Assembly: GCA_049970895.1 (NCBI GenBank)
Contig: JBMFMB010000010.1
Coordinates: forward strand, 1 to 52,690
DNA: 52,690 nt
From: Candidatus Bathyarchaeia archaeon
GTDB lineage: Archaea > Thermoproteota > Bathyarchaeia > Bathyarchaeales > Bathycorpusculaceae
Reading direction: 5' to 3'
Position 1 is the stretch's first letter, and each line of letters opens with the position of its first letter. The notes under the pieces are model-generated. The model saw only the letters and a list, made by a program, of their open reading frames with translations. It did no database searches and had not been told where the DNA came from. The position numbers and the translations under genes were made by a program. Positions 1 through 52,690 of the stretch are shown here, piece after piece.

Positions 1-369
1 CTGGCTAAAATTGATTCTTTCCTTCGGATTTTTTATTAAAACCACCTTATCCTTGTATATTTGTCTAGCTGTTTCATCTTTCTCCGTCCAGTTGCATAGC
101 CAGTCCTCATAGGAAGGCGTGTGATGGTCAAAATGGTAGTGGCTAACGGTCACCAAATCGGCTTTTTCAGCCGACTCAGCTATCCTTCTCCTCGATTCAA
201 TTATAGCCTTATACTCCAGTGGATGGGGAGGCAAACCGTAACGGTTTGGGCAGAGGGAAACCCCGGCATCCAATAAAACCCTAACATCTCTTGTCTCTAC
301 ATATGTGCACATGGAACGAACGCCCAAACTTTCAGCGGCAAGAGGCACAACTTTAATGTGCTTAAGCAT
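1..369 (-). CDS. UPF0282-family metallo-beta-lactamase-fold hydrolase (3' end runs off the window)
   Basis: Not in the ORF track. Manual translation from ATG at 369 gives MLKHIKVVPLAAESLGVRSMCTYVET...LLDAGVSL...TVSHYHFDHH (AAESLGVRS and HxHxDH motifs). Confidence 0.85.
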   Translation of the reverse strand, partial: MLKHIKVVPLAAESLGVRSMCTYVETRDVRVLLDAGVSLCPNRYGLPPHPLEYKAIIESRRRIAESAEKADLVTVSHYHFDHHTPSYEDWLCNWTEKDETARQIYKDKVVLIKNPKERINFSQ

Positions 370-438
370 AGCTCTTCAACAGCCGAACAAGGCTTCAGCT
401 ATAACTTTTTATTCAAGTCAAGCATTTTAGTTTTGCAT

Positions 439-502
439 GGTGGGCGATGACGACTCTGGCCCCACTGAAGCATGATTGGGATCTTGAGTGCGCGAGCCCG
501 CC
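439..502 (+). ncRNA. Candidate C/D-box guide sRNA
   Basis: 7-bp terminal stem GGTGGGC/GCCCGCC, box C-like ATGACGA (447-453), D' CTGA (465-468), C'-like ATGATTG (472-478), degenerate D GCGA (492-495); intergenic, with a T/A-rich box about 30 nt upstream. Confidence 0.6.
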
Positions 503-572
503 CTTAAATTCTGGCAAACCGCAATGGCAAATGTGAAATCTTAGTAAGCAAACATTTTCTCGGTGTTTAAAA

Positions 573-1703
573 TTGACTAGGCTGTACGAGAAGACAGCTC
601 CAATCCCGCCAGAAGAGTATGTGAGGGTTGACCATGAATCTCTGAAAAGCTATGTTGCCACAGTTTTAGCCTCCTACAATGTGCCTAAAGAGGATGCACA
701 AATAGTTGCTGATGTACTTGTGACCGCCGACCTTATGGGCATTGAAAGCCACGGGGTTCAAAGGCTTAGAAGATACACCACGGGCATTCAAGTGGGCTCT
801 GTAAATCCCAAGCCTAACATCAAGGTTGTGAGCGAGTCAGCTTCAACGGCGTTAATTGATGGAGACTCTGGGCTTGGCCAAGTTGTCGCCCACGAGGCCA
901 TGGAAATCGCTGTCAAGAAAGCCGGCGAAGTTGGCGTTTCAGCTGTAGGTGTTAGAAACAGCCATCATTTCGGCATAGCCGGGTATTATGCGCTTCAGGC
1001 TGTTAGACGTGGCATGATAGGCATTGTGATGACCAATTCAGAAGCTTTAGTGGCTTACACGCACACCATTGGCAGAAATATTGGTACAAACCCAATAGCA
1101 GTAGGCTTTCCAACTAGAAAGCCGCCGCCGGTACTATTTGATGCAGCCACAAGCGTTGTGCCAATAGGAAAGATAGAAGTCTACGCCAAAGAGGGAAAGA
1201 AGATACCATTGGGATGGGCCATTTCCCCTGAAGGCAAACTTTTAGACAATCCAATGGAAGTTTTAGCCAAGAAATGTGCTCTGCTTCCGGTGGGCGGGCT
1301 TGGCGAAGACTTCGGTGGACACAAGGGAGCCGGCTTGGCACTTGTTATAGATTTGTTGTGCGGCGTTTTGACGGGAGCCAATTATGGCAAAAATGTAAAG
1401 CACACAACGGAAAAGGACCATGCCAACGTTGGACACTTCATGATAGCCATAGACATAAACAAGCTAACACCAATAGAAACTTTCCTAGAAAGAATAGAAG
1501 AATACAAGAATTACTTGAAAAACTTAACAAAAATATCGGAAAATACCGAGGTTTGGATACCCGGAGAAAAGGCATGGCTAACCATGGAAACAAGGAAGAA
1601 GATAGGGATACCCATCCATAAAAATATTTTAAAGGAAATAAGAGAGGAAGCCGCGAAAGTAGGCTTGGAATTTAACGTTAAAGTTGTGAAGGAGACAGCC
1701 TAA
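573..1703 (+). CDS. Ldh_2-family (malate/L-lactate/sulfolactate type 2) oxidoreductase
   Basis: ADLMGIESHG, NSHHFG, GTNPIA and GGHKG motifs. Confidence 0.9.
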   Translation: MTRLYEKTAPIPPEEYVRVDHESLKSYVATVLASYNVPKEDAQIVADVLVTADLMGIESHGVQRLRRYTTGIQVGSVNPKPNIKVVSESASTALIDGDSGLGQVVAHEAMEIAVKKAGEVGVSAVGVRNSHHFGIAGYYALQAVRRGMIGIVMTNSEALVAYTHTIGRNIGTNPIAVGFPTRKPPPVLFDAATSVVPIGKIEVYAKEGKKIPLGWAISPEGKLLDNPMEVLAKKCALLPVGGLGEDFGGHKGAGLALVIDLLCGVLTGANYGKNVKHTTEKDHANVGHFMIAIDINKLTPIETFLERIEEYKNYLKNLTKISENTEVWIPGEKAWLTMETRKKIGIPIHKNILKEIREEAAKVGLEFNVKVVKETA

Positions 1704-1713
1704 CACTGCGGCT

Positions 1714-2295
1714 CTATTGGAAGTCTTCTGGTTTCTCCCAGAGTTCCAACATTCCCTTTTTAAGCTCTCTGCGTTTTCTATGGAGGAATTTGTATACTGT
1801 TGCGTGTTGCCGCCCCTCAATGAGCATTTGGATAGCTTCCCTTGCCACTTGAGTTTGCTCAATTTTTCCAATGATGCTTACAGTATGTCCGTAAACGGCT
1901 ATGTTGGTGTCCGTTAGCTCCTCAATCATTCTTCTTGTTTTGCCGTCCATTCCAATTATTCGACCCTTCACACGCCTTATGTCCGATTCCGACCTTCCAA
2001 AAATTATTCGAAGGTCTATTATGTCCAAGACGGCCTCTTCGTCATGAATCAACCTAAAAGCACGTTCTGGCGAGAAGCCCCTGCCTATGGCTGTTACAAC
2101 GTCTTTCGCCCTTAAAAGGACGGATGGATCTTCAGCGTTTTCAACCAATGTAATTGTTACGCCACCCGTGTCACTTTCTACTTGAAGCTCAACTGAGAGC
2201 ATCTTCTCAATAGCCCTTTTAGTCTCCCCTTTAGGGCCTATTAGCACGCCGACACGTTCCTTTGGAATTCTTACGAAGGTGCTAGGCTGAATCAA
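1714..2295 (-). CDS. KH-domain rRNA-processing protein (Dim2/Pno1-like)
   Basis: Two KH GxxG loops (LIGPKG, RIIGMDG); conserved linkage to RIO1 and aIF-1A. Confidence 0.92.
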   Translation of the reverse strand: MIQPSTFVRIPKERVGVLIGPKGETKRAIEKMLSVELQVESDTGGVTITLVENAEDPSVLLRAKDVVTAIGRGFSPERAFRLIHDEEAVLDIIDLRIIFGRSESDIRRVKGRIIGMDGKTRRMIEELTDTNIAVYGHTVSIIGKIEQTQVAREAIQMLIEGRQHATVYKFLHRKRRELKKGMLELWEKPEDFQ

Positions 2296-3094
2296 CTTCG
2301 GTTACCACCTTATAAAACTCGTTTGGCGAAAGAACTTCAACGCCTAAACGGCTGAAAAACCTGTTGATGTTGGCTATGTCCCTATTTAGGAGGAAGTCAG
2401 CCATTGGATGGGATAATGGAACAGCCTGCGACATGTCAAAGAACACTGGTCGTCCCCTCCAGATCATAATGTTGTATTCGCTTAAGTCCCCGTGCACAAG
2501 CTCAGCCTTCTGGTAGAGGCGCTTCAAATAGGTTATGATCATTTTGTAGACTTTGTCCGGGTTTTCAGGAGGCTGCTCCTTCATTGACGGCGCACTCACG
2601 CCATTTTTCCCGATAAATTCCATTATGAGCACGTTGTTCCTAACGGCTATGGGTTTTGGCACTCTAACCTTTGCGGCTATCGCCTGTTCAAGATTTTTAA
2701 ATTCCTTCTGAGCCCATGCAAAGATTAATGAGCGTGTGTCGCGCTTTACATTTTTAAACCTTGGGTCTCCCTCTATGTATTTCAGCATTCCCTTTCTAAA
2801 CTCTGCGGAAACTGTTAGGTAGATTTTTATTGCCAACTCATTTCCAGCCTTGTCCTTGCCCCAATAAACGCGGGACTCTTTTCCAGCCTTCACAACGCCG
2901 TAGATTCTGTCTATGACGCCGCTGTTCATGAAGTCGTATATGACCATGAGGGTTGAGCGGTCGAAAACCTCCTCTAAAACTTCGTATTCCTCGCTTCTTT
3001 TCTCCTTCATCAACTGTTCAATTTCGTATTCTTTCTCCTCTTCATGGAGCTTTTTCTCAACGCGTTCTCGAAAAGCCAATTTTATAACCAGCAT
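2282..3094 (-). CDS. rio1: RIO1 serine/threonine kinase
   Basis: GKESRVY, AIKIY, LVHGDLSEYN and DMSQAV motifs; no N-terminal wHTH. Confidence 0.93.
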   Translation of the reverse strand: MLVIKLAFRERVEKKLHEEEKEYEIEQLMKEKRSEEYEVLEEVFDRSTLMVIYDFMNSGVIDRIYGVVKAGKESRVYWGKDKAGNELAIKIYLTVSAEFRKGMLKYIEGDPRFKNVKRDTRSLIFAWAQKEFKNLEQAIAAKVRVPKPIAVRNNVLIMEFIGKNGVSAPSMKEQPPENPDKVYKMIITYLKRLYQKAELVHGDLSEYNIMIWRGRPVFFDMSQAVPLSHPMADFLLNRDIANINRFFSRLGVEVLSPNEFYKVVTEVDSA

Positions 3095-3095
3095 C

Positions 3096-3401
3096 CTAAA
3101 TTGTTAAGTAGCCATTTTTGCGGAGCCACTCCGCTTGTGCATGCGTGTAACGCCAAATTACGTCTCCGCGGGTGTTGGACTGGAAATCCCATGGGGAAAC
3201 TAAGACGACGTCTCCCTCGCGGATCCAAACACGCCTTTTCATCTTACCTCTTATACGGCATAATCGCTCATTCCCATCTTGGCACTTAACCAAGACTCGG
3301 TCAAAACCGAGAAGCTTAACGGCTACGCCTAAAACATCAGTTCCAGACGGGAGTACCATCTCGCTCAATTCTTCTTCGCTTATTACCTTCTTCTTTCCCA
3401 A
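3096..3401 (-). CDS. eif1a: Translation initiation factor aIF-1A
   Basis: RLCRIRGKMKRRVWIREGDVVLVSPWDFQ signature. Confidence 0.96.
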   Translation of the reverse strand: MGKKKVISEEELSEMVLPSGTDVLGVAVKLLGFDRVLVKCQDGNERLCRIRGKMKRRVWIREGDVVLVSPWDFQSNTRGDVIWRYTHAQAEWLRKNGYLTI

Positions 3402-3496
3402 CCAAGCACCTCAAGGCATCCAACATTAACATTTTCGTTATAAAGAGACATGCTTCTCCCTTAAAAGCATGTATGCTTAACAAAAGCCAAGAAACT

Positions 3497-3793
3497 CTAA
3501 AGCTTCACTATTTGGGCGTGCGGAACACCCTCTATGTTTAGAATAGCCTCCGGATGGACATAGCCCTTTTCAACAGCCTTTTTCACGACGTTTTTCCCAA
3601 CCATATTTACAATTGTTGAGTTTTCTATCATGGCTATGGCTTCTTCAAGCTCCACCTCCACGCCTTTATAGAATTCTTCCGTTACATGGAAGACGATTTT
3701 TCCCTCACGCAATGTTTTTCCAAGAATTTCGGCGTCGCAAATGGACAACAATACATTGTTGCCGATTTTCCGGATTTTCATGTAGCACTTCAA
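3497..3793 (-). CDS. DUF424 family protein
   Basis: CDAEILGK...FYKG...NMVG...GVPHAQ pattern; usual neighbour of aIF-2beta. Confidence 0.88.
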   Translation of the reverse strand: MKCYMKIRKIGNNVLLSICDAEILGKTLREGKIVFHVTEEFYKGVEVELEEAIAMIENSTIVNMVGKNVVKKAVEKGYVHPEAILNIEGVPHAQIVKL

Positions 3794-3806
3794 CTTTCAA
3801 ACACTC

Positions 3807-4217
3807 TTATAAGTGCCTAACAGAGGATTTTGCGCCGCAAGCCTCACATACGAGGAAGGAAAGGCGTTTCTCCTTAACAATTTTTGTGTCTGGGCGTTTG
3901 CATACTGGGCATATAACGAAGGTTTCCATATATCGCTGGAGAAGCCTCTCAATGGTTTCCCTTGGGAACTTGCCTTGAAAAATAACCCTTGACTCTTGCA
4001 TTATTGCTGCGGTTGCCAACTCCCCTGTTAGAAACTTTAAGATGTGCTGAGGGTCGCGGTTCAGTATTTCGGCAATTTCCTTAAAATTGTGGATTATTGT
4101 GCGCATGCCCACAACCGTGTAGTGGAGGTTTGGAATTTCCAGTCTCTCCCGTTTTGAAGTGATTTCCGGAAGCTGGGATCGCGCCCTTTTTAGCAATGCT
4201 TCATAGTCATATTTCAT
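3807..4217 (-). CDS. eif2b: Translation initiation factor aIF-2 beta subunit
   Basis: YEALLKRA...LNRDPQH...CPVCKRPDT...CEACGA zinc ribbon; start taken at MKYDY (4217). Confidence 0.95.
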   Translation of the reverse strand: MKYDYEALLKRARSQLPEITSKRERLEIPNLHYTVVGMRTIIHNFKEIAEILNRDPQHILKFLTGELATAAIMQESRVIFQGKFPRETIERLLQRYMETFVICPVCKRPDTKIVKEKRLSFLVCEACGAKSSVRHL

Positions 4218-4284
4218 TGGCTGGTGCTCCAAAAAGCATAATGGAATCATTCTATTTAAAACTTAATACGCCAAAACAAGAAAC

Positions 4285-4818
4285 GTGATGGACGAGGGAA
4301 AATGTTTGGGCTACATCTACCTTTATACCGGAACTGGTGGCGGTAAAACGACAAACGCTTTAGGGTTGGCGTTGCGTTCTGTTGGACACAAGCGCAAGGT
4401 GGTCATAATACAGTTTCTAAAATGGTGGAAAAACACTGGTGAATACAAAGTTAGAAAGATGCTTGCACCATATTATGAGATTTACCAGTTCGGTCGTAGA
4501 GGATGGCATGGGCTTAACAACCTAAGCGAAGAAGACAAGAAACTAGCAAAAAAAGCATTAAAGTTTGCAGAGAAAATTGTTAAGGAGAAAAAGCCCCACC
4601 TACTCGTTCTGGACGAGATCAATTTGGCTTTACACTGCAAACTTCTAGACATAAAAGAAGTTTTAGAATTTTTAGACAAAATTCCAAAAAGAACAGATGT
4701 TGTTCTGACAGGACGGTATGCGCCAAAAGAATTGATTGGCAGAGCTGATTTCGTAAACGAGATTGTCGACGTCAAGCATCCAGAAGAAATGGTTACAACG
4801 AAGGGTATACAGTATTAA
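4285..4818 (+). CDS. cobO: Cob(I)yrinic acid a,c-diamide adenosyltransferase (CobO/BtuR)
   Basis: YTGTGGGKTT P-loop, IQFLK, LVLDEI, VVLTGR and C-terminal KGIQY. Confidence 0.9.
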   Translation: MMDEGKCLGYIYLYTGTGGGKTTNALGLALRSVGHKRKVVIIQFLKWWKNTGEYKVRKMLAPYYEIYQFGRRGWHGLNNLSEEDKKLAKKALKFAEKIVKEKKPHLLVLDEINLALHCKLLDIKEVLEFLDKIPKRTDVVLTGRYAPKELIGRADFVNEIVDVKHPEEMVTTKGIQY

Positions 4819-4906
4819 ACTTTGTGCGGAACGCTTTGCAAAAACCAATTGAAAAGCTTAAAGGCTCCTCAACATTTAGTGTTTAATTCTCAACGGTGGA
4901 GGATGC

Positions 4907-6304
4907 TTGAAAAGGAAAGGTCACCCATACATCCCGAACTCTAATCCAGAAATTAAGCAAGAGCTGATGAGGGAGATAGGCGTAAAAAGCATCAAGGAAC
5001 TTTATGCTGACGTCCCAGAGAAGTACCTTCTGAAAAAACCGCTGAATCTCCCAGAAGCTATGTCAGAGTTTGAGGTTAAAAGGCATGTTGAAGCCTTGTT
5101 GTCAAAGAACAAGACATGCGAGGACCTGCCCATTTTTCTTGGTGCCGGATGTTGGCCCCATTATGTACCAGCCGCTGTAAGGGAGGTTGTCCAAAGAAGC
5201 GAGTTCCTAACCTCTTACACACCTTATCAACCTGAAATTTCGCAAGGCATGCTCCAAACACTCTTCGAATATCAGAGCATGATTTGCGAGTTAACAGCCA
5301 TGGATGTTGCCAACTGCTCCATGTACGATTGGGCTTCAGCCTTAGGCGAGGCGGCACGCATGGCTTCGAGGGTGACTAGGCGAAACGAAATATTGATTCC
5401 AAGGATTATACATCCAGAGCGGAAGGTAACCCTCAAAACCTATACTGAACCAGCCAACATAAGCATAAAAGAGGTAGCCTACAACCCAGAAACTGGGCAA
5501 ATAGACTTAAGCGATTTAGAAAGCAAAATTTCCAATAAAACAGCCGCCGTTTACATAGAAAACCCATCTTATCTAGGCTTTGTTGAAGAACACGTTGACG
5601 AAATAAGCAGTTTAGCCCACAAGCACGGCGCCCTATTCATAGTTGGCGTTGACCCAACATCCCTTGGAATTTTAAAACCTCCGGGCGAGTATGGCGCAGA
5701 CATCGTGGTTGGTGAGGCCCAACCCCTTGGAAATCCCATGAATTTTGGCGGCCCTCTCCTAGGCATTTTTGCATGTCGCGACGACTTGAACCTAATTAGG
5801 CAGATGCCGGGGCGCATCATAGGCTTAACAACAACTACTAATGGAGGCAGGCAAGGTTTCTGTATGGTTCTGCAAACTCGCGAGCAGCACATAAGGAGGG
5901 AAAAGGCCACCTCAAACATATGTTCTAACGAGGCATTGTGTGCTGTGGCCTCAGCTGTTTACATGGCTTTGCTGGGGCCTCAGGGATTGCGGGAGCTGGG
6001 CGAAACAATAATGTATAAGGCTAATTATGCTATGCGCTTGCTTTCAAAGATTAAAGGCGTGAATACACCAGTTTTTAAATCCGTGCATTTTAAGGAGTTC
6101 ACTGTAAACTTTGACAGTGCAGGCTTAAGCGCTAAAGAGGTTAATGAAAAGCTTCTTAAAATGGGGGTTCATGGAGGCAAGGACGTTTCAAGGGAGTTTC
6201 CAGAACTGGGGCAAACGGCTCTCTACTGTGTGACTGAAATCCATTCTAAGGAGGATATTGAGCTTCTCGCAAAATTGCTTGAAAGAATTGTCAAGGATAG
6301 GTGA
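4907..6304 (+). CDS. gcvPA: Glycine cleavage system P protein subunit 1
   Basis: FLTSYTPYQPEISQG and QTREQHIRREKATSNICSN motifs. Confidence 0.96.
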   Translation: MKRKGHPYIPNSNPEIKQELMREIGVKSIKELYADVPEKYLLKKPLNLPEAMSEFEVKRHVEALLSKNKTCEDLPIFLGAGCWPHYVPAAVREVVQRSEFLTSYTPYQPEISQGMLQTLFEYQSMICELTAMDVANCSMYDWASALGEAARMASRVTRRNEILIPRIIHPERKVTLKTYTEPANISIKEVAYNPETGQIDLSDLESKISNKTAAVYIENPSYLGFVEEHVDEISSLAHKHGALFIVGVDPTSLGILKPPGEYGADIVVGEAQPLGNPMNFGGPLLGIFACRDDLNLIRQMPGRIIGLTTTTNGGRQGFCMVLQTREQHIRREKATSNICSNEALCAVASAVYMALLGPQGLRELGETIMYKANYAMRLLSKIKGVNTPVFKSVHFKEFTVNFDSAGLSAKEVNEKLLKMGVHGGKDVSREFPELGQTALYCVTEIHSKEDIELLAKLLERIVKDR

Positions 6305-6311
6305 AAAGTGG

Positions 6312-7844
6312 ATGTTTAGGCAAGCTCAATGGAACGAACCATTAATATTTAATCTTGGAAAAGCCGGAAGGGTAGGCCATGTTTTACCAAACGTTGAGGA
6401 GGATGTTAAAAAGGCTGTTGGCGACTTGTACGAGTTAATTCCAGAAAACCTGCGGAGGAAAAATGCGCCTAGGCTTCCTGAACTTTCAGAGCCTGAGGTT
6501 GTCCGCCATTTTATTCGGCTTTCGGAAATGAATTATGGTGTTGATTCAGGGCTTTATCCCCTTGGAAGTTGCACAATGAAGTACAACCCAAAAATAAACG
6601 AGTTTTTAGCTGGTTTGCCAAAATTGAGTATGCTTCATCCATACCAAGACGAAAGCACTGTGCAGGGCATTTTAGAAATCCTTTATAGGCTTGAGCGTTG
6701 GCTCGCCGAAATAACGGGAACAGCCGAAGTCTGCTTACAACCAGCTGCTGGCGCCCATGGAGAATTTTTAGGCGTATGCATTATGCGCGCTTACCACAAG
6801 CTGAAGGGTGAACTTGAAAAACGGAAAGACGTGCTTGTTCCGGATTCAGCCCATGGGACCAATCCAGCAAGTGCGGCTATGGCTGGCTTCAATGTTGTTG
6901 TAATTCCTTCTGATGAAGAGGGCTATGTGGACTTGGAAGCTTTGAAGGCGGCTGTTTCTGATAGAACTGCTGGTTTGATGCTTACAAATCCAAACACGTT
7001 GGGGATATTTGAAAAGAATATTGAGGAGATAGCCAAAATAGTCCATGAGGCTGGCGGGCTCCTTTATTACGATGGGGCAAACCTAAACCCAATACTTTGT
7101 AAGGTTAGACCGGGCGATATGGGCTTCGACATAGTTCACATAAACATTCACAAGACCTTTGGTACACCCCACGGTGGTGGGGGCCCGGGTGCTGGACCAG
7201 TGGGCGTTGCCGAAGAATTAGTCAAGTTCCTGCCCGTTCCAAGAATTGTATTTGATGGTGAACACTACCGTCTAGATTATGATAGGCCCCATAGTATTGG
7301 TAAGATTCGATGCTTTTATGGTAATGTTGCTGTTTTGTTGAAGGCCTACGCTTACATCTTAAGCCTTGGACAAGAAGGGTTAAGGGAGGTTGCCGAAGTT
7401 TCTGTTTTAAATGCGAACTATGTTACGCGGAAGCTTCTGGAGATTGAAGGCTTAGCGCTTCCATATAGCAGCGGGAAACACCGAAAACATGAGTGTGTTT
7501 TCAGTGCCAAGCCGTTGAAGAACAAGACTGGAGTTTCAGCCTTAAACATTGCAAAACGCCTATTAGATCATGGACTGCATGCACCAACAATCTATTTCCC
7601 ATTGATTGTTGAGGAAGCATTAATGATTGAGCCTACAGAAACGGCTGAAAAGGAGGAGTTGGACCGTTTCATAGAGGCTATGCGGGAAATCTGCAGAGAA
7701 GCCCATGAAAACCCTGAAAAAGTCTTGAAGGCGCCATATAACACTGCTGTTCAAAGGCTTGATGAGGTTAGGGCTTCGCATCCTCAGACAACGGCTTTAA
7801 GCTGGCGGATGTATCAGAAAAAGTTGGTTTCCAAGAACCCATAA
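6312..7844 (+). CDS. gcvPB: Glycine cleavage system P protein subunit 2
   Basis: YPLGSCTMKYNP, SAHGTNPASA and HKTFGTPHGGGGPG (PLP lysine); start set at ATG 6312 after the gcvPA stop. Confidence 0.96.
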   Translation: MFRQAQWNEPLIFNLGKAGRVGHVLPNVEEDVKKAVGDLYELIPENLRRKNAPRLPELSEPEVVRHFIRLSEMNYGVDSGLYPLGSCTMKYNPKINEFLAGLPKLSMLHPYQDESTVQGILEILYRLERWLAEITGTAEVCLQPAAGAHGEFLGVCIMRAYHKLKGELEKRKDVLVPDSAHGTNPASAAMAGFNVVVIPSDEEGYVDLEALKAAVSDRTAGLMLTNPNTLGIFEKNIEEIAKIVHEAGGLLYYDGANLNPILCKVRPGDMGFDIVHINIHKTFGTPHGGGGPGAGPVGVAEELVKFLPVPRIVFDGEHYRLDYDRPHSIGKIRCFYGNVAVLLKAYAYILSLGQEGLREVAEVSVLNANYVTRKLLEIEGLALPYSSGKHRKHECVFSAKPLKNKTGVSALNIAKRLLDHGLHAPTIYFPLIVEEALMIEPTETAEKEELDRFIEAMREICREAHENPEKVLKAPYNTAVQRLDEVRASHPQTTALSWRMYQKKLVSKNP

Positions 7845-7855
7845 CCTTTTATATT

Positions 7856-8185
7856 GTGCCTTCGCTTTATTTCCGAGAAAATTTGGATGTGTTGGATTTG
7901 AACGAGCTGGAAAATAAAGTGTATGAGGCTGTTGGAAAAGTTGTCGACCCAGAGACTGGAATGACATTTGCGGAGATGCATATGATTAAAAGCGTAAAGG
8001 AAGAGGAGCCCGGAGTTGTCAAAGTCGAGTTTATTCCCTCAAGCCCCTTCTGTCCAATAGCCTTTAAACTAGCCATGGACATTAAACGAGAAGCCTTAAA
8101 AGTTCCAGGCGTCAAAAAAGCGCTGGTTTATTGCCGCGGACATACGATGGAGCAGCAGATTAACGAGGCGACAAACAAGGAATAA
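7856..8185 (+). CDS. DUF59 / Fe-S cluster assembly protein
   Basis: VVDPETG and PSSPFCP motifs. Confidence 0.85.
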   Translation: MPSLYFRENLDVLDLNELENKVYEAVGKVVDPETGMTFAEMHMIKSVKEEEPGVVKVEFIPSSPFCPIAFKLAMDIKREALKVPGVKKALVYCRGHTMEQQINEATNKE

Positions 8186-8217
8186 TAGGGCGAAAATTCC
8201 TTCACTCTTTTTACCCA

Positions 8218-9105
8218 GTGAGTGTTAGAGTTATGCGTGTTAAGGGCGAGCATGAAATATACTGTTGTGGCGCCCGTGTCCGCATTTCTGAGAAGGGCGT
8301 AGAAGTTTTAAGCGAACCGCTAATTGAGTACTGCCCCCTTCATGAGGCTCTTTATGGCACTAAAAAGATTGACGTGGAGGCTGTGCGGAAAAGCGTTGAA
8401 ATGAAGATTAATGGCTTCGGTTTTTGTTGTGGAAACCGTGCTTTCAGCGATGAGCCTATTGTTGCTTATGGGGCTTCCGAAATGATGAGCGTTTGGCTTG
8501 AGAAGAGGCTTATTGACAGTGCAGTTGTTGTCTGCGAAGGCGCTGGCACAGTCATAACTTCTAATGGGAGGCTTGTGCAAGCCATTGGTGCTCGCCTAAC
8601 TGGAATAGTGAGGACTTCGCCGATACCGGAGATAATCCAAAAAATTATGGGTGGAGGCGGATTTGTTCTAGACGAGAAAAGTGCTGTCATTGATCAGGTT
8701 GGCGGGGTTAGGAAGGCTTTGGATTTGGGGTTTAGGCGTGTTGCTGTAAGTGTTGCTGGCTTCCAGTCGAAAGCCATAAGCGAAATCAGAAGGCTTGAGG
8801 CGGAAAGGAAAGCCGATGTTCTAATTTTTTCCGTCTGCAATACTTGTGTTGGCAAGGCAGATGTAGAGCACATAGCTGAGGCGGATATTGTTTGTGCAAG
8901 TGCTTCGAGGATAATTCGAGAGGAAATTGGTAAAAGTGCCCTTTTACAGTTGGGTGTGACTATACCCGTTTATGCCCTGACCGATAAGGGGAAACGCCTC
9001 GTTTTGGCTTACTTGGCAGAGTTTAAGGATAGGCTTGTCATTTATAGAACTGGCAAACTGCCATATGTTGTTGGGAATAAGGGACCAAGGCTTAAAAGAG
9101 TCTAA
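8218..9105 (+). CDS. DUF2099 / methanogenesis marker protein 8 family
   Basis: PLIEYCPL, GASE, VVVCEGAGTVI, IDQVGGV and CASAS patterns. Confidence 0.85.
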   Translation: MSVRVMRVKGEHEIYCCGARVRISEKGVEVLSEPLIEYCPLHEALYGTKKIDVEAVRKSVEMKINGFGFCCGNRAFSDEPIVAYGASEMMSVWLEKRLIDSAVVVCEGAGTVITSNGRLVQAIGARLTGIVRTSPIPEIIQKIMGGGGFVLDEKSAVIDQVGGVRKALDLGFRRVAVSVAGFQSKAISEIRRLEAERKADVLIFSVCNTCVGKADVEHIAEADIVCASASRIIREEIGKSALLQLGVTIPVYALTDKGKRLVLAYLAEFKDRLVIYRTGKLPYVVGNKGPRLKRV

Positions 9106-9183
9106 ATGCTATGATAACCAAAATGCTTAAGTGAAGAGAAGGCGATATCTTTCTGCAACAGATGGAAAGGTGTTGATTTAGGT

Positions 9184-9660
9184 TTGGCAGTTGAAGGTTT
9201 TTCGGGAAGTAGAAAACCAGTAGACGTGAAAGTAGGCGAATTAACTCCCGCCTCAAGAGCTGTAAACGTGAAGGCAAAAGTAGTTTCAAAAAGCGAGGTT
9301 AGAAGCATAGCCTCTGGAAGAGACGGAGCACCCCACACAGTCTGCGACGCTTTGATAGGCGATGAAACGGGCTGCATCTACCTAACCCTTTGGGACGACA
9401 ACATAGCCAAAGTTAAAGAGGGCGAAACAATAAGCATAGGAAACGGCTACGTAACCCTATTCAAAGGAAGCATGCGCCTAAACGTTGGGAGATACGGCAC
9501 CCTTGAAGTGGCAAAAGAAGCCCTAACAGTCGAAGTGAACACACAAAACAATCTATCCTCAAAAGTTTATGAGCAGCAGAGACGCCCATTCAGAGGACGT
9601 GGTGGAAGAGACTTCGGCGGAAAGGAAAGAAGAGGCGGATTCCGCCCAAGAAGATACTAA
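9184..9660 (+). CDS. ssb: Single-stranded DNA-binding protein (single OB fold with Gly/Arg-rich tail)
   Basis: IGDETGCIYLTLWD and LNVGRYG OB motifs; RGRGG-rich C-terminus. Confidence 0.88.
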   Translation: MAVEGFSGSRKPVDVKVGELTPASRAVNVKAKVVSKSEVRSIASGRDGAPHTVCDALIGDETGCIYLTLWDDNIAKVKEGETISIGNGYVTLFKGSMRLNVGRYGTLEVAKEALTVEVNTQNNLSSKVYEQQRRPFRGRGGRDFGGKERRGGFRPRRY

Positions 9661-9765
9661 AAGTTAAGCCCACTTCATCCCGAAATTATCGTGAAACCTT
9701 TTTGTCAGCCCCCTATTTTCTCCACAACAAAATCTTTAGCTTAAGGTTGGATTAAAGGCTTTAAC

Positions 9766-10095
9766 TTAACATTCTTCAAGAATTTTTCTAGCTTCGCTTA
9801 AATACTCCATGAAACCGAAGTCTTTCTTCTCCTTAAACTCTATGCCAAGTTTATCATATAGCTTCCTTATAACGGCCCTCTCAATAACCTCAGCGCCAGA
9901 ACCAAAAATTTCCCTTAAACAGTTTACAAAAATTTCAGGATTGTTTGGAACCTCTTCCTTTTTGAGGGCGTAAGACTGTTTTAGGCGAAAGTAAACAACA
10001 TCTCTCCCATTCTTTCCGAGCATGAGTAACCCTTCATCTATGGTCTCTGCTAAGGCCTTCTTGAGGGCTTCTGTTATCTGGGTCACCATGCTCAC
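9766..10095 (-). CDS. DUF3227-like small archaeal protein
   Basis: IDEGLLMLG...PEIFVNCLREIFGSGAEVIE pattern. Confidence 0.6.
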   Translation of the reverse strand: MSMVTQITEALKKALAETIDEGLLMLGKNGRDVVYFRLKQSYALKKEEVPNNPEIFVNCLREIFGSGAEVIERAVIRKLYDKLGIEFKEKKDFGFMEYLSEARKILEEC

Positions 10096-10096
10096 C

Positions 10097-10436
10097 TCAA
10101 AACTCCTCTGTGTGGACGTAGAAGGCCATCAAAAAGAATAGGTACGCTAAGTCAAAGAGGACATTAAGCATGTGCCCACAGTAATATATGCCCTGTGCAG
10201 TTGTATAACTGAACAGTATGTCGGCGTAAACATTCATTAATATGGCTGCATTAATAAGAAGCCACGACCTTCCTAGTTTTCCCTTCCAATGCCTTTCCGT
10301 CAATAAATGCTGGTGTAGCAGTTGTTACGTCTGGCTTATCTTTGGAAAGATATTGGCGTAGCAGTTGTTTGGTCATTGATAAGAAGCCACGACCGCCCCA
10401 ATATATAAAGTTGTGAACGGCAAATCTGAATCTCAA
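10097..10436 (-). pseudogene. C-terminal remnant of a multi-pass membrane protein
   Basis: Two hydrophobic helices (GRSWLLINAAILMNVYADILFSY...LFDLAYLFFLMAFY); the upstream part is scrambled and contains direct repeats. Confidence 0.5.
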
Positions 10437-10541
10437 AAAGCGTGATCTAAACTTTAAGGCTTATCAGATTTTACCGCAACCCTTAAAGCTCTAATACACA
10501 AAACAACAATCTCCCGTCAAAAATAAAAGGAGATTGTTGCA

Positions 10542-11924
10542 ATGTGTTCGACTGGAAAAGAGGAAAGGAAGCCGACCGTTGAGGAGCTTCTTGCGAAGGC
10601 AAAAAAGCCTTCCCAGCTTGCTCCGCCCATGCACAAGTTTTATGAGGGTAAAGTTCAAGTCATGCCAAAATGCGCCATAACAAGCCCAGATGATTTTGCA
10701 ATATGGTATACGCCTGGCGTTGCAGCCCCATGCAGAGAAATCCAAGCCAACCCCGAAAAAGTTTTCGAATTGACAAACCGTTGGAACTATGTGGCTGTTG
10801 TCTCTGACGGCACCCGTGTTCTGGGCTTGGGAGATATAGGACCGGAGGCAGCCATGCCAGTCATGGAGGGGAAAGCCCTACTCTTCAAATACTTGGGCGG
10901 TGTTGACGCCTTCCCAATATGCCTAAAAACCAAAGACCCAGAAGAAATAGTCCGGGCATGCGAGCTTATAGAACCTTCATTCGGCGGAATAAACCTTGAA
11001 GACATTGAAAAGCCAAAATGTTTCTACGTCCTAGAAGAAGCCCGAAAGAGACTCCAAATCCCGGTCTGGCACGACGACCAACAGGGAACGGCCACCGTCA
11101 TATTGGCTGGCTTAATAAACGCCTTCAAAATAGTTGGCAAAAAACCAAAAGAAAGCCTAATAGCACTCATAGGTGCTGGAGCAGCCAACATCAGAACAGC
11201 CTACGTCCTAATAAGATGGGGAATAAAACCTGGAAACATAATCATGGTGGACACTAAGGGCGTAATTTACGCTGGAAGGAAAGACTTGTCAAAAGAGGAA
11301 GACCCATGGAAGTACGAGCTAGCCCAAATAACAAATGCTGAGGGCAGAACAGGCAACATAGCCGAAGCCTTCAAAGGCGTAGACGCCGTTGTTGCAGCGT
11401 CAAAGCCTGGACCAGGCACAATAAAGAAGGAGTGGGTTGCAACAATGGCTGACAACGCGATAGTTTTTGCATGTGCAAACCCAATTCCAGAAATATGGCC
11501 TTGGGAGGCAAAGGAAGTCGGAGCCCGTATTGTGGCTACTGGAAGAAGCGACTTTCCAAATCAGGTCAACAACAGTTTGGGCTTTCCGGCAATATTCCGC
11601 GGAGTTTTAGATGTGAAAGCTAAAACGGTTACTGATGACATGTGCATTGCAGCCGCTGAAGAGCTTGCAAAATTCGCCGAGGAAAGGGGTATTCATGAGG
11701 ATGACATACTGCCAAGGATGGAGGAGTGGGAAGTCTTCCCACGCGAGGCGGTGGCATGCGCCCTAAAATCCATAGAGCAGGGCGTGGCTAGAGTGAAGCT
11801 TAGCAGGCAGGAGCTTTACGAAAGGGCAGTTTCAATAATAAAGAATGCTAGAGAAAGCCTGAAGGTCCTAATGAGGGAAGGACTCATAAAGAAGCCGCCG
11901 CCAGAAGAAGAATTGCTGAAATAA
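10542..11924 (+). CDS. NAD(P)-dependent malic enzyme
   Basis: YTPGVA, VLGLGDIG, MEGKALLFK, INLEDI, HDDQQGT and ATGRSDFPNQVNN motifs. Confidence 0.95.
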   Translation: MCSTGKEERKPTVEELLAKAKKPSQLAPPMHKFYEGKVQVMPKCAITSPDDFAIWYTPGVAAPCREIQANPEKVFELTNRWNYVAVVSDGTRVLGLGDIGPEAAMPVMEGKALLFKYLGGVDAFPICLKTKDPEEIVRACELIEPSFGGINLEDIEKPKCFYVLEEARKRLQIPVWHDDQQGTATVILAGLINAFKIVGKKPKESLIALIGAGAANIRTAYVLIRWGIKPGNIIMVDTKGVIYAGRKDLSKEEDPWKYELAQITNAEGRTGNIAEAFKGVDAVVAASKPGPGTIKKEWVATMADNAIVFACANPIPEIWPWEAKEVGARIVATGRSDFPNQVNNSLGFPAIFRGVLDVKAKTVTDDMCIAAAEELAKFAEERGIHEDDILPRMEEWEVFPREAVACALKSIEQGVARVKLSRQELYERAVSIIKNARESLKVLMREGLIKKPPPEEELLK

Positions 11925-11999
11925 AGGGGCTAAACACCTAAAATCCACTTTCCTTTCGAAATCTGTAGAAAATTATTTAAACCGTTTTATGAGACATAG

Positions 12000-12518
12000 A
12001 TGGCTAGGGAGAAAGACAAAATGCGCTCAGATTACGCCCTATACGCAGTAGCCGTAATATTCTTTATAATAACTGGAATAGTGTTCGCAATCCAAATAGA
12101 GGAAACTTATTATAAATCTCTTGGAATAATCGCAACCACAGTGCTGGGGATTTTCTTCATAGGGCTTGGCTACACTCAAAGACCAAAGGCAAAAGTGCAA
12201 ACTACAATGGCTGCACCGCCACCCACAGCACCAGCGACACCTCCACCAACCCAACCCACACTTCCATCATCTCCAATTGAGGCTGTTAAAGAAAAAGCTG
12301 TTGGAACTGTGGAAATGGCTGCTCCAACTGGAACACCGTTAACCGAGGTTAAGGGCATAGGCGAGAAGAGGGCGGAGCAACTTAAAGCTTTGGGCATAAA
12401 CAGTGTTGAAGAACTAGCCAAGACATCAGCGGAAGAGCTGGCCTCTAAACTTAAGATTTCACCGAAAATAACACAAAGATGGATTGAAAACGCCAAAAAG
12501 CTGACTGAAAAATCCTGA
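12000..12518 (+). CDS. Membrane-anchored helix-hairpin-helix (DUF4332-like) protein
   Basis: Two N-terminal TM helices, a Pro/Thr linker and C-terminal LTEVKGIGEKRAEQLKALGINSVEELA. Confidence 0.75.
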   Translation: MAREKDKMRSDYALYAVAVIFFIITGIVFAIQIEETYYKSLGIIATTVLGIFFIGLGYTQRPKAKVQTTMAAPPPTAPATPPPTQPTLPSSPIEAVKEKAVGTVEMAAPTGTPLTEVKGIGEKRAEQLKALGINSVEELAKTSAEELASKLKISPKITQRWIENAKKLTEKS

Positions 12519-12543
12519 AAAGATAAGCCTAAAAAGCAGAGTT

Positions 12544-12819
12544 TCACACGCTTAAGATTTTTATTATATTCCTTCTCTCAAGCCTTTTTATGGCGTCTAG
12601 AAACTCGTTGCGCTTTTTCCCAGATAAATTGAAGCTTTGAAGCATATCCTTTAAAGGCGTTCCAGACCTTCCAAGTCCAGCGCTTTCTCTGTGAAGATGC
12701 TTAACTATTAGTCTCTCAAGTTTTCCACATCTCCATGTGGTATTACGGATAAGCACAACTATTGCCTTTCTGAACTCTCCCCTTTCTTTCTTCTGCTTTT
12801 CCTTCAAACGCATCCTCAT
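12544..12819 (-). CDS. Hypothetical basic protein
   Basis: 91-aa ORF filling the gap, with a possible winged-helix-like C-terminus. Confidence 0.55.
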   Translation of the reverse strand: MRMRLKEKQKKERGEFRKAIVVLIRNTTWRCGKLERLIVKHLHRESAGLGRSGTPLKDMLQSFNLSGKKRNEFLDAIKRLERRNIIKILSV

Positions 12820-12926
12820 ATCAATTTATAACTTTGGTATTTTTAGAGTTTACGTCCTATCTTCCTTTCCTAGAAACCTATATATCCCAATTTTTAACAA
12901 TGTTAGCCTAAACTGAGGCTGTACAC

Positions 12927-13352
12927 ATGATGGAAGGAAAGATTGGAAGAATAATTTTCTCAAGGATATTTGAAGATGAAGATTTAGCAGAAGCCATTAA
13001 GGAAAGGGTTGAGAAAAGCGGAGTGAAGGCTGGTCTAATAATTGTTATTGGCAGCCTTAAAAAGGTTGTACTTGGCTATTACACAGAAGGCGAATACAAA
13101 TATGTTAGGCTGGATGAATCTCTGGAGATAGCTTCATGCAGTGGAAATATTGCTGTCGACGAGAAGGGCGAAACAATAATTCATGCGCATATAGTTGTCA
13201 CAAATGAGAAGGGCGAGGCCTTCGGCGGCCACTTAATGCAAGGCTCAATTGTCGGAGCCACAGCGGAACTCGCCATAATTGAGGGTGTCGGCTTAAACCT
13301 GCAGAGAACTTTTGACGAGAAGACAAAGCTTAAGCTCTTAAGGCTCAGCTAA
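12927..13352 (+). CDS. PPC/DUF296 domain protein
   Basis: IGSL, EIASCSGNI, HAH and FGGHL motifs. Confidence 0.9.
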   Translation: MMEGKIGRIIFSRIFEDEDLAEAIKERVEKSGVKAGLIIVIGSLKKVVLGYYTEGEYKYVRLDESLEIASCSGNIAVDEKGETIIHAHIVVTNEKGEAFGGHLMQGSIVGATAELAIIEGVGLNLQRTFDEKTKLKLLRLS

Positions 13353-13808
13353 ACACTTTTCTAGGAGTATTCCGTGGGCATCCCCATAGTAATAATGAAG
13401 TTTTCCAACTTTCTTATAACCAAGCTTTTGGTAGAGGCTTAATGCTGCAATGTTATCTTCTCTAACCTCCAAGCGGGAAACTTTCACCCGCTTATCCATG
13501 AAAATTTTCTCCAATTCTTGTAACAGCTTAATTCCTACGCCTTTGCGACGGTGGCTTGGAGAAACATCTATTGTCAATATGTGCCCAGTTAGAATGTTAT
13601 CCTCAAAATTGATCATTCCAATAATGAAGCCTATGATTTTGTCGTTTTCCTTTGCGATTAGGCTTATGCAGTTTTGGTTTGTGAGAAGCTGGGCTATTTG
13701 CTGTTTTGTGAAGGCTTCCCTCTTAAAACATTCCATCTCAATTTCAAAAAGTCTGTCCAGATGCTTGATGGAAGCATCTTCAATCTTCAGCGTTGCTGAC
13801 ACCTTCAA
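13338..13808 (-). CDS. RimI-like GNAT N-acetyltransferase
   Basis: HILTIDVSPSHRRKGVG, LEVREDN and LYQKLGY motifs. Confidence 0.88.
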   Translation of the reverse strand: MKVSATLKIEDASIKHLDRLFEIEMECFKREAFTKQQIAQLLTNQNCISLIAKENDKIIGFIIGMINFEDNILTGHILTIDVSPSHRRKGVGIKLLQELEKIFMDKRVKVSRLEVREDNIAALSLYQKLGYKKVGKLHYYYGDAHGILLEKCLAEP

Positions 13809-13830
13809 TTAAGTAGGGGAAAAGCGAAAT

Positions 13831-14910
13831 TTAGCCTTTATCAGCTTTGGCGGCTTTAAGCGAAGCCTTTATCGCCGAGATCTCAACCCACTGTTGGATT
13901 AGGAATCCCGCAAAGAACTTCAGCCAAAGTGACAAAATCCTAGTGAGGAATGTTGCCGTTGCACTTACATCGGATGGTATGCCTAAAACCACATATAATG
14001 TTGTCATGGTTATTTCTGGAAGTCCAACTTCGAAAGGCACACCGATGGGAATGGACTTTATAGCTGTTGTTATGGATTGCGTCACGAAAATAATGCCTAA
14101 AGACGTTTCTCTAAAACCCATTGCTAGAAAAACTATGTAGCAGATAGTCAAATAAGAGAGCCATGAAAAAGCAGACAAAAATATGGAGGTTACAACAACC
14201 CTAGGTGCGCGGGCATATTCTTTTATTGAATCGTGAAATATTCTAACAATGTTAAAGGCGTCTTCCTTAGCCTTCTCCAGCTTCCTTTCCCATCGCCCTC
14301 CACCAATGAGTTCGAAAACTTTGATTAGACTGCCGATTATTTTTAGGGTCCAACTTATTTTAATGCATAAGATGGCGAGTAAAATTATGAAGAATATTGT
14401 TGCTGCAGTGACAAAAATGCTCAAGTTGAACACTAATGGATCAACAGATTTTTCAGTAAGAAGCATGATTGTTCCAGCCACAATTGTTGCCGCACCCACG
14501 CTCATGCTTATCAGTCTGTGAGCTACAAGAGATGCGACAACCTTGCCGCTTACGGAGTTTCCATGTTCTCTTGTGATTAGGTATATCCTCGAGATCTCAC
14601 CACTTATGGATTCTGCTGGGATTATTATGTCAATAAAATTGCCATACCAAACATACAAGTAGGATTTCAGAGCTGAAAGCTTTACTGAAAGAGAGCTAAG
14701 TAGAGTGTGCCAAGCCATCGAGTAGAGAAACATTTCAACAAAGATTAGCGAAGCAGCCAATAAGTAAAGCGGCATGTTTACCCTTTGAATTTTCGCTATG
14801 ATTTCCGGTATGTCAACACGTAAGATGAAGAGGTATAGAATGAAGGCTACTACACCGACCAAGAGCATGAGTAGAGTTTTCCACGTAATCTTTGGTTTGG
14901 CGGAGATCAT
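13831..14910 (-). CDS. Flippase-like (lysylphosphatidylglycerol synthase TM / UPF0104) membrane protein
   Basis: Multi-TM protein with IIPAESISGEISR and PFEVGLPE motifs. Confidence 0.82.
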   Translation of the reverse strand: MISAKPKITWKTLLMLLVGVVAFILYLFILRVDIPEIIAKIQRVNMPLYLLAASLIFVEMFLYSMAWHTLLSSLSVKLSALKSYLYVWYGNFIDIIIPAESISGEISRIYLITREHGNSVSGKVVASLVAHRLISMSVGAATIVAGTIMLLTEKSVDPLVFNLSIFVTAATIFFIILLAILCIKISWTLKIIGSLIKVFELIGGGRWERKLEKAKEDAFNIVRIFHDSIKEYARAPRVVVTSIFLSAFSWLSYLTICYIVFLAMGFRETSLGIIFVTQSITTAIKSIPIGVPFEVGLPEITMTTLYVVLGIPSDVSATATFLTRILSLWLKFFAGFLIQQWVEISAIKASLKAAKADKG

Positions 14911-15041
14911 TTGCGTTTACATCTCACAATGACGCACAAAATCCTCCAGCCACATTATATATTTTGCTCAATTTCGTGTGGACTGCTTTCAGCAACTTCA
15001 AAATAGGGCATAAGCCATACTATGTTATTGTTGGTGTTTGC

Positions 15042-15948
15042 ATGGAGTTGGAGGGTGTTCATCTTCTCCTTACATATCGTTGTGATGTGGAGTGCGAACA
15101 CAGCTTTGTTTAGGGAAGCCCCAACGCCAAGGGAACATTCACATTCAGGCAGGTTAACGAAATACTGGCTGAGGCTAGGAAAATTAGTCGGTTAGCTATG
15201 TCTCAGTAGAGGGTGGTGAGCCTTTCAGCTATTACCTAATAATGGTTAAGACTGTGAATAGAAGTGTTGAGCTTAAGCTTGCACGTTAAAGTTCTCTCAA
15301 ATTGCTATTGGGCCACTTGCATAGAAGATGTCATAGAGCGGCTTATGCCAATAGCAGAAACAAAAGACGTGGAATTAAGCCTAAGCAGCGACCCCCCTAT
15401 CACGGTGAGAAGTGGATAACGGAAGAGGTTAGGAATGCCGTGAACGCCGCAAAAACTCTAAACACGAAAGTTGGAATAATGGCTATCAAATGCCCGTTGC
15501 AGAGGCTCCATGTTCAGAGGAAGTTGATGGAGTTAAGGTTGGCTTATATGAGCTTATGTACCGTTGCAGAGCATGTTCAAAACTGGCAGATAAAGCTGTC
15601 AAACGGCATTAGCGGGAATTTACGAAACGTCCCTACGAAGACTTTGCCGATCAGGAGAGGGTTCACATAGACCCCTTTGGATATGTTCATGTTTGTCAAG
15701 GGATATCAATAGGAAATGCTTGGCGGAAACCATTATCAAAAATAATTAAGGAATGCAACTCTTACGCTAATCCCATACTTGAGCCCTTAATTCGTGGCGG
15801 TCCAGTGGCACTTGTTGAAAAATACAATTTACCTCATGATGAGTTTTATGTTGATGCATGCCATCTATGCTATATTGCGAGGCACATGCTGTGGGATAAG
15901 TTTCCAGCAATCTTGGTGCCAGACCAGATGTACCCGGGGAAGGCTTAA
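15042..15948 (+). pseudogene. Radical SAM/SPASM-type protein pseudogene
   Basis: LLTYRCDVECEHSFV*GSP (third Cys of CxxxCxxC lost, in-frame TAG at 15111-15113), later frameshifted pieces including GGEPF and C-terminal DACHLCY ending at TAA 15948. Confidence 0.8.
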
Positions 15949-15986
15949 ATGGCTAAAGCCCAAAATGCCTAGCCTAGTGATGTCCA

Positions 15987-16541
15987 ATGTTTAGGCGCGA
16001 GGAAGCCCTAAACCTTGTTAAAAAGCATGTTTCAAAAAGAAACATCGTCTATCATATGCTTGCCGTTGAAGCTATAATGCGAAGCCTAGCTAGGCACTTC
16101 GGAGAAGATGAGGAGAAGTGGGGTTTGGTGGGCTTAATCCACGACATCGACTATGAAAAAACCGAAACCACACCAGAAAAGCATAGCCTAGTTGCAGAAC
16201 AAATCCTCAAAGATGTCTTGCCCGAGGAACTTTTGAGGGCGATAAAGGCGCACAATTTTAGGCACACTGGCGTAAAACCAGAGAGCAGAATGGAGAAGGC
16301 GTTAATTGCCAGCGACGCCATTTCAGGCTTGCTGGTGGCATGCGCCCTTGTGATGCCTTCTAAAAAGTTGGCAGAGGTGAGGGTGGAAACTGTGGTGAAG
16401 AAGTTTAAGGATAAGGACTTTGCCCGTGGCGCTGATAGGGAAAGGATTTTGCTCTGCGAGGAAATTGGTCTTCAGAGGGAGCAGTTCTTTGAAATAGCCC
16501 TAAACGGGTTGAAGGAGATAGCCCAAGAAATAGGTCTCTAG
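15987..16541 (+). CDS. HDIG-domain phosphohydrolase
   Basis: H...GLIHDIDYE...AIKAH...D motif set. Confidence 0.9.
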
Positions 16542-18163
16542 AATTCGGGTTTAGTTTTTCCAAGCTTCTTGTCTAGGCAAGCCTTAACAAAGCCGTAGTA
16601 TTCTGGGTCTGGTTTTCCAGGGCGGCTTTTGAATTCTCCATGGAATTGGGTTGCGAAAAAGAAGAAGTGGCTTGGCAGTTCGAGGATTTCCATTCTTCTG
16701 CCGTCCGGGCTTCTCCCGGAAAAGACTAAGCCATTCTTTTCAAGCTTCTCGGCATAGTCCATGTTAACTTCGAACCTGTGGCGGTGGCGCTCATAGATTT
16801 CCTCGCTTTTGTAAAGCGTATGCGCCATAGTATTTGGTTTTATGACTATCTTGTGGGCCCCAAGGCGCATTGTTGCACCCTTGTATTCTATACCCCTCTG
16901 TTCGGGCATTAGGTCTATAACTGGATGAGGCGTGTTTGGGTCTATCTCTGTGCTGTTGGCTTTCTCCAAGCCGCAGACGTTTCTGGCAAATTCCACAACG
17001 GCTAGCTGGAAGCCATAGCATATACCTAGGAAGGGTATGTTGCTTTCCCTTGCAAATTTTATAGCCATAATTTTTCCATCGGTTCCCCTTGGACCAAAGC
17101 CATATGGAACGAAGATTCCGTCAAACTCTTTTAACATTTGAACCATGCTGGGATTTTCCTCGAAAGTTTCAGCCTCAATGTAGTGGATGTTCACCCTTGT
17201 TTTGCATGTTGCACCGCCGTGGCGCAGTGCCTCACTCATGCTTACATAACTGTCAGCTAATCCGGCATATTTGCCCACTAAGGCTATTTTGACCTCGTGT
17301 TCAGGGTTTAGAACAGCATCCACAAATCTTCTCCAGTTTTCAAAGTCTGGTTTACGTTCTGGAAGCCCAAGCCTCTTACATATGAAGCTGCCCATCCCCT
17401 GCTCGTCAAGGATTAATGGCACCTGGTATACGGATTCAACATTATATGAGCAGAAGACGGCATTTTCGGGAATTGTGCCGAATAAGGCTATTTTTCTTAA
17501 GGCTTCTGAATCTATCATCTGGGAGCATCTTGCAACTATTATGTCTGGCTGTATACCGATACGCCTCAACTCATTTACACTATGTTGTAAAGGCTTTGTT
17601 TTCATTTCCTTCGTAACATCCAAAATTGGTACCAAGGCGACGTGCACATACAAAGTGTTTTCATAACCTTCTTCAAGGCGCATCTGCCTTATAGCCTCAA
17701 GGAAGGGTAAGCCCTCAATGTCGCCTACTGTTCCGCCAACCTCTGTCAGAGCCACGTCAACCTTCTCGTTTAAAGCCACATTTCTTATGCGGCTCTTTAT
17801 CTCATTAGTCACATGTGGCACTATTTGGACGCATCTTCCGAGGAAGTCTCCCCGTCGCTCCTTTTCAATAACAGCCTTGTAAACAATGCCCGTGGTAATG
17901 TTATTCTCCCTTTTTAGGTTTAGGTCTAGGAAGCGTTCATACCAGCCCAGGTCTAGGTCTGTTTCGCCCCCATCGTCCGTCACGTAAACCTCGCCGTGCA
18001 TGTAGGGGTTCATGGTTCCAGCGTCAACGTTCACGTATGGGTCAATTTTTATGGCGGTAACTTTAAACCCCCTTGCCTGAAGCATCTTCCCAATAGACGA
18101 GGTTACAATACCCTTTCCAACAGAGCTTAAAACGCCGCCCGTAACAAAGATATATTTAACCAT
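16538..18163 (-). CDS. pyrG: CTP synthase
   Basis: [36 protein letters not shown] and QFHGE motifs. Confidence 0.98.
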
Positions 18164-18282
18164 GCAGCTTTGCCCCTTGTAATAACAGAACCATAAGCCT
18201 CAAATCTGCTTTTAAATTTATTCTCCCGTGTTCCGCCTACTTTTTATTCGTAAAATTGCCCTAGTTAGATGGAGAAAACGCG

Positions 18283-18912
18283 ATGGCGGCTAAAAAGAGT
18301 CCCAGCATCGTCTATTGGCTTGGAGAAAACCTATACCTCAACATAACGAACAAATGCTCTAACAACTGTTACTTTTGCCTAAGAAACTTCCTCGATGGCG
18401 TGGGAGGATTCAACCTCAAACTTGAAAAAGAACCAACATTCAACGAGATAATAGCGGAACTTGAAAATGTCATAAATAGGCGGAATTGGCGGGAAATTGT
18501 CTTTTGCGGTTTTGGAGAACCCCTCGAAAGGCTGGACTGCGTGCTAGAAGTTAGCAAGTGGATAAAGAAGCATTATGGGAAAATTGTGATGTTAAGGGTG
18601 GACACGAATGGTCAAGCCTTACTGCTTAATAAAGGAAGAAACGTTGTTGAAGAGTTGAAAATGGTTGGCGTCGACAAGGTAAGCGTAAGCCTAAACGCCC
18701 ACGACAAAGAAACTTACAACCAAGTATGCAGACCAGTCTTCGAAAATGCCTTCGAAAGCATCATAGAGTTCATCAAAAAAGCCAAGGAACTTTTAGATGT
18801 TGAAGTGACAGCCGTTCGAATTCCAGAAGTTGACATTTCCAGAGTTGAACAGATTGCCAGAGAAATGGGTGTAAGGTTTAGGGTTAGGGAATATATACAG
18901 CCATTTTGGTGA
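18283..18912 (+). CDS. TatD-associated radical SAM protein
   Basis: LYLNITNKCSNNCYFCLR, VFCGFGEP and DTNG motifs. Confidence 0.88.
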   Translation: MAAKKSPSIVYWLGENLYLNITNKCSNNCYFCLRNFLDGVGGFNLKLEKEPTFNEIIAELENVINRRNWREIVFCGFGEPLERLDCVLEVSKWIKKHYGKIVMLRVDTNGQALLLNKGRNVVEELKMVGVDKVSVSLNAHDKETYNQVCRPVFENAFESIIEFIKKAKELLDVEVTAVRIPEVDISRVEQIAREMGVRFRVREYIQPFW

Positions 18913-18917
18913 AAAGC

Positions 18918-19316
18918 TCATTTTTCAGCTTGGCTTATTATGGCGTTTATCTGCTCTGATGTCAACGGTAAAGTGTGGAGGGTCTTACCGCGAGGCTTTA
19001 AAGCTTTAAAGAATGTTTCCCTTAAGGGTAGGGGCTTCTCAAACTTTGAAACGTATTTGAATTCTATGGCTTTTCGCCATCCATAGGTTTCGCATTCCCT
19101 CTGCTCCTCTTCTGAAAGCTCCTCCTTTCCGTAGACGTTTTCTATTACGCCATAGCCGATGAAAGAGTCTCCGAACTCCGTTCTGCTAACAAAAAGTATT
19201 GTCTGTCCCGGTTGCCATTTCCTACGTGCCCCAGTGTAATACATGGCTGAGTCAAAGACTTTTTCAACCCATTCCTTTTTGGCTATTCTCAAAATGTAGC
19301 CTTCGGCTTTAGCCAT
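18918..19316 (-). CDS. EVE/PUA-like domain protein
   Basis: WQPGQTILFV...FIGYGVI...KFEKPLPL pattern. Confidence 0.55.
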   Translation of the reverse strand: MAKAEGYILRIAKKEWVEKVFDSAMYYTGARRKWQPGQTILFVSRTEFGDSFIGYGVIENVYGKEELSEEEQRECETYGWRKAIEFKYVSKFEKPLPLRETFFKALKPRGKTLHTLPLTSEQINAIISQAEK

Positions 19317-19338
19317 GCTTCTTTCGCCGTTCAGCCCT

Positions 19339-20367
19339 TTATGGTTGTATGGCTATCTTAATCTCGTTCTTAGCTGTTGAAAGGATTTCAAAAGCCTCCT
19401 TTATCCTTTCCAGAGGCATCTTTCGCGTTATGAGGGGCGCCACATCTATGGTTTTTGAGGCTATCAGGTTTAGGGCTTTCCTAAAGTGAAGGGGTGTCGC
19501 GTGAAAAGTGCCAAGCACAGTTGTTTCACCATAATGGAGTTGCTCAGCGTTAACCCTAATCTCGGTTCCAGGTTGGCATCCGCCAAACTCTAGGACTGTT
19601 CCGCCCTTCCTAACGAGTTTTAAGGCTTGCTCCCATGTTTCTGGCTTTCCAATAGCCTCGATAACAACGTCTACACCATAGCCACCAGTTAAACCGCGAA
19701 TCTTCTCCTCAACACTCTCCCTTAAAGCGTTCACAGTTTCGTCCGCCCCGAGTTTTTCGGCAAACTCCAACCTTTCTTCGACAACATCCACCATAACTAC
19801 TTTTTCGGCACCCATTCTCTTTACAGTTAATAGGTGCAACAGCCCTATTGGTCCAGCGCCAATAATCGCTACAGTGTCGCCAAGCTTAACCCTTGCTTCT
19901 TCCACTCCATGAAGCACGCATGCCAGAGGCTCTGTTACGGCGGCTTCCTCATAGGATATGTGGGGTGGGATTTCCTGCATGTTGACGCGGACCATGTGGG
20001 CTGGAACCTTTATGTATTCGGCGTAGGCTCCCCAGAGCCAAATCATGTTCTCGCACAAGTTATACTTGCCTTTACTACACATAACGCAGCGCAAGCATGG
20101 GGCACTATTTCCAGCGCGAACCCGCATACCTTTCTTGGGCCATGCTAGACCCCCGCCGACCTCCATAACCTCGCCAGCCCATTCGTGCCCAAAAACTGTT
20201 GGAAGTTTTATCACCTTTTCAACGTAACCCCGATGGAAAATTTTTAGGTCTGTGCCGCATGTTGTTGCTGCCTTAACCCGAACTAATACTTCGCCAGCCC
20301 CGACTTTAGGGGTTTCAACGTCCTCGATTCTTAGGTCTTTTACGCCGTAAAGCATTGCTGCCTTCAT
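19339..20367 (-). CDS. Zinc-dependent alcohol (polyol/threonine-type) dehydrogenase
   Basis: CGTD, GHE, CxxCxxC...C structural zinc site and GAGPIG. Confidence 0.92.
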   Translation of the reverse strand: MKAAMLYGVKDLRIEDVETPKVGAGEVLVRVKAATTCGTDLKIFHRGYVEKVIKLPTVFGHEWAGEVMEVGGGLAWPKKGMRVRAGNSAPCLRCVMCSKGKYNLCENMIWLWGAYAEYIKVPAHMVRVNMQEIPPHISYEEAAVTEPLACVLHGVEEARVKLGDTVAIIGAGPIGLLHLLTVKRMGAEKVVMVDVVEERLEFAEKLGADETVNALRESVEEKIRGLTGGYGVDVVIEAIGKPETWEQALKLVRKGGTVLEFGGCQPGTEIRVNAEQLHYGETTVLGTFHATPLHFRKALNLIASKTIDVAPLITRKMPLERIKEAFEILSTAKNEIKIAIQP

Positions 20368-20373
20368 AACCCT

Positions 20374-21420
20374 TCACTTACCTAGCACGATAACCTTTAG
20401 GCTCTCTTTATCCTCTAAGGCTGTTTTAAAGGCTTTGGCAATATCATCAAGTGGGAAGCGATGAGTTATCAAATCCTTTACGCGAATCTTTCCAGACTTT
20501 ATCAGTTCTAGGGCTTCCCTAGTTTCCACGTGGGAAGTCGAATATGACGGGATTATTTGCAGTTCGTTGAAGAAAAGTTGTTTTGGGCTTACCTCCAAAA
20601 ATTTTCCAGGGTCGGTTGGGGCAAAAACACAGAGTTTCCCACCCTTTCTGCATACGCCTAACCCAGTCTTGTAGGCTTCTAGATTTGGAGCTGAAACGAT
20701 TGCTAGGTCAACACCCCTACCACTAGTTTCTCTTCGAACGATCGCGGCTAAATTCTCTTTTAACAGATTTACAGCGACGTCAGCTCCGAACTTTTCGGCA
20801 GCCTTCAGGCGGAAGTCAACCAAGTCGCTTACAATAACCTTTCCAGCGCCAAAAATCTTAGCCAAAATAGTGTGGATTATGCCTGTTGTTCCAGCGCCTA
20901 TTATCGCAACTGAGTCACCCTTTTGAATGCCACATTTTTTGATGGCTCTTATGCAACAGCCAACTGGTTCTATTAGGGTGGCTTCTTCGAAGGATAGATT
21001 GTAGGGAATTTTTAGCGTGTCCAATTGGAGGTTTGGGGCTGGAACTTTAAAGTATTCGGCGAAACCTCCTGGAAAGATGTTTGTTTTGTGAAACTGCTCG
21101 CATAAAGTGTAATCTCCATGTAGGCAGTAGTGGCATTTCAAACAAGCGACATGATGGTGGACGAAAACTCTGTCTCCAACATCAAAATTTTTAACAGCCC
21201 TTCCCTTCTCAACAATAACACCAGACGGTTCGTGCCCAAGAACCAGTGGAGCGCGATTTTTCAGATACCAATCCATTAAATCAGAGCCGCAGATTCCGCA
21301 AGCTTTCATCTCAACAAGAACCTCATCGTTGCCAATTTCTGGAATTGGCATTTCCTCAATTTTTATGTCCAACTGACCATAATACACGGCTGCTTTCATT
21401 TTAGGCTCAATGGTTTTCAC
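20374..21420 (-). CDS. Zinc-dependent alcohol (polyol/threonine-type) dehydrogenase
   Basis: CGSD, LGHE, CLKCHYC...C and GAGTTG motifs. Confidence 0.92.
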   Translation of the reverse strand: MKTIEPKMKAAVYYGQLDIKIEEMPIPEIGNDEVLVEMKACGICGSDLMDWYLKNRAPLVLGHEPSGVIVEKGRAVKNFDVGDRVFVHHHVACLKCHYCLHGDYTLCEQFHKTNIFPGGFAEYFKVPAPNLQLDTLKIPYNLSFEEATLIEPVGCCIRAIKKCGIQKGDSVAIIGAGTTGIIHTILAKIFGAGKVIVSDLVDFRLKAAEKFGADVAVNLLKENLAAIVRRETSGRGVDLAIVSAPNLEAYKTGLGVCRKGGKLCVFAPTDPGKFLEVSPKQLFFNELQIIPSYSTSHVETREALELIKSGKIRVKDLITHRFPLDDIAKAFKTALEDKESLKVIVLGK

Positions 21421-21527
21421 GGCGACTGAACACTTAAGACTTTTGCAATCATTAGCCCAGCATCATATTGCTTTTATACCAGTAATGAGCGTAGAATAGC
21501 CTTAAAGCAGAATAAGTGGTGTAGGAA

Positions 21528-21881
21528 ATGAAGATTGAAAAGGCGGAACTTGTGGCATACACCATCATAGCCGTAGGCTTAATATTGCTTGTCATAACCT
21601 TCATAATGGCTTATCTAAGACTGGAATCCGTTGCAAGTATAATAACATCTCAGAACATTTCAGAAGCCCTTGGACAAATCTTCGGACCAATAGTTGAGGC
21701 TGTTATTAGAATCATGTTTCTAGGCATAATGGGTTGGATAGGCTCAATAGTGACAATGAGGGGCATACAACTCTACAAGGAGGCAAAGATTAAGGTGGTG
21801 GCTCCCATTCCTCCAAAATCTCAGCAATCACCAACCACCGCCACCTTCATCTCAGCAAAATCAACAAACCCAGCCAGCTAA
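21528..21881 (+). CDS. Hypothetical two-TM membrane protein
   Basis: Two hydrophobic helices; GGTG Shine-Dalgarno-like sequence upstream. Confidence 0.7.
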   Translation: MKIEKAELVAYTIIAVGLILLVITFIMAYLRLESVASIITSQNISEALGQIFGPIVEAVIRIMFLGIMGWIGSIVTMRGIQLYKEAKIKVVAPIPPKSQQSPTTATFISAKSTNPAS

Positions 21882-21920
21882 AACCTAAAGAGAGTTTAAA
21901 ACAGGCAGAGGAACCCAAAA

Positions 21921-22691
21921 TTGCGGCATATAGTTAGAGCCTTAAGATTAGTAACTGTAGTTCTGTGGTTCGCTGTTTTACTAATGCCCGCTACTGTGGC
22001 TCTCTCGTTATGGCAGATTTTCGAAGCGAGGAACAATGTAGCCCTAGAAAAGCCCAACTTTTCCATGTCAAATGGAAACTTTTCCATTTCAGTACCCTTC
22101 TTCATTAATAACACAGGCTTTTATGACATTTCAGAGTTATTTGCAAAAATACACATGTATGATAAAAATGAAAAAATCGCAGAGTTTACAACAGAACCAT
22201 TAAATATCCCAGCGGGAAGAATGGTTGAGTCCAGTCTAAACGTTTCTGGCAATTTAGCAGATATGATTTCGAAGGACAGCGAGCTCCTAACAAATAGCAA
22301 AAACTTAGATATCGGTGTTGCCCTACACTTTCAAGTGGCTTATATACTAGCCTTCAACATTGCAAGAAACTTCACATATAATTGGGGTGCACCCTTCAGC
22401 AACCTAACCGTAGATTATAAGCCCATCAACACTACGCACATTTCTTTTTTGATAAGCTTTTATAATAATGCCTCATTCCCATTAAGCGGACCATTAAAGG
22501 TTGAGCTTTTTAATCTTCAAAATGTTTCCATAGGTCCGGTGGCGCAAATGGCGCAAACCCTGGATGTAGCCCCTAACGAATGCTATCAATGTTCATTTAC
22601 CTTTGAAGCAGCTGAAACGGGCATAATCCGCCTATTTTTTGCGGACATATTAATCATTGAAAGGCGTTGGGGTCTCCATGAGCGAAGTTGA
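21921..22691 (+). CDS. Hypothetical membrane-anchored, probably glycosylated beta-rich protein
   Basis: N-terminal TM helix and many N-X-S/T sequons. Confidence 0.7.
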   Translation: MRHIVRALRLVTVVLWFAVLLMPATVALSLWQIFEARNNVALEKPNFSMSNGNFSISVPFFINNTGFYDISELFAKIHMYDKNEKIAEFTTEPLNIPAGRMVESSLNVSGNLADMISKDSELLTNSKNLDIGVALHFQVAYILAFNIARNFTYNWGAPFSNLTVDYKPINTTHISFLISFYNNASFPLSGPLKVELFNLQNVSIGPVAQMAQTLDVAPNECYQCSFTFEAAETGIIRLFFADILIIERRWGLHERS

Positions 22692-23142
22692 AGCAGAAGC
22701 TAAACGAAATCGCCGAAAACTTGTTAATAAAACTGTTAAGGCTGCGGTTGTGACAGCCATTTACGGAGTGATTTGGTTCATCATATGGCTTTTGCTTCCA
22801 AGTTTTTTGGAACCAATCTTCAAACAGTTTCCAGCATTATTCCAGCGATTTTCGACACTATATTGGGTTTTGGCTTACGTTTCGCTTTTCTTCACATTCG
22901 CCACGAGAATCAGCGAAGGCACTATTTACAAATACATCCTCATCATCATAAGGTCCTTCTTCATTATAGTTTATACCATTTGTTCAACAAACTTTGGCAT
23001 CTTCACCATAAATTTTGAAGGTTTCGCTTTCACTGTGGAGTTTATTCCGCTTCTAGCAATAATGGTTGCAATAAACCTTCTATCAATAGCTGGCGGACTT
23101 ATCCAAGCCATAGAATTTGCAGCCCAAACTCCAGAAGACTAG
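22678..23142 (+). CDS. Hypothetical multi-TM membrane protein
   Basis: About four hydrophobic helices; ATG 22678 overlaps the upstream gene end. Confidence 0.7.
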   Translation: MSEVEAEAKRNRRKLVNKTVKAAVVTAIYGVIWFIIWLLLPSFLEPIFKQFPALFQRFSTLYWVLAYVSLFFTFATRISEGTIYKYILIIIRSFFIIVYTICSTNFGIFTINFEGFAFTVEFIPLLAIMVAINLLSIAGGLIQAIEFAAQTPED

Positions 23143-23191
23143 CCTCCAAATAATTTATTTACTCCTCAACGTTTGGTGGTGAAGGATAAAG

Positions 23192-24123
23192 ATGAAAATC
23201 TGGTTCAAGCCAGTTATAACTCTCATAATAGTAAAAGTCATATTGGGCGTTCTATTAATTTTTTATCTCCCCATAATGGGGAAACGCCCAATATGCAATT
23301 AGTTCTGAAAATTCGAGTTTCCTAAAGTATGTTGTGAGCGAAGGGTTTGTCGGCGAACTTACACATACAATCAGAATTACGAACCAACGCAGAACCAACG
23401 CAGAGCAGACGGCGTAAACCTTTACGTTCCGCTGGTTAGAAATGAAACTGCCAGACACTATGTCATACTCTACAATGTTAAGTTCGACAAGAGACTAAGC
23501 CTACTATCCGATGGTTCCGGAAACGTGTAAATTTGCTGGAAAAACTTGGCAATTTTGCAAGGTCAAACCCTTACTTGGAACTTGACTATAAGGTTCTCTC
23601 CTTCAGCCTTACTTATACTGTTAACTCAAGCATGATAGGAAGTATAACAAAAATTCAGGCTTTACATGAAATATACGCAGTCCGAAAAGCTCATAGAATC
23701 GAACAATGAGAAAATTATTGAAAAGGCACAGAAGTAAGACTTTTCGACGAGCAAAATGTCCAATTAACAGCCCTTCAACCAAAATGTTTGACGGCGTTTT
23801 TTTCATAAAAACATTACCGCAACTATTCAAAGGATCGAACAGGCAGAAACAGCCATTTTAATCGGAAAAATTTTTGGTGTATCCCTAATTTTCCCAGCTG
23901 AAATGCGGAGAATAGAATAAAGGCTTCAAGAGGTTAGAATCCACGTCCAAAATGCCATAGACTCTTGAGAAACCTCCGCCCAAATTGCAAACATAAACGC
24001 TCAAACAGCTTTTGAGGAGGAGAAAAGCACTTTAAACACTGTTTGGCTGCTAATCTTTAAAACCTTTGCCATTTATATGGCTATTTTGACATTTTCACTG
24101 TTTGTCGTGCTTTTCTTTGTTAG
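23192..24123 (+). pseudogene. Decayed secreted transglutaminase-like protein
   Basis: Signal-like MKIWFKPVITLIIV..., then frameshifted pieces LYVPLVRNETARHYVILYN, DGSGN, LDYKVLSFS and YTQSEKLIESNNEKIIEKAQK; many stops; catalytic core not recognisable. Confidence 0.55.
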
Positions 24124-24209
24124 GCGTTTTGAAAAGGGTTTATCTGAAGGAGCTGGCGTAAGCCATATAGCCACAAACAGCTCGTAAACTTAGTGTAATG
24201 TGGGTTTAG

Positions 24210-25433
24210 ATGCAAAAGTCTTATTCAAGACTGCTAGGAATTGTTGGAAAACCCAACACTGGGAAATCAACATTTTTCAGTGCTGCGACCCTTGTGCCAG
24301 CTGAGATTGCAAACTATCCCTTTACTACAATAAAGCCCAATAGAGGAGTTGGCTACGTGAGAACACCTTGCGTCTGCAAGGAGTTTGGGGTTAAGGACAC
24401 ACCCGTAAACTCTCTATGCATCGATGGTGTTCGCCTAATCCCGGTGGAATTCATCGACTGTGCTGGGTTGGTTCCGGGCGCATGGCAAGGGAGAGGTTTA
24501 GGCAACCAGTTCTTGGACGAGATAAGGAAGGCTGACGTGTTAATCCATATTGTGGATGCTTCCGGCGGCACGGATTCTGAAGGTAGAATATGCAAGCCCG
24601 GCGAGCACGACCCGGTTGAAGATGTGAAGTTTCTTGAAAATGAGATAACGATGTGGATGGCTAACATCCTCAAAAGGGATTGGGCTAAAATTGCAAGGAC
24701 AGCTGAATCTGGGTCAACAGACCTCCTTTCGATTTTGGAGGAAAGGCTCAGCGGCTTGGCTATAAGAAGGGCGCACATTTTCGAGGCTGTAAGAAGGACG
24801 GGGTTAAATGCTGACAAACCCACAAGCTGGAGCGAGGAAGACTTCATAAGATTTATTGATACTTTAAGGCGGATTGCAAAGCCGATGCTGATAGCGGCAA
24901 ACAAGATGGATGTGCCAACAGCCGAAGAAAACCTTGAAAGGCTCAAGAAACTCAACTATCTAGTTGTTCCATGCTGTGCTGAAGCTGAACTTGCATTACG
25001 CAGAGCCGCAGAAAAAAAGTTAATAGACTATAGACCTGGAGACTGCACCTTTAAGATCAACGCCCCCGAGAAGCTTACCGAAAGCCAGCTTAAAGCTTTG
25101 GAAACTATTAGGGAGAAGGTTTTGTTGAAATTTGGTTCCACGGGCGTTCAAGAAGCTATAAACATGGCATATTTCAAACTTTTAAATATGATTACGGTTT
25201 ATCCAGTTGAGGATTTGGAGCATTTATCCGATCATCATGGAAGGGTTTTGCCGGACGCCTACCTGGTGCCATATGGAACAACCGCCCGCGAGCTCGCCTA
25301 CTTAATCCACACAGAGCTTGGTGAAAGCTTCATTTACGCCATAGAAGCCAGAGAGAGAAAACGTGTTGGGGAAGACTACGTATTGAAGGATAGGGATGTC
25401 ATCTCAATAGTGAGTGCCAAAAAGAGAGCATAA
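24210..25433 (+). CDS. ychF: YchF/Obg-family ATPase with TGS domain
   Basis: GKPNTGKST, NYPFTT, DCAGL, GLGNQFL and NKMD motifs; C-terminal TGS domain. Confidence 0.93.
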   Translation: MQKSYSRLLGIVGKPNTGKSTFFSAATLVPAEIANYPFTTIKPNRGVGYVRTPCVCKEFGVKDTPVNSLCIDGVRLIPVEFIDCAGLVPGAWQGRGLGNQFLDEIRKADVLIHIVDASGGTDSEGRICKPGEHDPVEDVKFLENEITMWMANILKRDWAKIARTAESGSTDLLSILEERLSGLAIRRAHIFEAVRRTGLNADKPTSWSEEDFIRFIDTLRRIAKPMLIAANKMDVPTAEENLERLKKLNYLVVPCCAEAELALRRAAEKKLIDYRPGDCTFKINAPEKLTESQLKALETIREKVLLKFGSTGVQEAINMAYFKLLNMITVYPVEDLEHLSDHHGRVLPDAYLVPYGTTARELAYLIHTELGESFIYAIEARERKRVGEDYVLKDRDVISIVSAKKRA

Positions 25434-25442
25434 CTCGCCAAC

Positions 25443-26225
25443 CTAGGCTCCAAAACGTCTTTTTCGCTTCTGAAAAGTTCTAACAGCTCTCAGTAAATCA
25501 ATAAGCCTAAAATCCGGCCAATATACGTCTAGGAAGCAAAGTTCGCTGTAGGCGGACTGCCACAATAAGAAACCGCTAAGTCTCTCCTCTCCAGAGGTCC
25601 TTATTATTAAGTCTGGGTCTTGTTTTGGCAGGTGTGAGGTGTAGAGGTGCTGCTCAAAGAGTTCTTCATCAACGTCTTCTGGGGCTAGCTCCTTTTTCTG
25701 GACTTTTTCTGCGATTTTCCTCGCAGCATCCACTATTTCGGCTCTTCCACCGTAGGCGAAGGCTACGTTTAAAAAGTGCCTGTCATAGTTCTGCGTTGCC
25801 CTCTCCACGTCAGCTATAATTTTCTGTAGATTCTCCGGAAGCAAGTTTGTTCTGCCGATGACTTTGACCCGAACCTTGTTTTTGTGGATCCTCTCATCCG
25901 TTATAATCCTCTGAAGCTTTTCAGAAGCAATTCGCATAATTTCCTCAACTTCTTTTGGGGGGCGGCGGAAGTTTTCTGTTGAAAAGGCATAGAGTGTTAT
26001 GGACTTAACATTAAGCTTTAAACACCATTCTAGAAGCTTCTCAACCTTTTCAGCTCCTTCCTTGTGGCCATACCATGGGTCAAGGTCTCTCTCCGAAGCC
26101 CACCGCCTATTCCCATCCAAGATTACGGCTATGTGTTCAGGCTTAACGCCACTTTTAACCTGGTGCCAAAGCCACTTCTCATAGAGCTTGTATGCGCCGA
26201 TGGCTGAAAATATAGACCTTAGCAT
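25443..26225 (-). CDS. uppS: cis-prenyltransferase (polyprenyl diphosphate synthase)
   Basis: HIAVILDGNRRW, FSTENF, RTSGEERLS and RRFG motifs. Confidence 0.96.
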   Translation of the reverse strand: MLRSIFSAIGAYKLYEKWLWHQVKSGVKPEHIAVILDGNRRWASERDLDPWYGHKEGAEKVEKLLEWCLKLNVKSITLYAFSTENFRRPPKEVEEIMRIASEKLQRIITDERIHKNKVRVKVIGRTNLLPENLQKIIADVERATQNYDRHFLNVAFAYGGRAEIVDAARKIAEKVQKKELAPEDVDEELFEQHLYTSHLPKQDPDLIIRTSGEERLSGFLLWQSAYSELCFLDVYWPDFRLIDLLRAVRTFQKRKRRFGA

Positions 26226-26228
26226 TTA

Positions 26229-27023
26229 TTAGAGCCTCGCATTTTTAAGCGCGTTAACACATGGGCAACTTTTCCGCTCAACGGGTAGAGCCTCAACAGT
26301 CCCAATTAAGAGTTGCTCTATTTTAGGCTGAACTCTTCGTGAAATGTCAAAGACCTCCTTTGGTGTCAAGCGCTTCTGCATGCCAGCAGCCATATTAGAA
26401 ACAAAACAGACACATGCATAACAAATTTCAAGTTCTCTGGCAAGCACAACCTCTGGTAAACCGGTCATGCCAACAATATCGAAGCCCAGACGCCTAAACA
26501 TTTCAATCTCAGCGGGGGTTTCAAAACGCGGTCCCTCGGTGCAAACGAGCACAGCTTTAGGCTGAACTGTCAAACCAAGCTTTTCAGCAGTTTCAATTAG
26601 AACCTTGCGAATTTCTGGGCAGTATGGTTGAGAAACGTCAATATGTGTAACTGGGGCTTCATCATAAAAAGTTGTAGGACGAGTTTTTGTGAAATCTGCA
26701 AAATCATGGGGAACAACAATGTCGCCTGGTTTTAAGCTCCTATTTATTGCGCCAACAGCATTGACGGCTATAATTCTTTCCACACAAACCTCATACAACG
26801 CGTAAATGTTCGCTCTATAATTCACTTTGTGTGGAGGAACAGAATGCTCAACGCCATGCCTTGGAAGAAAAACAACTTCTCTGCTCTTGAGCTCTCCAAT
26901 AAATAATGGTGGGGGAACACCATATGGTGTTCCAACGATAACCTTTTCGAAGTTTGTAAAGAGTTTTTCGAAACCTGTTCCGCCGATAACAGCAATTCTA
27001 GCCTTCTTCCTTAGGCTTTTCAA
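26229..27023 (-). CDS. mtnP: Methylthioadenosine/purine nucleoside phosphorylase
   Basis: IGGTG, LPRHG, EGPRFET and VGMT motifs; SNMAAG may indicate an inosine/MTI-type specificity. Confidence 0.85.
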   Translation of the reverse strand: MKSLRKKARIAVIGGTGFEKLFTNFEKVIVGTPYGVPPPLFIGELKSREVVFLPRHGVEHSVPPHKVNYRANIYALYEVCVERIIAVNAVGAINRSLKPGDIVVPHDFADFTKTRPTTFYDEAPVTHIDVSQPYCPEIRKVLIETAEKLGLTVQPKAVLVCTEGPRFETPAEIEMFRRLGFDIVGMTGLPEVVLARELEICYACVCFVSNMAAGMQKRLTPKEVFDISRRVQPKIEQLLIGTVEALPVERKSCPCVNALKNARL

Positions 27024-28170
27024 CTTTCTCTTCAGACTCCTTGAAAAATCCTTTTGCAGATCTATGAATCACAACTATAACCAGCAGTGAGGCGATGCCA
27101 AGTAAAATGCCGACAACAATTGAGAATATCAAAATTTCGTAGCCTATTTTGGGGTTTATCAGAATGTTGGAGGCGGATTCTAGGATTTGCCTAGTCCACC
27201 CAACCAGGACAATTAAGGCTACGTTGCGTAAAAGCCTCGCATCCCTCTCAAAATACCAGCGTATAGCCCTACCGGTTAATGCTAAACAAACCCCTACTAT
27301 TACAAGGTCTTTTGAGCCCATAATAAAGTGCCCTACGACTTGTGGTGAGAAAACGTTCAGCCAGTGGGAGGTGTCTACATATGGGGAGGCTTCATCATAT
27401 CCTAGGTAAAAGCCTATTCCTACACATAATATGCCAGCAAGCGCCGAAAATACAGAAATCTGCACTGGAAGAGGTGGCGGAGAATATTCTTTCATCCAAA
27501 TATAGGCCTTCTTTACCATTTTGTCAACGCCGAAGCCCTTGATGAACATGTACGTTCCTAAAACAATGATGAAAGCCATCAAATAGTAGTGGACTAAGCC
27601 GAATATTGCAAGAACCCCTAAAATTAGGAAGAGGAGTCCGGGCAAACCTAATGCTATACGGGAGTATTTTGGATTCTCCAGAATCATCTTGAAATATCTG
27701 GAGAATAGGGCGGCTGTCTCCTCTATGGATTCACTGTGCTTAACAACTATTCTCCTTACTGATGAAACTGGCACCCTCGACTCTATTAGGGGTAAAACTG
27801 CCTCATCAGAATAGCCGTCTGTAACGAGGATAATTTCGCTGGCTGGGAAAGACTGCAACACTTCGCCTAACTCGGCAACTATCTTTCTGTCGGCGCTAAT
27901 GCTTCCAAACTCCGAACCAGAGATTGTTGCAATTTCAAAGACTTCATCTGGTTTGTTCTCGCCGATGAGGCGGTCGTAAACTCTTATGGCTTCAAACATG
28001 GCGTTTGCGTCGGGCTCTTCAGGATCTTTTAGGGCTAAGGAAACCGCCGCATTTAGGTTTTTATCTCTCCCGATTAAAGGCGTTTTTATTTCTGCTTTTG
28101 TTGTTAGGTCTCCGTCTCTGTCAACGCAGAGGATTAGGATTCTTTTCTGTTTCTGCTCCGTTTCAGTCAT
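26998..28170 (-). CDS. DUF373 family membrane protein
   Basis: LCVDRDGD, DPEEPDAN and VTDG motifs followed by multiple TM helices. Confidence 0.88.
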   Translation of the reverse strand: MTETEQKQKRILILCVDRDGDLTTKAEIKTPLIGRDKNLNAAVSLALKDPEEPDANAMFEAIRVYDRLIGENKPDEVFEIATISGSEFGSISADRKIVAELGEVLQSFPASEIILVTDGYSDEAVLPLIESRVPVSSVRRIVVKHSESIEETAALFSRYFKMILENPKYSRIALGLPGLLFLILGVLAIFGLVHYYLMAFIIVLGTYMFIKGFGVDKMVKKAYIWMKEYSPPPLPVQISVFSALAGILCVGIGFYLGYDEASPYVDTSHWLNVFSPQVVGHFIMGSKDLVIVGVCLALTGRAIRWYFERDARLLRNVALIVLVGWTRQILESASNILINPKIGYEILIFSIVVGILLGIASLLVIVVIHRSAKGFFKESEEKVEKPKEEG

Positions 28171-28213
28171 CTGTTTTCTTCCAATAATACTTACTATGAA
28201 AATTACTTTAAGT

Positions 28214-29080
28214 TTATGCTAGCCCCTTCTCGGCTAACACCTTAAATTCTTCCCATGTCAGCTTTTCGCCACGCTTTAATTTTTCAACAGCCTGCCTTTC
28301 CATAGTTTCCAGAAGCTTTTCCTCGATTTCCCTTCGCTTTTTCTCCTCTTCAATTGAAATTTCTTCCCTAAACCGTCTAATCTCGTTCAAGATTTTTGCA
28401 ATTTCCGTTTGAAGGGACTTTATCTTATCCTTAGTTTGGAGGTAAAGCCTATGAAAATTGTCCGCCCCGCTTTTAATTTTCTTTGCTTCATCAACCCTCT
28501 TTAACAGTTCTTCATGAATTTGCTGGCTTTTCTCTGCGTGTTCCACTATGTTTTTGTGGTACTGTTCAACCCTTGCTTGTAGGGCTTTTAACTCAGCCTT
28601 CAACTCGATCCTTTTCTGGTTTAGCTGCTCAAATTTCTTGTGAATGCTGATTTGGCTTTCCAGCTCTTTAACCTGCTCAACAAGTTTTTTCTCCTCTTGT
28701 AGGCTTAGGGGTGTCGTTTGAATCTTCCATTCGAGGCTTTCGGCTTTCTTCTCTAAAACTTTAGGGCCCCGCGGAGGCTTCTTTTTCATGAGTAGCTCAA
28801 GTTCTTCCCTCAAATTTTTAAGTTCCGCAAGTTTTTGGGCTATTTCCGCTTCAGTTTGGCTTCTCTGCTCCTTTAACTCCTTAACCTTTGCGTTTATTTC
28901 GTCTCGAGCGTTTTTAAGCCTAAAAATTTCACTCCGTAGGTTTTTCAGCTCCTGGTTTAGCTTGTCTCTTTTTTCTGCAAGGCTCTTTGCTTCGGTTTCT
29001 AGTGTATTTTTCTGTTCTCTTAAAGCTGAAAGTTTTTCGGTTAATTCCTCAATTTTCCGTGTTTTCTCGTTTTTTGACAA
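28214..29080 (-). CDS. Archaeal coiled-coil protein (COG1340-like)
   Basis: Heptad-rich sequence with LEWKIQT and KLKRGEKLTWEEF. Confidence 0.85.
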   Translation of the reverse strand: MSKNEKTRKIEELTEKLSALREQKNTLETEAKSLAEKRDKLNQELKNLRSEIFRLKNARDEINAKVKELKEQRSQTEAEIAQKLAELKNLREELELLMKKKPPRGPKVLEKKAESLEWKIQTTPLSLQEEKKLVEQVKELESQISIHKKFEQLNQKRIELKAELKALQARVEQYHKNIVEHAEKSQQIHEELLKRVDEAKKIKSGADNFHRLYLQTKDKIKSLQTEIAKILNEIRRFREEISIEEEKKRREIEEKLLETMERQAVEKLKRGEKLTWEEFKVLAEKGLA

Positions 29081-29853
29081 TTAGGTTCTCCTTTTCTGCC
29101 TAACCCATTGGAGGATCTGTCGGATTAATCTTGTCCCCTCTTCTGAGGAAAATAATGGTAGATCCCAATTTTCGGTGATTTTCCATCTGGTGACGCTTTG
29201 ATTTGCAATCCTTTTTTGGTATGACTCTTTATAAATGAGTATGCCCCTTCTCTGCCATGGTGGTGTTTTAGCCAAATTTACGCCATGTTTAAAAAGTGTT
29301 TCATGGAGTTCCTCGGTTTTCATGCCCTCAATTTTTTGGCTATTTCTGATGGCTTGTAGCCCATTTTTCTGAAAAGCCAATAAGCATAAGCATTATTGTG
29401 GTTTCTCCAAGCATTTGTTTGCCTCCAACTCAAATACTCCAATATTTTTTCATCGTTTGGGGTGACTATTATACGGGAGTCGAAGGCTGCAACAACTTTT
29501 TTGCCGAAAAACTTCTGCAGTTGGAGGGAGAATGCTGCTGAGACAAGGCTGGGTATAACCGAGTCTATCTTTTCAATTCTGCCGTTAAATGGTGCCTTGC
29601 CATCAAAAAGTATGTTTAATTCATCGCTGACTATGTAAACCAGTGTTGGGCTGAATCCCTTTTCAAGTAATATTTTGCCGGAATGGACATGGCATTGGGC
29701 AAACCTTTCGTCGAAGGGTTTCTCTGCGCCTATGTGCTCTGCAAGGGCGCGAAACTTCCAGCCGTCAAGCCTCATGAAAAATGGTGTTTCCAATGGAACA
29801 GAGGCTTTTGAGAAAATTTCGCTTTTAACCCAGCCTTTAAAACTTTCAGCCAT
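29081..29853 (-). pseudogene. tRNA(His) guanylyltransferase Thg1-like protein split by a single frameshift
   Basis: RLDG, SDE, FDSR and WRQ in 29320-29853; LHETLF-GVN-PPWQRRG in 29081-29380; frame change at an A6 run near 29332-29337. Confidence 0.85.
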
Positions 29854-29879
29854 TCCCTTTACCTAAGCTCCAGCCATAC

Positions 29880-30575
29880 TTATTCGAGGATTATTCTTGC
29901 GTCCACTGTTTTGGCGCCTTTCTCATAAACCATTATTGGGTTTAGGTCAAGCTCCTTAATTTCTGGATGTTCAGAAACAAGCCTTGAGGTTTTTAGGAGA
30001 ATTTGCACTATGGCTTCTATGTCTGCTGGTGGCACCCCCCTATACCCTTTCAGAAGCGGGTAAGCCTTAACCTCGCTAATCATTTCACGGGCTTCCTCCT
30101 CAGTTATTGGCACAATTCTGAATGTGACATCCTTCAAAACCTCTACGAACACGCCCCCAAGCCCAAACATTAGGGCATGACCGAACTGGGGGTCTTTGAT
30201 GGCTCCAACAATGACTTCTGTTGATGGAGGAGCCATTTCCTGAACTAGAATGCCCAAAATTTCAGCGTCTTTCCTATGCTTTTTTACATTTTCCATTATT
30301 TGTTTGTAGGCTTTCCTCACTTCTTTTGAGTTTTTAAGGTTGAGCATGACCCCTCCAACATCAGACTTATGGAGGATGTCTGGCGAAACAATTTTTAAAA
30401 CGACTGGATGGCCTATCTCCTCTGCAAATTTTACGGCTTCAGCCTCGCTTTTAGCCAACCTAAACCTAGTGACTGGGATGCCATATTCCATGCAAACGCT
30501 TTTTGCCTCCATCTCCAACAAGTGCTTCCTTCCAGCCTTGCGAACCTCTGCGAATATGCTGCTTACCTTACTCAT
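29880..30575 (-). CDS. ADP-forming acetate-CoA ligase beta subunit (ATP-grasp)
   Basis: VLKIVSPDILHKSDVGGV, DPQFG, FGLGG, LDLNP and VDARI motifs. Confidence 0.92.
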   Translation of the reverse strand: MSKVSSIFAEVRKAGRKHLLEMEAKSVCMEYGIPVTRFRLAKSEAEAVKFAEEIGHPVVLKIVSPDILHKSDVGGVMLNLKNSKEVRKAYKQIMENVKKHRKDAEILGILVQEMAPPSTEVIVGAIKDPQFGHALMFGLGGVFVEVLKDVTFRIVPITEEEAREMISEVKAYPLLKGYRGVPPADIEAIVQILLKTSRLVSEHPEIKELDLNPIMVYEKGAKTVDARIILE

Positions 30576-30621
30576 GCTTTCAGTCCTCGGAGAATTGTAG
30601 CATTTAAGTTGCTTTTTAAAA

Positions 30622-30750
30622 TTAAATCCTTCGGTTCAACGTTTGCGCCATATGTTGTATGCATTGATTCCAGCAGTAACGGCTACCCTTATACTCGCAG
30701 TTTTTGCGCTCCGGCATGTCAAAAAGTCTTGGCTTTCGACCTCTGCCCAA
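30622..30750 (-). CDS. Small Cys-containing ORF (42 aa), possibly decayed
   Basis: TTG start, MGRGRKPRLFDMPERKNCEYKGSRYCWNQCIQHMAQTLNRRI; TATA-like TATTTATG about 30 nt upstream. Confidence 0.4.
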   Translation of the reverse strand: MGRGRKPRLFDMPERKNCEYKGSRYCWNQCIQHMAQTLNRRI

Positions 30751-30809
30751 ATCCCCATTAGACAAGGGCTTTTTCCATAAATATACAGCGTATGGAAAGT
30801 TAAAAGTGT

Positions 30810-30887
30810 TGGTGGGGCTGCCCGGATTTGAACCGGGGTCCCGAGCGCCCGAGGCTCAGAGCCTAGACCAAGCTAGCCGACAGCCCC
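30810..30887 (-). tRNA. tRNA-Pro(CGG), intron-less, CCA encoded
   Basis: Reverse complement folds as a cloverleaf: acceptor GGGGCTG/CAGCCCC, anticodon arm TGAGC-CTCGGGC-GCTCG, T arm CCCGG-TTCAAAT-CCGGG, then ACCA. Confidence 0.95.
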
Positions 30888-30980
30888 AATTTTAGTTTTT
30901 GTGTAGGCTTAATAAAGGTGTTTTCTTAACCTTTAAACTCTTATCCGGGCATTAACTATCTACTGCTGAAAGGGGAGGGT

Positions 30981-33185
30981 TTGGAAGGCTTGTCCAGTCA
31001 GCATCAGCGTGTGCGGGGAATCCGAGTCTTGAAGGCTGTTTCTTCAGCTGTTAGGCTCAACATTTTAAGCGCCCTTTTCAATCACGGACAGCTTTCTTAC
31101 ACTGAGCTCATGAGCCTTTTGAAGATGAATCCCAGCCGTGATGCCGGACGTTTCGCCTATCATTTGAAGTTTTTGCTTAAGGCTGGTTTGATTGAGGCTG
31201 ATGTGGAGTCCAAGAAGTACGGCTTAACAGATTTGGGTAAGATGGTTATTGACGTGGCTGAGAAGATTGAAAAGCGAAGTTTAAAGGCGCAGAGAATCCT
31301 TGTTAGGACGTCTCGCTTCACCCTTGAAGAGTTTGACGCCACAAAAATTGCCAACAACCTCATTAAGGAGGCTAGTGTACCCCCGGAACTCGCCCAGAAA
31401 ATAGCCAAGGAGGCTGAAAAACGCCTCCTAAAGGCTAGGACACGCTATTTAACGGCTCCATTGATAAGGGAGGTTGTCAACGGAATACTAATCGAAAAGG
31501 GGTTGGAGGAGCACCGCCACAAACTCACCCGTTTGGGGCTGCCGGTGCATGATGTTTCAGCTTATCTACTAAAAGGCAAAGCCTTGGCTGATGCATCTTC
31601 TGCTTGCGAAGAGTTTGGAAGAAACGTCCTTGAGGAGTATACGCTCTTAAATGTGCTGCCAAGGGACATTGCAGACGCATACCTTTCGGGGGAAATCCAC
31701 CTACACGATTTAGGCTCTTGGATTTTGAAGCCAAGCGATGTAATTCACGATTTAAGATTCTTCATTAAAAATGGCATAAGCCCAAATCCCGCAAATATAT
31801 CCCTACCCTTCGTAAAACCTCCAAGAAGCCTTAGTTCCACCTTAAACCTAACTTTCAACGCTCTTTTGCGAGCATCTAAGGAAACTGATGGAACACAAGT
31901 GCTTGAGTACTTCAATGTCTTTTTGGCTCCTTTTCTGAAAGGCTTGGATGCAGCCGCCGTCGAGGAGGCTTTGAGGCTTTTTATTATCGGTGTTAGCCAT
32001 CATGTTAATGCTTCCATAAATCTTGAGTTGACGGTTCCAAAGTTTTTGGCTGATAAGCCAGCTGTTGGCTCCGCTGGTGGTTGTTATGGGGATTTCATCG
32101 ATGAAAGCCAGCTTCTAGCCACACTTGTGTTGGAGGTTTTTGAGGAAGAAAGCCTCGAAAAGCCGCTGTTAAATCCAAGACTCATAGTTAAGATTCGCCC
32201 AGAAACCTTCACAGACAATAAGGCTGCTGACATCCTTATTAAGGCGCACCGTCTAGCCTCTGAGAAAGGCATACCATACTTTGCAAATCTTTCAGGCGAA
32301 GATGAACAGTTTTCAGTTTTCTGCCCGTCTGGAAGCATCCTAAATGCAGACTTTAAAGAAGACTGGGAAATCGACACGGTCCGCACTGGCGTTTTAGGAC
32401 TGGTAACCGTTAACTTGCCAAGAATAGCATACGAATGCGGCAAGGATAAGGAAAAGCTATTTGCACTTTTAAGGGAAAGATTTGAAATGGCTGTAAGAGC
32501 CTTAGAAATAAAGTACAAAGCCTTAAAACAGCGTGGAAAGAATTTTCTCCCATTTTTGACCCATTCAGCTAATGGCGACCAATATTTCAGAGTTGAAAAT
32601 GCTGCACGTCTAATAAATCTGGTTGGGTTAAGGGAAGCCTCAGAAACCCTCAGCGGAAAAAGCTTATACGAGGACGAAAGCCCGCAAAGGCTTGCTTTTG
32701 AAATCGTGAAAAAGGTTTTAGAATTCATACCAAAAAGTGGAAGACGCGAGAGAAGGCTACTTCCATCCGCTCTGCATTATACTGATGTTTCTGAAAGGCT
32801 GGCCAAACAGGACATCGAAAGGTTCGGTGTCGCAAGAGTGCGCTTCCACGGAACAAGGGAAAAACCGTACTATTCAACATATAGCCGAATAAACCTCCAA
32901 AACTGGGAAAAAACATCAAGAATTTTAGCTGTTGAGAAAGAACTTTATGCATCACTCGTCGGTGGAAACTTAACAGTTCTAGAGCTGGAACAGGCCGAAT
33001 ACGCACCAGAAGCACTTTTCTCATTTACTAAGAAGCTTGTTGAAGCCTACAAGCTAGGATTTTTCACGTATAATCGCTGCTTAACTTACTGCAGTCAGTG
33101 CCACAAAACATGGTTTGGCACGCTACAAAAATGTCCCATATGCGGTTCCGTTGGCACGCTAACAGCCTTCACACGCTTTCAGTAA
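30981..33185 (+). CDS. Winged-HTH + ATP-cone + degenerate class III ribonucleotide reductase (NrdD-like) fusion protein
   Basis: ArsR-like N-terminus (RLNIL...LSYTELM...FAYHLKFL...YGLTDLG), ATP-cone (VRTSRFTLEEFD...LIREVV), NrdD motifs (HLHDL, FNVFLAPF, TVNLPRIA, C-terminal CxxC/CxxC) but no RxxGY. Confidence 0.88.
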   Translation: MEGLSSQHQRVRGIRVLKAVSSAVRLNILSALFNHGQLSYTELMSLLKMNPSRDAGRFAYHLKFLLKAGLIEADVESKKYGLTDLGKMVIDVAEKIEKRSLKAQRILVRTSRFTLEEFDATKIANNLIKEASVPPELAQKIAKEAEKRLLKARTRYLTAPLIREVVNGILIEKGLEEHRHKLTRLGLPVHDVSAYLLKGKALADASSACEEFGRNVLEEYTLLNVLPRDIADAYLSGEIHLHDLGSWILKPSDVIHDLRFFIKNGISPNPANISLPFVKPPRSLSSTLNLTFNALLRASKETDGTQVLEYFNVFLAPFLKGLDAAAVEEALRLFIIGVSHHVNASINLELTVPKFLADKPAVGSAGGCYGDFIDESQLLATLVLEVFEEESLEKPLLNPRLIVKIRPETFTDNKAADILIKAHRLASEKGIPYFANLSGEDEQFSVFCPSGSILNADFKEDWEIDTVRTGVLGLVTVNLPRIAYECGKDKEKLFALLRERFEMAVRALEIKYKALKQRGKNFLPFLTHSANGDQYFRVENAARLINLVGLREASETLSGKSLYEDESPQRLAFEIVKKVLEFIPKSGRRERRLLPSALHYTDVSERLAKQDIERFGVARVRFHGTREKPYYSTYSRINLQNWEKTSRILAVEKELYASLVGGNLTVLELEQAEYAPEALFSFTKKLVEAYKLGFFTYNRCLTYCSQCHKTWFGTLQKCPICGSVGTLTAFTRFQ

Positions 33186-33191
33186 CCTCTG

Positions 33192-34124
<933 letters not shown>

Positions 34125-34258
34125 TTAGACAAGCGACGGGTTCTCCTTAAATAACTTTTTATCAAAACGCCTAAGAGTGGTGGAAAACTATAGAAGAGAG
34201 AGGCTATCCAATTTAGCAGTCCACGAGCTGTTAAAATTGAAGCGCGAGTGCTTCTAAG

Positions 34259-34279
34259 GAGATAAAAACCTTTTATCTC
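34259..34279. promoter_or_regulatory. Perfect inverted repeat between divergent pyrB and pyrI
   Basis: GAGATAAAA-ACC-TTTTATCTC, overlapping the likely pyrI TATA region. Confidence 0.5.
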
Positions 34280-34304
34280 TGCGCCGACAATACCGTTTTG
34301 ACTG

Positions 34305-34787
34305 GTGAGCGAGCATATGAGCGAAAGCGAAACAATGCTTTATGTTTCAAAAATTAAGGATGGAACAGTCATAGATCACATAACTGGCGGGCACGCTTTA
34401 GACGTTATTAAGATTTTGGGGATAACGGGTAAGGAGAAGCGCATAATCACCATAGCCATAAACGTTCCAAGCAGACGGTTTAAGGTTAAGGACATTGTCA
34501 AAATTGAGGGAAGGGAACTCAAACCAGAAGAGGTTCACAAAATCGCCCTTTTGGCACCCCATGCAACAATAAACATCATCAGAAACTACAACGTTGTGGA
34601 GAAGCAGCGGGTTAAGCTTCCAAACGTTATTGAGGGCATTCTTAAGTGTGCTAATCCGGCTTGTATAAGCAACAGCAACGAGCCGGTCCAATCAAAATTT
34701 TATGTTAAAAGTGAGGAACCTCTAATCTTGAAGTGCCATTATTGCGGCTATATCATGGAGAAAAGCGACGTTTTGAAGCAATTTTAA
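34305..34787 (+). CDS. pyrI: Aspartate carbamoyltransferase regulatory subunit
   Basis: GTVIDHI, KDIVKIE, CANPACIS and CHYC motifs. Confidence 0.97.
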   Translation: MSEHMSESETMLYVSKIKDGTVIDHITGGHALDVIKILGITGKEKRIITIAINVPSRRFKVKDIVKIEGRELKPEEVHKIALLAPHATINIIRNYNVVEKQRVKLPNVIEGILKCANPACISNSNEPVQSKFYVKSEEPLILKCHYCGYIMEKSDVLKQF

Positions 34788-34913
34788 AGCCTTTCTAACG
34801 TATGTTCTGTTTTTGAGATAATGCTTATATCGTAAGATGTGATATTTCAAAAGTAGATATATCAATAAAAGGACATATTGAATATCCGTCGAACAAAATA
34901 CATATGGTGAAAA

Positions 34914-35222
34914 ATGATTGAAATAATAGCCATAACATTATGGGTTGGCTTCACCGCCTACGCCATATGGTATTTCACATCAGCAAAACATTATGCGCCC
35001 CTAACACCAAGTGAGGCGGGGCTTCTTTGGAAGATTCATAAGCAAACAGCAAAGTGCGACTCAAAAAGATGGCGGGAAATTCGCCGCGGCAGAAAAATTG
35101 TAGGTTTTGCTTGTGAATGTGGTTTTAGGTATATGCAGAAGCGCCCAATAGTGGCAGGCACACCACAGCCGGTTGTAAAGCAGTCTGCGACGACAATTTA
35201 TCAGAAACTGCATAGGGCATAA
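34914..35222 (+). CDS. Hypothetical membrane-anchored protein with a possible metal-binding site
   Basis: N-terminal TM helix followed by H...C...CECG; GGTGA Shine-Dalgarno-like sequence upstream. Confidence 0.65.
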   Translation: MIEIIAITLWVGFTAYAIWYFTSAKHYAPLTPSEAGLLWKIHKQTAKCDSKRWREIRRGRKIVGFACECGFRYMQKRPIVAGTPQPVVKQSATTIYQKLHRA

Positions 35223-35721
35223 GACAAAACAGAATCGCCATCCTTTCGTATTTTTGAATTTTTAAACCAGCCGTTCTAAGTTTTGGACATTGTTAAAACA
35301 TTTATAGATGGAAGGCTTGCAAGATTGATTTGCGGGAAGTCTTAGAAAGAAAATTGGATATGGAAATAGAAAGATGGCAAAAGTTCGAAGCCACACCCTC
35401 AATAGCCTTTTGTCTTCCATCTGAAAAATCAATTTAGTTTTTGTCGCTTTCAATTGTGCGTCTTTTTCTGTCTGTGCAGTTCTTTTTCCGTTTGAGTCAA
35501 AGGTATTTTGAAATGGGGCCATTATTGCAAATGCTTAAGCGTGCTGCCCTTGCCTTAACATCGATTGTCATCTTATTCTCTTTGCTAAATAGTTGTGGGC
35601 AAAATTTGGCGGGTATAGTCCCCAAAAAGGTGGTTTTGAAATGTTGACGGTGAGGGCATACGCTGTTGTTGATGTGGACAATTCATGGGTTTACAAGTTA
35701 ACATAACAGCGGATAGCTTTC

Positions 35722-37317
35722 TTACTTCGCGAGGCTTTTTAGAATTAGTCCGCCTTCAACCATTGCTTTCAGTTTTTCTATGTCTGGGTTTAATGGTCTG
35801 TCCTCTGTTAGTGGTGGCACAACCTCCCTTATTTTTCTGTAGGCTTTCCTTGTTCCCTTTCCTAGTTTTTCTGGTCCTCGGATGTCTATTGCTTGGGCTG
35901 CGCAGAGAAGTTCTATGGCCACTATATATTCCGTGTTCTCAAGGATTTGCATGGCTTTTTGGGCGGCTATTGTTCCCATGCTTACGAAGTCTTCGAAGTT
36001 TGCCGATGTTGGTATCGAGTCTGCACATGCTGGGTGTGCCAAAACCTTGTTTTCCGAGGCTAGGGCTGCCGCCGTGTATTGGGCTGTCATCAATCCACAG
36101 TTCAAGCCCCTCTTTGCTTGTGGCGGTATCAGGAAGGGCGGCAAGCCATTGTTCAGTTTTTCGTCTAGGAGGCAGGATATTCGCCTTTCCGAAATGTTGC
36201 CTACCATTGTTAGGGCTATTCCGAGGGTGTCCATTGCCAGTGCTATTGGCTGCCCATGGAAGTTTCCTCCAGAAAAGCATCCGCCAGTTTCTGGAAATAT
36301 AAGCGGGTTGTCTGTTGCCGAGTTTATTTCCACCTCAACCACTTTTCTCGCATATGTTATGGCGTCTCTTGCCGCACCGAGGACTTGGGGTGTGCACCTC
36401 AAACTATAAACGTCGTGGGGACGCCCAAATTTCGCCATCGCCTTCTCTCCCGTCTGGACGAGTTTGCTTCCAGCGATCAGCTCCCTCAATTTTTTGGCTG
36501 TTATGCCTTGCCCAGCGTGGGGTCTAGCTTGGTGAATCTTCTCGTTTAAGGCGTCTGAAACTCCCAGCAGCGCCTCCATTGTTAGGGCTGAGGCTACCTC
36601 AGCTGTTTCCATTAGGTTTTCTGCTCTGTGGATTGTTAGGGCGGCTATGGCGGTCATTATTTGTGTTCCGTTGTTTAGGGCTATGCCCTCCTTAAAATCC
36701 AGTTGGACTGGCTTTATTCCAGCCTTTTCCATGGCTTCCTTTCCACTCATTATTTTGCCTTTGTATTCTGCTTCGCCCTCGCCCATGAGAACAAGAACCA
36801 TGTGGGATAAGGGCGCCAGGTCTCCGCTTGCGCCCACACTGCCCTTTGCGGGTATTATTGGGTGGACGCCCTTGTTCAGCATCTCCACCAGGGTTTCGAG
36901 GGTTTCTAGGCGGATGCCAGAATATCCCTTAGCCAATGTGTTCGCCCTCAAAAGCATGGCCGCCCTAACAATTTCTGTGCTTAATGGTTTGCCGACACCG
37001 GCGGCGTGGCTTCTAATAAGGTTTTCTTGAAGCTGTCTAAGCTCTTGTTTAGGAATTCTGGCGTCGCTTAGGGCTCCAAAACCAGTGTTTACACCGTATA
37101 TTACTTTACCCTTTTCCAAAATTTTCTCCAGAAATTCTCGGCATTCCTTCACTTTGGCTTTGACTTTTTCCGGGATGACAACTTTAGCCTCGTTATGCGC
37201 AACTTTAACCACGTCTTCTATGGTTAGGGTTTCCCCGTCTATTTGCACCGTATGCATAAAGCTCTCCATAGTAAAGGCTGGTTTTAGAAGATTTAATTCT
37301 TTAGACGAGGAATCCAC
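35722..37317 (-). CDS. hutH: Histidine ammonia-lyase
   Basis: YGVNTGFG, LIRSHAAG (HAL-type SH), GASGDLAPL (MIO), YSLRC and GGNFHG motifs. Confidence 0.95.
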   Translation of the reverse strand: MDSSSKELNLLKPAFTMESFMHTVQIDGETLTIEDVVKVAHNEAKVVIPEKVKAKVKECREFLEKILEKGKVIYGVNTGFGALSDARIPKQELRQLQENLIRSHAAGVGKPLSTEIVRAAMLLRANTLAKGYSGIRLETLETLVEMLNKGVHPIIPAKGSVGASGDLAPLSHMVLVLMGEGEAEYKGKIMSGKEAMEKAGIKPVQLDFKEGIALNNGTQIMTAIAALTIHRAENLMETAEVASALTMEALLGVSDALNEKIHQARPHAGQGITAKKLRELIAGSKLVQTGEKAMAKFGRPHDVYSLRCTPQVLGAARDAITYARKVVEVEINSATDNPLIFPETGGCFSGGNFHGQPIALAMDTLGIALTMVGNISERRISCLLDEKLNNGLPPFLIPPQAKRGLNCGLMTAQYTAAALASENKVLAHPACADSIPTSANFEDFVSMGTIAAQKAMQILENTEYIVAIELLCAAQAIDIRGPEKLGKGTRKAYRKIREVVPPLTEDRPLNPDIEKLKAMVEGGLILKSLAK

Positions 37318-37325
37318 ATTTTAGC

Positions 37326-37742
37326 CTAGATTTTAAAAATTTTGCTCTTGATTCTCATGATCAATATTTCGAACAGTAGAATGACTATAGAAAACAAGAA
37401 TACCGCAAACTGCCAGTTTGCTGGTCCTGCAACTGAGCTTAGTTGTATTATTTTGGCTATTAGGAAGGCGAAGGCTAACATCACTCGGTTAAGGATGTAG
37501 GGTAAAGCCAACGAGATGAATACCAAAAATATTCCTACACCTAAATAGTAGTAGCTTAACCTACGTGCGTAAACTTTGAGGACGAAGAAGACCTTTAAAT
37601 CCACGACTCCAAGGCTGCTTCCATTGCCTATTGCTTTTAGAATACATCTGAATTTTTGTATACGTTCAAAAGCTTCGTCTATGATTATTAGGCTTAAACC
37701 TGCTAGGGCTGCGAATATTGTTAGTCCAAATCCCCTTCCCAC
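37326..37742 (-). CDS. Hypothetical membrane protein, possibly a 5'-truncated remnant
   Basis: Hydrophobic ORF; the frame stays open well upstream of the called start without an ATG. Confidence 0.4.
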   Translation of the reverse strand: MGRGFGLTIFAALAGLSLIIIDEAFERIQKFRCILKAIGNGSSLGVVDLKVFFVLKVYARRLSYYYLGVGIFLVFISLALPYILNRVMLAFAFLIAKIIQLSSVAGPANWQFAVFLFSIVILLFEILIMRIKSKIFKI

Positions 37743-37939
37743 CAGTATGAATGAGGCTAGTGAGGCCGCAAAAGAGGTGAAACCCGCAACTAGTGCCCCA
37801 AGAGGAAGGTAACCATGGATTATTTTTCTCTGTTCTAGATATGGATTGAAAACGACGAAGGTTTTGTTGTCGTATGGGGATAAACTTTTATATGCTTCGT
37901 TAATGTGGATTATAGTTTGAAATGCTGTAAGGTGCTGTT

Positions 37940-38179
37940 ATGGAGCCTAGTAAAAAACCTTTGAATGTCCTTGTTAAGCAGCTGAACGCCAATATTGCTG
38001 TTGTTTTGAAGAATGGTTGTGAGTATAGGGGTAAGATGGTTAAGTGTGATGGGCACATGAATATTCTCTTGGAAGGGGCTACTGAGTGTAGGGATGACCA
38101 GCCCATAGCCAATTATGGTAGTGTTTTGCTTAGAGGAAACAATATCCTCTATATTGTTTTGGATGCTCTTAAAAAGTAG
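37940..38179 (+). CDS. Sm-like (LSM) archaeal RNA-binding protein
   Basis: Sm1 motif (GKMVKCDGHMNILL) and Sm2 motif (LLRGNNI). Confidence 0.92.
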   Translation: MEPSKKPLNVLVKQLNANIAVVLKNGCEYRGKMVKCDGHMNILLEGATECRDDQPIANYGSVLLRGNNILYIVLDALKK

Positions 38180-39068
38180 GTTTTTGTGTTTTACCAGTTA
38201 CGTAGGCTATTGCCTTGTTCACGTCTGCTTCTTTTAGCAGGTGTTTTCTTTTGAAGAAGGTGATTATGTTTTCTATGTCCCGTTTTAAGAGTTGTTGGGC
38301 GTTGGAGTGTTCTTTTGTGACGTATTGGGGCCAGTCTATTATTAGGATGTGGTTGTCTGGTTTTAGGATTATGTTGTATTCGCTTAGGTCCGCGTGGATT
38401 ATTCCGGCTTTGGTGTAGGCTTTTCTTATGTTGCGGAGGATTTCGCCTAGCACTTTTTCTGGTTTTTGGATTTCTCGGCATTCGGCTAGTTCTGCTCCCT
38501 CTATGGCGCCCATGGCTATGGCATGGCGGTTTTGGCTTATGGGTTTTGGAACTGCGACGCCTTTTGGGTATACAAGCCTTAATGCTTCGTATTCCCTTTC
38601 TGCTGCTTTCCTTGAGCGTAGAAGCCAGTTGACGTCTTCTGTTGTCCATCCGCGTTTTCTTCTTGTTTGGCGGAAGCTTATTCTTCCTAGGCGATGGAAT
38701 TTTATGGCTATGCGTTCTCTCTGTGGTGTTAAAGCGTCATAAACGTCTGCCTCTTTTCCTACGCCTAGGGGTTTGCCGAAGGCTTCTAGGATTCCGGCTT
38801 TTACGAAGGCATTTATCGCCAAACAGTCGTAGCCAGCATAGTTTAGTGCATAGCCTTGGTAGGGCTGTTTTGTTTGGCGTATGAGGCGGAACTTGTGGAG
38901 TTTGTCCAGCCTAAAGGTGGTTTCTTCCTCATTGAATTTTGAGAATTTTACTATGAGTTCTTTTGGGACGAATTCGTGTTTTGCCATGGCTACTTCTATG
39001 ACTTGGAGTATGCGGAGGTCTTGGCTTTCCAGTTTTTTGTAGGCTTGGACTGCTGTTTCAGCTGACAT
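38169..39068 (-). CDS. rio2: RIO2 serine/threonine kinase
   Basis: N-terminal wHTH, GVGKEADVY, KFHRLGRISF, IHADLSEYN and IDWPQ motifs. Confidence 0.94.
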   Translation of the reverse strand: MSAETAVQAYKKLESQDLRILQVIEVAMAKHEFVPKELIVKFSKFNEEETTFRLDKLHKFRLIRQTKQPYQGYALNYAGYDCLAINAFVKAGILEAFGKPLGVGKEADVYDALTPQRERIAIKFHRLGRISFRQTRRKRGWTTEDVNWLLRSRKAAEREYEALRLVYPKGVAVPKPISQNRHAIAMGAIEGAELAECREIQKPEKVLGEILRNIRKAYTKAGIIHADLSEYNIILKPDNHILIIDWPQYVTKEHSNAQQLLKRDIENIITFFKRKHLLKEADVNKAIAYVTGKTQKPTF

Positions 39069-39102
39069 TCAATGTTAAATACTTTGGTTTTGTTAATAAG
39101 CT

Positions 39103-40029
39103 ATGCATGCCGGGTGGTGGCGCACTGCTGTGAACAGTGCTAAGGCGAAGTTGCATGTTCATGTTCGCAAGGCTTGTGAGGCTGATAGGGAGGCTGTTTT
39201 CGATTTTTGTAGGCATACTTGGAGTTGGGGCGATTATATTCCCCATGTTTGGGATAGGTGGCTTAGGGAGGAGAACGGAAAGGTTTTTGTAGCTACTTTG
39301 GATGGTTTGCCTGTTGGCATACAGCACATAACTATTGACAAGCCTGGTGAGGCTTGGCTCAGCGGTGCGAGAACTGCCCCAAATTATAGGCGGATGGGCG
39401 TTGCAACCGCCATAACCATGAAATGCCTTGAATATGCGAAAAGCAGAGGCGTCAGAGTAGCTCGTCTTGTCATTGAATACGACAATTTGGCGGCTTTGGC
39501 TGCTGTTCAGAAGATGGGGTTTAAACCGGTTGCAGAATTCTTGGAGATGACTCTTGAAAGGGTTTTGGGTGGATATGGTGGCGGTGGGGCTTCATGTTGG
39601 GCGAGCCCAAGCCATTTAGACTCTGTTTGGCTTTATCTTCAGTCTTCAGAAGTTTACCGTAGGGCTGCCGGTTTATACACTGTTCTTTACCACTAGTATT
39701 CTTTGGATAGGCATGATATGGAAGGCTTTGTTAGGCGGGAAAAGCCATAACAAAAAATGGTGAGGATGGCACTGTTTGTGGTTTGGTTTTGGTGGATGAT
39801 ACGGTTTCCAGCGAGTGGCGTGAAAACTCCATCCAAACATGCTACATAGACGGGAGACTTTTGGGCTGTGCTGGATATGGCAAGTTTTCTTTTGGCACAC
39901 TGCCAAGAAAAGGGTGTGGAGAAGGTTTATGGTTTCACATGCAACCATCCACCCATAACAGAAGCCCTGGAAAGGCTTGGCTTCAAAAAGCCTGAAACAA
40001 AAGCCATAGTCTTCGAAAAAAGTCTATAA
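39103..40029 (+). pseudogene. GNAT acetyltransferase pseudogene
   Basis: Intact N-terminal GNAT domain (YRRMGVA), in-frame TAG at 39694-39696, then two frameshifts; last piece ...ALERLGFKKPETKAIVFEKSL ends at 40029. Confidence 0.75.
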
Positions 40030-40086
40030 ACGCCAAATCTGCTGAACAAAGTCATATTTGTGCTTTTCGAACAGCCACAAAACACT

Positions 40087-40201
40087 ACCCTCTAGATTTT
40101 GGCAAACTCAGAAAATGGAGCAACCGCCAACCCTATTTTCTATAACCCCTCTCTAGAATTTTTGACTTGCAAAAAGCCAATAACAGCCCACCCTCTAGAT
40201 T
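40087..40201. repeat. Three spaced CTCTAGA-core direct repeats
   Basis: ACCCTCTAGATT at 40087-40098 and 40190-40201, with variant CCCCTCTCTAGAATT at 40146-40160. Confidence 0.6.
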
Positions 40202-40224
40202 CAAAAAGTTTTAAGTTTGTTTGA

Positions 40225-40559
40225 TGCAATGAAAGGAGGTTTGTTGCGGTAACAGAGTTTACAGGTGAGTATTTTTATAGCGAAGAAGACCTCGGGTGGA
40301 CAAAAGGAGGGAGTAAATATCTGTTCCCTTATCGAATTAAGTTTAAGATCATCCACAAAAGCAAAAATCCGCCAAGAATATCCTTCTCAACCGAAGAAGA
40401 GGGCAATAAAGCTAAATGATTAAACCAAACTTAATAGACGACATTGTTTTCATTGTGAATAAAGGAAAAACATGGAATCAATATCTCCAAGTTTCTATAA
40501 TAAGTATAACGGAAGAAGATTTTAATACGATACATAACGCCATTATGAAGGCACTATAA
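40225..40559 (+). pseudogene. 5'-truncated, frameshifted EVE-domain gene remnant
   Basis: FVAVTEFTGEYFYSEEDLGW...LFPYRIKF..., a stop/frameshift near 40417, then LIDDIVFIVNKGKTWNQYLQVSIISITEEDFNTI. Confidence 0.65.
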
Positions 40560-40563
40560 ATCG

Positions 40564-41571
40564 CTACCTAATTCGTAATTGCTCCACTTCTTCCTTGTTC
40601 GGTCTTTCCACCATTATACTTTTTTCTAGGGCTTGTCTACCATATTTTACGTGCACTTTCCCAGTTTTCTGGTCTGAGTAGTAGGCTGTTAGTTGGGCGG
40701 CTTTTTCTATTGCTTGCCTTGTCTTTCGTCCTTGCAGTAGCGTTGTTGGGCTTCCGCATCCCTGCGCCTCGAAGAAGTAGTCGTTTCTTCCCTTAAGCCT
40801 CAAAAGCACCTCGTTCTCCGCCTTATTTCTTCCCACGATTATTTTGTTTTTGCCAAAGCGAAAGTGGCGTCCAACTTTAAGCAGTTCCAAATCCGCCATT
40901 GAAACTCTTTTTTTGTGTTGGAGTAGGTCGCAAAGCTTCGCCGAAAACTCCTTGTAGGTTAGGAGGCAACCGCCAGAAGGAGACTGATACTCTGTTATGC
41001 CATAAGCCTTTGCGAGGGCGATCTGCCTCTTACGGGACCTTCCACGAATATCCAAAAGCCTACTCCGGTCAACAAGCCTCAATTTTTCCGGCTCTGTTGG
41101 CGGCAGAAGCCTAGCTGAAAGCGGACGAAGAAGCCTACCTTTTAGGCTGGATTCCTCCTCCACAATTTTTAGGGCTTTAAGGTGCTGCGACATGGGACGC
41201 TCATCCAAAACCTCGCCAGTAACTATAAAATCGGCGCCAATTTCCCGAGCGTATTTTTTAGCCTTCCTAAGCATGAATATGCGGCAGTCAATGCACGGGT
41301 TCATGTGCCGCCCATAACCGTACTTTGGATTACGGACTATCTGCAGATAATCCAAGCCCAAACGCATAACCTTTAATGGCACACCCAACTTTTCAGCAGC
41401 CCTTTCAAGGCTGAAGCCATCCGCCTTTGCCGTGTAAAAAGGCGTAAGAAAAGCAATGGCTTCAACCTCTATGCCTTGCTCCTGAACAAGCTTTATGGCT
41501 AGGCTGCTGTCCAAACCTCCAGAAAATAGCGCCAGAGCCTTCACTTTTGCCTTAGCCTCGGCCTTTTCCAT
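40564..41571 (-). CDS. PP-loop tRNA sulfurtransferase (ThiI/MnmA-like) with DUF814-like C-terminus
   Basis: FSGGLDS, NPCIDCR, TGEV, SGGCLLT, GRHFR and VGRN motifs. Confidence 0.82.
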   Translation of the reverse strand: MEKAEAKAKVKALALFSGGLDSSLAIKLVQEQGIEVEAIAFLTPFYTAKADGFSLERAAEKLGVPLKVMRLGLDYLQIVRNPKYGYGRHMNPCIDCRIFMLRKAKKYAREIGADFIVTGEVLDERPMSQHLKALKIVEEESSLKGRLLRPLSARLLPPTEPEKLRLVDRSRLLDIRGRSRKRQIALAKAYGITEYQSPSGGCLLTYKEFSAKLCDLLQHKKRVSMADLELLKVGRHFRFGKNKIIVGRNKAENEVLLRLKGRNDYFFEAQGCGSPTTLLQGRKTRQAIEKAAQLTAYYSDQKTGKVHVKYGRQALEKSIMVERPNKEEVEQLRIR

Positions 41572-41624
41572 AGCCTTCCGCTTTTAGACGGTTTACAAGC
41601 CTTTATTTAAAGGCTGTTTCACGC

Positions 41625-42644
41625 TTATGTTCTATAGCCTCCGCCGTAGCTTGTTGTTAGGAATATGGCGTACATTATGAGGAGGATGGCGCCTTCCCTC
41701 CAGCTTATCCGTTCGCTGGAAAGAAAATACCACAACAAGAGGTTTGTTATGAGCGAAAACATGACGAGGTGGGAGAAAGCCGCCATATTAACCGCCAATT
41801 TCGCCCCCACCAGAGAAACGCCGAGGATACAAGTTATGTTTATGAAGCAGCTTCCAACAATGTTGCTTAAGGCAAGGTCCATGTGCCCCTTCTGAACAGC
41901 GGCAATGCTTGTCGCCAATTCTGGAAGGCTTGTCCCAAAAGCCACTATGGTGGCGCCAATAACAACCTTTGGAATCCCAAGACCGTCAGCAATGAAGGTT
42001 GCAGAATCCACGATAAAATATGAGCTTGCTACAACTAAGGCTATGCCAAAAAGCGCAAAAAACGTGTACACTGGAAGTTTTCGCCTTTCTTCCCCAAGGG
42101 AGCCCTCCTCCCTTATCTTCCTAACCCTCGAAAGCTGGTAAACATAAAATACGAAGATTGCAAGGAGAATTACGCCAATAACCCTGCTTGCATATCCAAT
42201 GTAGAGAAGCGTTAATGGGACGACGGAAGCCACAAAAAGCCCAAAATACAAGGCGCCAACCTCCTCCTTAGCCGTGGCTGGTGCCAGCTGCACAGCTTCG
42301 GAACTTTTCAAAGCCACTATGAGGAAACAAACGCCAAGGATTAGGCATATATTCACAATATTCGAGCCCAAAACATTACCTATGGCTACGCCTATGCTTT
42401 CCCCACCTATCGCCGCAAAAATGGAAACGCATAGCTCCGGCAGGGAAGTGGAAAAAGCCACAAGTATAAAGCCTATCGTCGTCTTACCAATACCAGTTAT
42501 GTCCGCAATTTTAACACTGTTGGTTATCGCCCAGTCGCTTGCCTTGTCCAAAACCACTAGTGAGGCTAAAAGAATAAGCGAATTGCCAACAAGCCCCAAC
42601 CCCTCGAACAAGACGGTCGAACCTCTTCTCCATATTTCAGCCAA
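41625..42644 (-). CDS. Sodium/calcium antiporter (CaCA/YrbG family)
   Basis: Two alpha-repeats, STSLPE...GNVLGSN and GTSLPE...SNIVGS. Confidence 0.92.
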   Translation of the reverse strand: MAEIWRRGSTVLFEGLGLVGNSLILLASLVVLDKASDWAITNSVKIADITGIGKTTIGFILVAFSTSLPELCVSIFAAIGGESIGVAIGNVLGSNIVNICLILGVCFLIVALKSSEAVQLAPATAKEEVGALYFGLFVASVVPLTLLYIGYASRVIGVILLAIFVFYVYQLSRVRKIREEGSLGEERRKLPVYTFFALFGIALVVASSYFIVDSATFIADGLGIPKVVIGATIVAFGTSLPELATSIAAVQKGHMDLALSNIVGSCFINITCILGVSLVGAKLAVNMAAFSHLVMFSLITNLLLWYFLSSERISWREGAILLIMYAIFLTTSYGGGYRT

Positions 42645-42719
42645 AATTAAAAGCGTTTTCCCTTATGAAGCCATGCCACGAGCACACGGGAAGAGCGGTA
42701 AAGTAAAAATCCTGCAAAA

Positions 42720-43565
42720 GTGATAGGCTTATGCATGCCTCAATATGAGATAATATTCCTAGGAACTGGCGGTGGAAGATTCACAACAATAACCCAGAAG
42801 AGGCGAACAGCGGGAATACGCATAATAGGCGAAAACCTAAACCTCCACCTAGACCCAGGACCAGGAGCACTCGTCTACTCCATAAGCGAGGGCTTAGACC
42901 CACAAAAGCTCAACGCCATTTTCGTTTCCCACTGCCACCCAGATCATTACACGGATGCCGAAGTGCTCATTGAGGCTATGACAAGAGGCATGACCAAAAA
43001 GCGTGGAGTGCTCGTGGCATCAAAAAGCGTCTTAAGGGGAAGCGAAGTCTGCGAACCATCCATTTCAAAGTACCACCAGCAAATGCTAGAACAAGTAATC
43101 GAAGCTGTTCCGAACGCGCGATTCCAAGTGGCAGACGTGGCGGTGGCAGTGGCAGAGGCAAGGCACACAGACCCAGATGCTGTTGGCTTCAAGTTTGAGA
43201 CAAAAGAGTTTGGTGATTTCGCCTACACAAGCGACACAGAATACTTCGAGGGAATAGGAAAATACTACAGAGGTGTTAGGCTGCTAATGCTATGCGTAAT
43301 GAGACCAGCCGGAAAACCATGGAAGGGGCACATGACAACAGAAGACGCCATAAAAATCATCCAAGAAACCCAACCAGAACAAGCAGTATTGACGCATTTA
43401 GGAATGCAAATGATATTCCAAGGACCAGCCAGAGAAGCCGAACTAATTGAGGAGAAGACTGGAACACCAACAGTGGCAGCCACAGACGGCATGCTCATAA
43501 TCTTCGGCGAAAAAATAGAGGTGCAAACAGCCAAGCCAAAACAGGGACTGTACAAATTCTTTTAA
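42720..43565 (+). CDS. MBL-fold metallo-hydrolase
   Basis: FLGTGGGR, DPGPG, SHCHPDH, SDT and LTH motifs. Confidence 0.9.
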   Translation: MIGLCMPQYEIIFLGTGGGRFTTITQKRRTAGIRIIGENLNLHLDPGPGALVYSISEGLDPQKLNAIFVSHCHPDHYTDAEVLIEAMTRGMTKKRGVLVASKSVLRGSEVCEPSISKYHQQMLEQVIEAVPNARFQVADVAVAVAEARHTDPDAVGFKFETKEFGDFAYTSDTEYFEGIGKYYRGVRLLMLCVMRPAGKPWKGHMTTEDAIKIIQETQPEQAVLTHLGMQMIFQGPAREAELIEEKTGTPTVAATDGMLIIFGEKIEVQTAKPKQGLYKFF

Positions 43566-43608
43566 GGCTTAAATGCGTTTTTCCTATCTCAAGAGGAAAG
43601 CTGAACAC

Positions 43609-44283
43609 ATGCGAATAGTGATAAGGCTTGGCGGTTCCGTTGTCGCCACACCAGTAAACACCCAACTAATAAGCGAATACACCAAAATTTTGAGGAGGCT
43701 TAAAGCCGAAGGGCACACGTTGGCAGTTGTTGTTGGAGGAGGAGCCCTAGCAAGAGAATTCATAAAAATAGCCAAAGAACTCGGTTTGGCGGAAAAAGAC
43801 CAGGATGATTTGGCTATTAGTGTTTCAAGGCTTTACGCCCAACTCTTCGCCAAAATGCTTGGTAGGGCTGGCTGTCAAAAAATCCCAAAAAGCGTTGAAG
43901 AGGCTACCAAATGCCTAGAAAAGGGGCGAATTGCAGTTTTGGGCGGCTTAAAACCTGGCATGACAACAGACACCGTCGCAGCCCTTTTAGCTGAGCGTAT
44001 AAGCGCTGACATGCTCATTAAAGCCACAGACCAGGAAGGCGTATACACAAAAGACCCGAGGAAACATCCAGATGCCGCAAAACTTGACAAAATAAGCTTT
44101 GAGGAACTGCCAAAATTCTTGGCTGAAAACAGGCATAGGGCTGGAATCCACCAAATTCTAGACCCAGAAGCCATAAAAATCTTGACGGCTAGGCGCATAA
44201 AGGTCCGAGTCCTAAATGGGTTTAAGCCAGAAAACCTGTTGCTGGCAGTTGAAGGAAAACTCGTCGGAACGTTAATAGAGTAA
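43609..44283 (+). CDS. pyrH: UMP kinase
   Basis: RLGGS, VVGGG, PGMTTD and GVYTKDP motifs; start set at ATG 43609. Confidence 0.92.
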   Translation: MRIVIRLGGSVVATPVNTQLISEYTKILRRLKAEGHTLAVVVGGGALAREFIKIAKELGLAEKDQDDLAISVSRLYAQLFAKMLGRAGCQKIPKSVEEATKCLEKGRIAVLGGLKPGMTTDTVAALLAERISADMLIKATDQEGVYTKDPRKHPDAAKLDKISFEELPKFLAENRHRAGIHQILDPEAIKILTARRIKVRVLNGFKPENLLLAVEGKLVGTLIE

Positions 44284-44340
44284 ATTTGATGGAGGAGTGT
44301 TTTCAAAAAGGCGTAATCTTTAAATAGTTGAGTCTCGTTT

Positions 44341-44366
44341 TATCGAATTTGATATCGATGGTGATA
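44341..44366. promoter_or_regulatory. Candidate PadR operator: two overlapping TATC-N6-GATA sites
   Basis: TATCgaatttGATA (44341-44354) and TATCgatggtGATA (44353-44366), between TTTAAATA (44319-44326) and the ATG. Confidence 0.5.
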
Positions 44367-44959
44367 TGATGTTCGACGAGCATGACGATTATCCCCTGCC
44401 TCCGCCTCTTCCGCCGTTTAGGCATTGGTTGAGACATATGGCTGCTGTGCCGAAGGGTTTTCTACGCTACCAAGTGCTTGAGCTTCTAAACGAGAAGCCT
44501 CTCTCCGGCTCAGAAATTATGAATGAGATTGGGAGGCGAACTAATGGCTGTTGGAAGCCTAGTCCGGGCTCTGTTTATCCGCTTTTGGCTTGGCTTCAGG
44601 ATAATGGCTACATCCGCGAGGTGCCAACTGAAGAGAGCGGCGTAAAGCGTTATACATTAACGGATAAGGGCAAAAGGCTTTTGGAGGAGCAGCGGAAGGT
44701 GCGTGCCCAGTTCCGTATGGGCAAAAAGCTTTTTGTTCCGTCATTGTTGGGTTCCCTTTGGCTGCGGATTCCGCCGGAGGAGGCTGAGGAGGTTAGGGAA
44801 GCCTTTAGGCGTTTGTTTAAGGCTTTCTTCAGCCTTGGAATGAGCCTTGAAGAGCGTTTTTCAGAGGAAGCCATAAAAGAGACTTTGAAGGTTTTGAATG
44901 AAACCGCCCAGAGGCTTGAGGATATTGAAAGAAAACTTCATGGTGGTGAGAAGGCATGA
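44366..44959 (+). CDS. PadR-family transcriptional regulator
   Basis: PSPGSVYPLL and KRYTLTDKG motifs. Confidence 0.92.
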   Translation: MMFDEHDDYPLPPPLPPFRHWLRHMAAVPKGFLRYQVLELLNEKPLSGSEIMNEIGRRTNGCWKPSPGSVYPLLAWLQDNGYIREVPTEESGVKRYTLTDKGKRLLEEQRKVRAQFRMGKKLFVPSLLGSLWLRIPPEEAEEVREAFRRLFKAFFSLGMSLEERFSEEAIKETLKVLNETAQRLEDIERKLHGGEKA

Positions 44960-45960
44960 CGGATGAAGTGATTAGGGCTGAAAACCTAACGAAAGTTTTC
45001 AACAAGAGCCTAGTGGCTGTTGACCACATAAACTTTAGCGTTCGCGAAGGTGAAATCTTCGGCTTTTTGGGACCGAACGGCGCTGGAAAAACCACAACAA
45101 TAAACATGCTGATAACCGTGCTTAAGCCGACCGAGGGCAAAGCCTCAGTGTTGGACTATGATGTTGTTAAGCAAGCCAACGAGGTTAGGAAAGTTATCGG
45201 TGTTGTGCCCCAAGAGTATACAGCTGATGAGGATTTGACAGGCTATGAGAATGTCATGCTCTGCGCCGACTTGTACGGGATTCCCCGCGAAATAGCCAAG
45301 AAACGCGCCTTGGAACTTCTGGAGCTCGTGGAGTTAACGGAGTTTAAGGACAAGCGGGTTGAAACCTACTCTGGCGGAATGCGTCGGAGGCTTGAGCTCG
45401 CATGTGGATTGATTAATAGGCCTAAAGTGCTGTTTTTGGACGAGCCGACTTTGGGTTTGGATGTTCAGACAAGGGCTGCCACTTGGGAGTATATCCGACG
45501 TTTGAAGAAGGAGTATGGCATGACCCTTTTTATGACTACGCATTATTTGGAGGAGGCTGACGCCTTATGCGACCGTATAGCCATAATAGACCACGGCAAA
45601 ATAATTGTGACTGGCACGCCAAGCGAGCTTAAGGACAGCCTAGGAGGAGACATAATCACCATAGCCATAAAGGAGAATGCGGACGTAACCAGCGTAATCA
45701 AAAGTGTTGAGAACGTTAAGGACGTGAGAAATGAGAATGGCGCCTATAGGATTAAGGCTGAAAACGGCGAGTTAACAGCCCCCCTAATAATTGAGGCTTT
45801 GCGTAAAAGTGGCTATACGGTGACGAGGCTTTCGCTTACAGAGCCAACCTTAAACGAGGTTTATTTGGAGTACACTGGCAGAGCCATCCGCGACGTGGAA
45901 GAGTCCAGAGAATCGTTCATAGCCCATAGAATAACTTTGAGGAGGGCGAGGGGAGGATGA
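44956..45960 (+). CDS. ABC exporter ATP-binding protein (DrrA-like)
   Basis: GPNGAGKTT, YSGGMRRR, LDEPT and TTHY motifs. Confidence 0.95.
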   Translation: MTDEVIRAENLTKVFNKSLVAVDHINFSVREGEIFGFLGPNGAGKTTTINMLITVLKPTEGKASVLDYDVVKQANEVRKVIGVVPQEYTADEDLTGYENVMLCADLYGIPREIAKKRALELLELVELTEFKDKRVETYSGGMRRRLELACGLINRPKVLFLDEPTLGLDVQTRAATWEYIRRLKKEYGMTLFMTTHYLEEADALCDRIAIIDHGKIIVTGTPSELKDSLGGDIITIAIKENADVTSVIKSVENVKDVRNENGAYRIKAENGELTAPLIIEALRKSGYTVTRLSLTEPTLNEVYLEYTGRAIRDVEESRESFIAHRITLRRARGG

Positions 45961-46907
45961 GTGGAGCAACCACTGCAAACGAGTGCCGCCCAAGCCTAGC
46001 AAGGGGATTGTGGGCACTAACATACCGCGAACTCAAAAAGTGGCTTAAAGACCCAGTCATGCTTGTGATGTTTGTTCTTCAGCCCCTCATTTGGATGGGC
46101 TTGTTGGGTAAGTCCATGAATATTGGCGGGCTTTTTTCAGCCAACAACATAAACCTGCCACAGCAAATACCAATTCCAGGTAACGTCATCCTTTATCCAT
46201 CTGGGCTTCAAGGTGTAGTACTTAATGGCACAATGCTTGCACAAATGTTCGCCGACATGGGCTCAAACATAATGCAGAACACTTTCGGCGTTACAGACTA
46301 CTTCAGCTTTATGGCTATTGGCATGGTTTCAATGATAGTCATGACTACAACCATGTTCAGCGGCATGTCAATAGTTTGGGACCGACGCTTAGGCTTCTTA
46401 GACAAAGTGATAAGCACTCCAGTCTCGCGGGTAGCAATAATATTCGCAAAAATCCTGAACGCAACCTTTAGGGCTATGTTTCAGGCAACGGTGATTTTGG
46501 CGCTGGCTTACCTGCTGGGACTTCAATTAAGTGGCACCTTTACACTGCTTAACCTTTTAGGCGTCTACGCAGCCATATTCCTGCTTGGCGTTGGGCTCTC
46601 ATCAATTTTCATAGCTTTCTCCATAAGGTCCACTAGGATGGAAAGACCAATGCAGTTTATAAGCCTAATAACAATGCCTTTAATGTTTGCAAGCAACACC
46701 TTCTTCCCAACTAGGCTTATGCCAGACTGGATGCAAGCCGTAGCCAACGTGAACCCGCTGACATACTTAACAGACGCCATCAGGAGGCTTACGATATTGC
46801 CAATGGATGCTTCAGCCCTAATATGGGACTTCACATATCTAGGCTTGTTCGCAGCGGTTCTCGTCATAATAGGCATAGTGCTGGCATGGCGGTACCTAAC
46901 AAGATAA
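45957..46907 (+). CDS. ABC-2 type permease
   Basis: Multi-TM protein with DRRLGFL...STP and NPLTY; overlaps the ATPase stop. Confidence 0.92.
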   Translation: MSGATTANECRPSLARGLWALTYRELKKWLKDPVMLVMFVLQPLIWMGLLGKSMNIGGLFSANNINLPQQIPIPGNVILYPSGLQGVVLNGTMLAQMFADMGSNIMQNTFGVTDYFSFMAIGMVSMIVMTTTMFSGMSIVWDRRLGFLDKVISTPVSRVAIIFAKILNATFRAMFQATVILALAYLLGLQLSGTFTLLNLLGVYAAIFLLGVGLSSIFIAFSIRSTRMERPMQFISLITMPLMFASNTFFPTRLMPDWMQAVANVNPLTYLTDAIRRLTILPMDASALIWDFTYLGLFAAVLVIIGIVLAWRYLTR

Positions 46908-46920
46908 AAGGTTTGGTTGA

Positions 46921-47227
46921 GTGTCTGCAATGACAACAATTGTTGAGGCTGTAAACCTTAGAAAAGTGTACATGCTTGGCAAAATTCCCGTAAAAGCTTT
47001 AAGAGGTGTAAATCTAAAGGTTGAGGAGGGCGAATTCCTATCCGTTTTGGGACCTTCTGGAAGTGGAAAATCAACACTGCTAAACCTTTTTGGAGCCTTA
47101 GACAAGCCAACTGATGGGAAATTTTCATTGAAGAATTGATGTTTCAACGCTTTATGATGGGCAACTAGCAGATTTAAGAGCAGATTTAAGGCTAGGATAG
47201 GCTTCGTTTTCCAATTCTTCAACTTAA
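46921..47227 (+). pseudogene. Truncated LolD/MacB-type ABC ATPase fragment
   Basis: Walker [10 protein letters not shown], a frameshift, then IGFVFQFFN; signature and Walker B motifs are absent. Confidence 0.8.
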
Positions 47228-47328
47228 GCCCGTGGAAGCCCTAAGATATGAATAGGCAAACGCAACAGCCAGACGGACAAATTATATAAGCTTTGCTTTG
47301 AATATTTTAGCGCAGAGGAATTTGCCAA

Positions 47329-48738
47329 TTGGCAGAAGCCTTAAAAAGAACTTTAGGCATTCCAGTGGGCGACATATCCCAATTTAGAAGGAGACCAGTG
47401 GCAACCATCGCCATAATAATAGTTAACGTTGCCGCATACGCCATAACCTCCTATGAAAACTTCTTCTTAGAAGTTAGCGACTACTGGGTGAGCGCCGGAG
47501 GCTTCGTTCCAGCCCTAACGCCGATGCCCATCCAATGGTATAGGGTTTTTTCCTCAATGTTTTTGCATGCAGACTTCTTCCACATACTGTTTAACATGTA
47601 TTTCCTATACATTTTTGGAAGAGCCGTTGAAGAAGCCCTTGGCAAGTGGCGCTTCCTAGCCCTATACATGCTTTCAGGCATAGTCGCATCAATATTCCAC
47701 ACAGCCTTCAGCTTCATAGGCGGAGCCACAGCCTACATAATCCCAGCCATAGGCGCCTCAGGAGCCATAAGCGGAGTCCTAGGTGCATACTTAATCCTTT
47801 TTCCAGGCACGTCGCTGGTGATGGGATGGGGATTCCTATTCTTCCCAATATTCTTTAGGATGAAGGCTGCCTACTACCTTATCTTCTGGTTTGCAACCCA
47901 AGTTATTTACGGCTACGCGAGGCTTGGTGGAAGCACCGCTGTTTTCGCCCACGCAGGAGGTTTCATAGCAGGCATAGCGCTACTACCACTAATCGCCAAT
48001 AAAGAAAGGCTCATCCAATTCAGACTAGCTAGACAAGCCGCATTCCCAACATACGTGATTTTTACGCCAGCACCAGTCAAAAACGTTGGTTTAGGCTCCA
48101 CAACCAAAATAATTGTTGCGGTGCTTTTGGCTGCAATACTTTTCGGAGCAGCCTACGCCTCAACAGGGCTTTCCATCAGATGTGACGTGAAGGCGGCAAC
48201 AATCCAATATGCCTTTGAAGGGGCACCATACGTTGACTATGTTGGTTTTCAATTACCTTACATTGGAAATCAACTTGACAGCATATCATTAGACACCACA
48301 AGAATACTGTTAAGCAGGTTGTACAGCGTAGGGTTACTTTATAATGAAGCTAATGCCGGTAAAAACGTTACTTTAGTTAATCAGAGTTTCAAACTGCAGG
48401 TAAAAGTTGGCAATCGACCTATTCCAATAGACTTGAAGATAATCTACTTTGACGGGCATTACGACGGAGAAGGCTTTCTAAATTATGGTAAGGGTGAACT
48501 GGCAACTCAAATAATACACATCGAATATGGAATAATAACAATTAGCGACCTAGTAAACTACAACTTTGAATTATCTTCTCAAACGGTGAACCTCGCTTAC
48601 ATAACGCAGTATACTGGAATCATGTCTCTTGTGGCTACTGCGGCTGCCCTCAGCGTAACCCTAAAGAAGGATAGGGATTTAGCCCTTATAGGCGAGGAGC
48701 CAAGAAGGGTTTGGCATCCCTTTACGCCTGTTGCCTAG
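47329..48738 (+). CDS. Rhomboid intramembrane serine protease with C-terminal extension
   Basis: FLHADFFHILFNM, GASGA (catalytic Ser) and AHAGG (catalytic His). Confidence 0.9.
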   Translation: MAEALKRTLGIPVGDISQFRRRPVATIAIIIVNVAAYAITSYENFFLEVSDYWVSAGGFVPALTPMPIQWYRVFSSMFLHADFFHILFNMYFLYIFGRAVEEALGKWRFLALYMLSGIVASIFHTAFSFIGGATAYIIPAIGASGAISGVLGAYLILFPGTSLVMGWGFLFFPIFFRMKAAYYLIFWFATQVIYGYARLGGSTAVFAHAGGFIAGIALLPLIANKERLIQFRLARQAAFPTYVIFTPAPVKNVGLGSTTKIIVAVLLAAILFGAAYASTGLSIRCDVKAATIQYAFEGAPYVDYVGFQLPYIGNQLDSISLDTTRILLSRLYSVGLLYNEANAGKNVTLVNQSFKLQVKVGNRPIPIDLKIIYFDGHYDGEGFLNYGKGELATQIIHIEYGIITISDLVNYNFELSSQTVNLAYITQYTGIMSLVATAAALSVTLKKDRDLALIGEEPRRVWHPFTPVA

Positions 48739-48755
48739 TAAAGTTTAAGACTTAA

Positions 48756-49235
48756 ATGGTGATAATGCATGAGAGGGTTTACGGCGTGGTTCGGCGTTTT
48801 TATCCAAGCCAGCCCGTTGTAGGCGTCGGTGCAATAATAGTTTGTGATGGAAAAATTTTGTTGGAAAAACGTAAGGGCGAGCCCGGTAAGGGCAAGTGGA
48901 GTGTTCCAGGCGGTTTAGTGGAGCTTGGTGAAAGGGTTGAAGAAGCCGTTGTCCGCGAGGTTAAGGAGGAGACTGGCTTGGATGTGGCTGATCCGGAGCT
49001 TATCGACGTTGTTGACAATATTGTTCGAGATGACAATGGCGAAATAAAGTGGCACTTCGTCATAATCGACTATTTTGTGAGGTTTAGGGGCGGAGAACTG
49101 CGGGCGGCAGATGACGCAGAAGAACTCCGCTGGGTTCCCCTTGCTGAAGCCGAAAAATATAATTTGACAAAGACTTTTAGGGCTTTTCTCCAGCGGAATA
49201 GGGCACGCCTTGAAAAGCTTAACTCGTGTTCTTAA
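48756..49235 (+). CDS. NUDIX hydrolase
   Basis: Nudix box GGLVELGERVEEAVVREVKEETGL. Confidence 0.93.
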   Translation: MVIMHERVYGVVRRFYPSQPVVGVGAIIVCDGKILLEKRKGEPGKGKWSVPGGLVELGERVEEAVVREVKEETGLDVADPELIDVVDNIVRDDNGEIKWHFVIIDYFVRFRGGELRAADDAEELRWVPLAEAEKYNLTKTFRAFLQRNRARLEKLNSCS

Positions 49236-50697
49236 TTGGCGTTTCTGTGAAGAATAGGCGGGTCTCCCCCATAGTTTTTACGTCTAAAGCCCTTACTTTG
49301 ACGACTATTGGGAAGTCTTTCACAATTTTTCCCAGCACTAAGCAGTGGTGGGGCGGCAAGTCCATGGCTATGGATTTTACTGTTTCTGCATCTATGCGGG
49401 CTGCTCGGGAAACTGTTTCTAGGTCGTGTTCGTTGGTGAAGTTGAAGAGGAATATGTTGTCTGCTTGGCGGTAAATGTTCTCGCGTATGGTGTCCGGCTG
49501 GTTTGTTATGAATGTTGTGAATATGCCGTAATGGCGCATCCGCGTAACAATGTCGTCCCAGTAGGTTTCCCGCAGATAAAGGTGGGCTTCCTCGGCGAAT
49601 AGGAAAACAGCTTTCAACCTCCAGCTTTTCAGCATTTCCACAAGTTTTCCAAGGAGGTATTCCACCACCATCTGCCTATCAATGGTTGAAATGTCCTTCA
49701 AGTCTATGATTATGGCTCCGCCCCCCTCCCTAGCCTTTAATAGGCACTCTTCCAATAATGTGGCTTCCGCAATGTTGTCCGTGAAAAAGCCGGAATTAAC
49801 CATGGCATAGTAGCGTGAGAAAAGCGCATCCCGAACATTCTGGTTGCAGTGCCAGTTTCGGATGGCTTCCCCAAGCTCACTTAGCGTTAGAGCATTCCGC
49901 TCCCTCAAAGACTGCCATATGCGGCGGAACTCCCGGGCTGATGTCCCAGGCAAGTGCAAAGCGTGGATGAGAATGTTCATTAGCTCGTTGAGGTGGAGCT
50001 GTTTTAGGGCGACTTTAAAATTTTGCGCCGGCGTCAAAACATGGATTTTATGGTAGTAGGCGTTTCTTTTTCCGTCTGCCGTCATACCTAAACCAGCATA
50101 CTCGCCGTTTAAGTCTAGGACTACGACCGTGGCGCCGTAGTGGAGCAAAGCTGTTATCAAAAGCTTTGAAAGGTGCGACTTGCCGGTCTCCTTCTTCCCA
50201 GTTATAATGTTTAGCCGTCCATCCAAGGCTGAGGCGTCCACTGTTAAAAGCGAAGTTTCCTTAGTTGTGCCCAAAACTATCGGGAGTTTGCCATCAACCC
50301 TCGCCAGCTTGAGCAGTGTTGGAATTGGAAGCCTCCTAATGCTGGACTGGGAACGCGACGGAAGCCAAGAACTGCTCGGGCTTAGGCTTTCACCATTCTC
50401 AACGGTTGCGCGAATCTTGCATATTAGAAGCCTCGAATCCTGAATATACGTTATGTGGGGAGCTATCTCCAATGGGTCAACGTCCTCACCTTGAACTATT
50501 TCCCCTCTATATGGGGGACTGCGCAGAAGCTCTTCCAATACGCCTGGAATGTTGGCGAACTGTATGTCTATTATTTGGACTATTAGGGCTTTTTTGGCTT
50601 CGGCGTCCTCAACCAGCAGGTAGTCGCCTTTCTCTGCTGTTTCGTTTGGGAAGCTTAGGATTTGGACTATGTTTCCCTCTTTTTTATAAAGCCTCAC
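49219..50697 (-). CDS. HerA/FtsK-family (DUF87) ATPase
   Basis: N-terminal barrel-like region, Walker A GKKETGKS, DLNGEY, FAEEAH, RMRHYG and TNQP; start set at GTG 50697. Confidence 0.88.
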   Translation of the reverse strand: MRLYKKEGNIVQILSFPNETAEKGDYLLVEDAEAKKALIVQIIDIQFANIPGVLEELLRSPPYRGEIVQGEDVDPLEIAPHITYIQDSRLLICKIRATVENGESLSPSSSWLPSRSQSSIRRLPIPTLLKLARVDGKLPIVLGTTKETSLLTVDASALDGRLNIITGKKETGKSHLSKLLITALLHYGATVVVLDLNGEYAGLGMTADGKRNAYYHKIHVLTPAQNFKVALKQLHLNELMNILIHALHLPGTSAREFRRIWQSLRERNALTLSELGEAIRNWHCNQNVRDALFSRYYAMVNSGFFTDNIAEATLLEECLLKAREGGGAIIIDLKDISTIDRQMVVEYLLGKLVEMLKSWRLKAVFLFAEEAHLYLRETYWDDIVTRMRHYGIFTTFITNQPDTIRENIYRQADNIFLFNFTNEHDLETVSRAARIDAETVKSIAMDLPPHHCLVLGKIVKDFPIVVKVRALDVKTMGETRLFFTETPIKNTS

Positions 50698-51790
50698 TGT
50701 GGCTTTCCCCCTTCCCAAAGGGTCCGAACAAGAGGCGGTGCATGTCCAGGCGCTCAATAATTTTTATGCGGTATCGGTGTTGGATGAAATGCCGCATGGC
50801 TATAACCTCGTTCGCCGTGAAAGTGCAGAGAATATGTGCCAAGCGTAAGGTTTCTGGGTAGCTCTGCGTTATCAAGTCATTTCCAATAAGCCTCTCAACA
50901 GCTTCGATTTGTTTTTCCTTTGGCACTTCCTTATCTATGTCAAGTCTGAAGGCGCAGTTCCCCCGCGTCAGTTTTGCCACGTATACTTCGCCAAGCAGAA
51001 CCGTTGGTGGTTTTGGCTTAATTTCTGGTATAGCAATTATACATGGCGGTTTTTGGGTTGACAGCATGTCTGTTATCAAGTAGCCATTAAGCCTAAGCGT
51101 TGTCATTTTTGAGAAAGCCAAAACAGTGTTTCCCGACGCCCTTGCACTTTTTAGGATTTCTTTAAGCTGGCTTGTTGGTGTGTCTGGTGTTCCAGCTGTT
51201 AATGAGCCGTCGAAGAGTATTAGTCCGCCGCTGACAGTCCTTATTAGGGTTTGTTGCAGCCACTTTTCTAGTAGGTTTGCCATCCTCATTGGTGTTTGCA
51301 TTATGTTTGGCTGGGCTTGGCTTTCGCTTTGCTCTTGAAAATAGGCGGCTTGAAGCGCCCTATAAACTTCTTTCTGGTTTTCTTCTGTTATGTGGAATAT
51401 GAAGGGTCCTATGCGTAGATAAGTGTAGCTTTTACCCCTCTTCCATATGCATGTTCCTCGGATGGCTGTTATTATCCCGGTGCTTGTTTCGCCAAGCTTT
51501 ATGCTTGATGTGTCTACTGCGGCTGTGATGGTTTCCTCTGTTTTCGGCTTTAATGTTATGGGCTTGAAAAAGCCGTTGATGTTGTTTATGACGGCGTAAG
51601 GTGGTTCTTGGCTTATGTTGTTGTTGGCTTGTTGAATTGTTTGTTGGTTTAGTTGAAGGGTTTGGTTTTGCACGTGTTTTAGCGAGTGGATGCTTAGTTC
51701 TATAAAGCGTTGGGGCAGTGTCAGGTCCATGGTTGTTTGTGGAAAATTATATTTTGGTGTTGCTGTTATAGTGTATTGTTCAATCACCAA
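50684..51790 (-). CDS. NurA-family nuclease
   Basis: AAVDTSS, LFDGSL, AFSK, FRLD and YPETLRLAH motifs; overlaps the HerA start. Confidence 0.85.
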   Translation of the reverse strand: MVIEQYTITATPKYNFPQTTMDLTLPQRFIELSIHSLKHVQNQTLQLNQQTIQQANNNISQEPPYAVINNINGFFKPITLKPKTEETITAAVDTSSIKLGETSTGIITAIRGTCIWKRGKSYTYLRIGPFIFHITEENQKEVYRALQAAYFQEQSESQAQPNIMQTPMRMANLLEKWLQQTLIRTVSGGLILFDGSLTAGTPDTPTSQLKEILKSARASGNTVLAFSKMTTLRLNGYLITDMLSTQKPPCIIAIPEIKPKPPTVLLGEVYVAKLTRGNCAFRLDIDKEVPKEKQIEAVERLIGNDLITQSYPETLRLAHILCTFTANEVIAMRHFIQHRYRIKIIERLDMHRLLFGPFGKGESHSEAL

Positions 51791-51833
51791 GATTCACCAA
51801 TATGCACTTGTTGGAGCGAAGGCTATATAAATG

Positions 51834-51856
51834 TTGTGCATGTACAAGATGCACAA
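51834..51856. promoter_or_regulatory. Operator-like perfect inverted repeat
   Basis: TTGTGCAT-N7-ATGCACAA directly downstream of TATATAAA (51824-51831) in the nurA/wHTH divergent gap. Confidence 0.55.
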
Positions 51857-51880
51857 TTCAATATTCAACAAGGTGGAAAA

Positions 51881-52285
51881 TTGACACAAAACACTACAAA
51901 ACCACCCATACGAGTAAAAATGCGAGTAGGCGAAATAGAATTCGAAATAGAATGCCAAGAAGAACAACTACAAACGGCAGTGGACCGCATACTATCAACA
52001 CTAACAGAAAAACTGAAACAAACTCCACTCATAACGGAAAGGGCAGCGGCACCGCCAAGGGCAGAAACATGCAAAGGCGTCATCCAAAAACTATGGGAGG
52101 AAGGCTGGTTCTCAACACCAAAAACTCTAAGCGAAGTCCACAGCGAAATGGCAAAACGCGGGTTCCACTACGACCGCACAGCCGTAGCCCACGCCCTCAT
52201 AGACCTAGTAAAAGAAGGCATCCTAACAAGAGACGGAAAACCACGCCGATACCAATACGCCCAAAAAAGACCACCACTGACGTAA
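51881..52285 (+). CDS. Winged-helix DNA-binding protein
   Basis: TTG start after GGTGG; C-terminal PKTLSEVH...AVAHALIDLVKEGILTRDGKPRRYQY. Confidence 0.75.
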   Translation: MTQNTTKPPIRVKMRVGEIEFEIECQEEQLQTAVDRILSTLTEKLKQTPLITERAAAPPRAETCKGVIQKLWEEGWFSTPKTLSEVHSEMAKRGFHYDRTAVAHALIDLVKEGILTRDGKPRRYQYAQKRPPLT

Positions 52286-52326
52286 GTTGAAAGGTTTTTA
52301 TATTGCAAGTTCAAAATAATGAGCAT

Positions 52327-52690
52327 ATGCCCAAAAAATTAGACTTTATCACACCGACCACGCTTAAAATCCTCTACGTTTTCCACGAAGACACAATGCG
52401 GGAACTACATGAAAGAGAGGTTGTGAGAAAAGCCAAAGTTAGTAAAGGCTCCGCCAACAAAATTCTAAGAAAGCTTTCAGAAATTGGAATCTTAAACAGG
52501 GAAAAAAGGGGAAGGATGGTTTTTTACAGACTTAACATTAAAAACGCTGTTGCAAGACAGTTTAAAGTGCTTTTTAACGTCTACTCCTTACATGATTTGG
52601 TTGAGGAAATAAAGCAAGACTGTAAAAGAATAATATTGTTTGGCAGTTGCTCCGAGGGAACAGACGTGAAAGAAAGCGACATAGACCTCT
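52327..52690 (+). CDS. HTH + minimal nucleotidyltransferase (MNT) protein, 3' partial
   Basis: Not in the ORF track. MPKKLDF...VSKGSANKILRKLSEIGIL...FYRL (HTH) followed by IILFGSCSEGTDVKESDIDL (GS..DxD). Confidence 0.85.
   Translation, partial: MPKKLDFITPTTLKILYVFHEDTMRELHEREVVRKAKVSKGSANKILRKLSEIGILNREKRGRMVFYRLNIKNAVARQFKVLFNVYSLHDLVEEIKQDCKRIILFGSCSEGTDVKESDIDL

What the first reader, a model, noticed from the sequence alone, without database searches (positions are those of the whole stretch)
30981..33185. Catalytically dead class III ribonucleotide reductase fused to a winged-HTH: candidate nucleotide-sensing transcription factor
Seen: one uninterrupted 734-aa ORF made of an ArsR-like wHTH, an ATP-cone, an NrdD barrel and a zinc ribbon (CSQC...CPIC). 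It ends ...TAFTRFQ* exactly where NrdD carries the RxxGY glycyl-radical motif. No other frame supplies that motif, and the pyrB stop is 6 bp away. The Cys expected after HxHDL is replaced (KPSDV), the RGGQ-type loop before SINLE is missing, and the MGCR-type thiyl finger loop reads FCPSG. No nrdG is adjacent. Knowledge: class III RNRs need the glycyl and thiyl radicals; ATP-cones sense ATP/dATP, and bacterial NrdR couples an ATP-cone to DNA binding. Inference: an enzyme scaffold kept intact but repurposed as an (d)NTP sensor that controls transcription, an archaeal functional analogue of NrdR, or a regulatory partner of the active RNR. Adjacency to pyrB/pyrI fits nucleotide-pool regulation. 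Automated annotation would likely mislabel it nrdD.
Basis: partly seen in the sequence, partly recalled or inferred. Interest (0 to 1): 0.85.

Follow-up and report, generated by a model that had tools for sequence, protein, structure and literature searches.

The report
Dead anaerobic RNR turned DNA-binding regulator
This gene encodes a ribonucleotide-reductase look-alike that has lost its catalytic residues but gained a DNA-binding head; it is widespread in archaea and may be an unstudied regulator of DNA-building-block supply.

Summary
Window 30981-33185 (+) is one intact ORF: ArsR-like wHTH, ATP-cone, class III RNR (NrdD) barrel, Zn ribbon. Both active-site Cys, the NxN flap, loop 2 (RGGQ) and the glycyl-radical Gly-Tyr are gone. 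This is a family trait, not a local truncation: 0 of 121 close relatives carry R..G[YFW]. All 78 wHTH-bearing representatives lack the first Cys and form one clade nested in active archaeal NrdDs. The gene is under purifying selection (omega 0.095), strongest on wHTH (0.032) and cone (0.037). Its N-terminal module is found in 288 of 401 sampled genomes of the phylum, including families where no NrdG-like activase was found. Some of those have relatives named Nitrosopumilus. It sits beside pyrB in 74 of 76 Bathyarchaeia loci and directly upstream of the RNR gene in 22 of 23 Nitrosopumilus-type loci. This genome also has an active nrdR-nrdD-nrdG cluster and a second RNR. Best reading: a nucleotide-sensing transcription regulator. 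DNA binding, ligand and targets remain inferred; no operator was found in this genome. I found no description of it in the papers searched.

The parts
30981..33185 (+). Whole ORF (734 aa from TTG 30981, stop included). Likely real starts are TTG 30990 (731 aa) or GTG 31011 (724 aa).
   Evidence: Relatives begin MSSQHQ.. or MRGIRVLK. A GGAGG lies at 30974-30978.
30888..30980 (+). Promoter region shared with the divergent tRNA-Pro. It holds two conserved AT-rich blocks that I read as BRE/TATA elements (..TTAATAAAGGTGTTTTCTTAACCTTTAAAC..).
   Evidence: The block is conserved in the orthologous upstream regions printed (12 of 73 extracted). No operator could be separated from the promoter elements.
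31026..31253 (+). ArsR-like winged helix-turn-helix (residues 16-91), with the putative recognition helix ..DAGRFAYHLKFL...
   Evidence: Pfam DUF7347 31.0 bits (cut-off 27.6) and HTH_5 26.9 bits (cut-off 22). Best solved-structure sequence matches are the ArsR-family HlyU/PagR at E about 0.06. Omega 0.032.
31290..31514 (+). ATP-cone (residues 104-178) of the 'VRTS...F...KI / TAPLIRE.VN' type. It is the most conserved domain of the family.
   Evidence: Pfam ATP-cone 24.3 bits against cut-off 25.8. Invariant V108 R109 F118 I123 R163. Omega 0.037. The motifs are shared with the nearest active NrdDs.
31515..31685 (+). Linker (residues 179-235) with the near-invariant RH.LTRLGLPV.DV. It occupies the place of the NxN substrate flap of active NrdD.
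   Evidence: The NxN Asn are 27/27 in active sequences and absent in the wHTH class.
31686..33050 (+). NrdD alpha/beta barrel (residues 236-690) without its catalytic set.
   Evidence: VIA-align Z 33.1, rmsd 2.6 A over 511 residues to P. copri NrdD 8p2s_B. Foldseek E 5e-25. 37 positions that are >=90% conserved in active enzymes are lost. Omega 0.10-0.13.
31737..31739 (+). D253, at the column of the first active-site Cys (Cys171 of P. copri NrdD).
   Evidence: The column is C in 27/27 active and 0/78 wHTH-class sequences.
31998..32012 (+). Site of the missing loop 2 (the RGGQ motif that links the specificity site to the active site).
32301..32390 (+). Degenerate finger loop (residues 441-470). 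The thiyl-Cys column is S452 (32334-32336).
33090..33143 (+). Zn ribbon, CSQC...CPIC (C704, C707, C718, C721).
   Evidence: Invariant in alignments A1 and A2. 120 of 121 in the close family.
33144..33182 (+). Short conserved C-terminal tail GSVGTLTAFTRFQ that replaces the glycyl-radical domain.
   Evidence: It is modelled as a beta strand (727-730) after the strands of the Zn-ribbon region.
33192..34118 (-). pyrB (aspartate carbamoyltransferase catalytic chain), convergent neighbour 6 bp from the stop.
   Evidence: TIGR00670 399.4 bits. Convergent within 500 bp in 74 of 76 Bathyarchaeia loci with room.
34305..34787 (+). pyrI (aspartate carbamoyltransferase regulatory chain), divergent from pyrB.
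   Evidence: TIGR00240 197.9 bits.
30810..30887 (-). tRNA-Pro (CGG), divergent upstream neighbour, also conserved in relatives.

Best explanation
The gene encodes a non-catalytic descendant of a class III ribonucleotide reductase that works as a one-component, nucleotide-responsive DNA-binding regulator.

Proposed mechanism:
- The barrel, stripped of its radical chemistry, still dimerises through the same two helices as the enzyme. It serves as a rigid scaffold.
- The ATP-cone, the most conserved part, binds an adenine nucleotide (ATP/dATP, or a related polyphosphate ligand).
- Occupancy of the cone changes the position or oligomeric state of the two N-terminal ArsR-like wHTH domains, and so their binding to promoters of nucleotide-supply genes.
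- The candidate targets differ by lineage: pyrB/pyrI in this Bathyarchaeia lineage, and the RNR gene in Nitrosopumilus-type archaea.

Shown here: the architecture, the loss of catalytic residues across the family, a single origin, purifying selection, wide distribution, independence from NrdG, the gene neighbourhoods, and a predicted dimer.

Inferred only: DNA binding, the identity of the ligand, the direction of regulation, and the targets.
For: 1. Dead enzyme.
- The Cys1 column is C in 27/27 active and 0/78 wHTH-class sequences.
- The thiyl-Cys column is C in 27/27 active sequences and 2/78 wHTH-class sequences.
- The NxN flap, the H of HxHD, RGGQ loop 2 and the Gly-Tyr are all lost.
- 37 positions that are >=90% conserved in active enzymes are lost. 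Only 8 class-specific conserved positions appear, and 6 of them are in the cone or linker.
- NrdD equivalog score is 246.7, below the cut-off of 326.35.

2. Not decaying.
- 89 of 91 gene copies are intact.
- Omega is 0.095 overall, 0.032 for the wHTH and 0.037 for the cone, over 20 independent pairs.
- In deep Nitrososphaeria/Caldarchaeales branches Pfam still sees HTH and cone in many members where it no longer sees NRDD.

3. One origin. All 78 wHTH representatives fall in one clade of 79 rows, SH-like support 98.

4. Independent of class III chemistry.
- The N-terminal module is in 288/401 genomes.
- It is present where the NrdG query found nothing: f15 56/56 against 0/56, f23 17/17 against 0/17, f7 4/4 against 0/4.
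- Relatives of an f15 member at 86-97% identity are named Nitrosopumilus.

5. Context.
- pyrB is convergent in 74/76 Bathyarchaeia loci with room.
- pyrB or pyrI is adjacent in 10 of 20 loci from other families, in three different arrangements.
- An RNR gene (PF02867, 478 bits) lies 205-448 bp downstream on the same strand in 22 of 23 f15 loci.
- A conserved inverted repeat, GGTGTCAA-N5-TTGAC, lies upstream of that RNR in 21 of 22 loci.

6. Fold and dimer.
- Z 33.1 to P. copri NrdD.
- Homodimer score 0.67 against a best control of 0.00. In the tool's calibration the mark was reached by 20 of 30 solved pairs and 1 of 23 single chains. The runs agree in >=79% of contacts and the partner pLDDT is >=86. 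The interface uses helices 284-299 and 324-341.
- This pass may come from memory of solved NrdD dimers.

7. wHTH. Pfam HTH_5 and DUF7347 are both above their cut-offs.
Against: - No operator was found in this genome. The conserved intergenic blocks at the gene's own promoter and at pyrB/pyrI look like ordinary BRE/TATA elements to me. The palindrome at this window's pyrI promoter is not conserved.
- The inverted repeat from Nitrosopumilus-type RNR promoters is not near the RNR or pyr genes here (4 hits against 1.1 expected, none relevant).
- That repeat is not enriched genome-wide over a reversed control in 5 genomes.
- It is not found upstream of the regulator gene itself.
- The cone lacks the canonical Lys-Arg pair (Thr-Ser here). 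It scores just below Pfam's cut-off in this copy. I do not know of any test of whether this cone type binds ATP/dATP.
- This genome already has NrdR next to nrdD-nrdG, so RNR control here may not need this protein.
- The pyrB adjacency is convergent, not a shared promoter. The tRNA-Pro neighbour is conserved as well, so part of the synteny may be plain inheritance.
- The wHTH likeness to solved ArsR proteins is weak by sequence (E about 0.06). The NCBIfam metalloregulator model scores below its cut-off (29.2 against 55).
- wHTH domains can also mediate protein contacts (my knowledge).
- The barrel's omega of about 0.1 suggests it does more than hold two heads together, and that role is unexplained.
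Confidence: 0.6

Rival explanations
1. It is a nucleotide-sensing protein that acts on proteins rather than DNA. The dead RNR binds an enzyme of nucleotide metabolism (aspartate carbamoyltransferase, or the active RNR) and tunes it. The wHTH then serves as a protein-contact or localisation module.
For: - Neighbourhood with pyrB/pyrI and with RNR genes.
- The barrel is under real constraint, omega about 0.1.
- No operator was found here.
Against: - The wHTH is the most constrained part after the cone (omega 0.032). It matches DNA-binding ArsR-type models above Pfam's cut-offs.
- The partner cannot be the active class III enzyme in general, since the protein occurs where no NrdG-like gene was found.
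- No binding test with PyrB, PyrI or RNR was run.
Confidence: 0.13
2. It is a DNA-binding regulator or architectural protein whose signal is not a nucleotide, or which has no ligand. On this view the cone and barrel are only an oligomerisation platform, and the neighbourhoods are inherited synteny.
For: - The canonical Lys-Arg of the cone is replaced by Thr-Ser.
- The substrate site, loop 2 and flap are degenerate.
- The tRNA-Pro neighbour is conserved too.
Against: - The cone is the most conserved domain, with a mean top-residue frequency of 0.65 against 0.37-0.39 for the barrel.
- It keeps invariant Arg109, Arg163, Arg179 and Arg184.
- Its motifs are the same as in the nearest active NrdDs, where a cone is expected to be allosteric.
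- Two different nucleotide-metabolism neighbourhoods arose in different lineages.
Confidence: 0.15
3. It is still an enzyme, either with a radical supplied in trans or with new non-radical chemistry in the old barrel.
For: - The fold is intact (Z 33).
- The NLPR, GG and Zn-ribbon motifs are kept.
- 33 of 121 close relatives still have a Cys at the thiyl column.
Against: - Every element that holds substrate or radical in active enzymes is lost or variable.
- No new conserved constellation appears in the barrel.
- No activase-like gene was found in several whole families that carry the protein.
- The family is present in relatives named Nitrosopumilus, which I know as aerobes. Glycyl radicals are destroyed by oxygen (passages of PMC3019208).
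Confidence: 0.04
4. It is a decaying pseudogene, or a truncated nrdD produced by an assembly artefact.
For: 2 of 91 gene copies had a stop or an X (L074, L103).
Against: - 120 listed relatives of 577-756 aa, 117 of them 710-756 aa, with the same architecture.
- Omega 0.095.
- The same short end in 0-of-121 fashion.
- Present in 288 of 401 genomes.
Confidence: 0.01

Closest known systems
[quoted passage not shown]
   Same: - 10-stranded barrel fold with N-terminal ATP-cone and C-terminal Zn ribbon.
- Z 33.1, rmsd 2.6 A over 511 residues to P. copri NrdD.
- Pfam NRDD E 4e-66.
- Predicted dimer through the same helices.
- It descends from archaeal RITGY-type NrdDs.
   Different: - No glycyl-radical domain.
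- Neither active-site Cys, no NxN flap, no RGGQ loop 2.
- Below all NCBIfam NrdD cut-offs.
- Extra N-terminal wHTH.
- Occurs without an NrdG-like gene in whole families.
NrdR, the bacterial Zn-ribbon + ATP-cone repressor of RNR operons
   Same: - A DNA-binding module joined to an ATP-cone.
- The gene often sits next to RNR genes, here in 22 of 23 Nitrosopumilus-type loci.
- The proposed logic is the same: nucleotide occupancy of the cone controls DNA binding. For NrdR this comes from the abstracts of PMC9110341 and PMC12176259, seen in search listings.
   Different: - The DNA-binding module is a wHTH, not a Zn ribbon.
- It carries a whole dead RNR barrel.
- No hit to TIGR00244.
- This genome has a separate true NrdR.
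- NrdR over its cut-off was found in only 25 of 401 genomes of the phylum, all in the window's own family.
ArsR/SmtB family winged-helix transcription factors (e.g. HlyU, PagR)
   Same: The N-terminal 90 residues match Pfam HTH_5 above its cut-off. They align to HlyU across the helix-turn-helix and wing.
   Different: - Those proteins are about 100-120 aa and stand alone, sensing metals or redox (my knowledge).
- Here the domain heads a 730-aa protein.
- The NCBIfam metalloregulator model is below its cut-off.
Enzyme-derived effector domains in regulators (PyrR, PurR, BirA, PutA) - recalled, not tested here
   Same: The general principle is the same: an enzyme fold kept as the sensing part of a regulator of its own pathway.
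   Different: I know of no case built on a ribonucleotide reductase. None was found in the searches.

Membership tests
NrdD (class III RNR catalytic subunit) | RNR/glycyl-radical-enzyme alpha/beta barrel fold | tested here: met
   VIA-align Z 33.1, rmsd 2.6 A, 511 residues aligned to 8p2s_B. The next folds (class I RNR, PFL) score Z about 20. Pfam NRDD 224.3 bits against cut-off 26.2.
NrdD (class III RNR catalytic subunit) | C-terminal glycyl-radical motif R-[IV]-x-G-Y | tested here: not met
   The protein ends 13 residues after the last Zn Cys. 0 of 121 close relatives have R..G[YFW] in the last 60 aa. 4 of 77 wHTH representatives have such a string, and all of them lack the first Cys. Active class: G 27/27, Y 27/27.
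NrdD (class III RNR catalytic subunit) | Thiyl-radical Cys at the tip of the finger loop (C-R) | tested here: not met
   S452 here. The column is F50 C33 S17 Y13 G6 in 121 close relatives. It is C in 2 of 78 wHTH representatives against 27/27 active sequences.
NrdD (class III RNR catalytic subunit) | Second active-site Cys on the first barrel strand (after HxHD) | tested here: not met
   D253 here. 0/121 close relatives. 0/78 wHTH representatives against 27/27 active sequences.
NrdD (class III RNR catalytic subunit) | NxN substrate flap and RGGQ loop 2 | tested here: not met
   Both NxN Asn are 27/27 in active sequences and absent or variable in the wHTH class. ARGGQ is present in 10/10 active and 0/11 wHTH sequences shown, and is 8 residues shorter here.
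NrdD (class III RNR catalytic subunit) | Structural Zn ribbon (4 Cys) before the C-terminus | tested here: met
   C704, C707, C718 and C721 are invariant.
NrdD (class III RNR catalytic subunit) | Dedicated radical-SAM activase NrdG encoded beside it or in the genome | tested here: not met
   None is adjacent. The genome's nrdG sits beside the other nrdD. With this genome's NrdG as query, nothing was found in f15 (0/56), f23 (0/17) or f7 (0/4), all of which carry the protein.
NrdD (class III RNR catalytic subunit) | Curated equivalog score (NCBIfam TIGR02487 and PRK models) | tested here: not met
   246.7 bits against cut-off 326.35. All other NrdD models are far below their cut-offs.
NrdR | N-terminal Zn ribbon followed by an ATP-cone; match to TIGR00244 | tested here: not met
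   No TIGR00244 hit at E <= 1. The N-terminus is a wHTH. A true NrdR (161 bits against 124.65) is encoded elsewhere in this genome.
ATP-cone domain | Pfam PF03477 match | tested here: inconclusive
   24.3 bits against cut-off 25.8 in this copy. PF03477 is listed among the precomputed domains of many relatives. My own cone HMM hit 136 of 152 sequences.
ATP-cone domain | Lys-Arg pair of the roof hairpin (K-R-D-G) that holds the phosphates | tested here: not met
   The pair is Thr110-Ser111 here. It is T62/S73 of 78 in the wHTH class, and also T22/S21 of 27 in the nearest active NrdDs. Invariant Arg109, Arg163, Arg179 and Arg184 remain.
ATP-cone domain | Binding of ATP/dATP | not testable with these tools
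   Needs ITC/MST or a structure with ligand.
ArsR/SmtB wHTH regulators | Winged helix-turn-helix of the HTH_5 type | tested here: met
   HTH_5 26.9 bits (cut-off 22) and DUF7347 31.0 bits (cut-off 27.6). The model shows helices 23-35, 40-46 and 51-67 and strands 71-74 and 79-82, with pLDDT of 84-92 over residues 11-90.
ArsR/SmtB wHTH regulators | Curated NCBIfam metalloregulator model | tested here: not met
   NF033788 scores 29.2 bits against cut-off 55.
ArsR/SmtB wHTH regulators | Sequence-specific DNA binding | not testable with these tools
   No operator could be defined in this genome. Needs EMSA or DAP-seq.

The most novel reading that the evidence does not exclude
A phylum-wide archaeal counterpart of NrdR. 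On this reading a dead class III RNR dimer still reads the adenine-nucleotide (ATP/dATP) state through its ATP-cone and passes it to two winged-helix heads. It thereby sets transcription of the RNR gene in ammonia-oxidising archaea and of pyrBI in Bathyarchaeia, acting as a master switch of DNA-precursor supply built from the enzyme it regulates.
Probability: 0.4. Interest if true: 0.88.

Novelty: new variant of a known kind. Interest (0 to 1): 0.8.

Why it matters
- How archaea control RNR and pyrimidine genes is, to my knowledge, largely unknown. True NrdR was found in only 25 of 401 genomes of this phylum.
- This family is in 288 of 401 genomes, including relatives named Nitrosopumilus. I know Nitrosopumilus as abundant marine nitrifiers.
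- If it is a nucleotide-sensing regulator, it gives a directly testable candidate for that missing control. It would also be an example of an enzyme turned into the sensor of its own pathway.
- It corrects an annotation error with consequences. Genome surveys that count 'anaerobic RNR' genes to infer anaerobic capacity would be misled by these proteins, which are labelled that way in public records.
- For RNR specialists it is a natural experiment. It shows which parts of the class III scaffold (cone, dimer helices, NLPR, Zn ribbon) are kept when catalysis is removed.

Tried and rejected
- Operator search in the Bathyarchaeia loci. I counted k-mers and inspected by eye 78 upstream regions and 31 pyrB-pyrI intergenic regions. 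Only blocks that look like BRE/TATA elements and the tRNA are conserved. No k-mer is shared between the two sets beyond TATA-like words. The window's pyrI-promoter palindrome is not conserved.
- Transfer of the Nitrosopumilus-type inverted repeat to this genome. There were 4 matches against 1.1 expected, none near RNR, pyr or the gene itself.
- Regulon search with that repeat in 5 closed genomes. Counts were no higher than for the reversed control.
- One identical second copy in G203 turned out to be a duplicated promoter segment with no ORF of 90 aa or more behind it.
- Autoregulatory copy upstream of the regulator gene in those genomes: none with 3 or fewer mismatches outside coding sequence.
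- Mapping of the specificity-site residues (Glu290, Asn298 of P. copri NrdD) onto this protein. Loop 2 could be placed, and Asn298 probably so, but Glu290 did not fall on a Glu in my count. I therefore make no claim about the specificity site.
- RNA evidence: no RNA holder was listed.
- Taxonomic breadth beyond the phylum (Asgard, DPANN). This rests only on ESM Atlas cluster labels, which are leads, and was not tested further.
- Literature. Searches found no description of this family. Neither did term look-ups in PMC9531940, PMC9669993, PMC4390871, PMC3019208 and PMC2795772 (passages only). The sequence sets behind the RNR phylogenies may include or deliberately exclude these proteins, and I could not see that.
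- Rejected: 'the copy is merely truncated' and 'pseudogene'.
- Rejected as the general role: 'partner of the active class III RNR'.

Full report
**Observation**

Window 30981-33185 (+) is a single open frame of 734 codons from a TTG. Pfam finds an ArsR-type winged helix-turn-helix at residues 16-91 (DUF7347 31.0 bits, HTH_5 26.9 bits, both above their cut-offs). It finds an ATP-cone at 108-175 (24.3 bits, just under 25.8). It finds the NRDD family from 211 to 728, which stops at profile position 534 of 562. All NCBIfam NrdD equivalog models score below their cut-offs, the best being 246.7 against 326.35.

The likely real start is TTG 30990 or GTG 31011, because relatives begin MSSQHQ.. or MRGIRVLK. 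An AlphaFold2 model built on a 41-sequence alignment has mean pLDDT 87.6. Its fold is that of class III RNRs: Foldseek E 5e-25, and VIA-align Z 33.1 with rmsd 2.6 A over 511 residues to P. copri NrdD. Class I RNRs and pyruvate formate-lyase follow at Z about 20.

**The catalytic apparatus is gone**

The same genome holds a canonical NrdD on contig C8. It has a KRDG-type cone, a roughly 310-residue insertion that looks like an intein, the Cys in GPYCVGW, the finger loop SMCCRL, a Zn ribbon and YSRVVGYLRP. NrdG follows it directly (TIGR02495, 196.5 bits). The genome also has a PF02867-type RNR on contig C5.

Aligned with that enzyme and with 27 active representatives, the window's protein shows these losses:
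- Asp253 stands at the first Cys.
- Ser452 stands at the thiyl Cys.
- There is no NxN flap.
- There is no RGGQ loop 2, and the segment is 8 residues shorter.
- The chain ends 13 residues after the last Zn Cys, where active enzymes continue into R-[IV]-T-G-Y.

The roles of these elements come from passages of the P. copri NrdD paper, PMC11226230: Cys416, Cys171, Gly711/Tyr712, Glu581, HxHD, NxN flap and loop 2. Loop 2 was placed on the alignment through a profile search of solved structures. No forward frame downstream of the stop supplies a glycyl motif, and pyrB's stop is 6 bp away.

**It is a family trait**

A word-indexed search gave 120 listed relatives of 59-100% identity. They range from 577 to 756 aa, and 117 of them are 710-756 aa. 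All carry NRDD, and nearly all also the wHTH domain with or without a listed ATP-cone. Where named, nearly all are Bathyarchaeia (one is labelled Nitrososphaerota), and they are labelled 'anaerobic ribonucleoside-triphosphate reductase' or 'ArsR family transcriptional regulator'.

In those 121 sequences:
- The first-Cys column is E116/D4/S1.
- The thiyl column is F50 C33 S17 Y13 G6.
- The would-be Gly column is S76 G35 D4 N3 T2.
- The Zn Cys are kept in 120.
- The short tail is itself conserved.

None has R..G[YFW] in its last 60 residues.

An exhaustive profile-free search of 1.84 billion representatives found 1954 hits. Among the best 150, every one of the 77 wHTH-bearing representatives of at least 560 aa lacks the first Cys. 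Four carry a chance R..G[YFW] string. Many of these, at 30-45% identity, keep a full-length C-terminal domain homologous to the glycyl-radical domain but with the Gly replaced, for example YSRSLAKY against YSRITGY. So the Gly was lost first, and the window's clade later shortened the tail.

On a FastTree tree of cone plus barrel columns (wHTH and tail excluded), all 78 wHTH sequences fall in one clade of 79 rows with SH-like support 98. That clade is nested among active archaeal NrdDs.

**Selection**

Of 91 gene copies with DNA, 2 had a stop or an X and were dropped. Twenty independent pairs of 81-97% protein identity gave the following (Nei-Gojobori, dS about 0.7-0.8):

| Region | Median dN/dS |
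|---|---|
| Whole gene | 0.095 |
| wHTH | 0.032 |
| Cone | 0.037 |
| Linker | 0.084 |
| Barrel and tail | 0.095-0.132 |

Across the deep family the cone is the most conserved domain, with a mean top-residue frequency of 0.65. The linker follows at 0.59, the wHTH at 0.50 and the barrel at 0.37-0.39.

Thirty-seven positions that are at least 90% conserved in active enzymes are lost. Only eight class-specific conserved positions appear, and six of them lie in the cone or linker. There is therefore no sign of a new active site.

The cone motifs (V-R-T-S..F..KI and T-A-P-L-I-R-E-x-V-N) are not an invention of the dead family. The nearest active NrdDs have them too. They replace the canonical Lys-Arg by Thr-Ser, so the ligand is not certain. 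Four invariant Arg remain: 109, 163, 179 and 184.

**Distribution**

The N-terminal 230 residues (wHTH, cone, linker) find a match, followed by a 600-790-aa open frame in the matches listed, in 288 of 401 sampled genomes of the phylum. Whole families score 100%: f15 56/56, f23 17/17, f28 24/24. Others score zero: f24 0/23, f25 0/12, f30 0/15.

With this genome's NrdG as query at E <= 1e-15, nothing was found in f15 (0/56), f23 (0/17) or f7 (0/4), and only 4 of 24 in f28. An f15 member has relatives of 86-97% identity named Nitrosopumilus, including N. adriaticus. From my own knowledge these are aerobic ammonia oxidisers.

A deeper branch is named Nitrososphaerota, Aigarchaeota or Caldarchaeales. 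In many of its members Pfam no longer detects NRDD while HTH and cone remain. ESM Atlas cluster labels hint at Asgard and DPANN members, but that is a lead only.

True NrdR (TIGR00244 over its cut-off) was found in 25 of 401 genomes, all in the window's own family. In this genome it lies directly upstream of nrdD-nrdG.

**Neighbourhood**

In 80 Bathyarchaeia loci, pyrB lies convergent within 500 bp downstream in 74 of the 76 with at least 1 kb of room. The divergent tRNA-Pro and the promoter block are conserved too, so part of this is inherited micro-synteny.

In 20 loci from other families, pyrB or pyrI is adjacent in 10, in three arrangements:
- pyrB convergent with pyrI beyond it;
- pyrI convergent;
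- pyrB divergent upstream.

Seven of those ten are outside the class.

In the Nitrosopumilus-type family the gene immediately downstream on the same strand is an 884-aa RNR (PF02867 478 bits, plus an ATP-cone). This holds in 22 of 23 loci from 7 of the 8 genera sampled, with gaps of 205-448 bp. The script scored 21. The L118 miscount is a cross-hit artefact, and its ORF coordinates give a gap of 205 bp.

About 90-100 nt upstream of that RNR's start, before a TATA-like TTTATA, lies a conserved inverted repeat, GGTGTCAA-N5-TTGAC, in 21 of 22 loci. Nothing links it to this protein except position.

**Dimer**

Residues 205-700 in two copies gave a score of 0.67 against a best control of 0.00. In the tool's calibration the mark was reached by 20 of 30 solved pairs and 1 of 23 single chains. 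The runs agree in at least 79% of contacts and the partner pLDDT is at least 86. The interface is formed by helices 284-299 and 324-341. Class III RNR dimers are solved, so the pass may be from memory. It shows likeness, not binding.

**What did not work**

- No operator could be defined in this genome.
- The Nitrosopumilus-type repeat is not enriched genome-wide.
- No RNA run was listed.
- The specificity-site residues could not be mapped with confidence.

**Reading**

The evidence fits a one-component regulator best. In that reading a dead RNR dimer acts as scaffold, its ATP-cone as sensor, and two ArsR-like heads as the output acting on nucleotide-supply genes. I put this at 0.6.

The rivals are:
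- a protein-protein regulator (0.13);
- a DNA-binding protein without a nucleotide signal (0.15);
- a cryptic enzyme (0.04);
- a pseudogene or artefact (0.01).

It works like NrdR but is not a member of that family. It is a structural descendant of NrdD but fails that family's defining catalytic features.

**Novelty**

Eight full-text searches found no description of this architecture. Neither did term look-ups in five RNR phylogeny or database papers (passages only). Supplements were closed. I rate it a new variant of a known kind: an enzyme-derived, ATP-cone-bearing regulator.

Noticed in passing
Own genome, contig C8:3211-7416 (loci L001, L003); not in the window: An nrdR-nrdD-nrdG cluster. 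NrdR scores 161 bits against a cut-off of 124.65. NrdD has a KRDG-type cone, and NrdG2 follows it. A palindrome resembling an NrdR box (CACTAcatTTAGTG) lies upstream of nrdR. In the phylum sample, NrdR over its cut-off occurs only in the window's own family (25 of 401), which hints at acquisition of the whole cluster from outside.
   Followed up: partly
Own genome C8 (NrdD, after ..VGFQ); representatives P0174-P0268: The active NrdD carries a roughly 310-residue insertion that looks like an intein, exactly at loop 2. 9 of 27 active archaeal representatives have 196-534-residue insertions at the same spot. None of the 78 dead-class sequences does (segment lengths 3-21).
   Followed up: partly
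window 29081-29853 (-): A Thg1-like gene (tRNA-His guanylyltransferase, Pfam 85.1 bits over profile 9-130 of 130) is called as a 177-aa ORF. It overlaps a 99-aa ORF in another frame that has no family hit. Together they would be about the length I recall for a Thg1. This could be a frameshift, a split gene or chance.
   Followed up: no
window 34914-35222 (+): A 102-aa ORF with Cys-rich motifs lies just after pyrI and has no Pfam or NCBIfam hit. It recurs in the same place in 24 of 80 Bathyarchaeia loci by tblastn.
   Followed up: partly
window 30810-30980: tRNA-Pro(CGG) lies divergent from the gene. Between them are two inverted AT-rich promoter-like blocks forming an imperfect palindrome (TAAAGGT-N9-ACCTTTA). 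The block recurs in the orthologous upstream regions printed (12 of 73 extracted).
   Followed up: partly
L156 (G203:C1:953500-958700), about 3590-3700 (-): A second, near-identical copy of the roughly 90-nt RNR promoter segment, including the inverted repeat, lies elsewhere in one Nitrosopumilus-type genome. No ORF of 90 aa or more follows it.
   Followed up: partly
Representatives P0185, P0187, P0216, P0229, P0211, P0212, P0227, P0230, P0238, P0257, P0186, P0222: These NrdD-like sequences have no wHTH by my HMM and lack some or all catalytic residues. Most sit inside active clades of the tree. P0186 and P0222 branch next to the wHTH clade. They may be independent losses of catalysis, intermediates, or fragments.
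   Followed up: no
L117-L120 and L136-L155, upstream of the family gene: In Nitrosopumilus-type and a second family's loci the gene is preceded on the same strand by a thiolase and a ChsH2-type OB-fold/Zn-ribbon protein.
   Followed up: no
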